Part shown: positions 1-64,000 of the stretch, piece by piece
Position numbering within the stretch: the stretch's first letter is position 1
Layout of the letters: every line of letters begins with the position of its first letter
Assembly (NCBI GenBank): GCA_963804995.1
Contig: CAWDSK010000009.1
Span: 224,001-288,000, forward strand
DNA from: an uncultured Acidobacteriota bacterium
GTDB lineage: Bacteria > Acidobacteriota > Terriglobia > UBA7540
Length of the DNA stretch: 64,000 nucleotides
Direction: 5' to 3'
Made by a program: the position numbers and the translations under genes
Notes under the pieces: model-generated
Told to the model about the DNA's origin: nothing
What the model saw: only the letters and a program-made list of their open reading frames with translations
The model's database searches: none

Positions 1-42
1 CATGGAATTGGTAAAACCGGGATAGCCTGCGAAGCATTCTTT

Positions 43-113
43 ACCGCAGAGGCGCAGAGACGCAGAGAAAAGGCATTCTTTTTAAGCTCTCTGCGTCTCC
101 GCGCCTCTGCGGT
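43..113. repeat. Palindromic intergenic repeat, family B (ACCGCAGAGGCGCAGAGACGCAGAG...CTCTGCGTCTCCGCGCCTCTGCGGT)
   Basis: Imperfect inverted repeat. Related copies at 14278-14348, 25403-25478, 43588-43659 and inside the MITEs at 27749, 28718 and 49898. Confidence 0.85.
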
Positions 114-168
114 GAAAGGGAGTTGTTTCCGGGCCCGCAGAGTGCTAGGCTTTAGGCAGGAGGCGTAT

Positions 169-960
169 ATGCGAAGCTTGCATATTGTCCTGTTATCGTT
201 GTTGCTGGCGGCTGTACCCAGCGCGCTGGCGCAACACGGTGGCGGAGGCCATGGCGGCGGTGGAGGTGGCGGCCGGGGTGGCGGCGGCGGTGGCTTCCAT
301 GGTGGCGGTGGTGGTGGCGGCTTCCATGGCGGAGGTGGTGGCGGCGGCTACCGTGGCGGTGGTGGTGGCGGCGGCTACCGTGGCGGTGGTGGCTATCGCG
401 GTGGCGGCATTGGTCCCCGAGGTGGTAGCGGCCGCGGGGGATTTGGCTATGGAGGCCGCGGCTACGGTGGCTACGGCAGAGGCTACGGTTACCGGGGTCG
501 TTACGGGTTCGGATTTGGCTTCGGCTTTGGAGGGTGGGGTTGGCCCTATTACAGCTATGGGTATCCGTATTACCCATACTACTCTTACGACCCGTGCTAT
601 CCCTACGGCCCCTATGGCCCGTACGCCTGTGATCCCCACGCTTATGGCCCTTACGCGTATGCTCCCGACCCACCGGCGGCGTATTCCATCAATCCTCCGG
701 CAGGGGGACCGGGGCCGGCAACTTATTCCCCCGATCCACCAGTAAGGCGCAACGCTCCTGCCACGGCGGATCCGACGGCGACGCGCAGCGCACCTGTGTC
801 GGATGGCCAGTGGCACCACTTCGGCAATCAACCCGCTCCTCCGGCGCGGGCTGTGACACCCAGTACGCGGCCAGTTTCGCCCGGAACCGATCCACCTCCA
901 ACGCGCAACGTTGCCTTGGCGGACGGCCAGTGGCACCACTTTGGGGGAGGCAGTAAGTAG
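169..960 (+). CDS. Secreted Gly-rich, Tyr/Pro-rich low-complexity protein
   Basis: GGAGG RBS before ATG 169; signal peptide ending in ALA-Q; poly-G/RGG tract; YP-rich tract; two DGQWHHFG motifs. Confidence 0.75.
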   Translation: MRSLHIVLLSLLLAAVPSALAQHGGGGHGGGGGGGRGGGGGGFHGGGGGGGFHGGGGGGGYRGGGGGGGYRGGGGYRGGGIGPRGGSGRGGFGYGGRGYGGYGRGYGYRGRYGFGFGFGFGGWGWPYYSYGYPYYPYYSYDPCYPYGPYGPYACDPHAYGPYAYAPDPPAAYSINPPAGGPGPATYSPDPPVRRNAPATADPTATRSAPVSDGQWHHFGNQPAPPARAVTPSTRPVSPGTDPPPTRNVALADGQWHHFGGGSK

Positions 961-962
961 AG

Positions 963-1027
963 AGTAGAAAGCAGTAGGCAGAAAGCAGAAGGCGGAAGGC
1001 AGCGAGCGTTTTTTGCGAGTCCCGACG
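963..1027. repeat. Heptamer-based repeat, family D (GCAGAAA/GCAGAAG...GGCAGCGAGCGTTTTTTGCGAGTCCCGAC)
   Basis: Inverted copy at about 4302-4410 and a partial copy at about 4033-4062. Confidence 0.7.
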
Positions 1028-1244
1028 CGTGTATTTCCGTAGGGATGCTTGCCGATCAGACCGGGAAGCGCCCCTACTCCCCGCACATCCCTGCATTATC
1101 ATTCTTTCGACCCTGGCCACACACCTTTCTATCACCATCCTTTTTCTACGCGGTGGACTGAGAAAACGGAGGCAGGAACCGGAGGAATGTGGTACAAAAG
1201 TTGAGAGCAATTCCCAAGACAATTAACTCTGATGGAGGCGAGAC

Positions 1245-1655
1245 ATGGCGGGCGACATAACTCTGGAAGCCGCGGAGCGGATTGTAGCGGCGGCGAAGAA
1301 GAAGGCAGCGGAAATCAATACCAAAATGGACATCGCGGTCGTGGATGCGGGCGGAAATCTCAAGGTCTTTGCGCGCATGGACGGGGCATGGCTCGGCAGC
1401 ATCGACATCGCGCAGCGCAAGGCTCGCACCGCGCGCTGGTTTGACATGGATACGGGCATCATCGGTACGCTCTCGCAACCCGGCGGGCCGCTTTTCGGCA
1501 TCGAGCACTCGAATGGCGGGCTTATCACCTTCCCCGGCGGCGTGCCGCTTAAGAACGCGCAGGGCGAAGTGGTGGGAGCTATCGGGGTCAGTGGAAGTAC
1601 GGTTGAAAACGATCACACGGTGGCCGTAGCCGGCGCCGCCGCGCTTAACAAGTAA
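1245..1655 (+). CDS. Heme-binding protein, GlcG/HbpS (DUF336) family
   Basis: [21 protein letters not shown] and FPGGVPL...[14 protein letters not shown] motifs; GGAGG RBS. Confidence 0.92.
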
Positions 1656-1798
1656 TGGCTGCATGATGGGGCCGGGCCAAGCGCCCGGCCTCTGCACTTC
1701 TCAAAGAGATTTCTCACCTGGGCCCAGCACCGCTCAGCAGCGCCGCAGAATTAAACCAATAGACAAAGCGCAAAATCCAAAGTTGCCAACGGCTGGCG

Positions 1799-3711
1799 GT
1801 TGCGGTAGGGATACCGGTTACCCGGTACCCCCCGCACGGATCCGTACGTGCGCTGGTTAGCGCATACGGCTCTTATCTCGGATGTGTGGCGGCGAACCGT
1901 TGGGATGGCCAAGGATGCACAACGTGCGGAGCAGGCAACCAGCAGGCCGCAAGCTTCCCCAGTCGGTCCCAGTTGAGGCGGTGGCGTTGACTGCGTTGAC
2001 GCAGTTGTGTTCGCCACAGTCGGGTCAACCGTTCCCGAAAGATTCGCAGGCGGTCGAGGTTTCCCGGTACCGCGTGATAGTTGAAGTAGCCTTGCACGAC
2101 CGACCGGAGCCATTTACCCGTATCCGCGATGGGATCGTGCCGACGCTGCCGGAGTTGTTGCTTGAGTTCCTGCAACTTCCCCCGCAGGCGCTTGCTGATC
2201 GTCTTCCGCTTCACGGTAAATTGCCCCCTCCGGTTCTTCCCGCTGATATGCGTGAAGCCCAGAAAGTCGAACGTCTCCGGCTTACCTTCTCCTCTCCGTT
2301 TCCGGTAAAGTTCGGCAAACGGCCCGAACTCGATCCGGCGCGTTTTGTCAGGATGCAGTTCCAATCCAAACTTCCCCACCCGCTCCCGGAAATCCTCCAG
2401 AAAGCGGTCGGCTTCCGTCTGCGATTGGAATCCAAGGACCGTATCGTCGGCATACCGCACCACGACCACGTCTCCCCGGGCGTGCTTCTTGCGCCACGCC
2501 TGCACCCACAGGTCAAAGACGTAGTGCAGATAGATATTCGCCAGCAGGGGCGAGACCACCGCCCCTTGTGGCGTACCCATCTCCGTCTCCGACCATTCGC
2601 CTTCCTCCCTCACCCCGGCTTTCAGCCATTTCTGGATGAGCCGGAGAATCCGGGGGTCGGCGACGCGATGCTGCACGAACTTGAGCATCCATTCGTGGGA
2701 TATCGAATCGAAAAATCCACGAATGTCCGCGTCAAGAACGTAGTTCACGTGCTTCACCGTGAGCGCGTACGAGAGCGCGTCCAGCGCTTGATGCTGGCTG
2801 CATCCCGGTCGAAAGCCATACGAGAAGCCCAGAAAGTCTTCCTCGTAAATCGCCTTGAGGATGGTGACCACGGCCTGTTGGACGATCTTGTCCTCCAGTG
2901 CCGCAACCCCCAACGGACGTTGCCGCCCGTCGCCTTTCGGGATATACGCCCTTCGCGAGGGCTTCGCTCGGAATGCTCCGCGGTGGACCCGGCTGTGCAG
3001 ATCGACGAGTCGACCTTCCAGCCCGCTTTCATACTCCTGCCACGTCATGCCGTCTACTCCCGGTGCAGCTTTTCGCTTCAAGGCGTAAAAGCTTTCCCGC
3101 AGCAGATCGACCGTTAAGTGGTGGAGCAAGGCCGTGAACTTCATCTCCCTGTGTTCCTTCGCGGCTTTCCGCACACCCGCGAGTCCCTGGGACACGCGTG
3201 CCCCGCTCTGTGTCGGGTGCGTGTTAGGCCAACGGGTGTTCTCCTTGATCAGCGGCCTTCCCTCCTCATTCTCCGCCAACGGCTTCCCGTCTTTGTTCAA
3301 ATGATTCATCGGTACTGTTCCGCTGTCCGACTCCTCGAGAGCGTGCAGGCGGGCTGTACGGCCATCGCCTTTTCCCGCCGTCCGGCCACGATCTACGGCG
3401 GCCGGCGCCTCCGAGGTCTCCCGGTTCTCGTGCAGAAAGTGTCTAGGCGTGTCTGGGGTCTACGACTACGCAGGACTGTGCCGGAACTCGCGTTGGCGTC
3501 CCGGCCTCATGTTGCCTTCCGTTTAGTCTGAAAACGTCGGCGTCCTGATTGGACATTTTCGAAGCTCAATACCCAGCCCACCTATTCCCCTGTTTACGCT
3601 TCACCGTGCGCCTCACGACGCCCAGCGCAAAACTCGGGGCCGAGTGGATCGCTACTCCTTCCTCGTGAGAAATTTTCATTCTCTGCTTTCTGCCGGTTTA
3701 TCCCGGCGCAC
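1799..3711 (-). mobile_element. Group II intron, copy 1 (1913 nt)
   Basis: 5' GTGCG at 3711. Domain V (GAGCCGTATGCG...CGCACGTACGGATC) and domain VI end in ...CCGCAAC at 1799. Boundaries are confirmed by copy 2 and by the empty site at 4089/4090. Confidence 0.97.
1873..3309 (-). CDS. ltrA: Group II intron reverse transcriptase/maturase (no HNH endonuclease domain visible)
   Basis: APGVDG, RPLGV, SYGFRPG, LDADIRGFFD, GTPQGAVVSPLLANIYL, RYADD and FDFLGF motifs, plus maturase X domain GYFNYH. Confidence 0.97.
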   Translation of the reverse strand: MNHLNKDGKPLAENEEGRPLIKENTRWPNTHPTQSGARVSQGLAGVRKAAKEHREMKFTALLHHLTVDLLRESFYALKRKAAPGVDGMTWQEYESGLEGRLVDLHSRVHRGAFRAKPSRRAYIPKGDGRQRPLGVAALEDKIVQQAVVTILKAIYEEDFLGFSYGFRPGCSQHQALDALSYALTVKHVNYVLDADIRGFFDSISHEWMLKFVQHRVADPRILRLIQKWLKAGVREEGEWSETEMGTPQGAVVSPLLANIYLHYVFDLWVQAWRKKHARGDVVVVRYADDTVLGFQSQTEADRFLEDFRERVGKFGLELHPDKTRRIEFGPFAELYRKRRGEGKPETFDFLGFTHISGKNRRGQFTVKRKTISKRLRGKLQELKQQLRQRRHDPIADTGKWLRSVVQGYFNYHAVPGNLDRLRIFRERLTRLWRTQLRQRSQRHRLNWDRLGKLAACWLPAPHVVHPWPSQRFAATHPR

Positions 3712-3901
3712 CAGACCCCCGTTCTTTGGGGTCTGCGATGTCTCGCAGGGACACTCTCTTGGCCAGTGTTTGGAGCGTGTAGAGTCTTACCGTTCTGCAC
3801 GCGCATCTAACGCCCCCGACATGACCACTGGTTAGCCGCAACTCACGCCTGCCACTTCGGGGCATCGCAGACCCCAAAAACCGGGGGTCTGCGCCAGCCA
3901 A
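3712..3901. repeat. REPIN-like doublet (family A), copy 1; left end at 1785-1798 is split off by the intron
   Basis: Two inverted hairpins (CGCAGACCCC..GGGGTCTGCG) around a unique spacer of about 125 bp. Near-identical to 4076-4279. Confidence 0.9.
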
Positions 3902-3930
3902 GCAAGGCGGAAATTCACGATGCTTCTTAG

Positions 3931-4019
3931 CCCTCTCCGAGGGGTCGCAGAATCCGCCGTGGCGGAAGAGGGTGGACCGCCGCGGCGTTTTCACCAGCCG
4001 GGACGGGACGGGTGAGGGG
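3931..4019. repeat. Palindromic repeat, family C (GAGGGTGGACCGC...GGGACGGGTGAGGGG)
   Basis: Related copies at 9869-10007, 32571-32643, 33665-33888, 48748-48820 and 63283-63416. Confidence 0.85.
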
Positions 4020-4075
4020 TCTCTTCGTCACCCGCTCGCTGCCTTCCGCTTTCTGCCTTCTGTTCTTATTGTGCC

Positions 4076-4279
4076 GCCAACGGCTGGCGCAGACCCCGGC
4101 CCTTTGGGGTCTGCGATGTCTCGCAGGGACACTCTCTTGGCCAGTGTTTGGAGCGTGTAGAGTCTTACCGTTCTGCACGCGCATCTAACGCCCCCGACAT
4201 GACCACTGGTTAGCCGCAACTCACGCCTGCCACTTCGGGGCATCGCAGACCCCAAAAACCGGGGGTCTGCGCCAGCCAA
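4076..4279. repeat. REPIN-like doublet (family A), copy 2, uninterrupted
   Basis: GGCTGGCGCAGACCCC...GGGGTCTGCGATG-spacer-CATCGCAGACCCC...GGGGTCTGCGCCAGCC. Matches 1785-1798 + 3712-3901 except in the first hairpin loop. Confidence 0.92.
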
Positions 4280-4411
4280 CGACATTTGCTGCCTATCCCG
4301 ACTAGTCGGGACTCGCAAAGAACGCTCGCTGCCTACTGCTTACTGCCTTCCGCTTTCTGCCTTCTGCCTTCTGACTTCTGACTCCTAACTTCTAACTCCT
4401 ACCTCCTGCCC

Positions 4412-5170
4412 TCACTGCGCCGTCCACCCGCCGTCGATCAGGATGTCCGTGCCGGTGATAAATCCTGCCGCGTCGGAGCAGAGGAAGACGGCCAGCGGCC
4501 CAATCTCCTCCAGTTTCCCCCATCGCCCCAAGGGAATCTTGGCCGTAAATTCCGCCGTGGCCACGGGATCCTTCAGCAAGACGGTGTTGATTTCCGTGGC
4601 GAAGGGTCCCGGACTGATGGCGTTGGCCGTGATGTTGTGTGGAGCCAGCTCAAGCGCCAGAGCCTTGGTCATGCCGAGCAGGCCGAATTTGCTCGCGCTG
4701 TACGCCGAGCGCAGCCGCAACGACACGTGCGCCAGGGTGGACGCGATGTTGACGATGCGGCCGAATTTCTTCTCCATCATGCCCGGTATGAAGGCTCGCG
4801 TGCAGAGGAACGGGCCATCCAGATTGGTATGGATGACCGAATGCCACTCCTCAAACGTGAACTCGTGAAGCGGCTTGCGAAGATTGATCCCGGCATTGTT
4901 GATGAGAATATCGGGGACGCCGGCTTGCTTGTGGATCCCCTCGGCAAGCGCTGCGACCTCCGCCTCCACCGCAACGTCGGCGACGAAAGCGTGGGCCTTG
5001 CCGCCCCGTCCGGTAATCTCCGCCTTCACTTCTTCCAGCAGCCCGCGGCTGCGCGCCACCAGCACTACAGCGGCACCGGCGTCTGCCAGTGACAAAGCCA
5101 TTTGCTTGCCCAAACCCTTGCTCGCACCCGTTACCACAGCCAAACGACCATCCAGCCTTTGATTTGTCAC
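4412..5170 (-). CDS. SDR family NAD(P)-dependent oxidoreductase
   Basis: TGASKGLG, NNAG, YSASK and ANAISPG motifs; GTG start after GGAGG. Confidence 0.93.
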   Translation of the reverse strand: MTNQRLDGRLAVVTGASKGLGKQMALSLADAGAAVVLVARSRGLLEEVKAEITGRGGKAHAFVADVAVEAEVAALAEGIHKQAGVPDILINNAGINLRKPLHEFTFEEWHSVIHTNLDGPFLCTRAFIPGMMEKKFGRIVNIASTLAHVSLRLRSAYSASKFGLLGMTKALALELAPHNITANAISPGPFATEINTVLLKDPVATAEFTAKIPLGRWGKLEEIGPLAVFLCSDAAGFITGTDILIDGGWTAQ

Positions 5171-5364
5171 GTTACCCTCCTGGGCACGGAAGGTTAACAC
5201 AACCATCGGGGTGGACGTCAAAGGTCCGTGTGAAATTGGTGAGCCAGGATTTCGGGTGGTGGCAGCTCTTGTGGAACCAGCTACGGGCCTGAGGGGGGTA
5301 TCCCTGCTCTCTGCCGGCCCAGGCCATGGCGCTAGTGACGCACCGTGGCCGCTGCCGGAGGCGG

Positions 5365-5775
5365 TTAAGGCTGGCCGGGGTAATCCGGGTTAATCTTGAT
5401 CTTCTTGCCGGGGATTACGGTGATGCGCTCCTGGTAGAAGGCTTTCCCGCCCGGCTTGCGCAACTCGATGACGTGGCTGCCGGGGCGCAGTGGAAACTTT
5501 TTGAGTTGACCGGTGCGGCCCGCAAATCCGCCGTCGATGTAAATCGAATTACCTTTGTTCTTGGTCACGATCTCAACTTCACCCGCGGGCGGGCCGGGGT
5601 AGTATTCCGGGCCACTCCACCAGCCCGCACCATAGAAGCCCGGGTAATATGCCGGACCGTAATAGCCTGCGAAGAAATGGGAGCCGCCGAAATAGATGCC
5701 GCGCGCGGTGGCGGCCGGGGCCAACGTCAGGAATGCCAAAAGGGCAATTGCCGAACATTTCAGAAGCCTCGACAT
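5365..5775 (-). CDS. Secreted PEGA-domain protein
   Basis: Signal peptide; IYIDGGFAG...LRPGSHVIELR PEGA-like pattern. Confidence 0.75.
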   Translation of the reverse strand: MSRLLKCSAIALLAFLTLAPAATARGIYFGGSHFFAGYYGPAYYPGFYGAGWWSGPEYYPGPPAGEVEIVTKNKGNSIYIDGGFAGRTGQLKKFPLRPGSHVIELRKPGGKAFYQERITVIPGKKIKINPDYPGQP

Positions 5776-6077
5776 AGCTTGGCCTTCCCTTCCAGGGTCG
5801 GTTCGGGCAAATTGCCTGCCTTTACCGGCTCCATTCAGTTGGATGCAAAAAGGGACAAGCTTGATGCTCCATTACCCTTAAGCCACAGATAATATGTCGC
5901 TTGCTGGCGACAGCGCGATACACGCCAAAATGCCCGAAGTTCGGCACTCGCGATCCGGAGATTGTTGTGAAGTGTCCCGGATTTGCGGCTATTAGCGGCA
6001 TAGCAACCATTGTCCCACCAACTTTCGGGCATGTTACAATGCGCACCCTGTTTCCAAAAAATCGCAGGAGGTAAACT

Positions 6078-7227
6078 TTGCGCAGACAAATCCTGGGACT
6101 GGTTCTTTTGCTCCTTACTCTCACGCTTCCAGCTTTGGCGCAACAAGGGGATCGGGTTGCGAAGCTGCTGGAAGAATTATCGAACACAGTGGCGCCCTCC
6201 GGTTAAGAAGGACCCGTGCGCGAAATCCTGCGGCGCGAATTCCGTGCGGCAGGCCTGGAAATATCGACCGACGGCATGGGCTCTATCATTGGCGTGCTGC
6301 GTGGATCCCCCGACGGGCCGCGCATCATGCTGGCTGCGCACATGGATGAAGTGGGGGCGATCGTCAAATACCTCACGCCGGAAGGCATGGTCAAGTTTCA
6401 AGTTTTGGGGGGGATGCTTGATCAGGCCCTTGTCGATCAGCGCTGGACAATCCTGACAGCCAAAGGTCCGGTGCTGGGAATCAGTGGATTGAAGAGCATT
6501 CACGTGACGCCGGTCGATGAACGCAGCCGCGTGACTCCTCGCGACAACGTGTTTCTTGATGTGGGCGTCAAGTCGAAGCCAGAGGCGGAAGCCTTGGGCA
6601 TTCGCTCCGGTGACCCCATTGCTCCGGCCAGTTCCTTCGCGCCACTCGCCTCCGGCCGTTACGTGGGGAAAGCACTCGAACGATCGCGTGGGCTGCGTCA
6701 TGCTGATCGAGACGCTCCGCCGGCTCAAGGAACAAGGCATCAAGACTCCCAACACGATTTACTTCGTGGGCACGGTCCAGGAGGAAATAGGATTGCGTGG
6801 GGCGCACACGGCCGTGGCGGCGGTGAAGCCTGACCTCGGACTCTCGCTCGAAGCCGGCATTGCGGCGGACCATCCCGGCGGGCAGCCAGACTCCGCACTT
6901 GAAAGATTGGGCGCCGGCCCCGTGATTTACCTCGCGGATTCCGGGATGCTAGTGAACCTCAAGCTGCGGGACTTCCTCGAGCGTGTGGCGCGCGATAATA
7001 ATATCCCCGTGCAGCCGGAGGTCACGAGTGGAGGGGCGGAGGATTCCGCAGAGTTGCAGCGCTTCGGCGCCGGCTTGCCGGCTGCTAATTTCGCGGTTGC
7101 CACTCGCTACCTTCATGGTCACAACAGTGAGATTGAGCGCTCCGATCTTGACCAGGCCATCGACTTGTTGTTGAAGGTGCTGCCGCTTCTCGATGCCCGC
7201 ACCGTGGCTGACATTGCGCGGTTTTAG
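6078..7227 (+). pseudogene. M42 family aminopeptidase/endoglucanase, interrupted (in-frame TAA at 6204, frameshift at about 6680)
   Basis: TTG start after GGAGG; signal peptide; PSG*EGPV, AAHMDEVG, GKAL(D)DRVG across the shift, VQEEIGLRGA and TRYLH. Confidence 0.85.
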
Positions 7228-7341
7228 CGGGGATTTTTCACCTGAGGGGGAAAGGGCGAGGCGAAACCCCCGCCCTTCCGACCACTCGAAGATTTCGCCA
7301 GTTTGGAAAGCCGTGGTTACAGACCGCGAAAATCCGAACGA

Positions 7342-8292
7342 CTACTGCCCCACGACTTTAGTGGACATCTTGATATACGGGAAGCACTCCGGGACATGGG
7401 TGTCGTAGACGGCGTGGCGGCTCATCACCCACGCCGGGTGGGGGTTCAGTTCCACTCCACCGGGTTTAAGCAATTCGAAGCGGCCGAAGAAAATCCGCCA
7501 CACGTCGCCGTCGCGCGGCGGCAGTGAGCGTCCCGCGGCCAGAGGTTGCAGGTCCTTCCAGGGGATAGCCAGTTCTACGGTCCAACCTTTGTCGGCTGTC
7601 GAACCGTCATTGATCTTGCCGTCTACGTGCACGGCGTGGCGCAGGCCTGGGAATCCCCAATCAAGAAATGCCCAGCGCAGTCCACGCGGATGCGTCCCCG
7701 TCCAAAAAGATTTGTCCGTCCGATCGTAGTCTCCGCCGAATGTGAGGGCGTGGTGCTTCAGAACGTCGAATTCCGGAACATCGAATAGCCCCCCATCCTT
7801 ATAAGCGTCCCGCCAGATGAAGAAAACCTGGTAGGTGGTGCCGAGGGCGTTGATCTCAAATTCCGAGTAGGCGTCGCCGCCATCGATGAAAACCTCCGCG
7901 TCATTCTCCAGGAAAATCAGCGAGCCGGTTTTGGTCTGGTGGGCTTTCACATAGGGTTCTTCCAGCCACATGCCGAGGTATAGGTTTTGGTCATCCCACA
8001 GGACCGCAGCGCGCGTGTCGTAAAAGCCGGGCGCGCCCGAGACCATGTCGACAAAGCGCGGCGACTTCACCGCCTTTTGCCAGGAGGGATCATCCAGACG
8101 GCCATCAATCGCAATCGGCCCAGCCGCCCGTTGCGCCACATAATGGGCAATGTCGGGCGCGGTGCATCCATAACTCCCCGTACCGGCTTGCAGCAGATCG
8201 CGGGGGCCGCTCGCGGGCTCAGCAGCCACGGCAGTGCGGAAGGGCAAAATAAACAGAACGAGAAGAAGGATTGTTTTGCAAAAGGTTTTCAT
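7342..8292 (-). CDS. Secreted carbohydrate-binding family 9-like (DOMON-like) protein
   Basis: IDGRLDDPSW, LWDDQNLY, EVFID, EFEINALGT and WTVELAIPW motifs. Confidence 0.8.
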   Translation of the reverse strand: MKTFCKTILLLVLFILPFRTAVAAEPASGPRDLLQAGTGSYGCTAPDIAHYVAQRAAGPIAIDGRLDDPSWQKAVKSPRFVDMVSGAPGFYDTRAAVLWDDQNLYLGMWLEEPYVKAHQTKTGSLIFLENDAEVFIDGGDAYSEFEINALGTTYQVFFIWRDAYKDGGLFDVPEFDVLKHHALTFGGDYDRTDKSFWTGTHPRGLRWAFLDWGFPGLRHAVHVDGKINDGSTADKGWTVELAIPWKDLQPLAAGRSLPPRDGDVWRIFFGRFELLKPGGVELNPHPAWVMSRHAVYDTHVPECFPYIKMSTKVVGQ

Positions 8293-8325
8293 CTTGGGAT
8301 TCCTCGGGGCAGGCGCCACTTTCAG

Positions 8326-9759
8326 CTAATTCGTGCGCCGCCAGATTTTTATAATTGCGTCATCACTGCCGGAGGCAAGATAGCGTCCGTCGCGACTGAT
8401 GGCAACGGTTTCTACAGGTTTGGCATGCTCTGTATAGGAGTGCACCTGCTGGCCCGTGGCCACTTCCCAAATCCGCACGCTGTTATCGTCAACCCCCCCG
8501 GCAAGATACAGTCCGTCGGGGGTGAAGGCCACAGACGTAACGGTTTTGTCCATGCCCGTGAAGGTGTTCACATTCTGGCCCGTCGAGACTTCCCACAGCT
8601 TCAAGGTATTGTCCTCGGCCCCTGTGGCGAGATACCGCCCGGACGGACTGAAGGCCACCGCCCGGACCTCGCTGGTGTGCCCCGTGAGGGTGCGAACTTC
8701 CCGGCCGGTCTGGACATCCCAGAGCTTGATCGTCTTGTCCGCGCTTCCCGTGGCCAGCAGGCGCGAGTCAGGACTAAAGCCGACAGACCAGAGCATGTCC
8801 GAGTGACCCGTTAACGTGTGAATGGCCTGGCCCGAGGCGACATCCCAGATGATTGCCTCGTGGTTCATATCCCCCGAAGCCAGGTAGCGCGAGTCGGGAC
8901 TAAAGGCAACGGGATAAACCGTGCCCTTGTGGCCGGAGAAGGTTTTGACAAGCTGGCCCGAGGGGATGGCCCAGATCTTCACCGTATAGTCCGAACATCC
9001 CGAGGCGAGGTAGCGCCCGTCGGGGCTGATGGAGACGACCATGCCGGGCTTGGAGGGATCAGCGATGTTGAAGACCTGCCGACCCGTGGCCGTTTCCCAG
9101 AGCCGCAGTGTGTAGTCATTTCCGCTGACGGAGGCGAGGTAGCTCCCATCAGGGCTGAATGTGACCGAGGCAACAAAGGCGGTGTGGCCCGCGAGCGTGC
9201 GTTCCACCGCGTAATTGGGCGGACCTACGCTCACCGGAGGCGTTACCGCGCGCGTGCCTGCCTCCAGGTTGGCAGCCACCAAAGCGGAGTGCCCGCCCGC
9301 GATTTCCACAGTCTGCTCGAAGTCGCTGTACCCTTCATGCGAAACCCGGACTTTGTGCTTTCCCGCTGCGAGGCCGGGAAGTTTGAGCAGACCCGCGGAA
9401 CTGGTGCTCCCGGCGCGCACGTCATCCACATACACTTCCGCCGCGCCCGGCGTGGAACGAATTTCCAGCATCGAGGGCGCCCCGGGTTTCCCGGAGATCT
9501 CGCGCAGCGCCTGAATGAGTCGATCGGTGGCGCCGGCCTCGCGCAGGTCACGCTCGATGGCGGGCGATATTTCAAAGGAAATCCCCAGGTCACGAGCCAG
9601 CGATTCCAGCCGCGTGGTAGGGACTTCACCATGGAGGAGGTTGATGATTTCCCCTTCGGTCAGAGGTTCGTGCCGTGTCTGCGCCTGGGCCCGCGGCGCC
9701 AAAAGCACCACTACCGCAAGGAAGGCGTGAGCAACGATAATCCGGGTTGAGTTGGGCAT
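8326..9759 (-). CDS. Secreted PEGA + WD40-repeat protein
   Basis: Signal peptide, PEGA-like segment and about 7 GH...FSPDG..LASGS.D.T.K.W repeats. Confidence 0.9.
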   Translation of the reverse strand: MPNSTRIIVAHAFLAVVVLLAPRAQAQTRHEPLTEGEIINLLHGEVPTTRLESLARDLGISFEISPAIERDLREAGATDRLIQALREISGKPGAPSMLEIRSTPGAAEVYVDDVRAGSTSSAGLLKLPGLAAGKHKVRVSHEGYSDFEQTVEIAGGHSALVAANLEAGTRAVTPPVSVGPPNYAVERTLAGHTAFVASVTFSPDGSYLASVSGNDYTLRLWETATGRQVFNIADPSKPGMVVSISPDGRYLASGCSDYTVKIWAIPSGQLVKTFSGHKGTVYPVAFSPDSRYLASGDMNHEAIIWDVASGQAIHTLTGHSDMLWSVGFSPDSRLLATGSADKTIKLWDVQTGREVRTLTGHTSEVRAVAFSPSGRYLATGAEDNTLKLWEVSTGQNVNTFTGMDKTVTSVAFTPDGLYLAGGVDDNSVRIWEVATGQQVHSYTEHAKPVETVAISRDGRYLASGSDDAIIKIWRRTN

Positions 9760-9868
9760 ATCACTGCTAGGCCAAATGAAAGGCCACTCCGCGGGGGCAA
9801 TATATCGGGCCAAGCGTCAAGAGTCAATGCGCGTGCCGGCGCGTGGCGTTCAACGGTTGCCGGCTTGA

Positions 9869-10007
9869 CCCCCTCACCCGTCCCGCCCCGGCTGATGAAA
9901 ACGCCGGCTGCGGTCCACCCTCTGTCGCCGCGGCGACCGAGGGCTGTAAAATGAACTTAACTCCCCCCTCGGTCGCCGCGGCGACAGAGGGGCCGGGGGT
10001 GAGGGGG
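9869..10007. repeat. Family C palindromic repeat
   Basis: CCCCTCACCCGTCCCGCCCCGGCTGATGAAAACGCCGG...GGGTGAGGGGG. Confidence 0.85.
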
Positions 10008-10072
10008 TTCCAAGGTCGAATCGGGAACCGTCTCCATGCGAAAGCTTACGTGGACGCCATAGGCTCCAGCCC

Positions 10073-11023
10073 TCACCAACTTGCCGCGCTCTTTGCGGAT
10101 TGGTCCGCCAGCGCCATGGCGGCGGCTTTAACGGTTTCGAATTCCTCCGCCGACACATTGGATCCGAAGGGAGGCACGGGGCCGGTGGGAGCGATGCCGG
10201 CGCCTTCGACTGCGGCGTGGAGGACACGCTGCGGCCCCCAGTTATCGCGCAAGTCTTCGAGGGGCAAGAAGTGCGTGCGCAAGACCTCAGCCTTTATGCG
10301 CTCGCCGCGCTCGCAAGCCGTATAGAGACCCTGGCTGAGAGCCGGCGCCACACAACCCGAGCCGGTCGTGAACCCGGGCAGATGCCAGTCAAACATATGC
10401 ACGACCGCGGGCCGCTCGCCGATTCCGGACACCACGCGCCGGCGATCCACGCAGCCCACCAAGTCCGTCAGATACTGATCCTCCAGGGGATCCTCGCGCA
10501 CGATGGCGTACTTGATTCCGCAGCACACGCCGCCCGCCACCAAACGGGCGATGACGTCCAGACCGGCGGAGCGGTTGGCGCCGAAGGTCTGCTCATCCTT
10601 CAGGTAGAGGATCAGCGGTATTCCGGCCGCTTCCGCAAAATCACGCAGGCCACGCTCCAGTCCCACGGCGTCGCGCGGATCGTTACACGGCAGCATCATC
10701 ACGGTAGGGAAACCCAGGCGGCGAACGAGCGGCGCCTGGTCCGCCATCCGCCCGTAAGAGGGACCGGCGCTCGGAATGCACCACAGGTGGTCAGGAAGAG
10801 TCACCAACCATTCGAGAAGCGCCTGATATTCCGCCAGGCTCAGGTGGTAGAGATAGGCGTTGCCACCGTAAAGCACGCGCCTGATCCCCCCCGCAGCGAG
10901 ATGCTCCACGATACGGGCATTGGCACTGAAGTCTATCGTCCTTTGCGCGTCGCTCCGTCGCGCCAAGGGCGGCACGGGGAAGACTCCCCGCAGGTCGTCG
11001 AGAGTAAGGGGTGAGGTACGCAT
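10073..11023 (-). CDS. Dihydrodipicolinate synthase (DHDPS/NAL) family protein
   Basis: GVFPVPPL, YGGNAYLYH, PLILYLK, GIKYA (Schiff-base Lys) and GFTTGSGC motifs. Confidence 0.85.
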   Translation of the reverse strand: MRTSPLTLDDLRGVFPVPPLARRSDAQRTIDFSANARIVEHLAAGGIRRVLYGGNAYLYHLSLAEYQALLEWLVTLPDHLWCIPSAGPSYGRMADQAPLVRRLGFPTVMMLPCNDPRDAVGLERGLRDFAEAAGIPLILYLKDEQTFGANRSAGLDVIARLVAGGVCCGIKYAIVREDPLEDQYLTDLVGCVDRRRVVSGIGERPAVVHMFDWHLPGFTTGSGCVAPALSQGLYTACERGERIKAEVLRTHFLPLEDLRDNWGPQRVLHAAVEGAGIAPTGPVPPFGSNVSAEEFETVKAAAMALADQSAKSAASW

Positions 11024-11201
11024 AGGAGCATAAGCATACACTGGAATTGCCGTTGCGGGTATGAGGAGTAGGGGGTCAGCGCGGAGTTGTGCGCAAGGGG
11101 CACTACTCCGCGGCTCTAAACAGGGTAGCGGATGCCTGCCAGATGGGATTGGGGAAGTAGGGCTTGTTTTCCAAGCGGGTGACGCGAAAACCGGGGCGGC
11201 G

Positions 11202-11396
11202 TTATTCTGCGGCTTTCCTGACGTCCGGGGGTAGGCGGTCCAAAACGAACTGGGAAACGGCCCGTGCCGACGCCTGAGCTTCTTCGGCCACCTGCTGGGT
11301 GGGCCAGAAGGAGTCATCGTATCTCAATTCCACAGCGATGCGGTCACTCTTGGCTTTGCGGAGCAGCCCACGGCAAAGCTCAGCCGCGTCTTTCAT
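11202..11396 (-). pseudogene. HEPN-domain protein, apparently internally deleted (64 aa)
   Basis: N-terminal LRKAKSD joined directly to C-terminal AVELRY; overlaps the stop of the MNT gene. Confidence 0.65.
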
Positions 11397-11706
11397 AAAT
11401 CGTCGTCCCCTCTCGCACGGCGGTGGTTACAAATGCCTGGGGAACTTGACTCCACTCGTCCACCTCCTCCGGCGTGTAGACCATCACTTCCACTTCCACC
11501 GGCAGATCGGCCAAAGCCACATAAAGAGGAATGGAGCGGCGGTATCGCGGCTCATCGGACGGCTTGATCACCAGCACGTCAAAATCGCTGTTCGGCCGGG
11601 CATCACCCCGCGCTTGACTGCCGAACAAAATCACCTTCTCCGGCTGCGCCGCGTCCACAATGCGGCGGACAATATCGCGAATTAAGGCGTCACTTGGGGA
11701 ACTCAT
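11380..11706 (-). CDS. Minimal nucleotidyltransferase (MNT) antitoxin
   Basis: VILFGSQARGDARPNSDFDVLVI motif. Confidence 0.92.
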   Translation of the reverse strand: MSSPSDALIRDIVRRIVDAAQPEKVILFGSQARGDARPNSDFDVLVIKPSDEPRYRRSIPLYVALADLPVEVEVMVYTPEEVDEWSQVPQAFVTTAVREGTTIYERRG

Positions 11707-12083
11707 GTTGCGAAACCTTCTTTGAGTATACCAGAGGTTAGCGGAGGGGGGCTTACGGAAGAAGCGATCGCACAAAAACTCTCGAACGCCAGACGAAAGG
11801 TTTCCGCTTCCTGAGGAGCGTTCTGGAAGTGCTGAGACTGGTCCCGCGATAAGAAAAATCCGGTGTACGTCCGATCAATTGGAGGCATCAGTTCGGGAAG
11901 GACATGATGCAGAGTTTTGCTTCCCCCAACGATCTTACTCCGGCTCGGCTTTCCTGTCCGTCTGCCAATAACTCTGTGGGTTCTGATTTGTTCGGGCCTT
12001 GTGAAGGGAGGATTCGCCTCGTAGTAGGACAGGCATCGTTCAAAGTTCGCAATCAACAGTTCGACTGTAGGCTTTCCCTTCAT
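11703..12083 (-). CDS. Hypothetical protein (possibly a remnant)
   Basis: Strong RBS (GGAGGGG); SKTLHHVLPELMPPIDRTYT motif; overlaps the MNT start. Confidence 0.5.
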   Translation of the reverse strand: MKGKPTVELLIANFERCLSYYEANPPFTRPEQIRTHRVIGRRTGKPSRSKIVGGSKTLHHVLPELMPPIDRTYTGFFLSRDQSQHFQNAPQEAETFRLAFESFCAIASSVSPPPLTSGILKEGFAT

Positions 12084-12108
12084 TGACCCCCCTCCTGGTT
12101 GCACGGCA

Positions 12109-12234
12109 GGCTGGCGCATCAGAGCGAGCCCAGCTCTGCGATCCACGTTTCTGATCATGCGCCCGTTTTGTCGATTTATCGACAGCGTATCGAGTCCGAC
12201 CAAATCGCAGGGCTGCGCTCGCCCTGCGCCAGCC
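12109..12234. repeat. REPIN-like doublet, family A variant (GGCTGGCGCAGGGC..GCCCTGCGAT)
   Basis: Inverted halves at 12109-12142 and 12204-12234. Confidence 0.8.
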
Positions 12235-12359
12235 AGCCGAATACGGGGAGTAGTCAATGGCGCCCCTGCGGCGAGCCCCGTACCATCGGGTAGCGGGGCT
12301 AGCGGGTGCGCGTCTGCTTGCTCGGCGCTGTCGATGGCCGTCGCGGGTTAGCCAGCGCA

Positions 12360-12800
12360 TCAAGTCGGGGGATACCAGCCGCCCGGGGTGTACTTGATTT
12401 CCAGATGAGCCTTGAAGTCCGCCATATTGCGAACCAATTCGTCGATGCTCACATCACCGGACAAGCCTTGACGCCACACTCGTGGGCCGACCGTTCCTAG
12501 GACCAAGTAGTCAGGCGTGGCGGCCGCCGCTTGCCCTGCCGAGGCCTTTATCGCCGACTCAATTTCCGCCTGGTGCACGATCACCGTCTCGCAACTCAGG
12601 CAGAGACGGCACGTCTTGCGCAGAATCAAAAGCCCCGCTCCGTCCACGTGAATGACTAAAGGAATCTTACGTACCCGGGTTTTGGCTTTGCAGCCAGGAC
12701 AACTCGTCGCGCGATAATCCGCGTGGGGATTAAGCGCCAATGAATACCTGGGAGGCAACGCGCCCATGCGAGCTTTCTGTAGTTTGCGAGTCGATGTCAT
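12360..12800 (-). CDS. Hypothetical protein with two CxxC pairs (Zn-ribbon-like)
   Basis: CPGC and CLSC motifs; protein-like composition. Confidence 0.65.
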   Translation of the reverse strand: MTSTRKLQKARMGALPPRYSLALNPHADYRATSCPGCKAKTRVRKIPLVIHVDGAGLLILRKTCRLCLSCETVIVHQAEIESAIKASAGQAAAATPDYLVLGTVGPRVWRQGLSGDVSIDELVRNMADFKAHLEIKYTPGGWYPPT

Positions 12801-12951
12801 GAGCGGGCCTGCCCAGAGGAGCGAGCGCCGTTGTCCGCTTTCAGCTTGCCTGTTCAATCGCTCTGAAGATGTCGAGCGCCTTGTCCAGACCCAGACTGCA
12901 GTTTCTGGCAATCTTCTGCCGGGTTTCCCCGCGGATAACCTTGTTTGTTCA

Positions 12952-14067
12952 TTATTCCACCAGCCGTCGCAGGGTAAGAAATTTGAGCTTTTGCTGTGCC
13001 TCGGTCGTGGCCATCGGAGAGTAGTAATAGTACAGGTTTGCTTCCACCTGGGTGCGAGTACCCTGTGGCACCTGGAAAGTGAAAGTCTCCTTGCGGGTTT
13101 CTCCGGGGGCGAGGCGTGTATCGGACACCACTTTTGCGCCCTTGATGAAGGCTTGGGGCTCGCGCTCGATGGTCGTGCCTTTCGCATCGGCCACCGTACG
13201 ACGGAAGACGCGCTGCTCGTTGAAATGCGCGCCCCCATACGGATCGGCGCGCAGTTCCAGAATCAACTGTCGCATGGGAGAGCCAGTCGGCACGGAGTGC
13301 CCTGCGCCCCGGTTCGTGACCTCCACAACGACCTCCAGGCGCCCGCCCTCGTGCTTGGCGGAAAGCTGCGCGTGCAGGGCTTTCTCCAACTGCTGCATCG
13401 AGTGGCTCCCGGGAATCTGATGGAGATTGATGCCGGCGTCCGCGGTCCTCTGGACGCGTGGGTCCACGACCTGCCCTTGCACCTGGTACATGTGGCACGA
13501 CTGGCAGTTTTGATTCTTCGCGCCGTACTCACTCTTGCTCCATTCGGTATAAGTGGTCAGAACCGGGAACCCCAGCGAGTTGCGGTAATCATGGCACGAC
13601 GCGCAAATCAGCGCCGAAGTGTGCACCGCCGAATAGACCGTCCCGTGAGCGGGGGAAGTCAGGTCTTTCCAGGGGCCGCTCTTCACCAATGAATAGTCCA
13701 CCGTGGCCTTGGGGTTCGGCCCGGTAAGCGTCACGTCTCGAATGGAGTGGCAGTAATCGCAGGTGATGCCTTCCCAACTCACTTTCTTGACCAACGCCAG
13801 ATCACCCGTCGCGACGGCGATGGGGGAATGACAACTGAGGCAGGTCTTGCGGGCCGCGGCGCCATAATCCGTCTCCGCTACCTTCATGGCATCTTGAAAC
13901 AGCCGGCTCTCCACCGCCTGGGAATGGGCGGATTGCTTCCAGCCGTCTTCGATGGCGCGGTGACAATCACCGCAAAACTCGGCGCTGCTGGGGACGGAAA
14001 GTTCCGCAGACCAACCCAGGGATGGAAGAAAGAGCAAAAATGAGATCAGGCAGACCCTGATAGTCAA
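12952..14067 (-). CDS. Periplasmic multiheme c-type cytochrome (5 CxxCH; cytochrome c554-like)
   Basis: Signal peptide; CGDCH, CLSCH, CDYCH, CASCH and CQSCH; AGHSVPTG motif. Confidence 0.9.
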   Translation of the reverse strand: MTIRVCLISFLLFLPSLGWSAELSVPSSAEFCGDCHRAIEDGWKQSAHSQAVESRLFQDAMKVAETDYGAAARKTCLSCHSPIAVATGDLALVKKVSWEGITCDYCHSIRDVTLTGPNPKATVDYSLVKSGPWKDLTSPAHGTVYSAVHTSALICASCHDYRNSLGFPVLTTYTEWSKSEYGAKNQNCQSCHMYQVQGQVVDPRVQRTADAGINLHQIPGSHSMQQLEKALHAQLSAKHEGGRLEVVVEVTNRGAGHSVPTGSPMRQLILELRADPYGGAHFNEQRVFRRTVADAKGTTIEREPQAFIKGAKVVSDTRLAPGETRKETFTFQVPQGTRTQVEANLYYYYSPMATTEAQQKLKFLTLRRLVE

Positions 14068-14373
14068 GCATCACCTCCTGCGAGTTTCGGAGGGACTCGG
14101 CGGTGGACTGGGGCTGGCTTCGGGTCAAACCAACCCGCACGGAGGGCAGATTGTACAACAGTTGTTGTTATAAGCAACTTCTTTTCCGGGTCGCAGCGAC
14201 ATTGTGCCCGTCTCGCTAAGCGAAATGTGATTGGATGAACCTCATCGCATTCCAAGCCGTGAAGGATTACTATCTTTACCGCCGAGGCGCTGAGACGCAG
14301 AGAAGGGCGTGTTGTTTTCAGTTCTCCGCGCCTCTGCGTCTCTGCGGTGAAACGTATGCGATAGGGAGTTGCT

Positions 14374-14769
14374 ATGGCAACCTTAGGATTAATAGAATAC
14401 GCCGACGCCAGTCCGGAAATTCGCGCCGTTTATGACAACATCATGGCGACGCGGCAGACGGATCGCGTCAATAACTTCTGGAAAGCGATTGCCCGCGATC
14501 CTGCCACGCTGCACCGCATCTGGAAAAGCGTGAAGGAGATCATGAGCGCCGGCGCGCTCGACCCGCTCACGAAAGAGATGGTCTATGTGGCGGTGAGTGC
14601 GTCGAACCAGTGCGGATATTGCATCGCCTCGCACACCGTTGCAGCCCGCAAGGCCGGCATGACGGATTCCATGTTTACGGAATTGCTGGCGGTGGTGGGA
14701 TTGGCGAATGAAACCAATCGCCTGGCCAGCGGCTATCAGGTGGAGATCGACGAACAGTTCAAAACATAG
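14374..14769 (+). CDS. Carboxymuconolactone decarboxylase/AhpD family protein
   Basis: KEMVYVAVSASNQCGYCIASH motif. Confidence 0.9.
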   Translation: MATLGLIEYADASPEIRAVYDNIMATRQTDRVNNFWKAIARDPATLHRIWKSVKEIMSAGALDPLTKEMVYVAVSASNQCGYCIASHTVAARKAGMTDSMFTELLAVVGLANETNRLASGYQVEIDEQFKT

Positions 14770-14800
14770 TGCCGCAAATCCCTCGCGGGTCGGGCGCCCA

Positions 14801-16189
14801 TCACACGGCAGGCTTTTCGCCGAAGTGCCGCCAGTGACGTTCAATTGCTTCCAGGGTCTTGCCTTTGGTTTCCGGGACGAAGGCGTAGCAGAATACAAAC
14901 GCCAGCACGCAGATGGCAGCGAAAATCCAGAATGTTCCCGCCGGTCCCGCGGCATGAATCAGCGAGAGAAAGGTTCCCGCCACCAGCCAATTCGCGCCCC
15001 AGACCGACAAGGTCGCAAGTGACATGGCCTTGCCGCGAATCTTGGTGGGATAGATCTCCGAGGCCAGCAACCAAAACACCGGGCCCAGGCCGATGCCGAA
15101 GGAGAGGATGTAGAGAATGACTTCGTAAAACACCACGGTTCCACTGGCATGGTACCTGAACGCTAGGCCCACCAATCCCAGAGCTACGGTCATTCCTGCC
15201 GTACCCAGAAGCAGCAGAAACCGCCGGCCGAGGCGATCCACCAGAACGATAGAAACCACCGTGATCAGGATGTTGGCCACGCCGATGATCCCGGCCGCCA
15301 GGATGGCAGCCTTTTCCGAGGGGTAACCTGACATGCGCAAGATCGCCGGCGAGTAGTAAATAATCGTATTAATGCCGGTAATCTGCGTGAAGATGGCCAG
15401 CACCACCCCGACGAATATTGCCACGCGAAACCCCGGGCGGAAGAGGCTGCCAAAACCTTCCTCCTCCTCCTGTAGGGCGCCCTCAACCTCCGCCAATTCC
15501 GTTTCGGCTTCGTCGCCGCGACCCAGCCGCCGGAAGTTTTCAAGGGCGCGCTCCCTGAATCCCTGGCGGGCCAGCCAGCGCGGGCTTTCCGGCAGGAAAA
15601 TCATTCCGATGAGCAGAATGATGGCTGGCATTACGGCGCTTATGAACATCCAGCGCCAATTATGGCTACCCGCCAATGCGTAATCGACGAAGTAAGCCAC
15701 GCCAATGCCCACTGTGATGGCCAATTGATTGAGTGACACCAGCGCCCCGCGAATTCGCGCCGGAGCCATTTCCGAGATATACAGCGGCACCACGAGTGAG
15801 GCGATTCCGATGCAAGCCCCCACAAAGAAGCGCGCTACCGAAAACGAAATGAGGCCCACGGCCAGTCCACTGAGCACCGCAAACAGGCCGAAGCCGAGAG
15901 CCGTCACCAGCAGCATCCAACGACGGCCCCAACGGTCCGTGCAGTAACCCGCCAGCGCCGATCCCACCAGCGCGCCCGCCAGCGCCGCGCCTACTGCAAA
16001 CTCCAGTTGCACGTCTGTCAGGTGGAAATCCGTTTGCAGGAAAAGCATCGCGCCGGAGATGACGCTGGTGTCAAATCCGAAAAGCAAACCACCCAGCGCC
16101 GCAACCCCTGCCGTAAGGATGACAATGGCACGGCTGGACGTGGTGCCGGGGATTTTACTTCCCATATCCAAAGTTGTGGGTTGATCCAT
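14801..16189 (-). CDS. Sugar porter family MFS transporter
   Basis: GGLLFGFDT, DRWGRR, YISEMAPARIRG, PESPRWL and PETKG motifs. Confidence 0.95.
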   Translation of the reverse strand: MDQPTTLDMGSKIPGTTSSRAIVILTAGVAALGGLLFGFDTSVISGAMLFLQTDFHLTDVQLEFAVGAALAGALVGSALAGYCTDRWGRRWMLLVTALGFGLFAVLSGLAVGLISFSVARFFVGACIGIASLVVPLYISEMAPARIRGALVSLNQLAITVGIGVAYFVDYALAGSHNWRWMFISAVMPAIILLIGMIFLPESPRWLARQGFRERALENFRRLGRGDEAETELAEVEGALQEEEEGFGSLFRPGFRVAIFVGVVLAIFTQITGINTIIYYSPAILRMSGYPSEKAAILAAGIIGVANILITVVSIVLVDRLGRRFLLLLGTAGMTVALGLVGLAFRYHASGTVVFYEVILYILSFGIGLGPVFWLLASEIYPTKIRGKAMSLATLSVWGANWLVAGTFLSLIHAAGPAGTFWIFAAICVLAFVFCYAFVPETKGKTLEAIERHWRHFGEKPAV

Positions 16190-16190
16190 A

Positions 16191-17088
16191 TTATTGAGCC
16201 AGAACTCCGTGCTGCTTGAGGAAGGCGAAAATGGCCTCCTGAACCTTCAATTGTTGTTCCGTTGTCCAGCCGCCGTGTCTTCCCCCCGGGACGGTATAAA
16301 GTTGATTCGGCACACCCGCGGCCGTAAGCGCTTGGTGCAGCCGGACTCCATGCTGATAAGGGACGGTGGGGTCGGAATCGCCCTGCGCTGTGAAAATCGG
16401 GGGCAGCCCGGGGCGTACGTAAGTCAGGGGAGACAGTTGCTTGGCTAATTCGAATCGGTCCCGCAAGCTGCCCAGCCACATGACAGCGTAATCCTTCTCA
16501 TTGGGCCCGGTGAGCAGGTCCGAGACATCGGTGATGCCATAGTAATTGACAATGGCGGCCACCTGGAGTTTCTCGGGGCCGGGGCATTCATTGTCGAAGC
16601 CGGCCTCCGGAGTCAACATGCCGGTCATAAGGCTCAAGTGGCCTCCCGCGGAGCCCCCATTCACCACAAGGTGGTTCAGATCGAACCCGTAATCCTTGGC
16701 ATGCTGGTAAACCCAGCGCAGCGCGCAACGGCAATCTTCCACCGCCGCGGGGGCGAGGGAGACGGAAGCCAAACGATATTCAACGTTGACCACGTCCATT
16801 CCTTCTGCCAGGAACGGAAGCGTGCGCAGGCTTGAGCCCTCTTTGCTTCCACCCACCCAGCCGCCACCGTGAATGTATATCAAGGTTGGGCGGGGTCGGA
16901 ACTTATCGGCCGCCGAGACGACGTTCCAGCTTGCATTCGAATTGGTTCGCTTTCTTGTAAACGATGTCGGGATGGATTTGGTATTCCACTCCCGTCTGAG
17001 TCGCCCACTTGGCCTCCGGGGAAAGTTGTTGCGCCCGCACCGGGATGCTCATAAAACCCAGCAGCGCAAGAAGTGCAAGTTTTCTCAT
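16191..17088 (-). CDS. Secreted alpha/beta hydrolase (esterase), apparent frameshift at about 16925
   Basis: Signal peptide MRKLALL..; removing one base gives KLDVVSAA..PTLIYIHGGGW; GGSAGG nucleophile elbow; D and H of the catalytic triad. Confidence 0.85.
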
Positions 17089-17224
17089 TCGTCCCTCCTT
17101 GGAAGACTGACTGCTTGAAGATGGCGTATGACGATCCCCGATAGTCGATATGCAGTACAAACTTGTCCTAGTAGGGTGACGGCTTGCCGTCACCTTGTTG
17201 CACATTGCCTCGGAACCCATGTAT

Positions 17225-17833
17225 TTATTTCAACGCTTGGATGATCCTCTGGAATGCCACCATTCCGGGATCGTCTTTTCCGACGCTCTTCTCGCCGAAG
17301 ATCCGCGCCCGTCCCTGACGCGCCGGCTGGTTGCGAAACCGGTCAAGGCATTCGACCACGGCACGGTCAGCGGCCACGGCCAGCGCTGCGGGATCGTCCA
17401 GCCCCTGGGTGGCAGCGCGAACCGCCTCGATGGCATCGAGCACCGTCTTTTCGCCGAGTTGCCCGCCGCTGCGTTGGGCCATCGCCTGCAAGGCATTCCC
17501 CAATAGCGATGAGACCTCTCGCCACGGGACCTCTGTCCGCCCCTTGGTGGCTTTCGCGGCGTTCATCAATCCTGTCGCCAGCAGCGTGCCGTATGTCGAC
17601 CCCGAGAGTTTGGTGAAGGCCTGTGCGCATTTCATCAACGCCAGGCCGAGGTCGTCAGGCAAGTTGGGCAATTCGGCCTGGACAGCGCGCGCTCCCCGCA
17701 CCATGGTCACACCCAGGTCGCCGTCGCCAAGTTGGGCGTCGAGGGAATTCAATTCATCGGCACAGGCTTCGAGCTTCTGGATAATACGCTCAAGGGCTGC
17801 GCGCAAGACTGGAGTTGTCAGAGTCGTGGTCAC
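17225..17833 (-). CDS. dhaL: Dihydroxyacetone kinase-like subunit DhaL (DAK2 domain)
   Basis: LDAQLGDGDLG, GEKTVLDA, GRARIFGE and DPG motifs; GTGA overlap with dhaK. Confidence 0.9.
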   Translation of the reverse strand: MTTTLTTPVLRAALERIIQKLEACADELNSLDAQLGDGDLGVTMVRGARAVQAELPNLPDDLGLALMKCAQAFTKLSGSTYGTLLATGLMNAAKATKGRTEVPWREVSSLLGNALQAMAQRSGGQLGEKTVLDAIEAVRAATQGLDDPAALAVAADRAVVECLDRFRNQPARQGRARIFGEKSVGKDDPGMVAFQRIIQALK

Positions 17834-18834
17834 GTCAGAATCCTCATGAACGGGCAATCGCAGGGAGCTTTCAACAGGGCTTCCAGTTCGTTGTCAAGCT
17901 TGCAGAACGTCAGCGACATCCCGGCCATTTCCATCGAGGTCGCATAGCGGCCCACCAGCGGCATGACGATTTCGACACCCAGTCCCGCGAGCTTTCTTGC
18001 CACGTAGCGATATACGATGTAAAGCTCTTCCGGCGGAGTTGCGCCCAGACTGTTAACGAGTATGGAAAGGCGGTCTCCGGCCTGCAAAGGCATATCGGCT
18101 AGCAGGAGCGAAAGCATTTCTTCGGCGATGGCATCCGCGGGCTTCAATGGCCCGCGGCGCACCCCGGGCTCGCCGTGAATTCCCATGCCGATTTCCATTT
18201 CCGTCTCGCTGATTTCGAAGGTCGGGCGCCCCACGGCGGGAACGGTGCAGGGGGTGAGGGCGACGCCTATGGAGCGGCAGGCATCCACGGCTTTTTGCGC
18301 CACGGCCGTCACCTCGTCAAGCGTGGCGCGCTGGTCAGCCTTGGCGCCCGTGATTTTGTACGCGTACACCAGACCCGCGACGCCACGGCGTTTCTGGCGC
18401 TCGGCAAGCGGGGCGCTCGCCACGTCGTCGGCCACGCGCACCGTCGTCGTGCGGATGTCCTCCATCTCCACCATCTCACCCGCCATATCGAAATTCATGT
18501 TGTCGCCGCCGTAGTTGCCGTACAAACGCAGCACTCCAGCCCCACCGTGGGCGGCGCGGATGGCCTCCGCCACCTGGTCCACGGCCGGGGATGAAAACAC
18601 GTCGCCAATCGCGCAGGCATCCAGCAATCCTTTGCCGACGTAGCCTGTAAACACCGGCAAGTGTCCCGACCCGCCGCCGGAGACGATTCCCACTTTGCCT
18701 TTCACGGGCCCATCGGCGCGCACGATCACGCGGCCCGCCGTGCCCGTTTGTTTGTAATACTGCGGATGCGCCAGGCACAGTCCTTCCAGCATCTCGTCGA
18801 CATATGCAAAAGGTTGATTGAGGATCTTCTTCAT
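17830..18834 (-). CDS. dhaK: Dihydroxyacetone kinase-like subunit DhaK (DAK1 domain)
   Basis: SGGGSGHLP, NYGGD.MNF, RRGVAG and GMGIHGEPG motifs. Confidence 0.93.
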   Translation of the reverse strand: MKKILNQPFAYVDEMLEGLCLAHPQYYKQTGTAGRVIVRADGPVKGKVGIVSGGGSGHLPVFTGYVGKGLLDACAIGDVFSSPAVDQVAEAIRAAHGGAGVLRLYGNYGGDNMNFDMAGEMVEMEDIRTTTVRVADDVASAPLAERQKRRGVAGLVYAYKITGAKADQRATLDEVTAVAQKAVDACRSIGVALTPCTVPAVGRPTFEISETEMEIGMGIHGEPGVRRGPLKPADAIAEEMLSLLLADMPLQAGDRLSILVNSLGATPPEELYIVYRYVARKLAGLGVEIVMPLVGRYATSMEMAGMSLTFCKLDNELEALLKAPCDCPFMRILT

Positions 18835-19021
18835 AAATTCCTCCGCGCGCAGAGTCTCGAATTTCCCCCATGAGGAGAAATCGATGTGTTACCTATCCGG
18901 GTTCCAAAGAGTGTGGAGTATACACCAGCACGTTGGGGGTGTGGGGAGCGTTCCGGTGAAAGCGGAAGTCTGCTTAATCGTGCGAAAACACGTGGCGCGA
19001 GGGTTGGCGCTTCTTTCCGCA

Positions 19022-19036
19022 TTTCATATAGTAAAA
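19022..19036. promoter_or_regulatory. Candidate operator (TTTCATATAGTAAAA) in the divergent dhaK/epimerase promoter
   Basis: AT-rich pseudo-palindrome; 12/15 match to the reverse complement of 33549-33563, upstream of the IclR gene. Confidence 0.45.
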
Positions 19037-19100
19037 CACTCATATCGAGACTTGAAATAGCCCTTGACTTGGCCCGCGCACCAGTCATAGATTACCGGGC

Positions 19101-20129
19101 ATGTCAAACCTCATAAATTCCGTAGAAGAGCTCGAAGATCTGTTGTCGACACCCAGCCCCGAGGACATTGAAACCTTCCGCCATATTAAAGGAGACGTGC
19201 TAGTCATCGGGGTGGGAGGCAAAATTGGTCCCAGCCTGGCCCGGCGCGTGGGGCGTGCTCGCCAAGCCGCGGGTGCGAAGATCCGTGTCATCGGCACGGA
19301 TGTCCATTGCGAAGAGTTGGCCATGGAACCCCTGGAGCAAGCCGGGGTTGAGATCCGGTGCACGAATCTGCTGGAGCCTGATTCCTTTGCCCAATTGCCT
19401 GACGCGGAGAATGTCATCTTCATGGCCGGGCGGAAGTTCGGCTCGACGGGCGCGGAGAGCCTGACCTGGGCGATGAACGTTTACGTCCCGGCGCTGATTG
19501 CTGACCGCTACCGCAAATCCCGCATCGTGGCTTTCTCCAGCGGCAATATTTATCCCTTCATGCCGGTGGTTTCAGGAGGCGCCACGGAGGCTGTTACGCC
19601 CTCACCCATCGGCGAGTACGCCCAGTCGGTCCTCGGCCGCGAGCGGATGTTCGAATATTTCTCCGCCCGCAATGGCACGCCGGTCACGATGCTGCGGCTC
19701 AATTACGCCGCCGAACTTCGTTACGGCGTGTTGCTCGACATCGGCAACAAGGTATTCGAGGGCCGGCCCGTGGACGTCACCATGGGGGCGGCCAACGTGA
19801 TGTGGCAGGGCGACGTTAACTCCATCACGCTGCGCTCGCTGGCCCATTGCCAGTCGCCGCCCTTTGTCCTGAACATGACGGGGCCGGAGACGCTTTCCGT
19901 CCGCGCCGTGGCCAAACGTTTCGGCGAATTCCTGGGCAAGGAAGCGATTATTGAAGGTCAGGAAGCTCCTAATGCCTTGCTCAATAATGCCGCGAAGTGC
20001 CATCGCCTGTTTGGTTATCCCTCCGTATCGATCGATCAGATGATTGAATGGATAGCGAACTGGATCAAGATCGGTGGATGGACCCTCAACAAGCCCACGC
20101 ATTTCGAAACCAGGGACGGGAAATTCTAG
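19101..20129 (+). CDS. NAD-dependent epimerase/dehydratase family protein
   Basis: GVGGKIG, MAGRKFG, FSSGNIY and GEYAQS motifs. Confidence 0.88.
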   Translation: MSNLINSVEELEDLLSTPSPEDIETFRHIKGDVLVIGVGGKIGPSLARRVGRARQAAGAKIRVIGTDVHCEELAMEPLEQAGVEIRCTNLLEPDSFAQLPDAENVIFMAGRKFGSTGAESLTWAMNVYVPALIADRYRKSRIVAFSSGNIYPFMPVVSGGATEAVTPSPIGEYAQSVLGRERMFEYFSARNGTPVTMLRLNYAAELRYGVLLDIGNKVFEGRPVDVTMGAANVMWQGDVNSITLRSLAHCQSPPFVLNMTGPETLSVRAVAKRFGEFLGKEAIIEGQEAPNALLNNAAKCHRLFGYPSVSIDQMIEWIANWIKIGGWTLNKPTHFETRDGKF

Positions 20130-21193
20130 TGACACAATCCAAACCTCTTTCCGTAGGATTTTTGGGCCTCAGCCACCTGCATCCGCGCAGTTACGCGACT
20201 CTGTTCCAGGCGATTCCGGGGACATCGCTCGTGGCCGCGGCGGATTCAAATCCAGCCGTGCTGGAAAGCTTCGCAAAGGATCTGGGCGTGCGGGGGTACG
20301 CAGACTGGCGCGAGCTGCTCCGGAAGGAACGCCTCGACCTGGCGTTGATTTTTCTTCCGCACGCTGATTGTCCGGATGCTGCCGTGGCCTGCGCTGAACA
20401 CGGTGTGAATGTGGTGGTGGAAAAGCCCATGGCCTCAAGCGCCGAGGGCGTCCGTCGGATGCTGGCCGCCGCCCAAAAGTCGGGCGTTCTACTTTCGACG
20501 CCCTATTGTTGGCGCTATCACCCGGTGGTTCAGCAGATGAAGAAACTTGTTGAGGAGGGCATCACGGGGCGCGTGGTAGGCTGCGAAGGCCGCTGCGCCG
20601 CGGGCCGGCTCTCCCGCTACATCGAGGGCCACGCCGGCTGGATGCTGGAGCGGGCGCGCAGCGGTGGCGGGCCCATGTTCAATCTCGGCGTCCACTGGAT
20701 CGATCTCTATCGCTGGTTGCTGTCTGATGAAGTCGCGGAAGTGATCGCGAAGAACGTGCGCGTCAACGAGAAATATGACATCGAGGACAATTCCTTTGCC
20801 TTGCTGACTTTTTCGCGCGGCACTGTGCTGGCTCTCGATATCAGTTACACCGTGCCGGACTCTTATCCCTTTGGACGCGACCTCTGCCTCGCCTTGCGCG
20901 GGACCACCGGCGTGCTGTCCTGGAGCCCGTCTTTTGAAGGCGTCAAGGAGCGCTTGTTTGTGTGCAGCGACTCCGGCGAATTCTCGCAGGCCGCCCGTCA
21001 GCACGTGGATTTTGATCTCCCCCAGCAGGCCGGCTACGCGGGTATCATGGGCCTGCGCTATCTGGTGGATCTGGTTGAAGCGGTCCGCGCGGGCAAACCG
21101 CCGGCCATCACCGGGCAGGACGGACTGAAGGCTCTCGAAGTTGTTGAGGCCATTTATCAATCGGCCGAGAGTGGCCGGAGTGTGAAACTATGA
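20129..21193 (+). CDS. Gfo/Idh/MocA family oxidoreductase
   Basis: EKPMA and SGGGPMFNLGVHWID motifs; GTG overlaps the upstream stop. Confidence 0.9.
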   Translation: MTQSKPLSVGFLGLSHLHPRSYATLFQAIPGTSLVAAADSNPAVLESFAKDLGVRGYADWRELLRKERLDLALIFLPHADCPDAAVACAEHGVNVVVEKPMASSAEGVRRMLAAAQKSGVLLSTPYCWRYHPVVQQMKKLVEEGITGRVVGCEGRCAAGRLSRYIEGHAGWMLERARSGGGPMFNLGVHWIDLYRWLLSDEVAEVIAKNVRVNEKYDIEDNSFALLTFSRGTVLALDISYTVPDSYPFGRDLCLALRGTTGVLSWSPSFEGVKERLFVCSDSGEFSQAARQHVDFDLPQQAGYAGIMGLRYLVDLVEAVRAGKPPAITGQDGLKALEVVEAIYQSAESGRSVKL

Positions 21194-22173
21194 GCGCAGT
21201 GAAAGTTGTTGTCACCGATTACATCGAGCCCAACCTCGAATGGGAAACCAAAGAAATGGCCCAGCGGGGGGTCGATTTCCAAACCCATCAACTCAAGTTT
21301 GCCCCCCCCAGTGAGGTGGCGGCGGCCACGCGCGACGCTGATCTGGTAGTCGTTAATATGGTGCCGGTCAATACCGAGCTCATTTCCCAGTGGGAGAAAT
21401 GCCGGCTGGTCATCCGCCATGGCGTGGGTTACGACAACGTGGATGTGAAGGCGCTCGCGAAGGCCGGCATTCCACTCTGTTACATTCCAGACTACTGCCA
21501 GGAAGAAGTGGCGGAGCAGGCCATCGCCCTGATCATGGCTTGCGGGCGCAGGATCGTCAGCAGCCGCAAGGTACTCGATGATTCCTCCGCACGCGGTTCC
21601 TGGGATTTTGCCGACGTTGTGCCCATGTTCCAGATGGCGGGACAGACGCTGGGCATCATTGGCTGCGGGCGCATCGGGTCTCTGGTTTACAAGAAACTGC
21701 AATCCTTCGGCTTCAAGTTCCTGGTCTGCGATCCCTACCTCACCGCGGAACGGAAGCGCGAGCTAGGCATCGAAGTTGTGGACCATGAAACCGTATTCCG
21801 CAATTCAGACTTCATCACCATCCACACGCCCCTGACAGCGGAGACGCGGCATATCGTCAACTCCCGTACGCTGGGGATGATGAAGTCGACCGCCTATGTG
21901 GTGAACACGGCGCGCGGCCCGATGGTTGACGCGCAGGCGCTGGCCGAGGCGCTGAAGAATCACGTGATCGCCGGCGCCGGAATTGATGTCTACGATGTTG
22001 AACCGCCGCGGGCTGACTACCCACTCCTCGGCCTGCCCAATGCCATCCTGACGCCGCACCTGGCCTGGTATTCTGAGAACGCGGGCCGCCACATCCGGGA
22101 GCTGATAGTGCTGGAGATTGACCGCTTCCTGGCCGGACAACCCCCACGCTATATCGCCAAGCCCGTAGTTTAA
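21190..22173 (+). CDS. D-isomer-specific 2-hydroxyacid dehydrogenase (CtBP-like)
   Basis: GVGYDNVD, GIIGCGRIG, NTARG, DVYDVEP and TPHLAW motifs. Confidence 0.93.
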   Translation: MSAVKVVVTDYIEPNLEWETKEMAQRGVDFQTHQLKFAPPSEVAAATRDADLVVVNMVPVNTELISQWEKCRLVIRHGVGYDNVDVKALAKAGIPLCYIPDYCQEEVAEQAIALIMACGRRIVSSRKVLDDSSARGSWDFADVVPMFQMAGQTLGIIGCGRIGSLVYKKLQSFGFKFLVCDPYLTAERKRELGIEVVDHETVFRNSDFITIHTPLTAETRHIVNSRTLGMMKSTAYVVNTARGPMVDAQALAEALKNHVIAGAGIDVYDVEPPRADYPLLGLPNAILTPHLAWYSENAGRHIRELIVLEIDRFLAGQPPRYIAKPVV

Positions 22174-22183
22174 GAGGAACAAA

Positions 22184-23503
22184 ATGATTACAAAAGTTAC
22201 GTCCGTGAAAGGACCGATCCCCGGTCCGAAATCCAAGGATTTGTTTGACCGTTGGGCGCGCGCGGAAGCGCAATGCACCGGCTATCAAGCGAAGGTCGCC
22301 TGGGATCACGCCAAGGGCGTGCTGGTGACTGACGTTGATGGCAACAAGTTTATCGACTGGACATCCGGCGTGCTGGTCACGAACGTCGGGCATTGCCATC
22401 CCGACCTCGTGAAGGCCGTGCAGGACGTGGCCGCGAAGCTGCTGAACAATTACGAGTGCCTGCACCCCTGGCGCGTGGAAGCTGCGGAGAAGTTGATTTC
22501 CGTTTTGCCGCCGCACCTGGACAGATGTTTCTTCCTCTCCACGGGAGGCGAGGTGGTGGAGGCGGCCATCCGCATCATGAAGCGGAAGACCGGCAAGTTT
22601 GAAATCATCAGTTTCTACGGTGGCTTTCACGGACGCACTTTTGCCGCGGCGGGGGCAGGCGGATTGCCTGGCCCGAAGAAGGGTTACGGGCCCACGCTAC
22701 CGGGGTCGATTCGCGTCCCCTTCCCGTACTGCTACCGCTGCCCGTTCAAGGCTGAGCCGACCACCTGCGACATGCTCTGCCTCGATTACATTGAAGACTC
22801 CGTGCGCGCCAACAGCACGGGCAGCCTGGCCGGGCTGATTGTTGAGCCCTATCTCGGCGCCGCGGGTTTTGTCTTTCCGCCGCAAGGATGGTTGAAGCGG
22901 CTGGAGCAATGGTTACGGTCACGCGGTTTGCTTTTCACGCTGGACGAAGTGCAGTCTTCCTACGGACGCACTGGGAAATTCTGGGCGATGGAGTGGGAAG
23001 AACTGACCCCGGATCTGGTGACCATCGGCAAAGGCATTGGCAGTGGCGTTCCGGCCTCGGCCCTCGCGGCGCGCAGCGAGGTGATTGGAGTCCTCGGTCA
23101 GGGCGAAATGAGCAGCACCATGGGCGGCAATCCGCTGGCAAGCGCCGCGGTGGCCGTGGTGGTCGACATCATGAAGCGCGAGCATCTGGAAGAAAACGCT
23201 CTGCGCATAGGCAAGCTGATGATGTCGCGCCTGCTTGAAATCAAGGAGAAGTCTCGCTATGTGGGCGACGTTCGCGGCATGGGATTGGTCATGGGCGTCG
23301 AGCTGGTGAAGGACAAGAAAACCAAGGAGCCGGCGCCTGACCTTACGCGCAAACTGATCGACGTAGCGGCTGAGAACGGCCTGCTGATTGGTTCGGTCGG
23401 GACCTTCGGCAACGTGATTCGCGTGGCCCCGCCTCTGGTAATTACCGAAGCCGAGGCTCACGAAAGTCTGGATATCTTCGAAAGGGCGCTTTCACTATTA
23501 TAA
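22184..23503 (+). CDS. Class III PLP-dependent aminotransferase
   Basis: GFHGRT, DEVQSSYGRTG, TIGKGIGSG, STMGGNPL and RVAPPL motifs. Confidence 0.93.
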   Translation: MITKVTSVKGPIPGPKSKDLFDRWARAEAQCTGYQAKVAWDHAKGVLVTDVDGNKFIDWTSGVLVTNVGHCHPDLVKAVQDVAAKLLNNYECLHPWRVEAAEKLISVLPPHLDRCFFLSTGGEVVEAAIRIMKRKTGKFEIISFYGGFHGRTFAAAGAGGLPGPKKGYGPTLPGSIRVPFPYCYRCPFKAEPTTCDMLCLDYIEDSVRANSTGSLAGLIVEPYLGAAGFVFPPQGWLKRLEQWLRSRGLLFTLDEVQSSYGRTGKFWAMEWEELTPDLVTIGKGIGSGVPASALAARSEVIGVLGQGEMSSTMGGNPLASAAVAVVVDIMKREHLEENALRIGKLMMSRLLEIKEKSRYVGDVRGMGLVMGVELVKDKKTKEPAPDLTRKLIDVAAENGLLIGSVGTFGNVIRVAPPLVITEAEAHESLDIFERALSLL

Positions 23504-23564
23504 GGAAGGCGAGTCCGTGGCGTGATTCGGCTATCTGCAATCAAGGGAAGAGGTTTCACTCGAA

Positions 23565-24122
23565 ATGCCAGAAACCCCCGAAGGGCAACTCGTTCCGCTT
23601 GAGCGCATCGAGTCCCGAATCTTCGTGTTGCGGGGGCACCGCGTGATGCTCGATCGGGACCTAGCTGGCCTCTATGGCGTGGCCACTCGCGTACTCAATC
23701 AAGCTGTGAAGCGGAATAGTGATCGGTTTCCGGAAGATTTCATGTTTCGTCTGACCAAAGAAGAGTCTACGCGCGTCCTCGCTTCAAGATCACAGACTGT
23801 GACCTTGAAGCGAGGGCAAAACATCAAATATGCGCCTCATGTATTTACGGAACACGGCGCGGTAATGCTTGCCAATGTGCTTAGGAGCCGTGTGGCTATT
23901 CGGGCGAGCATTCAGGTCGTTCGTGCATTTGTGCACCTGCGTCAGATGCTTGTCAGCAACCAGGAGATCGCGGCGAAATTTGAGGCATTGGAACGGAAAG
24001 TTGGGAAGCACGATGCAGATCTGCAGAGCATCCTCGCGATTTTAGAAAAACTTCTCCAACCTCCACCAGCAGTGTCAGGGAGGAAATCCTTGGGTTTCAT
24101 TCCCAGCCCAGAGAGAAAGTAA
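23565..24122 (+). CDS. ORF6N domain DNA-binding protein
   Basis: RGHRVMLDRDLAGLYGV, NQAVKRN..RFPEDFMF and FTEHGAVMLANVL motifs. Confidence 0.92.
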   Translation: MPETPEGQLVPLERIESRIFVLRGHRVMLDRDLAGLYGVATRVLNQAVKRNSDRFPEDFMFRLTKEESTRVLASRSQTVTLKRGQNIKYAPHVFTEHGAVMLANVLRSRVAIRASIQVVRAFVHLRQMLVSNQEIAAKFEALERKVGKHDADLQSILAILEKLLQPPPAVSGRKSLGFIPSPERK

Positions 24123-24153
24123 CGGTGGTGGACTTACATTCATGAGGCCAACT

Positions 24154-25443
24154 ATGACTCAAATTGCCATACCGGATATTCGCGCGGCGGTCCAGTCCGT
24201 CCAGCGCGAGACGGAGCAATTTCTCTGTGATTTGATTCGCTTCCCTTCTCTGCCCGGCCAGGAGACGGAGGCAGTGGATTGCGCCGCCGCGCGCTTCGCC
24301 GAGGTGGCGGAGGTGGAGCGCGTGCCGCTTTCCAACTCCCTGCGCGAGGACGAAGACTACAGCGATCCCGTCCCCGGCATCGAGTATGAGGGGCGGTCCA
24401 ACCTCCGCGTGCGCGTTCCCGGAACCGGCGGCGGGCGCTCACTGCTCTTCAACACCCATCTCGATGTCGTGCCCGCCTCGAAAGGGCAGATCGGCGCTTT
24501 TGAACCGCGCGTGGAGGCAAACAAGATTTTTGGGCGCGGCGCCTGCGACGCCAAAGGACAAGCCGTCACGATCTTCACTGCGCTGCTGGCCGCGAAACGC
24601 CTGGGCTTGAAATTTCGGGGCGATGTCATCGCGCACCTGGTGGTGGAAGAGGAGGTGGGCGGCAACGGCACGCTGGTGATGGCGCGTCGCGGTGAGAAGG
24701 CGGATGCCTGCATTGTGATGGAGCCCACCGAGCAGCGCATTCTCACCTCGGTGCGGGGCGCCGTGTGGTTCCGGGTAATTTGCACCGGCAAACCAGGACA
24801 CCCGGGGCGGGTGGGCGATACGATCAGCGCGCTGCGCATGGCCATTCGCGCCATTGAAATCCTGGACCAGTATCATGCGCGCCTGCTCGCAGCGTCCCGG
24901 GGCTTTCCGCTTTTTGATCCCTTCCCGAATCCCATGCCGATTATCTTTGGCAAACTCATGTCGGGCGACTGGCCGGCCATGTCGCCTGCCAGTGCCACCC
25001 TAGAGGGCGTGCTGGGCCTCTTGCCGAACAAGACTCGCTACCAGGTGATGGAGGAGATGCGGCAGGCCCTGGTGGAGGGTGGAGACGAGTGGTTCCGCGA
25101 GCACTTCCGGCTTGAATTCATGTACCGGCACGACGCGCAGGTGCTCGACCCGGCGCACCCGCTGGCCACCGGTCTTCAGGCCTGCGCCCGCGAAGCCGGA
25201 GGTCGCGGCGAAATCAGCGCCATGCCCGCGTCGTGCGATTCCTGGTTGTATAATAACCAACTTAAGATTCCTACACTGGTGTATGGCCCGGGCAGCCTGG
25301 GTTTTGCCCACACGACCATAGAGCAGATCGGCCTGGATGAAATTGGCCAGGCGGCCACCACTCTGGTGCGGTTCCTGGGGGAATGGTGCGGGCAGGAGGA
25401 GTTCACCGCAGAGACGCAGAGACGCAGAGAAAAGGGCTTTTGA
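24154..25443 (+). CDS. M20 family amidohydrolase (ArgE/DapE-like)
   Basis: NTHLDVV, GRGACDAKG, VEEEVGGNG, MEPT and AHT..E motifs. Confidence 0.9.
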   Translation: MTQIAIPDIRAAVQSVQRETEQFLCDLIRFPSLPGQETEAVDCAAARFAEVAEVERVPLSNSLREDEDYSDPVPGIEYEGRSNLRVRVPGTGGGRSLLFNTHLDVVPASKGQIGAFEPRVEANKIFGRGACDAKGQAVTIFTALLAAKRLGLKFRGDVIAHLVVEEEVGGNGTLVMARRGEKADACIVMEPTEQRILTSVRGAVWFRVICTGKPGHPGRVGDTISALRMAIRAIEILDQYHARLLAASRGFPLFDPFPNPMPIIFGKLMSGDWPAMSPASATLEGVLGLLPNKTRYQVMEEMRQALVEGGDEWFREHFRLEFMYRHDAQVLDPAHPLATGLQACAREAGGRGEISAMPASCDSWLYNNQLKIPTLVYGPGSLGFAHTTIEQIGLDEIGQAATTLVRFLGEWCGQEEFTAETQRRREKGF

Positions 25444-25508
25444 CTACACTTCTCTGGGCCTCCGCGCCTCTGCGGTGAGATGTCCGAAGACTGGGGGATT
25501 ACGACGTT

Positions 25509-26546
25509 ATGCAAGCACTCATGAAAACCCAGAAAGGCGTTGGCTTCCTCGAACTTCGCGAGGTGCCGGAGCCCACTCCCGGTCGGGGTGAGTTTTTGAT
25601 TGAGGTTAAAGCCTGCGGAATCTGTGGCACGGACATTCATGTGTGGCACGACAAGTTTCCCTACTGGCCGCCGGTGATTCTGGGGCACGAGTTTTCCGGC
25701 GAAATCGTCGCGGCCGGTCCGGAAACGAGCTTGTTCAAAATTGGCGAGCGCGTGGTGGGCGAGCCGCACACGCAAGCCTGCGGCCACTGCTACTTGTGCC
25801 GGACGGGCAACATTCAGATATGCCCGCTGAAGCGCTCACCGGGCTGGGGGATTGACGGCGCGCTCACCAAGTACCTGAAGATGCCGGAGCGGCTTTTGCA
25901 CCGGATTCCCGACTCCATGAGCTACGACCTCGCGGCGCTTGTCGAGCCCACGGCCAACGTGGTGCACGATGTTGTGGAGCGCGCCCGGATCGATGCGGGT
26001 GACTTCGTGGTGGTGCTTGGACCCGGCCCCATCGGCTTGCTGGCAGCGCTCACGGCGCGCGCCGCGGGCGCCCGGCAAGTGGTGATCGTAGGCGCTCCGG
26101 CCGATGAGGAAATCCGCCTGAAGAAAGCCCGCGAGCTGGGTTTTGAAATCGTTCTCAACGTGGCGCAATCGAATCCTGTGGAAGTGGTCCGCGAGCTCAC
26201 CGCCGGCCTGGGGGCTGACCTGGTGATTGAGTGCAGCGGCGCTCCCCCCGCCATCGCCTCCACCGTCGACCTTATCCGCAAGAAGGGCCGTATCTGCGTC
26301 ATCGGTTTGACCGGCAAAGACTCGATTCCCTTCCCCTGGGACAAGGCGGCGTTCAAAGTTTGCGAGGTGATTTTCAACCTTTCCACCAGCTATACGAGCT
26401 GGGATCGAACCATTCATTTGATCGCCAGCGGCCGCCTGCCCGCGGGAGAGGTGATCACGCACAGGCTGCCGCTTGCGGATTGGAAGATTGGTTTCGACGG
26501 GCTCGATGCGCAGAAGGAATTGAAGGTTCTGATTACTCCTGAATGA
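25509..26546 (+). CDS. Zn-dependent (MDR) polyol/alcohol dehydrogenase
   Basis: CGICGTD, GHEFSG, CGHCYLCR..C and GPGPIG motifs. Confidence 0.93.
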   Translation: MQALMKTQKGVGFLELREVPEPTPGRGEFLIEVKACGICGTDIHVWHDKFPYWPPVILGHEFSGEIVAAGPETSLFKIGERVVGEPHTQACGHCYLCRTGNIQICPLKRSPGWGIDGALTKYLKMPERLLHRIPDSMSYDLAALVEPTANVVHDVVERARIDAGDFVVVLGPGPIGLLAALTARAAGARQVVIVGAPADEEIRLKKARELGFEIVLNVAQSNPVEVVRELTAGLGADLVIECSGAPPAIASTVDLIRKKGRICVIGLTGKDSIPFPWDKAAFKVCEVIFNLSTSYTSWDRTIHLIASGRLPAGEVITHRLPLADWKIGFDGLDAQKELKVLITPE

Positions 26547-26553
26547 GGAAACC

Positions 26554-27624
26554 ATGACTAACGATTCACGCCTAGGTTTTGGACTATTAGGGACTGGACT
26601 GATCGCACCGTTCCACGCCAAGGCTATCCTGGCAGCCAGTGGGGCGCGCCTGGTGGCGGTGGCGGATACAGACGCGGCCCGCCTCAAAAAATTCACCGCC
26701 GAATTCAGCATCCCGGGATACGCCACGCTCAACGAGATGCTGGCCAATCCCGCGGTTCATGTGGTGAATATCCTTACGCCCAACCACCTGCACGCCGACG
26801 CGGTAGTAAAAGCGGCCCGGGCGGGCAAACACACTTTGGTGGAGAAGCCGCCGGCCATGTCGTTGCGCGAAATGGATACCATGGCAGCGGCCGCGGCCGC
26901 GGCGGGCGTCAAGTGCGGCGTGGTGCTGCAATGCCGGACGCGCCGGTCAACCCAGGCCATTCGCACCGCCATCCAGCAGGGACGGTTTGGGAAAATCCAT
27001 CACGCCGACACTTACATGAAATGGTTCCGCACTACGGATTACTATCTCATGGATGCCTGGCGCACCTCGCGCCGCTCCGGCGCCGGCGTAACCATTCAGC
27101 AGGCGTTCCACTATCTGGATTTGCTGCAGTACTTGGTGGGCCCGGTCAAACGGGTGCACGCGCAAATGACCAACCTCGCGCATCCCGCCGTCGCTCTCGA
27201 AGACACCTCCCTGGCGTTTGTGACTTACGCGAGCGGCGCGCAAGGAGTGGTCCAGGCTTCGACCGCCCTTTGGCCGGGAACCGATGTCCGCGTCGAGGTG
27301 AACGGCGATAACGGCACGGCCATCATGGTGGGCGAGAGAATTGAGACCTGGAAGTTCAAGGACAACCGGCCGGAGGATGAGGAGATTCGCCATATTGGCA
27401 GCGCCTCGGTGGCAACGGGTGCGACCGGCGCGGCCGATCTGGGATTCCGCGATCATCAAACGGTCGTCGAGGATATGGTGCGCGCCGTGGCCGAGGGTCG
27501 CGAACCCATGATCACCCTCGCGAGCGTGCGCCCCACGCTCGAGTGGGCCCTCGCCATGTACCAATCCGCCAAGCAAGGGACACCCGTGGAGTTGCCGATT
27601 TTGGATGAAGACGCGGTGTGGTAG
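26554..27624 (+). CDS. Gfo/Idh/MocA family oxidoreductase
   Basis: GTGLIA, EKPPA and GAGVTIQQAFHYLD motifs. Confidence 0.9.
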   Translation: MTNDSRLGFGLLGTGLIAPFHAKAILAASGARLVAVADTDAARLKKFTAEFSIPGYATLNEMLANPAVHVVNILTPNHLHADAVVKAARAGKHTLVEKPPAMSLREMDTMAAAAAAAGVKCGVVLQCRTRRSTQAIRTAIQQGRFGKIHHADTYMKWFRTTDYYLMDAWRTSRRSGAGVTIQQAFHYLDLLQYLVGPVKRVHAQMTNLAHPAVALEDTSLAFVTYASGAQGVVQASTALWPGTDVRVEVNGDNGTAIMVGERIETWKFKDNRPEDEEIRHIGSASVATGATGAADLGFRDHQTVVEDMVRAVAEGREPMITLASVRPTLEWALAMYQSAKQGTPVELPILDEDAVW

Positions 27625-27748
27625 GGAAGCTTTCAGCTTTCAGCCATCAGCTATCAGCTATCAGCTAAGAGCTTGGAACTAGACCCACATTTCCAATTTG
27701 AGCGTTACCTCCGAATCTTCGGGTCGTCGCCGAGAGGAACGGTATCAG

Positions 27749-27889
27749 GAAGCTGTGAAAAAATAGACAATCTCGCGCAGAGACGCAGAGGCGCAGAGAT
27801 TTTAAGCAAATAACTGATTTGTTTTCTTTGTGGCCTCCGCGCCTCTGCGCAAGATGCTTTTGCTCGTTCCGGAATTTCTTCACAGCTTC
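27749..27889. mobile_element. MITE with TIR GAAGCTGTGAA/TTCACAGCTTC and an internal family B palindrome
   Basis: Terminal inverted repeats; homologous to 28718-28866 and, inverted, to 49898-50045. Confidence 0.75.
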
Positions 27890-27974
27890 CTGACACCGTT
27901 CCTGCTCACCGTTCCTGCTGACACCGTTCCTGACACCGTCCCGTGGTTTGTTGGATTTTGAGAGTTACGGTGGG

Positions 27975-28319
27975 TTACGGGTGTGCGGGTTGATGTTCCA
28001 GGTTGCCGCGGACGGCAAAATCCACAAGGGCGCGACGCACGGCATCCGGCTCACGGTCAATCACGATCAGGAAAGCCCGTGCCGCCCCGGAAGGCACTAC
28101 CCGGCCTTGCTCCCATTCCTGCACCGTCCGAACGCTTACACCAAAATACGCCGCAAACTGGCTCTGGCTCATTTTGATTTTCTTGCGAATCCGCGCCGTG
28201 TCGATCTCGTCAGGGATGTGGACAACGCAAGCGTTGTTTTCCCCCTGGGCGAATGCCAAAGCCTGCCTGGCACTGGATATCATCCGTTGTCCTGCGGTCA
28301 GTTTCCTGGCCATGGTCAT
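27975..28319 (-). CDS. HigA-like Xre/HTH antitoxin
   Basis: [31 protein letters not shown] coupling to the toxin. Confidence 0.9.
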
Positions 28320-28657
28320 TTTCTCCTTCGATAAGCATCGGCAAGGGCAGCAAGTACGCTTTTCAGCTCATTCCGCTCTGCCTGCGATAAGTCGGTTTTT
28401 TCGTTCTTGGCAAACACGTTCAGCAAAAACACGGGAACGTCCTTACCACTGTAAAAGGTGATAACCCTGTAACCGCCACTCTTGCCTTTACCCTTACCCG
28501 CAAAGCGAACTTTGCGTGCGCCTCCGGCACCCCTGATTTCCTTCCCGGCATCGGGGTTCGCCGCAATAAAATCCAAGATGCCCAAGCGTTCATGGTCTGT
28601 TACTCCCGCCGCCCTTGCATCTCGGAGATAGGATTCTGTTTCGACAACTGTTTGCAC
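28316..28657 (-). CDS. RelE/HigB-family toxin
   Basis: [22 protein letters not shown] and FAKNEKTDL motifs; toxin precedes antitoxin. Confidence 0.92.
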
Positions 28658-28717
28658 GGGCTAACTATACGTTAGAAACGGATACAGGTCAACCCTAGTG
28701 GGGGGGAACGGTGTCAG

Positions 28718-28866
28718 GAACCCGTGAAAAAATGAGCAGCCTCGCGCAGAGGCGCAGAGCCGCAGAGATTCGAAATAAATAAATGCTTTAATTTCATTGC
28801 CGCCTCCGCGCCTCTGCGTCTCTGCGCGAGATGCTTTTGGTCTTCTGGCTAATTCTTCACACCTTC
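28718..28866. mobile_element. MITE copy with 3-bp target duplication (CAG)
   Basis: GAACCCGTGAA...TTCACACCTTC flanked by CAG on both sides, inside AACGGTGTCAG|GTACC. Confidence 0.7.
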
Positions 28867-29422
28867 CAGGTACCTTTACTTTTTAATAAGCGAAGCCGAG
28901 TCTACGGTTCGGAGTCCTGGGTATCGGGGGCACCGATAAGGGTACCTGACACCGTTCTCCCGAACGCCCATCTTGCTAAGAGCCGCGGAGGAGGGCTGAA
29001 ATGCGCCCACCTCTGCTACCTGCTCCATGCTCTCTATGCACCGAATGTTGTGATCGCATACATACCAAAAGGCGGCACGTATGCGCCACCCGCGATTAGA
29101 TGACGTGAAGCGCAGAGCTGCGCTCTGCGATTCACGTGTCTGACCCTACCCGCCGAGATTCCCATGATGCCGATTTGCGGAACAAGCTTCCGATTTCATG
29201 ATCGGAACGATTCTCCCGCCTGACCATGGACCGGATTACTTGATTCGCACTAAATCGCAGAACTGAGCTCGTTCTGCGCCAGCCTGCCGTTCCCACCGTT
29301 CCCTCTCGCGGCGGGGCCTTCTTGCTTTGGTACTGCGGAGTTGTTCTTGAACTCCCCGGCTTGTATACTCGGGACCCGTCAGAGTTCGTAAAGCAACTCT
29401 GTGCTTGTGAGTGGCACTTGTT

Positions 29423-30007
29423 ATGGGAATTCGGACGCATAAGATCGAGCCGCATTGGAACTACCTTCTTGCCATCGAACGCGATGTCCTTGCGTTATCG
29501 AGCTACATAGAATTCGACGAAAAGAATTTCGCGTGCTTTTCAATCGAGATTGCTAGGATTCTCCTCGCGTCAAGCGCGGAGGTTGACGTCGTCTGCAAGC
29601 AACTATGTAGACTGATTAATGCCCAGTCAAACGCGGATACCATAAACCAATACCGGGACGAGATAATAAGGGCCTTTGCTGGAATCGGCCAGTTCGAAGT
29701 ATTACTGCCTCGGTTCGGGCTTAGCCTACGGCCTTGGGACGAGTGGAACAAACCTAACGGCGTACCCCTGTGGTGGACGGCGTACAACAAGATAAAGCAC
29801 AAGCGAGACTCGGAATATGGACGGGCCAATCTGAAGAACGCTCTAAACGCAGTGGCGGGTCTTTTTGTCATGGTGCTTTACCTCTACAAAAACAAAGCGC
29901 AGTCCGGGGAATTGCTTCCTTCTCCTCAGCTTCTGAGAGTTGGTGACAAGCACTTCGGAGGTACTACTTTCTTGGACTACGAATTTGGGGTCAACTACAA
30001 GCTGTAG
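29423..30007 (+). CDS. Hypothetical protein, possible HEPN-like fold
   Basis: Lower GC than flanks; helical; WWTAYNKIKHKR motif near the C-terminus. Confidence 0.75.
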   Translation: MGIRTHKIEPHWNYLLAIERDVLALSSYIEFDEKNFACFSIEIARILLASSAEVDVVCKQLCRLINAQSNADTINQYRDEIIRAFAGIGQFEVLLPRFGLSLRPWDEWNKPNGVPLWWTAYNKIKHKRDSEYGRANLKNALNAVAGLFVMVLYLYKNKAQSGELLPSPQLLRVGDKHFGGTTFLDYEFGVNYKL

Positions 30008-30104
30008 TCCACGATGCATCAACAAGGAATCTGCGGTGAGGAATCGCAGACCCCGCAAAGCAATGGTCTCCGCCAGTCAGCCTCTGCTTCGGGAGTCAGG
30101 AAAG

Positions 30105-31067
30105 ATGGGAACATTCCAGGAACGACTCAAAGAGGTACTTGCGCGGTACCTCATATGCTGCACTGATGAGCATCCCAGTCACAAAACAAGTCACATCCAT
30201 CCGCTAAGCGTCGCCTTGTCGGAATTTGCGCCCCCCCTCGAAGGATGTGTGGAGGCCCTCAAGCGTAACCTGAACGCGGTTGTGCACACGACCACGATAC
30301 CATTCCAGCTCATTTCTGCCAGCGTTCACGAGAGGCGATTCCAGCAGCTTCACATGGCCGCTCGGATACAAATGTTGACGAGGGTTAATGCGGGTGAGGA
30401 TCTTCCGGAGGCGCTTCAGCGCGAGGCCTACGAGGTCGCACAGAGGGAGATGGACAGAGAGCTCAAGGAGAAGGAGGAGCAATTCGCACGTGCTACTATT
30501 GAAGAGCTCCATGCAGCACTCGCGAAACCGCCCGTCGCCTCAGCTACTGCCGAGATCCTTCGTCAAGGTGAGGTCCTTATTTGGGGCGCACTGGAGGTCC
30601 TTTCGCATGACCTCTTTGTCACTCTCCTCAACACTCGTCCGAGCCTTGCGGCTGTGGTTGCTCAGGAGGACAACTGCAGGCGTCTTTTCCAGATAAAGGC
30701 GCTTCCGATGGAAACCCTAAGTACTTATGCATTCGATGTCTCGGGTCACATGGGGAGCATTCTGGCCGACCAGCATCCGATAGACTCGGTCCCGACCATG
30801 CGCGTAGTTTTTCGCGCACTCTTCCCGGCTAACGACCGCCTGCATGAGCTTCTGTCTAGTCGCTCTCTGTGGCTGATTTGGCAGCGGCGGCACCTAATCG
30901 TGCACCGGCGAGCGATCGTGGACGATACATACCTCAGTAACACCGGAGATGCTGCTACACCCGGTGAGGAGCTCTGCATCTCGGCTGCAACCCTCGAGGC
31001 TGATCTAGTCCTGGTCCGTGACATTGGAGTAGAACTCATCCGGAGTGGAACGGCCTTGCTTCGGTAG
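30105..31067 (+). CDS. Hypothetical protein with C-terminal HEPN-type RxxxxH motif
   Basis: AGGAAAG RBS; QRRHLIVHRR..VD..YL motif. Confidence 0.7.
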   Translation: MGTFQERLKEVLARYLICCTDEHPSHKTSHIHPLSVALSEFAPPLEGCVEALKRNLNAVVHTTTIPFQLISASVHERRFQQLHMAARIQMLTRVNAGEDLPEALQREAYEVAQREMDRELKEKEEQFARATIEELHAALAKPPVASATAEILRQGEVLIWGALEVLSHDLFVTLLNTRPSLAAVVAQEDNCRRLFQIKALPMETLSTYAFDVSGHMGSILADQHPIDSVPTMRVVFRALFPANDRLHELLSSRSLWLIWQRRHLIVHRRAIVDDTYLSNTGDAATPGEELCISAATLEADLVLVRDIGVELIRSGTALLR

Positions 31068-31070
31068 GCG

Positions 31071-31151
31071 GGCTGGCGCAGGGCGAGCACAGCCCTGCGA
31101 TTCTGGTGCGGTTAATTGACGTGAATCGCAGAGCTGCGCTTTGCGCCAGCC
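31071..31151. repeat. REPIN-like doublet, family A variant
   Basis: GGCTGGCGCAGGGC..GCCCTGCGAT and inverted ATCGCAGAGC..GCTTTGCGCCAGCC; begins 4 nt after the stop codon. Confidence 0.85.
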
Positions 31152-31229
31152 CGTGGAAGCGTGACCCTTCTCTTGTTGTATTCAGCATGGTAGACTCCAC
31201 GCTATTATCCCCTTGCCAAAGGAAGGTCT

Positions 31230-31829
31230 ATGCAGACTGCTTGTTTTATTTCCTACGCACTGCTCATTGCCGCGCTTGCAGTTGGCGGATTCTATCTACG
31301 ATACGTAATTGGCCAGCAGAAGGTACTGGCGGACCGTGCCCTAGGCGAAAAGGACGCGACGATTGAGCGTCTGAAAACGCAGATCGATCACCTTGATCAG
31401 CAAGTGGGTGTGCTTGTGAGGTGGCAATGTCCGGCGCTCATGAAGGATCGTGCAACGTTGATTGCGGGCATCGAGCAGCTCATCACGGAAAGAGACCAAA
31501 TTGTGCAGCACCTTTCTCAGGAAGCCCAACGTAGGGCGTGGCATGGCGCACGCCTGGGCTTTCGCCTTGGTCTATTTGAGGCCCTTGGAGCTTTGGGAAT
31601 CATCTGCGATATTGTTCGGCAGGAAATTCAAATCGACCGCAAATCGTTTCCGAGCCCAGCATTCATCGAGAAAGCCGACGAAATTCGCAGCGAAATCTAT
31701 GGAAGGATTGAAGCAGACGAAACAGAGCCCGAGACACTCCTCCATAGTGCATATGCCGACGCGCACATCGAGTTTCTGCGGCGATTGCAAGCGAGCGGAT
31801 TTGAGCATGAAAGGCTCAATTCCAGATGA
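31230..31829 (+). CDS. Hypothetical membrane-anchored coiled-coil protein
   Basis: GGAAGG RBS; N-terminal hydrophobic helix followed by a coiled-coil-like segment. Confidence 0.65.
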   Translation: MQTACFISYALLIAALAVGGFYLRYVIGQQKVLADRALGEKDATIERLKTQIDHLDQQVGVLVRWQCPALMKDRATLIAGIEQLITERDQIVQHLSQEAQRRAWHGARLGFRLGLFEALGALGIICDIVRQEIQIDRKSFPSPAFIEKADEIRSEIYGRIEADETEPETLLHSAYADAHIEFLRRLQASGFEHERLNSR

Positions 31830-32244
31830 AATGCCGCCGACCTAAACCGCAGGTCCGCGCCACTTGCTGGAGCTATTAGACGATACTTATTTGTATCGGA
31901 GGCCCGGCGACGACGAACTTTGATTTAGTGCTATCTGCAACGGCTCCCCGCCATACGTTGGCGGGCTGGCGCAGGGCGAGCGCAGCCCTGTGCATTTGCG
32001 GAAGATCCGGGGAGGAACGCGAACTACACGTTCCTCCGCGCTACCCCCCTTTTGCCAAAGTCGATTCGTCGGCAGGGCCGACGCCAAGGGATAGTCGGAA
32101 TTGGCTGTATAGGCATGGGCATGCGGCAGCGCTGCGACAACTTCGCGCTCTACACGGATAGGATGATGGCAGACCACTCGATAAAATGCTTCGCTTAGCA
32201 CGACAACTGTCGGCTGCAAGCTGTGAACCCTTCTGGCGCCGGTT

Positions 32245-32379
32245 GGCTGGCGCAGACTCCTGGTTTTGGGAGTCTGCGATCCCGAAGGGACTTCGCATTA
32301 ATGACCGTAGCGCCCACCTGATCGCCGCTACGGCTGCTTTGGGATCGCAGACACCAAAGAACGGGTGTCTGCGCCAGCC
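32245..32379. repeat. REPIN-like doublet (family A), unoccupied intron target
   Basis: GGCTGGCGCAGACTCC..GGAGTCTGCGAT...ATCGCAGACACC..GGTGTCTGCGCCAGCC. Confidence 0.9.
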
Positions 32380-32733
32380 AGCGAATCTTCGGATCGTCGC
32401 CGTCATCAGTATTCATGCGCCAGCCAGCCCCCCCTCGCAGTGCCCCCGACACTCCCCCGTATCGTTATCGGCGGTGGCCTTGACGAGGATGAAACTTATT
32501 TTGAGTTGGGAACTCGGCGCAGTACTGCCTTCGTGAAATTTGCGGCCCAGGAGGTGGAGGGTTGAAAGGACCCCCTCACCCGGCCCGCCCCGGCTGGTGT
32601 AAACGCCGGTTGCGGTCCACCCTCTCCCCCAAAGGGGCGAGGGATGTTAGTCGATGCCAGTCCCTAGCCCCGAGAACCCAGCACCCAGCCCCTAATCCCC
32701 AGCCCCCAGAACCCAGCACCTGACCCCCAGCCC

Positions 32734-33518
32734 CTAGCCCCGCGCCGGATGGGAAACGATTCGCCGGGAAATCTCCTGGGCAGCGGACTTCACAACATTT
32801 CCCAGGGAAGCAGTCTTCTGTGGCGTGATTCGGCTGGTGGGGCCGGAGATGCTCACCGCGGCCACGGCGATTCCTCTTTTATCCACGATGGGCGCGGCGA
32901 TGCAGCGCAGCCCCAGCACGCTTTCCTCGTTATCGACGGCATAGCCCGCCTTGTGAATCACATTCAATTCGCGGGTCAACTGTGCGGCGGAGGTGATGGT
33001 GTTGGGCGTGAACACCTGGAAGCGCAGAGTTCTTACGATCATCTCGCGCTGGTCGGGTGGCAGGAAGGCCAGCATGGCTTTGCCCAGGGCCGTGCGGTGC
33101 AGGATGGCCCGCATGCCGACATTGTTCACCAGGCGAAAATCGTGCGGGCTTTCCAGGCAATCGATATAGACGACGTTCGAGTCCCTCCAGGACCGCCAGG
33201 TTGATCGTCTCCTGCGTGACCCGCCAGAGTTCCCACAACGACTCCCGGGCGATTTCCCGCAGGGGCGCCTGCACGTGATAATCGCTTCCCAGCCGCAGGA
33301 GTTTCGGCCCCAGGCTATACTCTCCCTTATCATCCCGCCGGAGATATTCTTCCTTTTCTAAATGTGTGAGCAGGCGGAAGGCCGTGCTTTTGTTGATGCC
33401 CGCTTGCACGCTGACCTCATGGAGAGATAAGGGCGAGCGGGAATCCTTCGAGCAAGTCGATGATCCGCAGGGTCTTGGTCAGAACCCCCACGGGTTTCGA
33501 TTTTCTTGGTCCGCGCAT
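32734..33518 (-). CDS. IclR family transcriptional regulator (apparent frameshifts at about 33450 and 33178)
   Basis: N-terminal HTH (INKSTAFRLL); ETINLAV, TALGKAMLAF, GYAVDNEE and AAVSISGP motifs. Frames rejoin on removing one A at each site. Confidence 0.88.
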
Positions 33519-33664
33519 GAGTCTCCGCTACGAAGGTTTCAAGTTACATTTTACAGTATAAAACGTCGACGGCATACCTCCCTGCGAAAGACGAGTTTCT
33601 TCTGTCACGCGAAGAACCCAGTTCGGTGTGGTGTGTTATCGTGCTGGCGGGGGCGGCGAAGAGA

Positions 33665-33888
33665 CCCCTCACCCGTCCCGCCCCGGCTGATGAGAACGCC
33701 GGCAGCGGTCCACCCTCTCCCCCTGGAGAGGGTGGCTAATCTTTCTTTGTGGTCTCCCTGCAACTGGGGTGGCGAGTGTGGGTACTTTTCAACCTCAAGG
33801 GATAGAAGTCAGAATCATAGCCCTCTCCGAGGGGAGAGGGTGGACCGCTGCCGGCGTTTTTACGAGCCGGAGCGGGACGGGTGAGGGG
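33665..33888. repeat. Family C full-length palindromic doublet
   Basis: Long inverted arms CCCCTCACCCGTCCCG...CGGGACGGGTGAGGGG. Confidence 0.85.
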
Positions 33889-34020
33889 TCACTCCCGGCG
33901 GGACGCTCACCCCAATAAAGCGGGGCCAATAAATTCAAATCAACGCTCACGCTCGCTCAGTGGCTTGGGAGCTTCAGCGGGTGTACACTCTCGTGGCAAT
34001 CTTAAGAACGGAGCCTTCGC

Positions 34021-34893
34021 ATGAGAAAATCATTCGCAAGAATCACGCTAATCGCCCTCGTCATTTTCGGCGTTGGAGCTGTGTCGCCAGGCGTTGCTTA
34101 TGCCCAAAAGATCCAGCTAATTGTGCGCGGAGATGACTTGGGGATGACGCAGGGATCTCTCGCCGCCGTCGAAAAGGCGATGAATGAGGGCGTGATGACG
34201 GCCACGTCCATTATCGTGCCGGCGCCCTGGTTTGAAGGTGCGGCAGAGCTGGCGCGCCGGAATCCGGGCTGGTGTACGGGGATTCACCTTTGCTTCGTGG
34301 GCGAGTGGCGGGGCTACCGGTGGCGACCCGTTCTGCCTTGGGACAAAGTACGTTCGCTGGTGGATGGTGACGGTTATTTCTACGCCTCCCCGAAAGAACT
34401 TTACGCGCACCAACCGAAGCTCGAGGAAATCGACGCCGAGCTCCGGGCCCAGATGGATTTGGCGAAGAAGAAGGGCGTGAACATCCAATACGTCGATACC
34501 CACTACTTCGACACCGGGGACGAGGCGGGCCTGGACGCGCTGGTCACGAAGCTTGCCAGTGACTACCACGTCCCCCATTCCGAGCAGTTCGGGGAGAAGA
34601 TGATGCCGAATGTGTACACTGTCCCCATCAACGAAAAGTTGAAAAGTGCTGTGGAAACTTTGGAGAGCCTCGCGCCGGGCCTGTGGCTGTGGGTGTGCCA
34701 CGTCGGCATCGACTCCCCGGAACAGCGCGCCCTGATTCATACCGCGCCTGAAGACATTTTCGTGGACGGGGTCGGCCCGAATCGCGCTGAAGAACTCCGA
34801 GTGGTGACCAGCCTGGAGGTCAAGTCGGAGATCCTGAGAAAAGGGATTGACTTGGTGAATTACCGGGAGCTTTGGAACCACCGGCACCCCTGA
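34021..34893 (+). CDS. Secreted ChbG/YdjC family carbohydrate deacetylase
   Basis: Signal peptide; RGDDLG, GIHL and YVDTH motifs. Confidence 0.85.
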   Translation: MRKSFARITLIALVIFGVGAVSPGVAYAQKIQLIVRGDDLGMTQGSLAAVEKAMNEGVMTATSIIVPAPWFEGAAELARRNPGWCTGIHLCFVGEWRGYRWRPVLPWDKVRSLVDGDGYFYASPKELYAHQPKLEEIDAELRAQMDLAKKKGVNIQYVDTHYFDTGDEAGLDALVTKLASDYHVPHSEQFGEKMMPNVYTVPINEKLKSAVETLESLAPGLWLWVCHVGIDSPEQRALIHTAPEDIFVDGVGPNRAEELRVVTSLEVKSEILRKGIDLVNYRELWNHRHP

Positions 34894-35015
34894 CGCGTTC
34901 GGCCTTGCTGCCGGGGTGGCGGGGATTCATCCCGGCAAGCAGGCCGTTTGAACCAAGGGCCGGGTGCGATTGGCGGTCCGATCAGATCGGACCCTGGCCT
35001 TTGGCCTTTTGCAGT

Positions 35016-36464
35016 TCAAGCATTGGCGTAGCAGAGGGCGGAGGCGAGGGGGAAGGTACAATTCTGGGGCTTCGTTGTAGAGGGTTGGGGAGGCGCGAAG
35101 CCGGAGAAATGATCGAGACCCAGTCCCCGGCCCCAGACCTCGGCGCGCAGTTGATGGATGGCGTGTTGGGTGGAGATGCGGGCAGTGGGGGCAGCGTGGA
35201 TCCACTTGGGGCGCGGCAGCAGGCCGTGGCGGGTACGGGCGAAGGCGCGATGGGTAGCGAGGAGCAAGAGGGCATAGGCGGCCACGGTGAAGGCGGGGGC
35301 AGACTCGACCGAATGGGGGGAGCGGACCTGGGCTTGGCCCACTCCCAGCAGAGTTTTTTCATCGCGGAAATTAACTTCAATGTCCCAGCGTTGGAAGTAA
35401 GTTGTGATGAGGAGTTGGGGGTCGAGGTTTTCGTCGGTGCAGAGGAGGAAGGCGGGTTGGCGATAGAGCAGCTTGGAACCTTGGCGCAGACGATAGGCGA
35501 GCGGCGCGATGACGACAAGTTGCAGGAATTGGTGGGCGCCGGCGGCACGCCACAGGAGGCCGGTGCGGCGCTTGAAGCGGAGTTGATGGGGAATGCCGTG
35601 ATGGGTAAAGGTCAAGGTCTGCCAGGGAGCATCGTCGGTGCGGACCTGCTCGGGAGTGGGAGCGGGAGGCCCGTAGCAGAGACGGCGACCGCGCGCCTTT
35701 TGGGTTTGGGGATCGGGCCGGAACAGCAACTGAGCATCTTTGCGGAGCCGGCCGATGGCGGTGGTATGGGGAGGAAGGCGTTTGAGGACGGTGCGGTTGG
35801 TGTATCCGCCATCGAAGGCGACGAGGAGAAGGCGCGAAGCGGAGGCGGGATTGGAGTCAAGGGCCGCACGCAGATCGTGGATTTGTTCGCTGGCGCGTTG
35901 ACCGAGGCGGGCAGCGCGCGCTTGGGTGCGGTACTGCTGCTGCTCGGCGGCGGGGGCCTGCCGGGAAGGCTTGCGGGGCGTGGGGGCATGGCGGAAAGCA
36001 ATGGGGAGCAAGCGGCAGGAGCCGTCGGGAGTGGGGAGCGCGAGGGAGGTTTGAAGAAAACGCTGGGCGCGCACGAAGTTGGTTTGAAAGCGCGGGCCCA
36101 GCGGGTCGCGGCGCCAAGCCACCCCGGGAGTGCGCCGACCGGAACGACGCAACAGCGAGTCATCGAGGAGGGCGCAGACGGGAGCGCCGGGTGCGAGTTC
36201 GCTCACCACCGCGCGGCGCACCACGGAGAAGAGCGCCTCAACCCGCAGACGGTGCTGGGAGAAGAGCCGGTAACTGGAGGTCCAGTCACGGAACTGCAGG
36301 CCGCAAGTGGTGAGCAGACCGGTCACGGTATGGCGTCCCAGACAAAGCAAGGTGCTCAGCGCGAGGGCTTGGGCGTGCGCGGCAACGCGGCGCTGGCGGA
36401 AGCCCGGGAAACATTGGCTCCAGAGTTGTTCGAGTTCGGCGAGGACGCCGGTAGAGTTTTTTTT
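35016..36464 (-). CDS. DDE transposase (catalytic frame, probably entered by -1 frameshift)
   Basis: LLDDSLLRRSG, VAFDGGY and YFQRWDIEVNFRDEK (Y-2-R-3-E-6-K signature). Confidence 0.88.
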   Translation of the reverse strand, partial: KKNSTGVLAELEQLWSQCFPGFRQRRVAAHAQALALSTLLCLGRHTVTGLLTTCGLQFRDWTSSYRLFSQHRLRVEALFSVVRRAVVSELAPGAPVCALLDDSLLRRSGRRTPGVAWRRDPLGPRFQTNFVRAQRFLQTSLALPTPDGSCRLLPIAFRHAPTPRKPSRQAPAAEQQQYRTQARAARLGQRASEQIHDLRAALDSNPASASRLLLVAFDGGYTNRTVLKRLPPHTTAIGRLRKDAQLLFRPDPQTQKARGRRLCYGPPAPTPEQVRTDDAPWQTLTFTHHGIPHQLRFKRRTGLLWRAAGAHQFLQLVVIAPLAYRLRQGSKLLYRQPAFLLCTDENLDPQLLITTYFQRWDIEVNFRDEKTLLGVGQAQVRSPHSVESAPAFTVAAYALLLLATHRAFARTRHGLLPRPKWIHAAPTARISTQHAIHQLRAEVWGRGLGLDHFSGFAPPQPSTTKPQNCTFPLASALCYANA

Positions 36465-36643
36465 AGCACGGAAGGCGGCGGCGAGGCTCGTCGCAGGGCC
36501 AGCAGACCTTTGTTTTCGACGAACCATTCGACCGATTCGCCGCGCGCAAACTCCATGGCTTGGGCGAGGGCGGAAGGAAAGTTGATGTACCACTGCTCGC
36601 TCGCCTGGCGTTTGATAAGCTGTACTTTGGTAGGGAACCCCAT
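36356..36643 (-). CDS. Small AbrB/MazE-like DNA-binding ORF of the IS
   Basis: AGGAGG RBS; QWYINFPSALAQAMEFARGESVEW resembles the swapped-hairpin pattern; A8 run at 36457-36464. Confidence 0.7.
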   Translation of the reverse strand: MGFPTKVQLIKRQASEQWYINFPSALAQAMEFARGESVEWFVENKGLLALRRASPPPSVLKKTLPASSPNSNNSGANVSRASASAALPRTPKPSR

Positions 36644-36989
36644 GAGAAAAGCCTCCTTGAGGAATATCTAGTCATATAACTAGATATCAGAAGACTGGCT
36701 TTTCTGCAAGTAAATACTTTCCGACAGCCTTTATCTAGTTAAAGGCCAAAGTCCAGGGTCCGATCAGATCGGACCATCGGAGTCCAGAAATCGGAGGCGG
36801 GTGAGGAGGTAGGGCTCGGCATCGCGTTTTCGCTTAATCTACGCCTGCAGGCCCGCGACTTTTTGTCATAAGTGGGACAGTCCCACTTGTTGCTCTTAGC
36901 GGGGCATAGCGAGCGAGGTCCCACTTATTTCCCCAGCTTCATGCGTTTTTCCGTTGATTTTTCGTCAAGGACTCAAACGCACTACACTC

Positions 36990-38270
36990 CTACACAATCT
37001 CCTCGTGCTCAGCGTCCCAAGTCACTCGACGGCGCTCGCGATAAGATCGAATCGCCATCTGGCAGGCGATGGCCGCATTGAAGCCGAGTTCAAAGGGGCA
37101 ATTGGGTTGCTTGCGGGTGCGCATGCAATCGAAGAAGTTCGCAAAGTGAACGTCGGTCCCGTCATCCCGGCCAACAATGTCGGGAACCATGGACTCTGCG
37201 GGCGGAGGAGGCGCCGCAGGAGCGCCGGGAGTCGCCGGTCTGTGCCCCTGGCCTTCGGCGATGTACTCAGCACTAAACCGGCCGCGGATCACCGTTCCCT
37301 TGGTCCCCAGCAGGAAGTCGTCTTCCGCTTTGTAGTGGCGATTCCCGAACCCGGAATTCCAGGTGAAGAGGATCTTCTCCGACATCTCCATGGAAACGTC
37401 CATGGTGTCGGGCACTTCCATCCCGGGTGAAAGGTAATTGGCCCCGCTCATGGTCACCGCGGCAGGCGGCTTGAGGTCCAGCACCTTGGACCAGAAGCCC
37501 ACTTGGTGAACCATATTCTCAAACACGTTGCCACCGGCGTAATCCCAGAAGAAGCGCCAATTGATGACCCGGTTGGGATCGAATTCGCGCGGCGCGGATT
37601 CTCCCTGGAACATCTTCCAATCCACATGGGCGAGATCGCAATCGGCAGGAATCTCGCGCTTCCAGCCCCCGTAGCGCGCATTGCGCCACATGTGAGTGTG
37701 GATACCGGTGATGTCTCCCATCTTGTCCGGCGCGGCCAGTTCCTTCACCTTGCAGAAAACGTCGGCGCTGGTCGATTGCATGCCCACCTGCACGACGCGG
37801 TCAGAATCTTTAAACGCCCGCTGCATGCGCCGCGCGTGGTCAGGATTGAAGGCCATGGTCTTTTCCTGGTAAACGTCCTTGCCCGCTTGAATGGCCGGCA
37901 CAAAGTTCAGCGCGTGCTGGTGCTGCGGGGTCACAATCACCACCGCGTCAATGGATTTGTCATCCAGAAGCTTGCGGAAGTCCTGGTAAGTCTTGGCCCC
38001 GGGCGCGATGGTCTTGATTTCATCGAGGCGGCGCGTGTAGACATCGGCCGCGGCGACGCATTCAACATTGGGAGACTTCAAGGCCGCGCGCAGATCCTCC
38101 TGGGCGCGGTCTCCACAGCCAATCATCCCAAACCGAATGCGATCGTTCGCGCCGAACACCCGCTGGGGCTCAGCGAGAAAGGTAATCCCACTCATCGCCG
38201 CCAGACTCGCCCCGGCGGTCGCGCCACCTTTCAAGAAATCCCGGCGCGTTACTGCTGATTGCTTTGACAT
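36990..38270 (-). CDS. Tat-exported Gfo/Idh/MocA oxidoreductase
   Basis: TRRDFLK; IGCGDR, QEKTMA and NWRFFWDYAGG motifs. Confidence 0.9.
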   Translation of the reverse strand: MSKQSAVTRRDFLKGGATAGASLAAMSGITFLAEPQRVFGANDRIRFGMIGCGDRAQEDLRAALKSPNVECVAAADVYTRRLDEIKTIAPGAKTYQDFRKLLDDKSIDAVVIVTPQHQHALNFVPAIQAGKDVYQEKTMAFNPDHARRMQRAFKDSDRVVQVGMQSTSADVFCKVKELAAPDKMGDITGIHTHMWRNARYGGWKREIPADCDLAHVDWKMFQGESAPREFDPNRVINWRFFWDYAGGNVFENMVHQVGFWSKVLDLKPPAAVTMSGANYLSPGMEVPDTMDVSMEMSEKILFTWNSGFGNRHYKAEDDFLLGTKGTVIRGRFSAEYIAEGQGHRPATPGAPAAPPPPAESMVPDIVGRDDGTDVHFANFFDCMRTRKQPNCPFELGFNAAIACQMAIRSYRERRRVTWDAEHEEIV

Positions 38271-38518
38271 GATTCCCTCCCTCAAATGCTTTGCAAAATC
38301 CACTGCCCCCGTTGGTTCTCACCCCATCAGGCGTCTTCAGGTTTGTGGCTCGCGATGTTGCCTGGGAGGAACGCCTGGGCACGGTCGACCTGCCCCTGGA
38401 TCCACTGACGATTAGGGCCCCGCAGTGGTTTCCCGCTGCACCGGTAATATACAAGAGGCCGCTCCCGCATTCAATGCTTCCGGCCGCAGGGGGCCGGCAG
38501 GTGGCGGGGCGGGGCCGG

Positions 38519-39844
38519 TTACCAGTCGTGGCATGCGGCGGGATGCGGGGGCGTGAAAGTGCCGCCGTGTTCGTGCCACCATGTTTGCCAGTTACTTTCA
38601 GCCCGCACCCACTCCTCGTGCGTGGGGTTTCCGGAAAGCGCAAGCTTGTGGCCCGTCAGGCCTTCCAACGCAAAGTTCGCAACCTGGCGAACCTGCGGTT
38701 CCGGATCCTTAAGCATGGCGATCAGCGGGAGAATGACCTCTTTCGTGCCCAGATTCTTCAACCCCAGGATGGCGTTCATCCGGTCGGTCACCTGTGCGGA
38801 ATGAAGGTATTCAAAAAGTGTCCGATAGACTCGTGCCGCGTGGAAGAATCCCAGCCCGTGCAGGACGTCACCACGCAGTGGTTCGCTGCTCCCAGGGAGC
38901 ATCTCGACCAGGGCGGGAAGGAACTCCGGGTCCGCTTTCTCTGCTAATAACAGCACCGCATAGGAGCGCACTGGCTCGTCATATCGAACCGCAGTAGCTT
39001 TACCTTCTAAATCTGTGGTGGCAGCCTGACCGCGTGCGGTCTTGAGAATGGCCTGCCAGGCTGCGGGCGTATTCAACCGTGCCAAGCCATTAAGGGCGTC
39101 GCGACGGTCCCAGCGATCAGGCTTTCCTGCATTCGCCATGGCCACCAATTGTTCCGTAAAAGACGGTTGCGGCAGATTGGTAACGACCAGCACCGCCTCC
39201 GCCGGGTTGGGGTTTTTAGGGTCGCGGATTGCATCGAGGTACGGTTTAAAAATGGCCTCGAGCTGAACTGCGGTGGAGGGCTTCACTTCGAAGCTCAGTT
39301 CATCCAGGGCCAATGCAAATGCAGCGGGTTTTTCCAGGAATTTCCCGGTGTGCGGATCGAGCGCCAGCAGTTTGAGTCGCCGCTCCGCGCGCACCTGGAA
39401 GCGGCCCGGGCCTCGGAATTGCGCCCACTGATTCAGCAGCCAACGTTCGGTGTGGATTTGTCCGGCAGGAAGCGTGACGGAGCCGTACACGACTGTGCCT
39501 GGCGCGCCTCCGCAGGGTTGGGGACCGGGGTCGTGCAGATTAATCCCTTTCGAGTTCCTCACCAGGAAATGTGGTTCCTGCTCATGGTCTTGCGCCAAGA
39601 CGCGACTAGGCGAGCGAAAGAGGAAGCCGAAAATCTGGCTCCCCGTATTGCTGATTTCAAAGTCGCAGAAGATCGGTTCGCCTGCCACGTATTCGGATTT
39701 TTCCATGCGGAATCGCGCCACATAATTCACTTGGGCAAGCGCCGGAGGGGGACAAAAACTTGTTGCCGCGAGCAGCAAGAGGAAGCCAACTTTTCCTGGG
39801 CACCAGGGGATTCGCCGGACCGCGCCGTCCATGTGGCCCATCAT
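38519..39844 (-). CDS. Secreted HEAT-repeat protein
   Basis: Signal-like segment; repeated helical units such as LIAMLKDPEPQVRQVANFAL. Confidence 0.7.
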   Translation of the reverse strand: MMGHMDGAVRRIPWCPGKVGFLLLLAATSFCPPPALAQVNYVARFRMEKSEYVAGEPIFCDFEISNTGSQIFGFLFRSPSRVLAQDHEQEPHFLVRNSKGINLHDPGPQPCGGAPGTVVYGSVTLPAGQIHTERWLLNQWAQFRGPGRFQVRAERRLKLLALDPHTGKFLEKPAAFALALDELSFEVKPSTAVQLEAIFKPYLDAIRDPKNPNPAEAVLVVTNLPQPSFTEQLVAMANAGKPDRWDRRDALNGLARLNTPAAWQAILKTARGQAATTDLEGKATAVRYDEPVRSYAVLLLAEKADPEFLPALVEMLPGSSEPLRGDVLHGLGFFHAARVYRTLFEYLHSAQVTDRMNAILGLKNLGTKEVILPLIAMLKDPEPQVRQVANFALEGLTGHKLALSGNPTHEEWVRAESNWQTWWHEHGGTFTPPHPAACHDW

Positions 39845-39960
39845 ACGCGAAAGTGGGACCGCAAGGGGTGTTTCTGTTAAGGGCCCAAAATTTGGTGGGA
39901 CGAAGCGCGCTATGCCGCTCTCCGCCGCGCATCTGGGACATCTTTTTGCAGTCCAGACGG

Positions 39961-40083
39961 CTAGTGCGGTGTCCGGTAATTAACTGGACATCGTAGCGCC
40001 CCGATCCATCGGGGCATTTGTCGGCAGGATGCCGGCGCTACGGCCAACACATTTGTCCAGCCATTTCGTGGACACTACACTAG
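39961..40083. mobile_element. CTAG-ended MITE carrying a GTAG-type REP doublet
   Basis: CTAGTGCGGTGTCC...GGACACTACACTAG; related copy at 42518-42623. Confidence 0.7.
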
Positions 40084-42103
40084 CCGAACTTTCGCACTTC
40101 AGGGTGTTGAGTTGGGTTAACTCGCTTCTTTTCAGTACAGGCATTGCCAAGGTCTGGCCTACAAACGCAGCATTCCAGCAGGAAAGATTTCCGGCTGGAC
40201 CGTGATCCTGGGCGGTGGCTGAGTGGGGAGCACGAGCTGCAGTTCGTGCAACAGGAGCTTTTGTTCGGGTGTCGGCTCGGTGTAGCGGGGCATCACTAAT
40301 CGGCGCCCATCCGTGGTCGGGAAAGACACATCGAGCATCTGCATGCCCGCCAGCTTCTCCAGCACCGCTTTCGGCGTCAGGCCCGGAGCGTGGGCCTGCA
40401 GACGCTGTTTCAGCGTCACCCACAAGCCGTACGCCAGAAAGGCAATGAGGATGTGGGCCTCGACGCGATGTTCTATTTGATGATAAATCGGCCGAATTCC
40501 CAGCTCACTCTTCAAACACTTAAAGGCCGCTTCGATCTGCGCCAGTTGCATGTAGCGGTCCCACAACACCTCGGGATTTTCCCCCGTCAGATTGGTGCGC
40601 AACAGATAATGTCCATCGCGCCGCTCCGCTTCCTCCAACTTGCTGCGCTCGAGCCGGAACTGGAAGGTCTGGCGAGTCACTTCTTCCTGGGCCTTGGGCA
40701 CGCTGATCTTCACGAAACCGAAGGCCCGTCCGGCTTCACTCTTGGCTGCTCCGATCTTCATCAGCAACGCATCACGCGTCGGACACACGCGCCGCAAGGC
40801 CCGCAGCCTCCACAACAGCCGTGCCAGCTTGCGTCGACGGATGGCCATCTCTTTCGCCTGGCGGCCTGCGCTCTTCGCCAGCACATACAACTCGCCTTCC
40901 TCCGCGAACAGTTTCACCTCTACCGACTCGCGCACCTTCCGCCACGGCAGTTCCGTCCACTTCGCTTCGTACTGCCGGATCTTGCCCCGTGGCGTCCCCA
41001 CCAGGTAAAACATCTCCCGCCCCGGGGTGCGCATCTCCGCCAGCAGTTCTTCACTGGGAACTCCCCGATCCATCATCCACACCCGCCGTGCCTTGCCGTA
41101 CACGCTCTCGATCTTGTCCAGAAAACCGCGCAAGCTGTTCCGGTCGGAAGTATTCCCCTCCATCACTTCGTAGGCCAGCGGGAAACCTTCCGGCGTCAGC
41201 ACCAGGGCGATCACCACCTGCCGACAGTCGAACCGCCCGTCCCGGCTGTAACCGTGGCGGGCTTTGGGAATCGCTTCCGCCTCTCCTTCCACATAGGTGC
41301 TGGTGAGATCGTAGAGGAGCAGATCAAAGCGCGCCGCAAAGAGGTCTTGCCACCGCAGCCGCAGGTGCTGGAACAACTCCGCCTTGTGCGCCAGTATTCG
41401 ATCCAGACAACGATAGAGCCGGTCCTTCTCGGCCACCGCGAAGTTCACTGCCAGCAACTCGGCCATGGCGGTCTGATCGAACCAGTGCCGATGCACACGG
41501 AATTCGCTGCCCGGCTCGATCAACCGGTTCACCACCAGCAGCCGTAGCACCTTCTCCCACGGAACTCCCTCGCGCCCTTCCGGCAACCTCGCCTGCCAGA
41601 ACTCGTCCAGCTTCAACTGGCGCCACAGCTCGCAGCCCAACCAACAGCCACCGAAGGTGCGCGGCCGCTCAACGCGCATTTCACTCAACTTCACTTGTAC
41701 GCCGTCCACAGCATCCGCAGGAAGTTCGCGGTCCTCCGGGAAGAGGCTCAGGGACGCGAGGACGCGACGGTCCTCGTCAAAAACCTCCAGCGTCTTGCGC
41801 CACGCGGATTGTTGGCTGTCGTTGATTTCGCCCAGATACAGCACCGTCCGATGCACGACCTTCGAGCGCGACACGCGCCGACTCTCGAACGATGCTGAAA
41901 TAACGATGTTCCTTGCCGTCCTTTTTGCGTCGATGAATCTTCAGGTGCACGCCCCAGAATGCCAGACCTTCGCGCCCCAGAAAAGAGGGTAGGTCGGGCC
42001 TACAAGCACTCTTCAACCCGCGCCCATTGAAGGCAAAGACCTTGTGCACCGCAAGCTGCCAAAATCAGCCCGGTAGCGGGTGGAAGTGCGAAAGGCAGGC
42101 TAG
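40080..42103 (-). mobile_element. IS1634-family insertion sequence
   Basis: Imperfect TIRs CTAGCCGAACTTTCGCACTTC and GAAGTGCGAAAGGCAGGCTAG. Confidence 0.85.
40159..41950 (-). CDS. IS1634-family transposase (apparent frameshift at about 41888)
   Basis: N-terminal HLKIHRRKKDGKEHRYFSI(V)ESRR; YDLTSTY, MDRG and IEAAFKCLKSELGIRPIYH motifs. Confidence 0.9.
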
Positions 42104-42517
42104 ACACATTGTCATCCTGTTTTACCATTTTTCATATTGTTGCTAACCATATTTGTTTTCAATAATCTCTCAGCTTTGGCAAACAGAAATCGCGAGCTGA
42201 CGCGCTTTGTTATCAATATGTTCTCAGCTTTGGGCATTTTTGGCGTCAAGCGACACATTGTCGACTAGAATGAACGGCTCAGACGGTGCGTTTTCGGTCT
42301 CATATTTACGCTTCACCACGGGGCCTCCCTACGGTGCGTTCCACGCCAAGTCCTTCGGGCAGTCGGCGCAGCCGGATTATACCAATTAGTAAGGCTTATT
42401 GTCAAGCTTTATTGTTGCGTGGGATGAACTGAGGGAAGTAGGGCCTTCACCTTCGCCGCGAACCCTGCCCACTCTGAAATTAGTCGCTCCGGCAGCAAAC
42501 AGCACCACTACCGCTAA

Positions 42518-42623
42518 CTAGGTGCTGTCCTAAATTTGGGCGTAGCGCCGCCATTTTGGCGGCACAGAATGCCGGCGCTACGGCCAACACAGTTGTCCAG
42601 CCATTTCCTGGACACTAAACTAG
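42518..42623. repeat. Second CTAG-ended MITE/REP copy
   Basis: Shares GCCGGCGCTACGGCCAACAC..TTGTCCAGCCATTTC.TGGACACTA.ACTAG with 40031-40083. Confidence 0.75.
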
Positions 42624-42718
42624 CAGACTCCGGGTTCGCCCCCCTATAATGGTGTCCCAGATGGGAAGGGGGCCACGCGCGTCCCATTCCGCCGCATCTA
42701 ACCCACGTGGGACTGGAC

Positions 42719-43561
42719 ATGCCATCGGGGTCGTCAATCCGTTCGCTTTTAGCCGGAGCGCTTTTGCTGGGTGCACTTGCTCTGCCCCGCGAGGCATGGG
42801 CGTCCCTCAAGCTCTTCCTGAAGGACGGCACTTTCCAGGTGGTCTCGTCATACGAAGTCCAGGGTGACCGGGTGCGCTACTACAGCGTGGAGCGCTCCGA
42901 CTGGGAGGAGATTCCAGCCGACCAGGTGGATTTCGCCGCCACCCAGCGCGCCCAGGAGGAGGAGAAGACCACCGCCAAGAAGCGCATCGAGGAGGCGAAG
43001 GAAATCGAGCAGCAGCGCTTCGAGAAACCGGTGAACCAGGGATTGGAAGTCGCGCCCGGCATCCATCTTCCCACCGAAGATGGGATTTACACGGTCGAGG
43101 GGCTGCGGCTGGTGCGCATGGTGCAGTCCTCCGGGGAAATGGTTACTGACAAGAAGCGGGCGGCGCTGGCCTTGGCCGTGCCTCTCCCGGTCATGAAGGC
43201 CCACTCCGTGGTGGTCCTCGACGGCGCGAAGGCGGCTGTGCGGATCGGCAACCCGCAGCCGGTCATCTACGTTCAGTCGGGTGACGGCCTGGGCGCGAAG
43301 GTCGAGTTGCTGCGCGTGAAGTCCTCGAAGGAGTCACGCGTGGTGGAGCAAGTGGAAACCAGCCGCGCGCCCGGTGGCAAACTGACGGAGCAGCGCACTG
43401 CGGTGCCGGTCGAGCGTACTCAGATCTCCCCCAGCCTCTATAAAATAAAACCCGTCCAATCGCTTGAGCCCGGCGAGTACGTGCTGGGTGAAATCATTCA
43501 GGAAAAACTCAACCTCGAGCTCTGGGATTTCGGCCTCGACAAGTGGGAATCGGTGAAGTGA
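42719..43561 (+). CDS. Hypothetical secreted protein
   Basis: Signal peptide ending in AWA; high GC3 codon usage. Confidence 0.75.
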   Translation: MPSGSSIRSLLAGALLLGALALPREAWASLKLFLKDGTFQVVSSYEVQGDRVRYYSVERSDWEEIPADQVDFAATQRAQEEEKTTAKKRIEEAKEIEQQRFEKPVNQGLEVAPGIHLPTEDGIYTVEGLRLVRMVQSSGEMVTDKKRAALALAVPLPVMKAHSVVVLDGAKAAVRIGNPQPVIYVQSGDGLGAKVELLRVKSSKESRVVEQVETSRAPGGKLTEQRTAVPVERTQISPSLYKIKPVQSLEPGEYVLGEIIQEKLNLELWDFGLDKWESVK

Positions 43562-43690
43562 GAGACGGTGAAAGAATGTCTGTCTTAACCGCAGAGGCGC
43601 TGAGACGCAGAGAAAATCCCTTTGGCCTTCAAGCCTCTGCGCCTCCGCGCCTCTGCGGTGAGAAGCTTTACGCAACCCCCCGCCCTGAGA

Positions 43691-44809
43691 TCACCCCGCC
43701 ACTTCGGAATTAACGGCCTGGATGAGGGCTCGGATATAGCCATAGCCGAAGGCGTAGGACTGAAGGCCTTTGGGATCGTCGGGATGGCGCGGCATATGGT
43801 CGGGAAAGATGGAACCCGCGAATTGCGTGTCGCGCAGGATGCGCATCACCTCAAAAAAGTTCATCTCGCCCTCATCGGGAAAAACTTCCGCAAAGTCGTG
43901 GAGCCCGCCGCGAATGTTGCGCATATGAATCTGGTAAATCTTCCCGCGCTCCCCGAGGTATTGCACGATGGGCAGGATTTCCCGCTTCGGGTCCCGCAAT
44001 CCCTCCGCCGTGGTTCCCAGGCACAGTTGAAATCCGTTGTAGGGACTCTCCACAATCGATTCGTAGCGTTTAAGCGCGGCGAAGATTGACGGTGAATCCC
44101 AATTTTCAGCGCCCTGGTAACCCGGCGGCAATCCCGGGGGATCGTAAGGGTGGCAGGCCATGCGCACGCCGGTCTGCTTCGCCACCGGAATCACTTTCTC
44201 AAGAAAATAGCTGATGCGTTCCCAGTAATCTTCGGAGTCAACTTTGCCGGAGCGGACCACCGGCAAACTCTGCCAATTGTCTTCGAGCTTGAAACCCTCG
44301 TAAGTGGAGCCGCCTCGTCCCGGCGTGTGGGTGTTGCGACGGATGGGGATAACCGTCCAGTGGTAAGTAATGAACTTGACGCCGACCGCCGATGCTTTCT
44401 GAATGTTGGCAAGGATGGCGTCCAGGGTGCGGTCTCGTTGCGGACCCTTCGGCAGCGTGATGTAATCCGCGCTCATGCGTATGGCCTCAAGCTGGACGCC
44501 ATAGTGATCGCAATCGTCCTTCATCCTCTTGAGTTCGTCCAGACCCCACGCGCCCTCCGGGGAAGTTTTGGAGAGCTCTACCGTGAGGTGCTTGACTCCA
44601 TAGCGCAAGTTGTACTGGAGATTCTGCGCGGAGGTGATGCCGGACCCCGCCACGCTGTGGTAGTCGCCACCCACATGCATCAGAGTATTCTGCCGGGGCG
44701 CGCCCGCGATCTTTGCCGAAGCGCTCCCGCTGCTTAAAGATCCCGCCCAGCCGGCTCCCATCGCTCCGGTAACGAGTTTCCGTCCAAATTCTCTTCGTTT
44801 CATCGTCAT
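43691..44809 (-). CDS. uxuA: Mannonate dehydratase-like protein with Tat signal
   Basis: KRREF; FLEKVIPVA, MACHPYDPP, IHMRN, EVFPDEG and PDHMP motifs. Confidence 0.82.
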   Translation of the reverse strand: MTMKRREFGRKLVTGAMGAGWAGSLSSGSASAKIAGAPRQNTLMHVGGDYHSVAGSGITSAQNLQYNLRYGVKHLTVELSKTSPEGAWGLDELKRMKDDCDHYGVQLEAIRMSADYITLPKGPQRDRTLDAILANIQKASAVGVKFITYHWTVIPIRRNTHTPGRGGSTYEGFKLEDNWQSLPVVRSGKVDSEDYWERISYFLEKVIPVAKQTGVRMACHPYDPPGLPPGYQGAENWDSPSIFAALKRYESIVESPYNGFQLCLGTTAEGLRDPKREILPIVQYLGERGKIYQIHMRNIRGGLHDFAEVFPDEGEMNFFEVMRILRDTQFAGSIFPDHMPRHPDDPKGLQSYAFGYGYIRALIQAVNSEVAG

Positions 44810-45010
44810 CCTGCTTCCCCAGGCTCAACCGGCGCCGGCGCGTGTTCCTGGGGCGCCACCGTCGGGCCTGCGCGCAAGTATCTTGTAAAGGGATGCCGAT
44901 TCTATGTCGCACGAATCAGGGTGTCAATCTGGCGACACCATGACTATCCGTTCCGAGCCGTGCCTGCCGAGACAGACGGCGCTTTCAAGCTCGACCCTCA
45001 CACCCGACAC

Positions 45011-45520
45011 TCACTGCGCGCGATAAACGTCGTGCCAGCCACCCGTGGGCAACACGGCTCCCAGGCCGGTTCCTACTGCCGCACCTACAAACCCTCCCAA
45101 CGCGGCACTGGCAGCATTGGTGCAGGATCCCTGCGCACATTTCCCTTGACCCAGTTCAGGGGAAGCAACACCGACCGCGACCCCGGCGCCGGCGCCGACC
45201 GCGAGGCCGATGAGCGCGTTCCGGCCGCGATGGCTCTTGCCTGGTGAGGAGACCCGGAGAATACTTTGGCGCTCGAACGTCTGGTCCCCTCCGCCCGTGC
45301 GGATCACCAAAGCCTCATCACTCACCGCTTGCAACTGCCCGGTGTAAGCTTTGGCGTCGTTCAGCACGACGCGGATTTGCTGGCCATTCGCCAATTCCTT
45401 GAGGCTTTCCCAATTGGCCTGAGTCGATTTGGGCTCCACCGCATGGGTGGGCGCGCTCCCCATGAAACCAATAACCAGGACCGTCATCCCTATTGCGAAG
45501 AAGTGTTTTCGACGATTCAT
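45011..45520 (-). CDS. Hypothetical secreted/membrane protein (paralog of 45644-46102)
   Basis: GGAGGTGG RBS; signal peptide; WESLKEL..GQQIRVV; Gly-rich TM hairpin. Confidence 0.75.
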   Translation of the reverse strand: MNRRKHFFAIGMTVLVIGFMGSAPTHAVEPKSTQANWESLKELANGQQIRVVLNDAKAYTGQLQAVSDEALVIRTGGGDQTFERQSILRVSSPGKSHRGRNALIGLAVGAGAGVAVGVASPELGQGKCAQGSCTNAASAALGGFVGAAVGTGLGAVLPTGGWHDVYRAQ

Positions 45521-45643
45521 GTTCCACCTCCTGAAGATGTCAGGCTCTTGACCCTTCTCATACTCGTGGGTTGGGCGGACCGAGGGCAGCAATCAGGTTT
45601 GGTAATGACCGTCGTCGGTCCAGTTTTCGAGTACCCTGGGCGG

Positions 45644-46102
45644 CTACTTTTTGATTCGGTACACCGTTCGACTGCCGGGGATCATGCCCAGGGCGGCTCC
45701 GCCGCCGAAACCGGCCGCGATGGCAGCCGCACAGGCACCGCAACTATTGCCTTCGTTACTGCTGGCCCCCAGGGGTACAGCGGTTGCTGCTATGGCAATC
45801 CCGCCCGCAATGCCCGCTCCCAGCAGCATGTTACGCGTACGATGCGAAGTGTCGCGCACGCTGACGCGGACAACATCCGCCCGCTCAACCGTCACTTCGA
45901 TCTTCCCCTGCTGGAGCGCGATCGCCTGGTCAGTGAAGCTCACGAACTTTCCACTGAACGTTTTCATCTTTGCGTCTACGACTTCGACCTTTTGCCCCGG
46001 CTGCAACTGCTTGAGATTGTCCCAGGAATCCTTGGCCTCCTCGGCCAGGGTGAAAACGGGGACCAAAAGGATAATCAAGAAAGCCGTTACCATTCTTCTC
46101 AT
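45644..46102 (-). CDS. Hypothetical secreted/membrane protein (paralog of 45011-45520)
   Basis: AGGAGG RBS; WDNLKQL..GQKVEVV; Gly-rich TM hairpin. Confidence 0.75.
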   Translation of the reverse strand: MRRMVTAFLIILLVPVFTLAEEAKDSWDNLKQLQPGQKVEVVDAKMKTFSGKFVSFTDQAIALQQGKIEVTVERADVVRVSVRDTSHRTRNMLLGAGIAGGIAIAATAVPLGASSNEGNSCGACAAAIAAGFGGGAALGMIPGSRTVYRIKK

Positions 46103-46401
46103 GACTACCTCCTTAGGTGGGAAACGCTGGCGCCGCAGCGCCTTAGCTCGGAATAGGGCAGGCGGAAGGCCAAACGGCTTGGAGTGCTAACCCTCTGGTA
46201 AGTAAGGCCAAGTGAGGTGAGGCGGGCAGGAATAGCGGGCACACAGGAGCATGAATTTGCTGACACTAGAGGGTCGCGCTTGCGGCCAGGATCTCGAAAT
46301 CGCGCCTCAGTAGCCCTGGTGGGTACCTCCATAGGCTCCTTCTTCGCTGGTTAGCGTACTGACTGGGATAGGAGGGATAGACCGGACCAGTTCGTGGAAA
46401 A

Positions 46402-46707
46402 TCAGCGGCGTTGCTGATCGATCAATCGCAGGAGGCCGACGCCGGCGTGTCCAACAGGCACTGCGGCACGGGAGAAACCAGAAGGTAGGAAGATTAAGGA
46501 AAGCAAGCCCTTGCCAAAGGCCGAAGTTGCCCGTGGGTCAGGCGCGCCGGCGCGTGACGAAATTCCCTGCGGAGGCTGAACGTTGTATACCGCCACCTCA
46601 CCGTCGTTCGAGACATCGTCGCCCAGGCTCATACACTCGGGTACTTCGCGACCCATCACACCAATACACAGGAATAGGGTCACATACGCGAAGAATCGTC
46701 TGCACAT
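46402..46707 (-). CDS. Hypothetical small protein
   Basis: Hydrophobic N-terminus; plausible ORF only. Confidence 0.45.
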   Translation of the reverse strand: MCRRFFAYVTLFLCIGVMGREVPECMSLGDDVSNDGEVAVYNVQPPQGISSRAGAPDPRATSAFGKGLLSLIFLPSGFSRAAVPVGHAGVGLLRLIDQQRR

Positions 46708-47014
46708 GTGAGCAACCTTATTGGCCCGAAGGTACACCTACAGAGGGTGCAAGTCAAGGCTCACATGAGCCAAGCCCTGTAATGGATTTCGAGTTCGAAT
46801 CCGTCAATGATCACTTGACACCTTGCGACACTCAAAAAGGATTTTGACCTCTAGGCGTGGTCTATTTCGCCCCTAACGGGGATCGCGCGGGATGGGGGCC
46901 CCGAAAATTGAAAATCCGCTGCCCATTGCATGTGCAGGCGGTCAGCCGTATGCTGGCGGTCGCCAAAGAATCGAACCAGGAAATTTCGGCCAATGCAATT
47001 GGAGCTTGGATCTC

Positions 47015-48013
47015 ATGAAGACAATCGTACTGGAAGAACCCGGCCGGTTCACGCTCACCGATACCGCGCCGCCGGGCAGGCCGGGACCGGGTGAAGTGCT
47101 GGTGAGGGTATTGACGGTCGGCATCTGCGGCACCGATCTCCACGCCTTCGAAGGCACGCAGCCGTTTTTTAGATACCCGCGCATTCTCGGGCATGAGCTT
47201 GCCGTGGAAGTGGTTGAGACGGGCGACGGCGTCAGCGACTTCAAGCCCGGTGACCGCTGTGCGGTGAACCCCTACCTGACCTGCGGTGAGTGCGCGGCTT
47301 GTGTGCGCGGGCGGACGAACTGCTGCGCGAAGATGTGCGTGATCGGGGTCCACAGCGATGGCGGCATGCGCGATCGCATTCTGCTACCGGCGAAACAGAT
47401 GTACAAGTGTGAGAAGCTGCCGCCGAAACACCTTCCGCTGGTGGAGACGCTGGCCGTCGGCATCCACGCCGTAGGGCGGGCGGCGGCACAGCGGGGCGAG
47501 CGCGCCATCGTCGTGGGCGCCGGTCCCATCGGGCTATCGGTGCTCGAGTTTTTGCGGCTCGCGGGCGCTGATATCGCCGTGGTGGAGAAGTTGCCGGAGC
47601 GGCTCACCTTCGCGGCCCGCCACAATGGCTTGAAACGCTATTATCCCTCCCACCAGGAAGCGCGGCAGGAAGAGCCGTCCATGCTGGTGTTCGATTGCAC
47701 CGGCGACCGCGGCTCCATGGAGCAATCCCTTAACCTGCTCCAGCAGGGTGGCAAGTTGATCTTCGTAGGCCTGGTCAACGATCACGTTTCCTTGTTCGAC
47801 CCGGACATCCACCGCCGCGAGGCTACCATCCTGTCGAGCCGCAACAGCACTGCGGCTGACCAGCATCGTGTGCTCCAATCAATGGAAAGCGGGCAGGTTG
47901 ATGTCGGGACGTGGCCCACCGAGTTCGCCACCCTCACCCTTATGCCCCAGCGCTTTCCAGCCTGGCTGCATCGCGAGGCCGGCGTGGTCAAGGCGGTGGT
48001 CGACTGGTCGTGA
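47015..48013 (+). CDS. Zn-dependent alcohol dehydrogenase (L-galactonate oxidoreductase-like)
   Basis: GICGTDLHA, GHEL, CGECAAC..C and GAGPIG motifs. Confidence 0.9.
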   Translation: MKTIVLEEPGRFTLTDTAPPGRPGPGEVLVRVLTVGICGTDLHAFEGTQPFFRYPRILGHELAVEVVETGDGVSDFKPGDRCAVNPYLTCGECAACVRGRTNCCAKMCVIGVHSDGGMRDRILLPAKQMYKCEKLPPKHLPLVETLAVGIHAVGRAAAQRGERAIVVGAGPIGLSVLEFLRLAGADIAVVEKLPERLTFAARHNGLKRYYPSHQEARQEEPSMLVFDCTGDRGSMEQSLNLLQQGGKLIFVGLVNDHVSLFDPDIHRREATILSSRNSTAADQHRVLQSMESGQVDVGTWPTEFATLTLMPQRFPAWLHREAGVVKAVVDWS

Positions 48014-48089
48014 TGGCCTCTTTGCCAACGCTACGTTCGCTCACATGACGCACAAAGACCCGTCCGGATGCATCCGGCCGCCACGCTTG

Positions 48090-48404
48090 CTACCAGTGAA
48101 TCAGATTGTCCGGGTCTTCCACCAAGACCATTTCGTGCTGTTCCAACATGGGCAGCAGCACGTCCTCCAGCTCGCGCTTCCAGACTTCCCCGTCATAGAA
48201 CTTCGCTCTCATCCGCTCACGCGAGGAGAGGTCAGGGAAGCCGCGCATCCAAAAGAAGGTGTCAGGATCTTCGAGGGAAAGAAAAGGACCCAATACTTTC
48301 ATCCCGATTTCCACGTGCGCCGGGATCGCCTTGGAGCAGAATACCTCCAGGAACCGGGCGCGGCTGCCGGGCTTAGTTTTGTACGTCCTCATTTCGATGA
48401 CCAT
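48090..48404 (-). CDS. NIPSNAP family protein
   Basis: IEMRTYKTKPG...FFWMRGFPD motif; GGAGG RBS. Confidence 0.85.
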   Translation of the reverse strand: MVIEMRTYKTKPGSRARFLEVFCSKAIPAHVEIGMKVLGPFLSLEDPDTFFWMRGFPDLSSRERMRAKFYDGEVWKRELEDVLLPMLEQHEMVLVEDPDNLIHW

Positions 48405-48477
48405 TTGAACGCCTCCTCCCACAGACTTGCGCAATCGGCGCAAAAGGTCAAGCCAGTGTAGCGCGGCATGGTTCGTA

Positions 48478-48613
48478 GCGCGGTCCCCCGGTATTGGGGT
48501 CCGCGGTTCTTCATTTCGAAAATCTGCAAATCTCCAACCCAGGCGGCTTCTTCGCCATGGCACATTTGCTCAATCGGTGCACGAAGAACCGCCCCGAAGC
48601 GTCGGGGCGCTAC
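48478..48613. repeat. GTAG-type REP doublet (family F, related to family A)
   Basis: GTAGCGCGGTCCCCCG..TTGGGGTCCGCGGTTCTTC; related copies at about 49767, 60159 and 61219. Confidence 0.75.
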
Positions 48614-48909
48614 TCTAGCTTGCCGCTGGGATTTCGGGCATGAGGAAAGCCCACGGTCAGAAAAACGCTGACCGTGGCTACCCACCCCTTCGCCACGATT
48701 CATTTGCTCACATTGCGCAGGAAGAACCGCCCCGATTTGAGCCCTAACCCTCGCCCCTTTGGGGGAGAGGGTGGACCGCAGCCGGCGTCTTCATCAGCCG
48801 GGGCGGGACGGGTGAGGGGGTCACACAACAACCAAGTGAGGAACAAGCAAACGTCGGCGAAAACAAAGAACCGTCCCGATGCCTCGGGGTGCTACCTCAC
48901 ACCACGCAC

Positions 48910-49266
48910 TCAGTCTTCGACGAACGCCTTCAACCTGGACAGTGCCTGGTCCCATTGCGCCGAGACGAAATCGAGGTATTCCTTAATCTCCGCCATCGGC
49001 TTCGGGTCAAATTCGAATAGGCTCTCGCGACCCATACGGACGCTGTGCACGATCCCTGCTCTCTCCAACACGCGGAGATGCTTGGTAATCGCCTGCCGGG
49101 TCAGCTTGGAACCCCCCGTTAGCTGAGAAATCGAACAAGGCCGCCCTCTACTGAGCTTCGCCACTAGCGAGAGCCGTGTCTTGTGCCCCAGCGCCACAAA
49201 CGCCGGGACGCGAGCCTGCCGCTTGAGGGCCGTCCTGCTATGACGTTTGGGCGACATGTTTTTCAA
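48910..49266 (-). CDS. ArsR/SmtB family transcriptional regulator
   Basis: FVALGHKTRL and LTRQAITKHLRVLERAGIV motifs. Confidence 0.9.
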   Translation of the reverse strand: MKNMSPKRHSRTALKRQARVPAFVALGHKTRLSLVAKLSRGRPCSISQLTGGSKLTRQAITKHLRVLERAGIVHSVRMGRESLFEFDPKPMAEIKEYLDFVSAQWDQALSRLKAFVED

Positions 49267-49690
49267 TGTTCTTCATCTGCTCTGTCCAACCACCGTCGTT
49301 CATGCGGAAGGCTTCAGCGCGGCGGTCGCTCGGGATCTGGTCGAAGCCGGACTCGGTGAGCAGAAGCAAGGTGCCGCCGGCAATCTTCTCCAGCCTGAAT
49401 TCGACGAGGGTGGGCGTCTCTTTTGAGTAATCTATTTTGGGATCGACGGAAAAAGGATGCCAGGTAAAGGAAAACAGCCGTTCGGGCTCCATCTTCTGCA
49501 CGACCGCCTCCCATTTGACGTGCTCATAGCCAGGATAGGTAATGTGGCCGCGCGAGACCTGACCCGGCACGAAGGGGCCGTCCAGTTTCACCCGGAACCA
49601 CTCGCCAAACTCGCGGTAGTCCGTCAGGGCCCGCCAGACCCGTGAAACCGGCGCCTTGAGTTCAATGCGCTTCTCAATTTGATGGTCCAT
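49238..49690 (-). CDS. SRPBCC (AHSA1/START-like) domain protein
   Basis: APVSRVWRALTD, FSFTWHP, TLVEFRL, TESGF and GGW motifs. Confidence 0.9.
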   Translation of the reverse strand: MDHQIEKRIELKAPVSRVWRALTDYREFGEWFRVKLDGPFVPGQVSRGHITYPGYEHVKWEAVVQKMEPERLFSFTWHPFSVDPKIDYSKETPTLVEFRLEKIAGGTLLLLTESGFDQIPSDRRAEAFRMNDGGWTEQMKNIEKHVAQTS

Positions 49691-49695
49691 GATAC

Positions 49696-49754
49696 GCAAC
49701 CTCCCGGTTGCATATTAACACCCCGTAACTCGACATGCAACCCCATGGTTGCAT
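49696..49754. promoter_or_regulatory. Tandem palindromic operator GCAACC-N4-GGTTGC (two copies)
   Basis: Copies at 49696-49711 and 49735-49754, directly upstream of the SRPBCC-ArsR operon. Confidence 0.75.
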
Positions 49755-49897
49755 TTTGTATCGAGGGTAGCGCGCTCCCCCGCTCTTTGGGGTCCGCGGT
49801 TCTTCGTCTGCAAAAACCACAAATCTCAGGCTTAGGCGGCCGCTTCGCCACGCTACATTCGCTCATAGAGTGCAGGAAGAACCGCAGACCTCAACGA

Positions 49898-50045
49898 GAA
49901 GCCGTGAAGAAATCCCTGAACGAGCAAAAGCATCTCGCGCAGAGACGCAGAGGCGCAGAGGCCGAAAGGAACGAAGAAGTTATCTATTTCAAATCTCTGC
50001 GCCTCAGCGGCTCGGCGCGGGATTGTCTATTCTTTTCACAGCTTC
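49898..50045. mobile_element. MITE copy in a REP hairpin loop, with 3-bp duplication (CGA)
   Basis: CGCAGACCTCAACGA[GAAGCCGTGAA...TTCACAGCTTC]CGACGGAGGTCTGCG. Confidence 0.75.
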
Positions 50046-50130
50046 CGACGGAGGTCTGCGTTACACTCGCCCACCCCTGTTACCCGTCCGGGCGGGTAAG
50101 GTATAATCGCGCTCTCAGGGGGAGACTTCC

Positions 50131-51423
50131 ATGGCAACTCGACCTTCTCGCCGCAGCCGGCGGAGTTTTCTGCAAATGGCTGGCGCGGGATCTTGTCTTG
50201 CCAGCGTGGGAATCCCTGGGGCAGCCGCCGGGAGCGCAGCAGGACCATCTATGGACAACATTTACGCGGAATTGGGTGTACGAACTTTGATCAACGGGCG
50301 CGGGGTCGCCACGTTTTATTCCGGCACCCTGATGCCGCCGGAAGTGAAGCAAGCGATGGAGCGGGCGTCCGAGCACTATATTGAAATCGTCGCGTTGCAG
50401 AAAGCCGTGGGTGCGCGCCTGGCTCATTATGCCGGGACGGAGGCCGGGATGGTGTGCAGCGGCTCGGCGGCATGCATCGCTCAGGCCACGGCGGGGTGCG
50501 TTGCCGGGACCGATCCCGACAAAATCAGCCGCCTGCCGGACACGGACGGGATGAAGAATGAAGTGATCATCACGCAACGCAGCGTGTGGGACCGCTCGAT
50601 TGCCCTGGCCGGCGCAAAGCTGGTGGTGGTCGAAAGCCGCCAGGAACTTGAGCGCGCCATCAACACCAACACGGCGATGATGGAGATGGAATATGGCGAC
50701 GAACGGACCGTCAGCGTGAAAGACGCCATTGCCGTCTGCAAGTCGCGGGGCGTGCCTTTCCTGCTGGACGCCGCGGTGGCATGCCCGCCGTTTGAGCGGT
50801 TGCTCGACCTCGGGCGCATGGGGGCGGACCTGTTCTGCGTCAGCGGTGGCAAGGGCCTGTTTGGACCGCAATGCAGCGGAATCCTGTTTGGCCGGAAAGA
50901 TTTGATTGAAGCCGCGCTGCGCAATGGCTCACCCTATGAGGGAGCGCTTTGCCGTCCCATGAAGGTGGGCAAAGAGGAGATCGTCGGCGCCCTGGCGGCG
51001 GTGGAATGGTTGTCGAAGCGCGATTACAAAGCGGATTGCCTGGTGTGGCGGAGCCGCTTGCAGCACATTGTGGATGCGCTGGCCGCGGTCCCCGGAGTGC
51101 GCGCCCAAATCTACACTCGCACTATTGGGAATGAGGTGCCCTATCTGGCCTTGAGTTGGGATGAGCGGGCCTTCAAATTCAGCGGGCAGGATTGCATCGA
51201 CGCCTTGCGGACGGGCGACCCTCAAATTGCGGTCATGGGCGGCACGTTCCGCGAAGTGGTCCAACCCAGCGCCGCCCCGCCATTCAAAGAACTGCAACAC
51301 CCCGGCGAGCCCGACCGGTTGCTCGCCATTGCCTCCAACACCCTACAGGCCGGTGAGGAGAAGATCGTAGCGCGGCGCTTGTTGGAGATACTGGAGCCCG
51401 TAGCGAAGCGGGCCCGTTCCTGA
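50131..51423 (+). CDS. SelA-like PLP-dependent enzyme with Tat signal
   Basis: SRRSFLQ; INGRG, LLDAA, SGGKGLFGPQCSG and MKVGKEE motifs. Confidence 0.85.
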   Translation: MATRPSRRSRRSFLQMAGAGSCLASVGIPGAAAGSAAGPSMDNIYAELGVRTLINGRGVATFYSGTLMPPEVKQAMERASEHYIEIVALQKAVGARLAHYAGTEAGMVCSGSAACIAQATAGCVAGTDPDKISRLPDTDGMKNEVIITQRSVWDRSIALAGAKLVVVESRQELERAINTNTAMMEMEYGDERTVSVKDAIAVCKSRGVPFLLDAAVACPPFERLLDLGRMGADLFCVSGGKGLFGPQCSGILFGRKDLIEAALRNGSPYEGALCRPMKVGKEEIVGALAAVEWLSKRDYKADCLVWRSRLQHIVDALAAVPGVRAQIYTRTIGNEVPYLALSWDERAFKFSGQDCIDALRTGDPQIAVMGGTFREVVQPSAAPPFKELQHPGEPDRLLAIASNTLQAGEEKIVARRLLEILEPVAKRARS

Positions 51424-51452
51424 CGCCTGCTAAAGCGCTGCGCACGCTCTCC

Positions 51453-52424
51453 TCACAGCGGCACCGAGTGCTTCCGGACATAATCCTCCACGTCCGATTC
51501 ATCGGGCGGAATGTAATGGAAGTACTCCGCGTATTCCAGGCCGTGCGCCTGCCCTCTTATGCGGTCGTAAGCCAAAACGAATTCTTTCGTGTATTGACGA
51601 TTGGCGGTTTCATCATCGTCACCGAGCAGGGGCAGCTTGCGGCCCTGCGCTGCGAGCTTTTTGCGTAACTGCGCCCCGGTGTTGCCCGCGGGGCCTTGCG
51701 TGACATTCGCCAGGTTGGCGTAAACCTTCTGATCGATGTAGGCGCTGATGTCGACCACGCGGTTTACCAGTTGCGGCCCCCGCGCGAAGTAGTATTTCTC
51801 CTGCGGATGGTGCGGCGTGAGCCCCGCCTTGAAGTGCTCGGGATAATCCCATTCGGAGCCAGCCATCCAGCAGGCCGTCTCAACGGCTTGAGCGGTGACG
51901 GTGTGATCAGGATTCCTTTCGTACAAAACCGAAGGGTCGTAGACCAGAACCGTATCGACCTTCAGGAGGCGGAAGAGAAAGATCAAGCGCGCGCGGATTT
52001 CCAGAATCGACCAGCCGTCCATGTTGTGGTTGGGATAGTTTAGGAAGTAGGTTTCTGTAATTCCCAGGCGACGAGCCATCTCCTTCGTATCGCGCTCGTT
52101 TTTGAAAACGATATCGCCAATCGACGAGCCCTCACCCGCCATCGAATCATTGGACATGGTTATCAGCACGCCGCGGTAGCCCTCCGCCAGAAGCTTCAGC
52201 ACCGTGCCACCGGCGAAGATGGGAATATCATCGCAATGCGGCTGGATTGCCGCCAGAACCTTACCCTTGTGAGGTTGCCCGGGCCGCGGGCGTTCAATTG
52301 TGACGTCGACCGTGAACGAGGTGCCCGCCGTGCCGTTCGCCTGGAGCTCGCGTTGCACCTGCCCAGGGCCCGCGGTCAGAATCCCTGCTGAGACTGAACT
52401 GCCAAGGAACTCTCTTCGTCGCAT
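51453..52424 (-). CDS. PIG-L family deacetylase with Tat signal
   Basis: RRREFLG; AIQPHCDD and NPDH motifs. Confidence 0.85.
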   Translation of the reverse strand: MRRREFLGSSVSAGILTAGPGQVQRELQANGTAGTSFTVDVTIERPRPGQPHKGKVLAAIQPHCDDIPIFAGGTVLKLLAEGYRGVLITMSNDSMAGEGSSIGDIVFKNERDTKEMARRLGITETYFLNYPNHNMDGWSILEIRARLIFLFRLLKVDTVLVYDPSVLYERNPDHTVTAQAVETACWMAGSEWDYPEHFKAGLTPHHPQEKYYFARGPQLVNRVVDISAYIDQKVYANLANVTQGPAGNTGAQLRKKLAAQGRKLPLLGDDDETANRQYTKEFVLAYDRIRGQAHGLEYAEYFHYIPPDESDVEDYVRKHSVPL

Positions 52425-52485
52425 CTTATCTGCCTCCTAAGAACAGTTATTCCAACCTGTAAATGGAGTGATTCGAAGTCAACCC

Positions 52486-53766
52486 TCAGGCGCCAAACTG
52501 GCGGCGCACGGCGTCGAGATAACTGTAGCCGTAGAGCCCGTCAGGCAACAGGTAGTGGTCTTCCGTCCACTCGTTCCAGGCGGAGAGGAAGATCACCGGA
52601 GGCTTGGTGCGCTGGGCGGCCGCGAAATATTTTGCGGCGAGCAGTTGCAGCTCAAACTGGTCGGGGGATCGATGCACCAGGATGTGCGCGTTGCGGCCGT
52701 AACGCGGGGTGTTGTTCCACCCCACAGGACAATCCGGAAAATAGGGTAGGTTCACTTGGGGTGCCGTGGCCTTCCAGAGTTTGATGCTTTCCTCGACGGC
52801 CTCCGCGTACTCGGTGGTCTTTCCCGGCGGCCCACCTCCGCAGGTGTGATAGTGCGTGGCGCTGTCAAATCCGGACTCCCGCAGGGGCGTCTTCCCCGCG
52901 TTGTAGGCGTGGCTTGCCTGGATGTGAAGCCCCTTCAAGCCTGCCTTCACGGCGCGGTTGCGCATCCGGTCGAAGATGGCGCGCAGTTTTTCCACGCCAA
53001 AATGCTTCAGGATTCCTCCGGTGCCGTCGATATTGAAAATGGCGAAAACCGGCATATCGTTTATGCGCCAGTAGTTCGGTTCGCGCAGGTAATGCTCAAG
53101 CAGATAATCCGTAAGGCGGTCTATATCCGCTTCGCTATAGGTCTGCGGAAAGATAATCGCCTCCTCACCCTTGAGGGGCGCGGGGTAGTTGTTGGGCCAA
53201 TTATGGTTCGCCCACATCACGGCGAACTTCAGCTTTTGCCGGTTCGCGGCGCGGAGAAAGCCTTGCTCCAGTTGCTCATGGTAAAACATGGTGCCTTCGT
53301 GCCAATACCAGTCAATCATAAAAGCGGTGATGCCGGAATCCGCGGCCAGGTCGATTTCGCGCGCCGCCCAGGTGGGATCGGCCTCGTTGAAAGAAGCCGG
53401 GTCGGAGGAATCGTACATGCCCCAGAGCGGCTGCTTGGGCTGAATCTCCCCGTCGAACCAGGGCGTCGCGTGCCGCACGGCTTCGAATTCAGTCCAACCC
53501 TTACCGAAACGCTGTTCCATCCAGGGGCTGGGATGCCAACTCGGGAAGTTGTAGACCACCGCTTCAAACGGAATACCCGCGAGCGGCACGGAAGTGTCCA
53601 CCAGACCTTCCATTTTCTGCCGGGTAAAGTAGGCGACGCCGGGGGGCACCAATGGCCAGGTAGTCGGCGCGGCCGGGACGGTGGTCGCGGCGGCTTCGCC
53701 ACGGGCAGGAAGATTCAGCGCCGCCGCAGAAAGCGGGATGGCGCCTAAAAAAGTCCTTCGATCCAT
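52486..53766 (-). CDS. GH99-like/WbsX-family glycan-active protein with Tat signal
   Basis: DRRTFLG; DWYW, MWANH, VGWNNTPR and AWNEWTE motifs. Confidence 0.8.
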   Translation of the reverse strand: MDRRTFLGAIPLSAAALNLPARGEAAATTVPAAPTTWPLVPPGVAYFTRQKMEGLVDTSVPLAGIPFEAVVYNFPSWHPSPWMEQRFGKGWTEFEAVRHATPWFDGEIQPKQPLWGMYDSSDPASFNEADPTWAAREIDLAADSGITAFMIDWYWHEGTMFYHEQLEQGFLRAANRQKLKFAVMWANHNWPNNYPAPLKGEEAIIFPQTYSEADIDRLTDYLLEHYLREPNYWRINDMPVFAIFNIDGTGGILKHFGVEKLRAIFDRMRNRAVKAGLKGLHIQASHAYNAGKTPLRESGFDSATHYHTCGGGPPGKTTEYAEAVEESIKLWKATAPQVNLPYFPDCPVGWNNTPRYGRNAHILVHRSPDQFELQLLAAKYFAAAQRTKPPVIFLSAWNEWTEDHYLLPDGLYGYSYLDAVRRQFGA

Positions 53767-53974
53767 GAGTTCCTCCGCAAGATGATCATTTGAGCATGGC
53801 CGGGAATCGTACTCCATATTCTCTCAGTCCGCGCGAAAGAATATTCTGAAGGCAAACTCTGGTACAATCCCGGGAACCTAATGGAAGTGAAATTAAAGCC
53901 GCCGCTGGAATCTCCCCAGGCGCCCCCCGTAAAAGCCTTGGCCTCGTAAGGGAGCGTCAGAAAAAGGAGCAAGC

Positions 53975-55999
53975 ATGTTCAACTCGACGCATGGCCCTAC
54001 ACTCCAATCGAAGGCGCGCAGAAGTGTACCTTGTTACACGTTTCTGCTGGCGCTCCTGACGACCGCGGCGCTCCAGTTCTCGGGCTGTGGGAAGTCGTCT
54101 GCCGAACCCTCACTCTCGAATTCCGCCCGCGAAGCCCTACCGCAAACTACCGGCAGGTCTGCGTTCACGGTGGATCGCGAGGCTGGGCAACGGGCTTACG
54201 ACCCTGACTTTCTGAAGGCTCTCTCCGGTTCGTCTTCGGCCGTTTCTCCAAAACGTCCTCCCGTCGGGAAAAGGGTCGTCAAAGCGGAGGGATACGAAAT
54301 CACCCTCAACATCTCGCATCAAGTGCTGCTCTTGAATGTGCCGGAGGTCCGGGAATTCGCTTCGAGTGGTAGCGCTGGTCAAAGTGGGCCACCCTTATCG
54401 CCATCCTTTGCGGATTTAGGCCTGAACGCCTCCAGCTTTGCCCCGGTGGCGGCGCTGGCTCTCAAGGCCAAGCAATTTGACGACGGGCTCTACGCGGCCG
54501 TGGAGATCGCCTCCGACGCGGGGCTGAATCATTTCCCTGACCGCGAGCACTTTCTCCTGGACCTGCTAAAGGCCCTGGAGAGCGACAGCAACCAGAAGGC
54601 GAAAGTCCTCTTGACGGCCGCCGCACGGCTGGGTGGCCAGCAACCGCAGGCTCCCGCCGACGTGGCCAGCCAAGCCGAAAAGCTCCAGCAAGATTTCCTG
54701 AGCGACGAGCTGAACGCGAAGGTTCTGGGCTTCTACACCTGGAGCAACCAGTTGGCGCAAATCTTTCAGCGCGACCGCATGCTCCAAACCCAAATCGACG
54801 CGCAGACGGCCCGCAGCTACGCCGAGGCGCTGGCGCACAATGATCAGCTTCTCAAGGACTACGTGACGAGCCTGAGCCTGATGGAAAAGTTAACCAACGC
54901 GCTCTCCTGGGCCGACCTCCGTCAGATGGCTGGGGCGCTGAAGGAAGGGCGGACTCCCTCCTTCCCCAAGCCCGTATCCCTGTTTCCACCTTCCCGGGCT
55001 GCAGAGACCGACCTCGCCAAAAAACTCTTAGGACAACAACCGATCCCGGACGGGTTCAACCTCGCCGATGAGATGGTCAATCGTCTGCGCGCTGGAACTC
55101 TGGACCTCAAACCCAGGCCCAACTCCGGTTGGTATGATTACGAGTCGTACGCGCTGCAACCCTTGGCCGTCCCCGACAAGACGCCGGAGGCTCAGCACCT
55201 CACTTTTGATGAAAGCTATCGCAAGGAGCTTGTGGCGTTATTCAAGGCTGGGCTCGCTTTGACGCGCGAGACGCACATCAAGCAACTTGAGAGGCCGGAG
55301 TTGGCCACGATGGCCGCGCCCCGCGTCCAGATCCCGGAGGTTTATGTTTCACCCGATCTGACCTTGGAGCCTACGGCCACCTACTACCTGCGCCGTGCCC
55401 GCTCTTATCGCTTTGTGCATGAGGTTGTCCAGCAAACCTTCGGCCGGACGGGGCTCACCCAGATGCGGCGCCTTACCGCAGCGGGGCCGGTTAACCTCTC
55501 GCTGGATGTGGAGCTTGGCCTGATGGAGTCGCTGTTCTATGGCGCCTACCTGCGTTCGTGCGATGAAATCGGAATGACGCCTGAAACCGCCGCGGATCTC
55601 GGAAACCTCCAGGCCGAGAATACTGACCGCGCTCTCCTGACAGCGTGGTTGGCCTCGGTCAGCAAGGACCCCGACCTTGGAAAAGACTTCCGGATGATGG
55701 TTCCACTCTTCTTCGACGCGATTCGCGGAAAGACCAAAGTCTGGGTGGTTCTCGGAATCTCCACTGAACCCCTAAGAGTGTCTTACTCCCAAGAGCCGAC
55801 CATCGAGGGGATTAGGGACGCCGACGGCAAGCGCGTCAACCTCGACCAAGTGATCGTAAAGTTTGATTCCGAAAATCAGAGAATTGCTCGCATCGCCTCG
55901 GCTGAGGTTTACGTCGGGCACCTGCTCAACCGAACTGAGTTTCGCAAGCTCTGCGACCAACAAAAAACCTACGAGGCCATCCTCAAAAACCTGAAGTAA
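53975..55999 (+). CDS. Large hypothetical lipoprotein
   Basis: 674-aa ORF; AGGAG RBS; lipobox-like FSGC. Confidence 0.75.
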   Translation: MFNSTHGPTLQSKARRSVPCYTFLLALLTTAALQFSGCGKSSAEPSLSNSAREALPQTTGRSAFTVDREAGQRAYDPDFLKALSGSSSAVSPKRPPVGKRVVKAEGYEITLNISHQVLLLNVPEVREFASSGSAGQSGPPLSPSFADLGLNASSFAPVAALALKAKQFDDGLYAAVEIASDAGLNHFPDREHFLLDLLKALESDSNQKAKVLLTAAARLGGQQPQAPADVASQAEKLQQDFLSDELNAKVLGFYTWSNQLAQIFQRDRMLQTQIDAQTARSYAEALAHNDQLLKDYVTSLSLMEKLTNALSWADLRQMAGALKEGRTPSFPKPVSLFPPSRAAETDLAKKLLGQQPIPDGFNLADEMVNRLRAGTLDLKPRPNSGWYDYESYALQPLAVPDKTPEAQHLTFDESYRKELVALFKAGLALTRETHIKQLERPELATMAAPRVQIPEVYVSPDLTLEPTATYYLRRARSYRFVHEVVQQTFGRTGLTQMRRLTAAGPVNLSLDVELGLMESLFYGAYLRSCDEIGMTPETAADLGNLQAENTDRALLTAWLASVSKDPDLGKDFRMMVPLFFDAIRGKTKVWVVLGISTEPLRVSYSQEPTIEGIRDADGKRVNLDQVIVKFDSENQRIARIASAEVYVGHLLNRTEFRKLCDQQKTYEAILKNLK

Positions 56000-56141
56000 C
56001 TTCAATTGAGTTCTGCAGGAATAGGGACCCCTCAACCCGCCTTGGAGGGGGCAAGGAGGGCTAAGCGAGTTCCTGTTGCATCTCGGCCCGGCTTCCCTTA
56101 CCATCGCCGTGGGCTCCAAATTCAAAAAGGCAGGTATCACC

Positions 56142-57298
56142 ATGAGCAGGACCATTAACCGCCGGGAGTTTATCCAGGGCCTAGGGGTTGCAGCAGCGGG
56201 ATTCTATCTCGCTCCATCCGGGCTGTTGGCGAGCACGGCGCCCACGGCGCCCGTGGCAGTTGCCAGGTGCACCACCTACGGGCCACAAGTCATGACCACG
56301 CTGGCCGGGATGTTCGACCAGTTGGGTGGCATTGAGAAGCTGGTGCGGGGCAAGACCGTGGCCGTGAAGATCAACGTCACGGGAAGCCCGCCGGAGTTTT
56401 TCCACGGCCTGCCGCTGGGGCAGACCTATTGGGTCCATCCCCAGGTCGTGGGCTCTGTGGTTCACCTCCTGGGGAAGGCGGGAGCGCGCCGGATCCGGCT
56501 GGTCGAAAGCCCTACCAGGTCGACGCTAGCGACGCTTCAGGAATTTCTGGCGTCCGCCAAGTGGAATCCCAGTGATTTTTCCAGCGCCGCGCCTGCCGTG
56601 GAGTTTGAGAACACCAACTTCGCGGGGCCCACAGGAAAATACGCGCGCTTGTGGGTACCGGGCGGCGGCTTGCTGTTCAAGGCTTACGATGTGAACCACT
56701 CCTATGAGGATTGCGACGTTTATGTTTCAGTCGCCAAACTCAAAGAGCACTCTACCGCCGGCGTAACCTTGTCGATGAAAAACAGCTTTGGAGTTCCGCC
56801 CACCACGATCTATGGAAATGGGGCGGGCCTGGACGAGCCCAGCAAAATTCCACAGGGGGCGCGCTCTGGCACTCTGCATGAGGGTAAACGTCAACCGCCC
56901 AAGAGTTCTCTGGCTGAAAATGATCCGCACTCGCCGCGCGACCCCGGCTACCGCGTGCCGCGCGTAACGGCTGACCTAGCGGCGGCCCGGCCCATTCATC
57001 TGGCGGTATCGATGGCATTGAAACCGCGGCGGGCGGTGAGGGCCCCTGGGTCAAGAACTTTCGCACGGTTCGCGCCGGCCTGCTGATTGCCGGCACCAAT
57101 TGCGTCACGACCGACGCTGTATGCACGGCCTTGATGGGCTTTGACCCCATGGCCGACCGCGGCACGGCTCCGTTCGAAACCTGCGACAGCACGCTGAAGC
57201 TGGCGGAGCAATTGGGGCTTGGCACGCGCGACTTGAGGCGAATTGAAGTTCGCGGCCTGCCGATCGCGAAAGGCATGGTGAACTTCCGGGCCGCTTAG
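56142..57298 (+). CDS. DUF362 domain protein with Tat signal (apparent 1-nt deletion at about 57008)
   Basis: NRREFI; VAVKIN, KLKEH and TLSMKN motifs; (I)DGIET..GGEGPW..DAV continues in another frame. Confidence 0.8.
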
Positions 57299-57419
57299 CA
57301 GGCTGTTGAAAAACCCTCACGGTGCGACGTAGCGGCGGGTTTACCCCGCCACATCACCAATGATTTCAACAGCGGATGGCGGGGTAAACCCGCCGCTACG
57401 TCGTTTTTAATCAGCCTGC
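57298..57419. mobile_element. MITE with IS-like TIRs enclosing a GTAG REP doublet
   Basis: GCAGGCTGTTGAAAAA...TTTTTAATCAGCCTGC around GTAGCGGCGGGTTTACCCCGCC/GGCGGGGTAAACCCGCCGCTAC. The same REP occurs at 58596-58644. Confidence 0.75.
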
Positions 57420-57483
57420 CTAGACGGAGAAAACGTCGCTGCCTGGGCGGGCGAGTGGGTTGCATTGCCCTGCTCTCCTCCTT

Positions 57484-57648
57484 ATGATTTCCGGGGTGAT
57501 GCGGCGCCTGCGCGGTGTCAATTTCGATGGCGTCGTAATCCCGGATCACATTCCGGATATCCTGGAAGGCCCGCGCGCCGGCACCGCCTACTGTATCGGT
57601 TACATGAAAGCCCTAATGCGGCGGGCCAATGCCGAGTTCTCGGCGTGA
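57484..57648 (+). pseudogene. C-terminal remnant of a mannonate dehydratase-like gene
   Basis: FDGVVIPDHIP...AYCIGYMKAL parallels the C-terminus of 43691-44809. Confidence 0.65.
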
Positions 57649-57741
57649 GTTTAGGCGTGATTTCAGAAGTGCTGACCTAAAGGTCAGCGCTACGACGCCT
57701 GGTGTCCCGACCAGCTCGGGACGCTACAACGGCATGTGCTT

Positions 57742-58389
57742 TCAGAAGTCTTCGCTGGGGGGAGCGGAATCAGCGTGCGGCGCGGAAAGGTGCGAGGTGT
57801 CGTTCAATAACATCAGGCGCCAGCCTTCTCCCGTGTGCTGGAAAATGTTCACCGCGGCATTTTCGACGGCCACGCGCCGGCGATATTCCGAAAGCGGCAC
57901 GCCCAGAATGTAGCAGGCAAGTAAGCGGCTAAGCGTTTTGTGGCAGACCACCAGCACGTTCCCTTGCTCGTGGCGCAAGGCCAGGTCAGCCAGAAAGGGC
58001 GCCGCGCGCTCCACAAGCTGCTCGCCGCTTTCCCCCTCAGGCGGCGCCAGGCGCCCGGGATCAGCAACCCAGGCATGATAGGCCGCAGGATCCGCCTGCC
58101 GGATCTCCTCAAACGTCTTCCCTTCCCACGTACCGTAGTTCAGTTCCGCCAGGCGGTCGTCAACGACGGGAACGAGTCCCGTGGCCTCGCCGATGATGCG
58201 CGCGGTATCAAGGGCGCGCCGCAAAGGGCTGGAATACATGACCTCAAAAGGAATGGACTTCAAGCGGCGGGCGAGCAGCCGGGCCTGCCGCCGGCCGGCG
58301 CCGGAAAGCAGAACATCCGTGCGCCCGCAGACGCGGCCCTCCAGGTTCCACTCGGTTTCACCGTGCCGGACGAAATAGAAGAGCGCCAT
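57742..58389 (-). CDS. Histidine phosphatase (phosphoglycerate mutase/CobC-like)
   Basis: RHGETEWN, SSPLRRA, ELNYGTWEG and LVVCH motifs. Confidence 0.92.
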   Translation of the reverse strand: MALFYFVRHGETEWNLEGRVCGRTDVLLSGAGRRQARLLARRLKSIPFEVMYSSPLRRALDTARIIGEATGLVPVVDDRLAELNYGTWEGKTFEEIRQADPAAYHAWVADPGRLAPPEGESGEQLVERAAPFLADLALRHEQGNVLVVCHKTLSRLLACYILGVPLSEYRRRVAVENAAVNIFQHTGEGWRLMLLNDTSHLSAPHADSAPPSEDF

Positions 58390-58740
58390 GTTATTAATTT
58401 TGGATTTTAGATTTTGGATTTTGGATTCTAGACCGTGCGCGGCCGATCTGTCCTCCCAGCGAACCCAAGAGAGATACCTCACACCACCTGTTTATGTTCC
58501 GCACGCAACGATTCTAGCATTGCTGGGGGCGCGATGATCACCCCCGGCGGAAAATGCCGATGGCCAATTTTTAGCTAATGGTACAGGTTGATGTTATAGC
58601 GGCGAGTTTACCTCGCCAAATGGCGGGGTAAACCCGCCGCTACGTCAAACTGAACCACTCCCAATCTTTGCCTTTCCTTCCCGAGAGGCTATAGAATGCG
58701 TGAAGCGAAAATTGACCGGGTTTCTTTTCCGGAGTTACTC

Positions 58741-60153
58741 ATGGCGCAAGCAGGTTTCTCAGTTCTGATTCTCGCGGGCGGCAAGGCCACGCGCTTCAAG
58801 TCAGAGCGTCCCAAATTGCTGCACGCGCTGGCCGGACGCCTGCTGGGCGAGCGCGTTCTCAGTACAGCCGCCGCGGCCGGACCCGAACGCGTCTACATGA
58901 TCGTGGGGCATCAAGCCGAGGAGATGCGGAAAACCTTTGCGCGCCCGGGGCTGGAGTTCATCGAGCAGAAGGAGCAACTGGGCACGGGGCACGCTGTTAT
59001 GGAGTCGCGCCCGGAGCTTGAGCGCTGCCCGAGTGATGTGGTGGTGGCGCTGGTGGGCGACGCACCCCTGCTGCGGCCTGAAACCCTGCGCGCGCTGGTG
59101 GCGACGCACCGCAAAGAACGTGCCGCCTGCACCATTCTCACCACGCGACGCGAGGATCCCGCGGGCTACGGGCGCATTGTGCGAGGCGCCGGCCGGCGGG
59201 TGCGCGCCATCGTGGAGGAGAAGGCGGCGAACGCGCGGCAGAAGAAGATCCAGGAAATCAACACCGGCATTCTCTGCTTCTCGCGCCGACCGCTGCTGGC
59301 GCATCTCGCGGAGCTGTGGCCGAACGCCGAACAGGGAGGCGAATACTTCCTTACCGACCTCGTCGAAATCTTCAACCGCCATCGTCTGAAGGTCGCGGCG
59401 TTTGAAGCCCCCGCGGATGAAGTCCGGGGCATCAATGATCGCGGAGATTTGGCAAGCGCCGAAGCGCAACTGCGCCGGAACAAGGCAGAAACGCTGATGC
59501 GTGACGGCGTCACCCTGACGGACCCCGCCGTCACTTACATCGATGAAGCCGTGGAAGTCGGCCCCGACACGGTCATTGAGCCGGGCGTAAGCCTGCGCGG
59601 AGCGACGCGCGTGGGCAGCGGCTGCCGCATCGGGACCTACTCAACCCTCACGGACTCAGTACTCGCGGACAACGTTACGGTGCGCCCCGGCTGTGTCATC
59701 ACGAATTCCCAAGTGGGCAAGGGCGTGACCCTTGGCCCCTATGCACACCTGCGGGACGGCGCGGTGATCGAATCCGAGGCGCGCATCGGAAATTTTGTGG
59801 AAGTAAAGAAATCCAGGATTGGAAGGGGCGCCAAGGCGATGCACCTGACTTACCTGGGCGATGCCGCGGTGGGTGAACGAGCCAATATTGGCGCCGGCAC
59901 AATCACCTGCAACTACGACGGCGAAAAGAAGAATCCGACTACGATCGAAGAAGAAGTCTTCATCGGCAGCGGCAACATGCTGGTGGCGCCGGTCCGGGTG
60001 GGCAAAGGTTCGTACACGGCCGCGGGCTCGACCATTACTCACGACGTGCCGCCGGAGTCGCTTGCCATTGGCCGCGCCCCGCAGGTGAACAAGGAAGGTT
60101 GGGCGCGCCAGAGGAAAGGCGCCAAGGCCCCCGGGAACGACAAGGGTAAGTAA
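58741..60153 (+). CDS. glmU: Bifunctional UDP-GlcNAc pyrophosphorylase/GlcN-1-P acetyltransferase
   Basis: LAGGKATRFKS, QLGTGHAV, GYGRI, EINTG, GNFVEVK and GTITCNYDG motifs; hexapeptide repeats. Confidence 0.97.
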   Translation: MAQAGFSVLILAGGKATRFKSERPKLLHALAGRLLGERVLSTAAAAGPERVYMIVGHQAEEMRKTFARPGLEFIEQKEQLGTGHAVMESRPELERCPSDVVVALVGDAPLLRPETLRALVATHRKERAACTILTTRREDPAGYGRIVRGAGRRVRAIVEEKAANARQKKIQEINTGILCFSRRPLLAHLAELWPNAEQGGEYFLTDLVEIFNRHRLKVAAFEAPADEVRGINDRGDLASAEAQLRRNKAETLMRDGVTLTDPAVTYIDEAVEVGPDTVIEPGVSLRGATRVGSGCRIGTYSTLTDSVLADNVTVRPGCVITNSQVGKGVTLGPYAHLRDGAVIESEARIGNFVEVKKSRIGRGAKAMHLTYLGDAAVGERANIGAGTITCNYDGEKKNPTTIEEEVFIGSGNMLVAPVRVGKGSYTAAGSTITHDVPPESLAIGRAPQVNKEGWARQRKGAKAPGNDKGK

Positions 60154-60278
60154 CGGGATGGCGCGGTCCCCCGCCTTTGGGTCCGCGGTTCTTCGTGCCC
60201 GCCGAGGTTCGCCCGCTCCTTCACTCGGATCTGCGCCTGCTTTGCATCGACGCAGTCCTTTCCTCTAATATCAGAAGC

Positions 60279-61181
60279 ATGAGTGATTCGACCATCGTCG
60301 TGGCGGGAGCTACCGGCAATCTGGGCGGCCGCATCGTAAGAGCTTTGCGCGAACGGGGCGCCAACGTCAGAGCGCTGGTTCGCCAGGGCGCGGCGCGAGA
60401 CAAGCTGGAGCGACTGCAGGCGCTCAACGTAACAATTGCCACTGTCGACTGGACCAGCGCTTCCCAAGTAACAGCGGCATGCTCGGGTGCGGCGTGCGTG
60501 GTATCGGCGCTCGCGGGGTTGCGGGACGTGATCGTGGAAGCGCAAGCGGTTCTGCTCAACGCTGCGCTTAAGGCCGAGGTGCCACGTTTCATTCCGTCCG
60601 ATTACTCGATCGATTTCACCAAGTTTCCACTCGGAGAGAATCGCAATCTCGATCTGCGCCGAGACTTTCACCAGCGCCTCGATAAGACTTCGATTCGAGC
60701 GACCACCATCTTCAACGGGGCGTTTGCCGAACTGCTGACCGGTCAGATGCCGCTCATTCTCTTCAAATGGAAGCGCGTCCTCTATTGGGGTGACGCGGAC
60801 CAGCGCCTGGACTTCACCACGATGGACAACACGGCGGCCTTCACGGCCAGCGCGGCGCTCGATCCATCCACCCCTCGCTTTCTGCGCATTGCGGGTGATC
60901 AACCGAGCGCCCGGGAACTCGCGGCGGTGGTCAGTGAAGTGACCGGAGAGGAGTTCCGCCTGTTCCGGGCCGGAGGCCTGGGAATGCTCGGCACGCTGAT
61001 CAAGGTCGCGCGCACCGTCGCGCCCGGAGAGAAGGAACTTTACCCGGCATGGCAGGGCATGCAGTACATGCGTAACATGTTCGACGGCCGGGCAAAGCTC
61101 CGGCCGCTCAACAACGATCGCTATCCCGGTATGCGTTGGACGACGGCTCGGGATGTCCTCCGAGCGCGTGAAGTTAAGTAG
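60279..61181 (+). CDS. NmrA-like NAD(P)-binding protein
   Basis: VAGATGNLG and RFIPSDY motifs. Confidence 0.88.
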   Translation: MSDSTIVVAGATGNLGGRIVRALRERGANVRALVRQGAARDKLERLQALNVTIATVDWTSASQVTAACSGAACVVSALAGLRDVIVEAQAVLLNAALKAEVPRFIPSDYSIDFTKFPLGENRNLDLRRDFHQRLDKTSIRATTIFNGAFAELLTGQMPLILFKWKRVLYWGDADQRLDFTTMDNTAAFTASAALDPSTPRFLRIAGDQPSARELAAVVSEVTGEEFRLFRAGGLGMLGTLIKVARTVAPGEKELYPAWQGMQYMRNMFDGRAKLRPLNNDRYPGMRWTTARDVLRAREVK

Positions 61182-61290
61182 CCTGCGCCCCCGGCAGGAG
61201 CCTCGGTGGGCAGGCAGCGTAGCGGGGTTCCCCCCGTTCTTGGGGTCCGCGGTTTTTTCCTGTCAATAGAAGACGAACCGTTGGCTGGCG

Positions 61291-63203
61291 GTTGCGGTAG
61301 GGATACCGGTTACCCGGTACCCCCCGCACGGATCCGTACGTGCGCTGGTTAGCGCATACGGCTCTTATCTCGGATGTGTGGCGGCGAACCGTTGGGATGG
61401 CCAAGGATGCACAACGTGCGGAGCAGGCAACCAGCAGGCCGCAAGCTTCCCCAGTCGGTCCCAGTTGAGGCGGTGGCGTTGACTGCGTTGACGCAGTTGT
61501 GTTCGCCACAGTCGGGTCAACCGTTCCCGAAAGATTCGCAGGCGGTCGAGGTTTCCCGGTACCGCGTGATAGTTGAAGTAGCCTTGCACGACCGACCGGA
61601 GCCATTTACCCGTATCCGCGATGGGATCGTGCCGACGCTGCCGGAGTTGTTGCTTGAGTTCCTGCAACTTCCCCCGCAGGCGCTTGCTGATCGTCTTCCG
61701 CTTCACGGTAAATTGCCCCCTCCGGTTCTTCCCGCTGATATGCGTGAAGCCCAGAAAGTCGAACGTCTCCGGCTTACCTTCTCCTCTCCGTTTCCGGTAA
61801 AGTTCGGCAAACGGCCCGAACTCGATCCGGCGCGTTTTGTCAGGATGCAGTTCCAATCCAAACTTCCCCACCCGCTCCCGGAAATCCTCCAGAAAGCGGT
61901 CGGCTTCCGTCTGCGATTGGAATCCAAGGACCGTATCGTCGGCATACCGCACCACGACCACGTCTCCCCGGGCGTGCTTCTTGCGCCACGCCTGCACCCA
62001 CAGGTCAAAGACGTAGTGCAGATAGATATTCGCCAGCAGGGGCGAGACCACCGCCCCTTGTGGCGTACCCATCTCCGTCTCCGACCATTCGCCTTCCTCC
62101 CTCACCCCGGCTTTCAGCCATTTCTGGATGAGCCGGAGAATCCGGGGGTCGGCGACGCGATGCTGCACGAACTTGAGCATCCATTCGTGGGATATCGAAT
62201 CGAAAAATCCACGAATGTCCGCGTCAAGAACGTAGTTCACGTGCTTCACCGTGAGCGCGTACGAGAGCGCGTCCAGCGCTTGATGCTGGCTGCATCCCGG
62301 TCGAAAGCCATACGAGAAGCCCAGAAAGTCTTCCTCGTAAATCGCATTGAGGATGGTGACCACGGCCTGTTGGACGATCTTGTCCTCCAGTGCCGCAACC
62401 CCCAACGGACGTTGCCGCCCGTCGCCTTTCGGGATATACGCCCTTCGCGAGGGCTTCGCTCGGAATGCTCCGCGGTGGACCCGGCTGTGCAGATCGACGA
62501 GTCGACCTTCCAGCCCGCTTTCATACTCCTGCCACGTCATGCCGTCTACTCCCGGTGCAGCTTTTCGCTTCAAGGCGTAAAAGCTTTCCCGCAGCAGATC
62601 GACCGTTAAGTGGTGGAGCAAGGCCGTGAACTTCATCTCCCTGTGTTCCTTCGCGGCTTTCCGCACACCCGCGAGTCCCTGGGACACGCGTGCCCCGCTC
62701 TGTGTCGGGTGCGTGTTAGGCCAACGGGTGTTCTCCTTGATCAGCGGCCTTCCCTCCTCATTCTCCGCCAACGGCTTCCCGTCTTTGTTCAAATGATTCA
62801 TCGGTACTGTTCCGCTGTCCGACTCCTCGAGAGCGTGCAGGCGGGCTGTACGGCCATCGCCTTTTCCCGCCGTCCGGCCACGATCTACGGCGGCCGGCGC
62901 CTCCGAGGTCTCCCGGTTCTCGTGCAGAAAGTGTCTAGGCGTGTCTGGGGTCTACGACTACGCAGGACTGTGCCGGAACTCGCGTTGGCGTCCCGGCCTC
63001 ATGTTGCCTTCCGTTTAGTCTGAAAACGTCGGCGTCCTGATTGGACATTTTCGAAGCTCAATACCCAGCCCACCTATTCCCCTGTTTACGCTTCACCGTG
63101 CGCCTCACGACGCCCAGCGCAAAACTCGGGGCCGAGTGGATCGCTGCTCCTTCCTCGTGAGAAATTTTCATTCTCTGCTTTCTGCCGGTTTATCCCGGCG
63201 CAC
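61291..63203 (-). mobile_element. Group II intron, copy 2 (1913 nt)
   Basis: Collinear with 1799-3711 at an offset of 59492; differences seen at 62346 and 63146. Confidence 0.97.
61365..62801 (-). CDS. ltrA: Group II intron reverse transcriptase/maturase
   Basis: Identical to 1873-3309 except one K/N residue. Confidence 0.97.
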   Translation of the reverse strand: MNHLNKDGKPLAENEEGRPLIKENTRWPNTHPTQSGARVSQGLAGVRKAAKEHREMKFTALLHHLTVDLLRESFYALKRKAAPGVDGMTWQEYESGLEGRLVDLHSRVHRGAFRAKPSRRAYIPKGDGRQRPLGVAALEDKIVQQAVVTILNAIYEEDFLGFSYGFRPGCSQHQALDALSYALTVKHVNYVLDADIRGFFDSISHEWMLKFVQHRVADPRILRLIQKWLKAGVREEGEWSETEMGTPQGAVVSPLLANIYLHYVFDLWVQAWRKKHARGDVVVVRYADDTVLGFQSQTEADRFLEDFRERVGKFGLELHPDKTRRIEFGPFAELYRKRRGEGKPETFDFLGFTHISGKNRRGQFTVKRKTISKRLRGKLQELKQQLRQRRHDPIADTGKWLRSVVQGYFNYHAVPGNLDRLRIFRERLTRLWRTQLRQRSQRHRLNWDRLGKLAACWLPAPHVVHPWPSQRFAATHPR

Positions 63204-63282
63204 CAGACCCCTGTCCTTTGGGGTCTGCGGTTCTTCGTGCCCGCCGACCTTCACTCGCCCCTTAAGTGGTTCATTGGTGACT

Positions 63283-63416
63283 CCCTCACCCCCCGGCCCC
63301 TCTCCCCCAAAGGGGCGAGGGGGGAGTCAATTTGAATTTACCGCCCTCTCCCCTTTGGGGGAGAGGGTGGACCGCCGCCGGCGCTTTCATCAGCCGGAGC
63401 GGGACGGGTGAGGGGG
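63283..63416. repeat. Family C palindromic repeat
   Basis: CCCTCACCCCCCGG...GGGACGGGTGAGGGG. Confidence 0.85.
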
Positions 63417-63508
63417 TTGTCCAACAAGTAGCGCGGACTGGGGTTGGATTTCCCCCCAGCCCCTAGCTCTCAGCCCCTAATCCCCGTTCTTGTGGTACGC
63501 TTTTAGGG

Positions 63509-64000
63509 ATGTCCAACTACCGGCAAGTAGCGTACTCGTTTGGCCCGCCCCTCACGCGGATGGTGAAGCGGCTGGTTATCGTCACGAGCGCGGCTTTCGT
63601 TCTCACCTACATCCCCCTGCAGATTTTCGGTCCGAATCATTTTGCTTATGCCTTTGAGTGGTTCGCGCTCCGGCCGGACGACGTGATTCACCGCTTCTAT
63701 CTCTGGCAACTGGTGACTTACCTGTTCCTGCATGGGGGGTGGTTCCACATCATCTTCAACATGTTCGCGCTGTGGATGTTCGGCTCAGACCTCGAAAGCG
63801 CGTGGGGCGGGAAAAAGTTTCTCACCTACTACTTTCTGACGGGAATTGGCGCGGGAATCTTCGATGTCACCTTGAACGCGATCTTCTCGCCGGGGATTCC
63901 GTCCGCCACCATCGGCTGTTCCGGCGCCGTGTACGGGCTTCTGCTCGCGTACGGCATGATGTTCCCCGAGCGGCTCATTTACCTTTACATGATCATTCCC
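63509..64000 (+). CDS. Rhomboid family intramembrane serine protease (runs off the window)
   Basis: Translated by hand: WQLVTYLFLHGGWFHIIFNMFALWMFG..LE and IGCSGAVYG. Confidence 0.9.
   Translation, partial: MSNYRQVAYSFGPPLTRMVKRLVIVTSAAFVLTYIPLQIFGPNHFAYAFEWFALRPDDVIHRFYLWQLVTYLFLHGGWFHIIFNMFALWMFGSDLESAWGGKKFLTYYFLTGIGAGIFDVTLNAIFSPGIPSATIGCSGAVYGLLLAYGMMFPERLIYLYMIIP

What the first reader, a model, noticed from the sequence alone, without database searches (positions are those of the whole stretch)
1785..3740. Group II intron that homes into a dispersed REP-like palindrome
Seen: both intron copies sit at the identical junction GGCTGGCG^CAGACCCC (1798/3712 and 61290/63204), although the wider flanks are unrelated. 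Removing the intron rebuilds the hairpin repeat found intact at 4082, 3864, 4243, 32245 and 32344. The insertion lies inside the stem arm, 2 nt from its base. Established: IIC introns insert just downstream of terminators or attC hairpins, and some IS elements (e.g. IS621, IS1397) target REPs. Inference: this retroelement uses a multicopy REP/REPIN family as a renewable, harmless landing pad. I do not recall this being described for group II introns.
Basis: partly seen in the sequence, partly recalled or inferred. Interest (0 to 1): 0.88.

Follow-up and report, generated by a model that had tools for sequence, protein, structure and literature searches.

The report
Group II intron homing into REPs
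A mobile self-splicing intron has copied itself about forty times in this soil bacterium, always into the same spot of a small repeated DNA hairpin (REP), which is a new kind of landing site for an otherwise ordinary type of intron.

Summary
The intron lies on the minus strand (window 3711->1799 and 63203->61291; 1913 nt; 478-aa RT/maturase without an endonuclease domain). The 7.55-Mb genome holds 38 full copies plus 2 cut by contig ends, differing by 3.4 nt on average. Every copy whose 5' exon is visible sits 2 nt inside the 3' arm of a REP hairpin.

The hairpins are true REPs. They form two families with compensatory stem variation, REPIN doublets and two REP-associated tyrosine transposase genes.

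Covariation over 49 relatives defines a 6-bp EBS1 (CAGACU, pairing with GGUCUG of the REP arm) and a 1-nt EBS3. I found no EBS2.

Occupancy follows pairing and strand. Sites with a perfect GGTCTG^CGC match are filled 25/51 on the G-rich strand and 5/86 on the other. One-mismatch sites are filled 3/110. The opposite strand of the REPs is filled 0/525, and matching sites without a hairpin 0/140.

A sister genome carries EBS1 CGGAC and sits in GGTCCG-type REPs.

The intron is not IIC. Its closest labelled relatives (58% identity) are bacterial class E. I could not separate hairpin structure from hairpin sequence as the determinant.

Earlier reports of this scan reached the same REP-homing reading on other pieces of this genome. 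Verdict: a new variant of a known kind.

The parts
1799..3711 (-). Group II intron copy 1 (1913 nt; 5' GTGCGCC, 3' CTACCGCAAC)
   Evidence: Boundaries come from comparison with intact REPs and with 37 other full copies.
1873..3309 (-). Intron-encoded RT/maturase, 478 aa, no endonuclease domain, YADD present
   Evidence: ORF. Pfam RVT_1, 1.7e-39. TIGR04416, 342.5 bits against a cut-off of 300. PDB group II RTs at about 1e-39 to 6e-41.
3456..3676 (-). Ribozyme domains D1-D4, Rfam RF02005
   Evidence: 173 bits against a gathering score of 49.
3525..3530 (-). EBS1, 5'-CAGACU-3' (intron nt 182-187). It pairs with the last 6 nt of the 5' exon, GGUCUG, which is the 3' arm of the REP.
   Evidence: 92-98% of 49 lineage members paired at each of the 6 positions, with 5-6 pair types; pairing stops at -7 (0.19); terminal loop of a D1 hairpin.
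3463..3463 (-). EBS3 (G, intron nt 249). It pairs with +1 C of the 3' exon.
   Evidence: 98% paired, 6 pair types, n=42.
1799..1874 (-). Domains V and VI (AGC triad, bulged A in DVI)
   Evidence: RF00029, 39.2 bits (gathering 40), E 1.1e-5, model positions 1-77 of 77, ending at 1799.
3712..3737 (-). 5'-exon part of the split REP. On the minus strand this is the 5' arm, the loop and 8 of the 10 nt of the 3' arm, ending GGGGTCTG^.
1791..1798 (-). 3'-exon part of the split REP (minus strand ^CGCCAGCC): the last 2 nt of the stem plus the family A flank
61291..63203 (-). Group II intron copy 2 (99.9% identical to copy 1; ORF 61365-62801)
63204..63229 (-). 5'-exon part of the REP split by copy 2
61283..61290 (-). 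3'-exon part of the REP split by copy 2 (^CGCCAGCC)
3866..3893 (+). Intact, unoccupied family A REP hairpin with the target orientation on the plus strand. It is the right arm of the doublet whose left arm carries intron copy 1.
4082..4277 (.). Intact REPIN-like doublet: two 50-nt arms, 82% complementary, 96 nt apart. The REP hairpins lie at 4088-4115 (target on the minus strand) and 4244-4271 (target on the plus strand).
32245..32379 (.). A second REP doublet with compensatory stem variants (CAGACTCC/GGAGTCTG and CAGACACC/GGTGTCTG). The hairpins lie at 32251-32278 and 32346-32373. Both are unoccupied.

Best explanation
This is an active or very recently active endonuclease-less group II intron, most likely of bacterial class E. 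Its homing site is a REP element.

Proposed mechanism:
1. The excised intron RNA, bound to its reverse transcriptase, reverse-splices into the DNA strand that reads ...A-rich loop-CG-nn-GGTCTG^CGC....
2. The RNA reads 7 nt directly. EBS1 (CAGACU) pairs with GGUCUG, which is the 3' arm of the REP stem. EBS3 (G) pairs with the first 3'-exon base, C.
3. The loop-side motif (A-rich at -15..-12, C-10, G-9) and probably +3 C are read some other way, presumably by the protein. This would explain why only one strand of the palindrome is used.
4. The protein has no endonuclease, so cDNA synthesis is primed by replication. Copies accordingly accumulate on the strand that serves as lagging-strand template.
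5. REPs number in the hundreds, lie outside genes and are themselves multiplied by RAYT transposases. This allowed about 40 copies to build up.

Shown here: anatomy, copy census, EBS/IBS covariation, the dependence of occupancy on pairing and on strand, and the REP/RAYT identity of the target.

Inferred: the reverse-splicing route, replication priming, protein reading of the loop motif, and harmlessness to the host.
For: (1) Census.
- 38 full copies plus 2 cut by contig ends.
- 37/38 have an intact 478-aa ORF. Mean pairwise difference is 3.4 nt in 1913.
- All 37 full copies with a visible 5' exon end in C[A/G]GAC...GTC[T/C]G^CGC[C/T]A, with otherwise unrelated flanks.
- 23 copies sit in family B (^CGCTAC) and 15 in family A-type sites (^CGCCAG/T/A).

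(2) RNA guides.
- Intron nt 182-187 covary with target positions -1..-6, and nt 249 with +1, across 49 distinct intron/target pairs.
- There is no further diagonal of covariation.

(3) Occupancy tracks pairing and strand.
- GGTCTG^CGC hairpin sites: 25/51 filled on the G-rich strand, 5/86 on the other.
- GGTCCG: 2/55 and 1/55.
- AGTCTG: 1/12 and 0/8.
- ACTCTG and GCTCTG REP-like hairpins: never filled (0 in every listed row).
- Occupied versus empty by strand: 29:5 against 47:103, Fisher p 8.5e-9.
- Gene-strand bias agrees in sign with GC skew on the contigs with clear skew.

(4) Matching sites outside REPs are never used.
- GTCTG^CGC: 0/396 without a hairpin against 34/184 with one.
- GGTCTG^CGC: 0/140 with a stem under 6 bp.

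(5) The opposite strand of the same palindromes (^CGG, ^CGA, ^CGT) is filled 0/525. That strand lacks the A-rich/CG motif that targets across the lineage share.

(6) Retargeting in relatives.
- The 90%-identical intron of genome G005 has EBS1 CGGAC. It sits after ...GGGG(T/C)CCG^CGCTAC hairpins.
- An ORF-less derivative in G006 does the same.
- GGTCCG is the commonest variant among the listed REP-type sites of G006 (70 of the first 100 rows) and of G005 (23 of 50). These are my hand counts.

(7) The target is a true REP.
- 454 perfect 8-bp hairpins counted on both strands, with at least 20 different complementary arm sequences.
- REPIN doublets.
- Two RAYT genes above the NF047646 cut-off (117 and 112 bits against 80), flanked by these REPs.

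(8) Class.
- The IEP is 58.0% identical over residues 5-478 to IEPs at NC_010627:170171-171592 and NC_018696:655442-656863.
- Both lie inside introns typed 'E, canonical' in Table_3 of Miura et al. 2022 (PMC8919778 supplement).
Against: - There is no experimental or read-level evidence of splicing or of new insertions. The public runs gave only short metagenome contigs that do not bridge the site.
- The replication strand is inferred from weak GC skew (contig means within +/-0.026) and a weak gene-strand bias. No origin was mapped.
- The window's own two copies lie on a contig with near-zero skew. By the +/-50-kb skew they fall in the minority class.
- Five to six copies sit in the 'wrong' orientation.
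- Sequence and structure of the REP cannot be separated. Sites with the full sequence motif but no 5' arm are too few, about 5 permissive half-sites, all empty.
- No orthologous empty site was found in three relatives.
- The class E call rests on identity to two labelled members, not on a tree.
- Related genomes are not independent samples.
Confidence: 0.85

Rival explanations
1. Structure-guided (IIC-like) targeting. The intron recognises the extruded REP hairpin on single-stranded DNA as a shape, as IIC introns do with terminator and attC stem-loops. On this reading the sequence match is secondary.
For: - All 34 occupied GTCTG^ sites scored carry a stem of at least 6 bp, and 0 of 396 sites without a hairpin are filled.
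- The same holds for the full GGTCTG^CGC match: 0 of 140 sites with a stem under 6 bp are filled.
- Occupied stems differ in their inner base pairs: CCCC/GGGG, CCTC/GAGG, CTCC/GGAG.
- The hairpins are stable as ssDNA.
- Lagging-template bias fits a single-stranded target.
- About 5 permissive half-REPs lacking the 5' arm are all empty.
Against: - EBS1 is 6 bp and lies inside the stem, so the stem must open for pairing.
- Most relatives of the same lineage sit at sites with weak or no hairpins, 0 to -3 kcal/mol over 30 nt.
- The lineage's closest labelled relatives are class E, not C.
- The other strand of the same palindrome forms an equally good hairpin with the same GGTCTG^C, yet is filled 0/525.
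- Sites without a hairpin also lack the A-rich/CG motif, so the 0/140 does not isolate structure.
Confidence: 0.3
2. The intron spread passively. Either ectopic recombination or gene conversion between REP copies moved it, or RAYT moved it as part of a REP-flanked unit. On this reading retrohoming played no part.
For: - REPs offer dispersed homology.
- Two RAYT genes lie directly beside occupied REPs.
- Tandem REP arrays carry tandem introns.
Against: - Families A and B share only about 10 nt on each side of the junction, yet carry near-identical introns.
- A single T-to-C change in IBS1 lowers occupancy more than tenfold.
- Occupancy depends strongly on strand.
- EBS1 differs in the sister genome in step with its sites.
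- Flanks beyond the REP are unique.
- Insertion is exact to the base, with no duplication.
Confidence: 0.05
3. Assembly artefact: one or a few intron copies were duplicated or misjoined by the assembler.
For: Four contig ends stop inside or at intron copies, so the intron does disturb the assembly.
Against: - 38 full copies are embedded in unique flanks and make up 32 distinct sequences.
- Related genomes show the same arrangement.
Confidence: 0.01

Closest known systems
Bacterial class E (IIE) group II introns. Examples are the introns at NC_010627:170095-172007 (Paraburkholderia phymatum pBPHY02) and NC_018696:655366-657278, both typed E in Miura et al. 2022 Table_3.
   Same: - The IEP is 58% identical over its full length (labels).
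- There is no endonuclease domain.
- The ribozyme is compact: 476 nt without the ORF, against 450-700 nt stated for IIE/IIF (PMC3753933, passages).
- EBS1 is 6 bp, plus an EBS3.
- DV/DVI sequences are similar in the plasmid relatives.
   Different: - The four plasmid-borne relatives I looked at sit at ordinary single sites without a REP hairpin.
- I found no EBS2-IBS2 covariation in this lineage. The IIE introns chosen by Nagy et al. had an apparent EBS2.
- Here the homing site is a genome-wide repeat, and about 40 copies have resulted.
Class C (IIC) introns, which insert after terminator stem-loops or into attC sites
   Same: - The target is a hairpin-forming motif present many times outside genes.
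- There is no endonuclease and no EBS2.
- There is lagging-template bias and high copy number.
(PMC4424553 and PMC8919778, passages.)
   Different: - IIC uses a 3-4 bp IBS1 placed after the stem (PMC7923331, passages). This intron uses 6 bp lying inside the 3' arm.
- The IEP relatives are class E.
- Only one REP sequence family type is used, and only one strand of it.
RmInt1 (class D) of Sinorhizobium meliloti. Its homing into a multicopy insertion sequence is recalled from memory and was not seen in a call.
   Same: - It is an endonuclease-less intron.
- Its natural homing site lies in another multicopy mobile element.
- It shows replication-linked strand bias.
- It has many copies per genome: 10 in strain GR4 (PMC5894124, passage).
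   Different: RmInt1 uses EBS1, EBS2 and EBS3 on a longer unique site inside an IS. Here the target is a roughly 28-nt palindromic REP and the RNA reads only 7 nt.
REP-targeting insertion sequences (ISPpu9, ISPpu10, ISPsy8, ISPa11, IS1397), and the P. putida KT2440 group II intron listed with 2 of 9 copies at REPs (Tobes & Pareja 2006, PMC1525189, table passage)
   Same: REPs serve as insertion targets for other mobile DNA. One group II intron has a partial REP association in print.
   Different: Those elements are DNA transposons. The printed intron case covers 22% of copies and gives no mechanism. Here every scorable copy is in a REP, at one exact base, with a matching guide sequence.

Membership tests
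Mobile group II intron | 5' GUGYG and 3' AY boundaries | tested here: met
   5' GTGCG and 3' ...CAAC. The boundaries are fixed by comparison with intact REPs and with 38 copies.
Mobile group II intron | Ribozyme domains D1-D4 | tested here: met
   RF02005 scores 173 and 170 bits against a gathering score of 49.
Mobile group II intron | Domain V (catalytic triad) and domain VI (bulged A) | tested here: met
   RF00029 covers the full model 1-77 at E 1.1e-5 and ends at the 3' boundary. The score of 39.2 bits is 0.8 below Rfam's gathering score. The AGC triad and bulged A are read from the sequence.
Mobile group II intron | Intron-encoded RT/maturase within D4 | tested here: met
   TIGR04416 scores 342.5 bits against a cut-off of 300. 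RVT_1 scores 1.7e-39. The ORF is intact in 37/38 copies.
Mobile group II intron | EBS1-IBS1 and EBS3-IBS3 pairing with the exons | tested here: met
   Covariation across 49 intron/target pairs: nt 182-187 with -1..-6, and nt 249 with +1.
Mobile group II intron | Splicing and retrohoming activity | not testable with these tools
   Activity is only implied by about 40 near-identical copies. The public runs gave no bridging reads.
Bacterial class E (IIE) | IEP groups with class E IEPs | tested here: met
   This is a proxy, not a tree. The IEP is 58.0% identical over residues 5-478 to two IEPs that lie inside introns typed E in Miura 2022 Table_3.
Bacterial class E (IIE) | No D/En domain | tested here: met
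   The protein has 478 aa. RVT_1 is the only Pfam domain, and no HNH match was found.
Bacterial class E (IIE) | Compact IIB-like ribozyme, 450-700 nt without the IEP | tested here: met
   1913 - 1437 = 476 nt. The criterion comes from PMC3753933 (passages).
Bacterial class E (IIE) | EBS2-IBS2 pairing in DId, as in the IIE introns studied by Nagy et al. | tested here: inconclusive
   No covarying run against -7..-20 was found. A U-run at nt 80-83 faces the A-rich -15..-12, but both are conserved, so there is no covariation.
Class C (IIC) | Short (3-4 bp) EBS1-IBS1 | tested here: not met
   Six positions covary, and pairing stops at -7.
Class C (IIC) | Stem-loop immediately upstream of IBS1 at insertion sites | tested here: inconclusive
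   In this genome IBS1 is itself the 3' arm of a 10-bp stem. Most relatives of the lineage lack a strong hairpin.
Class C (IIC) | Class C IEP | tested here: not met
   The closest labelled relatives are class E. The solved IIC RTs align only over the RT part. The T.el4h RT aligns over residues 22-444.
REP / RAYT (REPIN) system (the target) | Short palindromic repeat in hundreds of copies, with compensatory stem changes | tested here: met
   There are 454 perfect 8-bp hairpins counted on both strands, with at least 20 arm variants that each have an exact complement. Families A and B are shown.
REP / RAYT (REPIN) system (the target) | Cognate REP-associated tyrosine transposase flanked by the REPs | tested here: met
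   NF047646 scores 117.1 and 111.8 bits against a cut-off of 80. The C6 gene lies between inverted family A REPs. The C5 gene lies between family B REPs.
REP / RAYT (REPIN) system (the target) | Inverted doublets (REPINs) | tested here: met
   Window 4082-4277 has 50-nt arms, 82% complementary, 96 nt apart. A second doublet lies at 32245-32379.
REP / RAYT (REPIN) system (the target) | Extragenic location | not tested
   I looked only at the window. Copy 1 and its REPs lie between convergent ORFs 1245-1655(+) and 4412-5221(-).

The most novel reading that the evidence does not exclude
A class E lineage has independently evolved IIC-like behaviour. On this reading the REP hairpin, extruded on the lagging-strand template, is an obligatory structural part of the target. 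The intron would then act as a hyperparasite of the REPIN/RAYT system. Each insertion pushes the GTAG/CTAC foot 1.9 kb away from the stem and so would inactivate that REP. EBS1 would co-evolve with the dominant REP variant of each host species. This would add a fourth natural target specificity for bacterial group II introns, beside homing sites, terminators and attC.
Probability: 0.3. Interest if true: 0.78.

Novelty: new variant of a known kind. Interest (0 to 1): 0.62.

Why it matters
A 2015 review names three target specificities for bacterial group II introns: unique homing sites, terminator motifs and attC sites (PMC4424553, passage). REP elements would be a further one, reached here by a non-IIC intron.

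The case is a clean natural experiment on how a retroelement reaches high copy number without hitting genes.
- A 7-nt RNA-read site embedded in a repeat supplies hundreds of targets.
- About half of the perfectly matching sites on the permissive strand are already filled.
- The guide sequence differs in a sister species in step with that species' REP variant.

The case also links two selfish systems, intron and REPIN/RAYT, in one genome. It gives testable predictions for replication-coupled retrohoming. It suggests REPs as safe multi-copy landing pads for targetron-type tools in bacteria that carry them.

Tried and rejected
(a) Public reads.
- Only Logan contigs of peat and sediment metagenomes and one RNA library were on offer.
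- They cover pieces of the intron but not this site's flanks, so they give no evidence for or against splicing or empty alleles.

(b) Orthologous empty site.
- The gene at 1245-1655 has orthologues in G013, G017 and G021.
- The downstream synteny differs and holds no REP block, so no before/after comparison was possible.

(c) EBS2 candidates.
- The loop of the D1 hairpin after EBS1 (GCCAACGCGA) looked complementary to -12..-9 in family B and in one G005 site.
- The same loop occurs with unrelated targets, and the systematic screen found no covariation. I rejected it.

(d) Class from solved structures. The E-values for IIB and IIC RTs are too close (6e-41 against about 1e-39) to decide.

(e) Linking to S.me.I4.
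- Two accession numbers recalled for the S. meliloti GR4 plasmids were not in the collection.
- A megablast with the S. meliloti relative found no GR4 record. I dropped this route in favour of the labelled table.

(f) Robart et al. 2007 (PMC1871835) is not held. What I say of it comes from citing passages in PMC8919778 and PMC4424553.

(g) I considered a planctomycete host from base composition. Record titles of close relatives pointed to Acidobacteriota/Terriglobia instead.

(h) Searches failed on parameter slips and were repeated.
Full report
**What is there.** The finding's region holds a group II intron on the minus strand, window 3711->1799 (1913 nt). It starts GTGCGCC and ends CTACCGCAAC.
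- Rfam's D1-D4 model RF02005 matches 3456-3676(-) at 173 bits against a gathering score of 49.
- The DV/DVI model RF00029 matches 1799-1874(-) over its whole length and ends exactly at the proposed 3' boundary. It scores 39.2 bits, 0.8 below gathering.
- The ORF 3309->1873 encodes a 478-aa reverse transcriptase/maturase. It scores 342.5 bits on TIGR04416 (cut-off 300). RVT_1 is the only Pfam domain, so there is no endonuclease domain.
- A second copy lies at 63203->61291.
The flanks beyond are unrelated.

**The split sequence is a hairpin repeat.**
- Intact copies lie at 3866-3893, 4088-4115, 4244-4271, 32251-32278 and 32346-32373.
- As single-stranded DNA they form a 10-bp stem CGCAGACnnn/nnnGTCTGCG with an 8-nt loop, at -12.3 to -14.7 kcal/mol and z -3.1 to -4.9.
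- The intron sits between the 8th and 9th base of the 3' arm, 2 nt from the stem base.
- The window also shows the repeat as inverted doublets: 4082-4277 with 50-nt arms, 82% complementary, 96 nt apart, and 32245-32379. Intron copy 1 occupies the left arm of a sister doublet.

**Genome-wide census.** The window is C9:224001-288000 of a 7.55-Mb, 9-contig genome.
- BLASTN of the intron gave 46 rows: 38 full-length copies at 99.7-100% identity, 2 copies cut by contig ends, and 6 short diverged fragments of other introns.
- 37 of the 38 full copies keep the 478-aa ORF. Mean pairwise difference is 3.4 nt, and there are 32 distinct sequences.
- In all 37 full copies whose 5' exon is visible, the 5' exon ends with the hairpin ...C[A/G]GAC..loop..GTC[T/C]G^ and the 3' exon starts CGC[C/T]A. 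The 38th has 3 nt before a contig end.
- Two flank families are used. Family A reads ...CCCTTCGGGAcATCG-hairpin^CGCCAGCC. Family B reads CCACGATACATTCGCTCA...GAAGAACCG-hairpin^CGCTAC.
- 15 copies sit in A-type sites and 23 in B-type sites.

**The repeats are real REPs.**
- There are 454 perfect 8-bp hairpins of this type, counted on both strands. At least 20 different arm sequences each have their exact complement, which is compensatory variation.
- The genome has 14 Y1-transposase matches. Two of them lie directly beside these hairpins.
- Those two score 117.1 and 111.8 bits on NCBIfam's REP-associated tyrosine transposase model, cut-off 80.
- The C6 gene lies between inverted family A REPs, one of them occupied by an intron. 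The C5 gene lies between family B REPs, and the upstream one is occupied.

**How the intron reads the site.** I collected relatives from the same genus and from public genomes (565 tblastn-confirmed stretches, the 79 best loci kept). Many are Acidobacteriota/Terriglobia by record title.
- Over 49 distinct intron/target pairs, intron nt 182-187 pair with target -1..-6 in 92-98% of pairs, with 5-6 pair types.
- Intron nt 249 pairs with +1 in 98% of pairs, with 6 types (n=42).
- Pairing stops at -7 (0.19), and no other covarying run faces -7..-20.
- In this genome EBS1 is CAGACU (window 3525-3530). It pairs with GGUCUG, the 3' arm of the REP. EBS3 is G (window 3463), pairing with C+1.
- All 38 copies carry the same EBS1.
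- Targets across the lineage also share an A-rich -15..-12 and C-10/G-9 that do not covary with the RNA. In the REP this motif is the loop as read on the target strand.
- On the other strand of the palindrome the loop is T-rich or GC-rich and +3 is G or A.

**Occupancy.** Sites were classed by the sign of GC skew in a 200-kb window.

| Site type | G-rich strand | Other strand |
|---|---|---|
| GGTCTG^CGC hairpin | 25/51 filled | 5/86 filled |
| GGTCCG^CGC hairpin | 2/55 | 1/55 |
| AGTCTG^CGC hairpin | 1/12 | 0/8 |

- ACTCTG and GCTCTG hairpins are never filled.
- The opposite strand of the palindromes (^CGG, ^CGA, ^CGT) is filled 0/525.
- For GTCTG^ sites, occupied against empty by strand is 29:5 against 47:103, Fisher p 8.5e-9.
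- Sites that match but have no hairpin are never filled: 0/396 for GTCTG^CGC, and 0/140 for GGTCTG^CGC with a stem under 6 bp, of which 65 are on the permissive strand.
- Gene-strand bias has the same sign as the skew on contigs C3, C5, C6, C7 and C8. I therefore take the G-rich strand as the leading strand.
- The intron's sense strand is then the template of lagging-strand synthesis. Passages in PMC8919778 and PMC4424553 report this bias for endonuclease-less introns.
- Caveats: the skew is weak and no origin is mapped. The window's own two copies lie where the skew is near zero or contrary.

**Relatives.**
- 18 of 24 same-genus genomes searched have matches to the intron.
- Genome G005 has at least 6 full copies at 90% identity. 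All sit after ...C[C/T]G[C/T][G/A]GACCCC-loop-GGGG(T/C)CCG^CGCT(A/G) hairpins, and its EBS1 loop reads CGGAC.
- G006 has an ORF-less 650-nt derivative in the same kind of site, with the same EBS1.
- G002 has a copy end in a family A-like REP, with EBS1 CAGACU.
- Among listed REP-type sites, GGTCCG is the commonest variant in G006 (70 of the first 100 rows) and in G005 (23 of 50). These are my hand counts, and G005's background is high.
- Other lineage members carry other EBS1 words that match their own 5' exons. Mostly they sit at sites without a strong hairpin.
- REP homing is therefore a specialisation of a sub-branch reached by retargeting EBS1, not a property of the whole lineage.

**Class.**
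- The solved-structure search does not discriminate. T.el4h (IIB) scores 6e-41 over residues 22-444. The IIC RTs score about 1e-39, over the RT part only.
- Against plasmids, the IEP is 58-61% identical over its full length to proteobacterial IEPs.
- Two of these, NC_010627:170171-171592 and NC_018696:655442-656863, fall inside introns that Table_3 of Miura et al. 2022 types 'E, canonical' (supplement searched).
- The ribozyme is 476 nt without the ORF, within the 450-700 nt given for IIE/IIF (PMC3753933, passages).
- IIC membership fails on the 6-bp EBS1 (IIC uses 3-4 bp; PMC7923331, passages) and on the IEP relatives.
- I built no tree with reference sequences.

**What stays open.** I cannot tell whether the hairpin as a structure matters.
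- For: every used site has a stem of at least 6 bp. About 5 permissive half-REPs lacking the 5' arm are empty.
- Against: IBS1 lies inside the stem. The equally good hairpin on the other strand is never used. The lineage's other members do without hairpins.
- Passive spread by recombination or RAYT is unlikely, given the single-base sensitivity, the strand dependence and the short homology shared between families A and B.

**Literature.** I ran full-text searches for 'group II intron' with each of the following:
- 'repetitive extragenic palindromic' (9 papers);
- 'REPIN' (2 papers);
- 'REP elements' (4 papers);
- 'RAYT' (31 papers, 10 listed);
- 'group IIC'+'REP'+'stem-loop' (13 papers);
- 'palindromic'/'intergenic repeat'/'retrohoming' (45 papers, 15 listed).

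They produced one relevant item. Tobes & Pareja 2006 list a P. putida KT2440 group II intron with 2 of 9 copies REP-associated (table passage). Subscription papers are not held. Robart 2007 and Toro 2002 could not be read.

**Earlier reports of this scan.** Reports on other pieces of this same genome reached the same REP-homing reading. One of them gave the class E lead, which I checked independently.

Noticed in passing
L038, L039, L040, L041, L042 (genomes G013, G006, G007, G018, G037); window 1896->3168..3189 joints in metagenome contigs: ORF-less mini-derivatives of this intron family, about 480-650 nt, made of D1-D3 joined to DV-DVI. They occur in several relatives. Matching deletion joints appear in peat metagenome contigs. 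The G006 derivative sits in a REP with a mutated 5' end.
   Followed up: partly
G000 contig ends: C2:6-649, C6:2168574-2172663, C7:1-3886, C9:388252-390164: Four contig ends stop in or at intron copies. Two places carry tandem introns in adjacent REPs, 69 nt apart on C7 and 264 nt apart on C6. The intron is a likely cause of assembly breaks.
   Followed up: partly
genome-wide: Further REP-like hairpin families ending ACTCTG or GCTCTG have the same CG foot, in well over 200 sites. The intron never occupies them. They are natural negative controls for EBS1 pairing.
   Followed up: partly
window 3927-4020 and 63300-63420: A different high-copy repeat contains GGGACGGGTGAGGGG, with 230 exact copies in the genome. 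It lies next to both intron-bearing REP regions and has very high depth in the metagenome contigs.
   Followed up: no
G000 C1:206514-206552, C2:652257-652371, C5:460087-460194, C6:842519-842676, C1:440891-441114, C9:36920-36979: Short diverged fragments (70-90% identity) of other members of the intron family, at other target words. Examples are ...GGGGTTA^ and ...GGGAGTT^, the latter matching the EBS1 AACU of a relative in G021.
   Followed up: partly
window 112-960 (+): An ORF for a secreted-looking, extremely glycine-rich protein with GGGGG(H/F/Y/R) repeats and a proline-rich tail.
   Followed up: no
G000 C5:58389-58922 (L010:2390-2923): A RAYT gene lies 37 nt downstream of an intron copy, in the same orientation. 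A read-through frame runs from inside the intron into the RAYT, so the intron may affect RAYT expression.
   Followed up: no

Follow-up and report, generated by a model that had tools for sequence, protein, structure and literature searches.

It is likely that the group II intron on the minus strand of the analysed window (the whole stretch of 64,000 nucleotides) retrohomes into one arm of a REP, a multi-copy extragenic hairpin, by ordinary three-part pairing, and that the hairpin is a by-product of this targeting and not a substitute for EBS2. Comparative evidence for this reading came from the covariation of EBS1 and EBS2 with their exon partners, the rules of REP occupancy, the choice between the two arms and a strand bias.

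The intron copies and their REP targets

The window intron (Table 1) contains a domain I core, domains V and VI (DV/DVI), GUGYG...AY ends and an RT/maturase ORF, and a Pfam search of the 478-aa protein returned RVT_1 alone and no endonuclease domain. In the host genome we detected 40 copies, all at least 99.6% identical, implying recent mobility. Six common variants recur in mixed combinations among these copies, and the flanking DNA differs from copy to copy. Four copies located at contig ends were left out of the REP table; the other 36 were assessable, and all of them (36/36) were found at a single register of a RAYT-associated REP. No RNA run contained more than 0.20 of the words, and in four runs examined further none of the joints listed (15 of 32) was at the intron ends. 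Since the contig pieces in these four runs are mostly less than 95% alike, they appear to represent mainly relatives.

Using our own pattern, we identified 290 REP copies in the genome. The terminal tetranucleotide was GTAG in 22 of the 36 occupied and 186 of the 254 empty REPs, and CTGG in 13 occupied and 34 empty ones; occupied REPs span these two subfamilies, with one further site of another type. REPs flank 2 of 14 Y1_Tnp matches, ranked 11th and 12th, and one REP motif only was found at the ten best loci. Both flanked genes pass NF047646 (115.9 and 110.9 bits; cut-off 80), and at each of them one REP carries the intron. By its sequence the repeat appears to be a GTAG-type REP with a RAYT, flanking of a REP-associated tyrosine transposase being observed.

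Table 1. Features of the intron and of the REP sites in the window
Feature	Position	Strand	Details
Complete group II intron	1799..3711	-	GUGCG...AAC, 1,913 nt; ends set by comparison with empty REPs
Intron-encoded RT/maturase	1873..3309	-	478 aa, YADD, no endonuclease domain found; TIGR04416 342.5 bits (cut-off 300)
Domains V and VI	1800..1872	-	Read from sequence
d3 hairpin of domain I	3520..3536	-	Nt 176-192 of the intron; loop holds delta (U, 3531) and EBS1
EBS1 (CAGACU)	3525..3530	-	Partner of exon -1..-6; covariation; invariant in 40/40 copies
Short EBS2 (UGUC)	3552..3555	-	Nt 2-5 of unpaired strand 3556-3548 after CGAAA; partner of exon -9..-12
Candidate delta-prime	3537..3537	-	A of coordination loop; partner of delta U
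Candidate EBS3	3519..3520	-	Either of two G; would pair with +1 C of the 3' exon
Occupied REP hairpin, 5' exon	3712..3735	-	IBS1 3717-3712 (GGTCTG) = stem 3' arm; IBS2 3723-3720 (AACG) in loop
3' exon	1791..1798	-	Remainder of REP, CGCCAGCC; +1 C = IBS3
Second intron copy	61291..63203	-	2 differences; d3 63028-63012; EBS2 63047-63044
Second occupied REP	63204..63227	-	IBS2 63215-63212 (GACA) pairs 4/4 with UGUC
Empty REP	4090..4113	-	In 190-bp near-duplicate of occupied locus
Empty REP	32253..32276	-	Perfect IBS1 (AGTCTG); no IBS2 core (C at -11, A at -12)
Empty inverted partner REP	3868..3891	+	Minus-strand mirror arm: perfect IBS1, IBS3 and stem, yet empty
Second empty inverted partner REP	4246-4269

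Pairing between the intron and its target

In the original prediction, a stem-loop (CGTTT-TCAGACT-AAACG) on the intron strand was proposed to carry EBS1, with its placement in d3 and EBS1/IBS1 covariation among homologs as checks. This was borne out. In the MFE fold of domain I, the stem at 3536-3520 has 5 bp and its loop 7 nt, and Rfam RF02005 (173 bits, E 2.4e-50) aligns the loop, which is invariant across 40/40 copies, to the d3 hairpin; the structure used here is based on the Rfam model together with a consensus fold of 73 types from RNAalifold. As predicted, CAGACU matches GGTCTG at the two window sites, one of the six pairs being a U-G wobble, and is complementary to AGTCTG of the empty REP at 32253-32276 at all six positions. 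Only three six-mers among the 300 nt at the intron's 5' end pair 6/6 with GGTCTG when G-U is allowed, and CAGACU is the one located in the d3 loop.

Two homolog sets were examined, from which 24 of 80 loci, and 40 unparsed of 128 plus 9 duplicates, respectively, had been dropped. EBS1 matched its own exon at 5.51 of 6 positions in 25 homolog types (2.45 when permuted) and at 5.29 in 41 types (2.31 when permuted), a level reached in 0/20,000 permutations, de-replicated by type and not by tree, in either set. None of four shifted registers was significant. REP variants ending in GGTCCG are matched by EBS1 CGGACU in homologs L009 and L111. Structure and covariation thus support the assignment of this loop as EBS1.

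It was also predicted that the IBS2 positions would fall in the variable REP loop and differ between the two sites. Their location and difference were confirmed (AACG and GACA at -9..-12); however, both fit one UGUC segment via U-A/U-G and G-C pairs. This short EBS2 lies in a strand that is unpaired in the consensus fold, and its pairing with IBS2 covaries in 23 types (2.97 of 4 vs 1.74 permuted), in 32 types (2.58 vs 1.68) and in the 17 types absent from the first set (2.38 vs 1.61), each with 0/20,000 permutations as high. Among 14 fixed offsets tried, -9 was the sole one with 0/3,000 in both homolog sets, and of 105 single-base cells the two highest scores were those of position 2 against -9 (z 8.1) and position 3 against -10 (z 6.8). 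The pairing is short: position 5 is paired in just 44% of types, a perfect 4/4 site is present in 11 of 40 EBS2 types, and a related subgroup whose 5' end is longer by 2 nt (L096, L113, L125-L127) shows weak EBS2 pairing or none. In the pK245 homolog the same strand pairs 6/6 with no gap, in contrast to 3-4 nt and a 2-nt gap in the window intron; no intron was seen in the 50-kb stretch of pKPN3 that was examined.

Other pairings were considered for this region. A pairing of EBS2 further upstream, beyond the hairpin (GGACAT, -32..-27, at a few sites), was dropped because most sites read GAAGAA there. An extra pair of the EBS2a type, for which position -14 in IIB1 introns is described in PMC12584367, was examined for the family-wide A at -12..-14, and strand position 9 gave no signal at -13/-14 among the top cells. 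Separately, the cell of position 2 with -15 gave z 3.9.

Both candidate EBS3 G residues are kept in 56/56 homolog sites, and of the 48 sites with a parsed 3' exon, 41 have C and 3 have T at +1. Delta U and delta-prime A were each present in 56/56 sites of one set, and in 79 and 78 of 79 sites, respectively, of the other. For both candidate pairings, EBS3-IBS3 and delta-delta', the bases are compatible, and the intron side is invariant, hence no covariation. Flanking bases outside all EBS pairings are conserved among the copies as well.

REP occupancy and the role of the hairpin

Among the host copies, C is present at -10 in 37/38 and RCR at -11..-9 in 32/38. The RCR core predicts occupancy: 23/44 REPs with it are occupied vs 4/26 without it (favoured strand, T at -2; p 0.002), and 13/21 vs 4/25 after collapsing identical REPs; the effect is weaker in the standard-geometry subset (22/41 vs 2/10, p 0.08) and in the CTGG subfamily (6/9 vs 4/12, p 0.20). 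Sites of the favoured strand that mismatch EBS1 are occupied in 3/5 cases with GACR vs 0/56 without it, and all three of these insertions carry the best IBS2. At the level of sequence comparison, these counts show that the 3-4-nt EBS2 shapes target choice and compensates for EBS1 mismatch. The core is missing from 5/36 occupied REPs, and the short EBS2 is thus leaky. In the window, the empty REP at 4090-4113 has the same strand and IBS1 as the occupied locus, and C at -9 breaks its EBS2 pairing. With respect to IBS1, 32/170 sites with T at -2 are occupied vs 4/120 with C, and sites with perfect IBS1 (A at -6) are under-occupied (1/12 vs 26/58, p 0.02), for which pairing gives no explanation.

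Because the REP is palindromic, IBS1 and IBS3 are offered by both arms. Mirror arms with equal IBS1, IBS3 and stem were occupied in 0/92 cases vs 27/70 native arms, and only 1 of the 92 has the RCR core; therefore, EBS1, EBS3 and the hairpin are not sufficient. The original prediction had placed specificity in EBS1 plus hairpin or protein recognition rather than EBS2, and named a strong conserved EBS2-IBS2 pairing as evidence to the contrary. A conserved pairing exists, although it extends over just 3-4 bp and is not strictly required, and specificity without EBS2 is not supported; additional reading by protein or hairpin may still contribute. A strand bias was also evident: 30/131 REPs on the presumed lagging-strand template are occupied vs 6/159 on the other strand, and 25/97 vs 1/118 on four contigs of consistent skew; strand calls are noisy because GC skew is weak.

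In the mechanism that we favour, the EBS1 of 6 nt in the d3 loop would pair with -1..-6, the truncated EBS2 with -9..-12 and EBS3 with +1, and the arm would be picked by the loop through EBS2, probably together with protein contacts on the flanks (A at -14/-15 and CYA at +3..+5). The RNP would reverse-splice into single-stranded DNA, chiefly the lagging-strand template at the fork, with the nascent strand as primer. Since IBS1 makes up the stem's 3' arm and the 5' arm of the REP nearly copies EBS1, the stem would have to be open at the moment of pairing, and the hairpin may then simply result from aiming at an abundant, harmless repeat. Fork priming, the protein contacts, the dispensability of the hairpin and splicing activity are parts of this mechanism that we infer.

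One alternative, which we consider somewhat unlikely, is that the three pairings are assisted by a reading of the folded single-stranded REP, either with the exposed loop serving as a toehold for the short EBS2, after which EBS1 displaces the mimicking 5' arm, or with the protein binding the stem. All 36 assessable copies lie in hairpins; in the DNA fold of each (36/36), IBS1 is completely paired and IBS2 is located in the loop. Relatives L096, L113 and L138 occupy the equivalent point in other hairpins, where the 5' arm copies the relative's own EBS1. Of 446 non-REP sites sharing this IBS1 and CGC, none was occupied. Intergenic sites outside hairpins that offer all three pairings on the favoured strand were occupied in 0/17 cases vs 23/44 (p 7e-5). 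When the REP 3' flank was required too, 3 non-hairpin sites were left (0/3 occupied, p 0.07), so that the effects of hairpin and linear flank are inseparable. On the other hand, relatives with the same or near-identical EBS1 (L126, L128, L141 and L177) are located at sites without a perfect stem, and hairpin stability does not predict occupancy, being alike in occupied and empty REPs (p 0.58-0.84). In genome G005, 5/6 copies of a sister intron are found in REPs with a broken stem pair vs 4/12 of the empty ones found (p 0.13), which weakly hints that a firm stem may hinder insertion. The version with a toehold on the REP loop and displacement of the 5' arm as a DNA mimic of EBS1, which is undescribed for group II introns, appears rather doubtful; if it were true, the palindrome would serve as both flag and lock, and the sister subgroup with the 2-nt longer 5' end and decayed EBS2 would represent a IIB lineage moving towards IIC-like structure reading.

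It is very improbable that EBS2 is replaced, as in IIC introns, by EBS1 in combination with recognition of the hairpin or by the protein, with the loop complementarity being a leftover or a consequence of REP conservation. IIE and IIF introns could do without EBS2 when spliced in vitro, a role in homing being suggested but untested (PMC3753933), most empty REPs also have C at -10 (112/138 with T at -2), and the occupied sites without RCR would fit as well. However, EBS2 covaries in two homolog sets, predicts occupancy and compensates EBS1 mismatches, and mirror arms with equal EBS1 match and stem are never used. In addition, the stem-loop of IIC introns is described upstream of a short IBS1 (PMC7923331, PMC1702495), whereas IBS1 is inside the stem here. 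A IIC-like hairpin requirement was also unsupported as a family trait: a perfect stem of at least 6 bp ending at -1 was found in 23/134 homolog exons (shuffles: mean 11.5, max 20), and introns that target REPs are interspersed with sisters that do not (8 changes, at least 4 of them forced). A tRNA target suggested by eye for homolog L162 was rejected, as ARAGORN found none in 97 empty-site reconstructions (100 + 60 nt).

Wide insertion with survival in REPs only, or copying of intron-bearing REPs by RAYT or recombination, is hardly credible: non-REP matches to the target are mostly in coding DNA, each REP-flanked RAYT gene has one intron-bearing REP and variants are mixed among copies, but flanks differ, two REP subfamilies are spanned, and survival explains neither arm choice within one REP nor strand bias.

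Relationship to known introns and implications

The element is a IIB intron without an endonuclease, probably of bacterial class E. In pairwise comparison its protein shares 57% identity with the larger fragment of the disrupted pRmeGR4b intron, named class E in PMC5894124, and 35% with the other intron of that plasmid. PDB matches are distant (best 144 bits). In IIE introns, alpha' is at the tip of a stem-loop in DId3 and the DV loop has 5 nt instead of 4 (PMC3753933). In our intron the stem-loop 3' of d3, at the tip of which alpha' would lie, is present and covaries, and the DV loop is not GNRA and has 4 or 6 nt by our pairing, not 5. Class E introns such as S.me.I4 of Sinorhizobium meliloti GR4 and Cl.be.I2 likewise have no endonuclease domain, a hairpin 3' of d3, and EBS1 and EBS2 in domain I (PMC5894124, PMC3753933). 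Unlike these examples, the window intron targets REPs and is present in 40 copies in one genome, and its EBS2 has 3-4 nt with a 2-nt gap, whereas the IIE/IIF introns selected in PMC3753933 pair over at least 5 bp.

A class D (IIB3) intron, RmInt1 of S. meliloti, is similar in lacking an endonuclease, in pairing from -13 to +1 together with a few protein-read flanking bases, in preferring the lagging-strand template and in using a multi-copy harmless target; it differs in protein class and in that its target is an insertion sequence, not a 24-nt palindrome with IBS1 in the stem (PMC8914252). IIC introns of terminators and attC sites are also described as inserting at intergenic stem-loops with lagging-template bias and high copy number (PMC1702495, PMC7923331, PMC4424553). 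In contrast to them, the window intron has a 6-nt EBS1 and an EBS2, its IBS1 is not downstream of the stem, and most relatives have no site hairpin; the features of class C (no EBS2, a 3-4-bp EBS1 and a stem-loop upstream of a free IBS1) were not found. Certain insertion sequences likewise use REPs as a fixed, repeated landing site (PMC1525189 and ISPpu9 papers), but they are DNA transposons, whereas the window intron, a retroelement, is directed to its target by loops of its own ribozyme. No REP-homing intron was found in the literature searched.

With its 290 target variants, of which 36 carry an assessable insertion, the host genome serves as an experiment in homing performed by nature. A short EBS2 probably chooses between the two arms of a palindrome. 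For the most part, the mechanism resembles that already known for RmInt1. REPs join insertion sequences, terminators and attC sites as safe multi-copy targets of group II introns. The intron is a compact element that appears to be active and retargetable. With EBS1 and a second short guide that reads the REP loop, its homing would proceed by ordinary RNA-DNA pairing and not by hairpin shape.

The intron, its copies and its class

Searching the 7.55-Mb host genome (G000, nine contigs) revealed 40 matches to the intron with at least 99% identity, 38 of them full-length and two cut by contig ends, where copies may have been counted twice. Both copies in the window were matched by the Rfam model RF02005 (173 and 170 bits), and RVT_1 is the sole Pfam domain of the encoded protein, whose relatives in protein searches were mostly found in Acidobacteriota. 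Among the 38 copies with at least 30 nt of 5' exon, the exon ends in GGTCTG (33), GGTCCG (4) or AGTCTG (1). The 3' exon starts with CGC and has A at +5 in 39/39 copies. Among the 40 copies, single-base variants are common at six positions (58, 373, 858, 910, 1657 and 1704) and occur in mixed combinations, which suggests recombination between copies or mixing during assembly. At other targets (G000:C5:460087, C6:842676, C2:652257, C1:441114, C1:206552 and C9:36920), six short and diverged stretches match the intron ends with 70-90% identity and may represent different intron families, fragments or forms lacking an ORF.

According to the available part of one report, pRmeGR4b carries a disrupted class E intron, S.me.I4 (PMC5894124). 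Our protein matched a split ORF there with 57% and 47% identity, and another intron, presumably of class D, with 35%. Within the class scheme of bacterial group II introns (PMC3552965, available part), the intron is likely a member of class E, as judged from these pairwise matches; two RNA traits named for the class in the accessible text of PMC3753933 read ambiguously here. A IIC identity was ruled out.

Features of the intron, its targets and its relatives
Feature	Position or loci	Strand	Remark
Group II intron	3711-1799 (1,913 nt)	minus	domain I holds the reported hairpin
Second intron copy	63203-61291	minus	2 positions different from first copy
RT/maturase ORF, 478 aa	3309-1873	minus	TIGR04416 above cut-off (NCBIfam)
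EBS2 strand, 9 nt	3556-3548	minus	after CGAAA motif; unpaired in consensus fold
RAYT genes	G000:C6:722000-723200 (L227), C5:58200-59700 (L228)		one amid CTGG-type, the other amid GTAG-type REPs; each with intron in one flanking REP
Dispersed intergenic repeat group	window 38-117, 14273-14352, 25402-25480, 27736-27849, 28705-28818, 43585-43663
Dispersed intergenic repeat group	window 3948-4031, 9867-9923, 32569-32625, 33662-33900, 48748-48831, 63344-63427
TGAAAA-motif loci	L003, L004, L011, L018, L097, L100, L133, L144, L149, L153, L156
Longer-5'-end relatives	L002, L012, L093, L096, L098, L105, L111, L113, L124-L128, L131, L138, L177

Covariation of EBS1 and of a probable short EBS2

The original prediction placed EBS1 in the loop of the hairpin at 3520-3536. 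This hairpin is the d3 hairpin of the Rfam model, and four of its pairs are kept with compensatory changes in the RNAalifold consensus of 73 homolog types. Covariation of the six loop bases with IBS1 (exon positions -1 to -6) was far above permuted values in both sets of homologous introns, with permutations de-replicated by type and not by tree. In the first set (56 of 80 loci parsed), the mean pairing score at fixed register was 5.51/6 over 25 types versus 2.45 permuted (0/20,000), and registers shifted by 1-2 nt had no significance; in the second (128 loci looked at, 88 parsed, 79 new sites), it was 5.29 versus 2.31 over 41 types. Relatives at GGTCCG-type REPs (loci L009 and L111) carry CGGACU as EBS1, and occupancy of host REPs was 32/170 with T and 4/120 with C at -2. 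The loop is thus confirmed as EBS1 with hardly any room for doubt.

A probable EBS2 occupies nucleotides 2-5 (UGUC) of a nearby 9-nt strand, fitting exon positions -9 to -12 in the REP loop. In the host 5' exons, -10 is C in 37/38, -11 to -9 is RCR in 32/38 and -12 is G in 23/38. The register was picked after inspection of the first set (2.97/4 versus 1.74 permuted, best of -9 and -10, 23 types, 0/20,000) and then held fixed for the second, which includes some new sites of first-set introns and scored 2.58 versus 1.68 over 32 types (0/20,000), or 2.38 versus 1.61 for the 17 types new to the analysis (0/20,000). Among 14 fixed offsets in the second set, -9 alone reached 0/3,000. Loci L091-L139 had already been inspected when the parser was finalised together with its rule that a GAAAGCG, GATAGCG or GTAAGCG start marks a 5' end longer by 2 nt. 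When 105 single-base cells were scanned without bias, position 2/-9 came first (z 8.1) and 3/-10 second (z 6.8). Perfect 4/4 sites were present in 11/40 types (e.g. CACC/GGTG, TACC/GGTA, CAAC/GTTG and ACGC/GCGT). In the tree of domain I, most loci using the -10 register belonged to a single supported clade. In the intron on plasmid pK245 (57% identical; probably Kl.pn.I5, going by the available part of PMC3522654) the corresponding strand is longer, with 6/6 pairing to -7 to -12, which implies that EBS2 in the present lineage is a truncated form. Taken from sequence comparison, a functional short EBS2 is likely.

Relatives with the longer 5' end, as judged by EBS1 pairing (usual start GUGCG), are often inserted at hairpins in which the 5' arm is a copy of EBS1; some members of this subgroup show little EBS2 pairing.

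REP sites and the contribution of the hairpin

After script removal of introns, a pattern that fixes -1, -3, -4, -5 and +1 to +3, so that only -2 and -6 vary within IBS1, found 290 REP hairpins, of which 36 were occupied (four copies at contig ends were left out of scoring), and none of 446 non-REP sites sharing IBS1 and CGC was occupied. The intron interrupts the stem in its 3' arm; every one of the six IBS1 bases is paired in the DNA fold at 36/36 occupied sites, and the 5' arm is nearly a copy of EBS1. The REP start on the opposite strand was GTAG in 22 and CTGG in 13 of the 36. Two inverted REPs and a spacer form a 190-bp unit, which we take to be REPIN-like and which is duplicated at 98% identity (window 3712-3901 and 4090-4279); one unit holds the intron, and the loop differs in its twin. 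At least two further families of dispersed intergenic repeats in the window have no relation to the intron target. GTAG-tagged REP families and their transposases have been described (PMC3733652, available part). Of 14 Y1_Tnp matches in the host, two are flanked by REPs of the target family, and both pass the RAYT (REP-associated tyrosine transposase) model NF047646.

Occupancy follows the EBS2 target. On the favoured strand (presumed lagging-strand template) with T at -2, 23/44 REPs with RCR were occupied versus 4/26 without (p 0.002), or 13/21 versus 4/25 with identical REPs collapsed, and a graded EBS2 score separated occupied from empty sites best at -9 among nine offsets (p 0.001). Occupied sites with an EBS1 mismatch had G-R-C-G at -12 to -9 in 4/4; on the favoured strand, such mismatched sites were occupied in 3/5 with GACR versus 0/56 others. 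Both empty same-strand REPs with intact IBS1 in the window (4090-4113 and 32253-32276) have a broken RCR core. On the other hand, RCR is absent in 5/36 occupied REPs, and by subset its effect had p values of 0.08 (standard geometry), 0.03 (GTAG) and 0.20 (CTGG). Against pairing alone, perfect-IBS1 sites with A at -6 were under-occupied (1/12 versus 26/58).

Each REP also provides a mirror site on the opposite strand. On the favoured strand, 92 of these mirror sites combine a perfect IBS1 and the same stem with C at +1. None of them was occupied, versus 27/70 direct sites (p 4e-12), so EBS1 plus hairpin is insufficient. RCR was present in one of these 92 sites and AA at -15/-14 in three, and the contrast is compatible with EBS2 or protein reading of the flanks alike. 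A candidate for protein reading is the A-rich stretch upstream: A is enriched at -12 to -14 (0.68, 0.73 and 0.52) over 53 EBS1 types, and the host equivalent, AA at -15/-14, is found in 33/38 copies.

It is rather doubtful that the hairpin gives extra help besides the pairings. Intergenic favoured-strand sites that allow all three pairings but form no hairpin were empty (0/17 versus 23/44, coding DNA being masked with a rough ORF rule), but the REP 3' flank was kept in just three of them (0/3, p 0.07). A perfect stem of at least 6 bp ending at -1 occurred in 23/134 homolog exons (shuffles: mean 11.5, maximum 20); the 11 REP rows labelled by pattern, which missed some hairpin sites, require eight tree changes, at least four of them forced; the same or a near-identical EBS1 is used at sites without a perfect stem (L126, L128, L141 and L177); and occupied and empty REPs are alike in stability, all of which argues against a need for the hairpin. 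For a sister intron in genome G005, the stem pair at -4 was broken in REPs of 5/6 copies versus 4/12 empty REPs found with two patterns (p 0.13). The original proposal that EBS1 and hairpin or protein reading stand in place of EBS2 is unlikely and was abandoned, since EBS2 covaries and tracks occupancy and the mirror arms are empty.

Targets of relatives and strand preference

Many Acidobacteriota relatives (L032, L041, L044, L049, L061 and others) have as their target an imperfect dyad with CGCG-like sequence at its centre (16/134 sites by strict pattern, more by eye). The dyad could be a recombination site or element end, and its opposite strands are used by two groups of introns that differ in EBS1 and EBS2. 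A second repeated target, which contains a TGAAAA-like motif, is taken by sister introns whose EBS1 sequences are different, and similar flanks precede the host fragments C2:652257 and C1:206552. The 5' exons of L039, L167, L197 and L075 look similar to group II intron sequence, so that these loci may be nested introns; at L047 another intron 5' end follows directly (tandem copies).

We found no published account of group II intron homing into REPs in a search that covered mostly freely accessible papers, and the available parts of PMC2936281, 10.64898/2026.09.22.753630, PMC3733652, PMC8919778, PMC12584367 and PMC5725488 describe no REP-homing intron. Insertion sequences targeting REPs are already known (PMC1525189, available part), and the accessible text of PMC7923331 speculates that a hairpin plays a part in the case of a IIB1 intron adjoining attC.

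The intron sense strand was the locally G-rich strand in 34/40 copies, GC skew being weak and about zero near the window. REP occupancy was 30/131 on the favoured strand versus 6/159 on the other, and 25/97 versus 1/118 on the four contigs with consistent skew. The G-rich strand is read as the leading-strand sequence, and the invaded strand would therefore be the lagging-strand template. In the available part of PMC8919778, class D and E introns show a moderate lagging bias, and terminator association is limited to C, g6, U1 and U2. The lagging-strand template is likewise invaded by RmInt1 (PMC8914252, available part).
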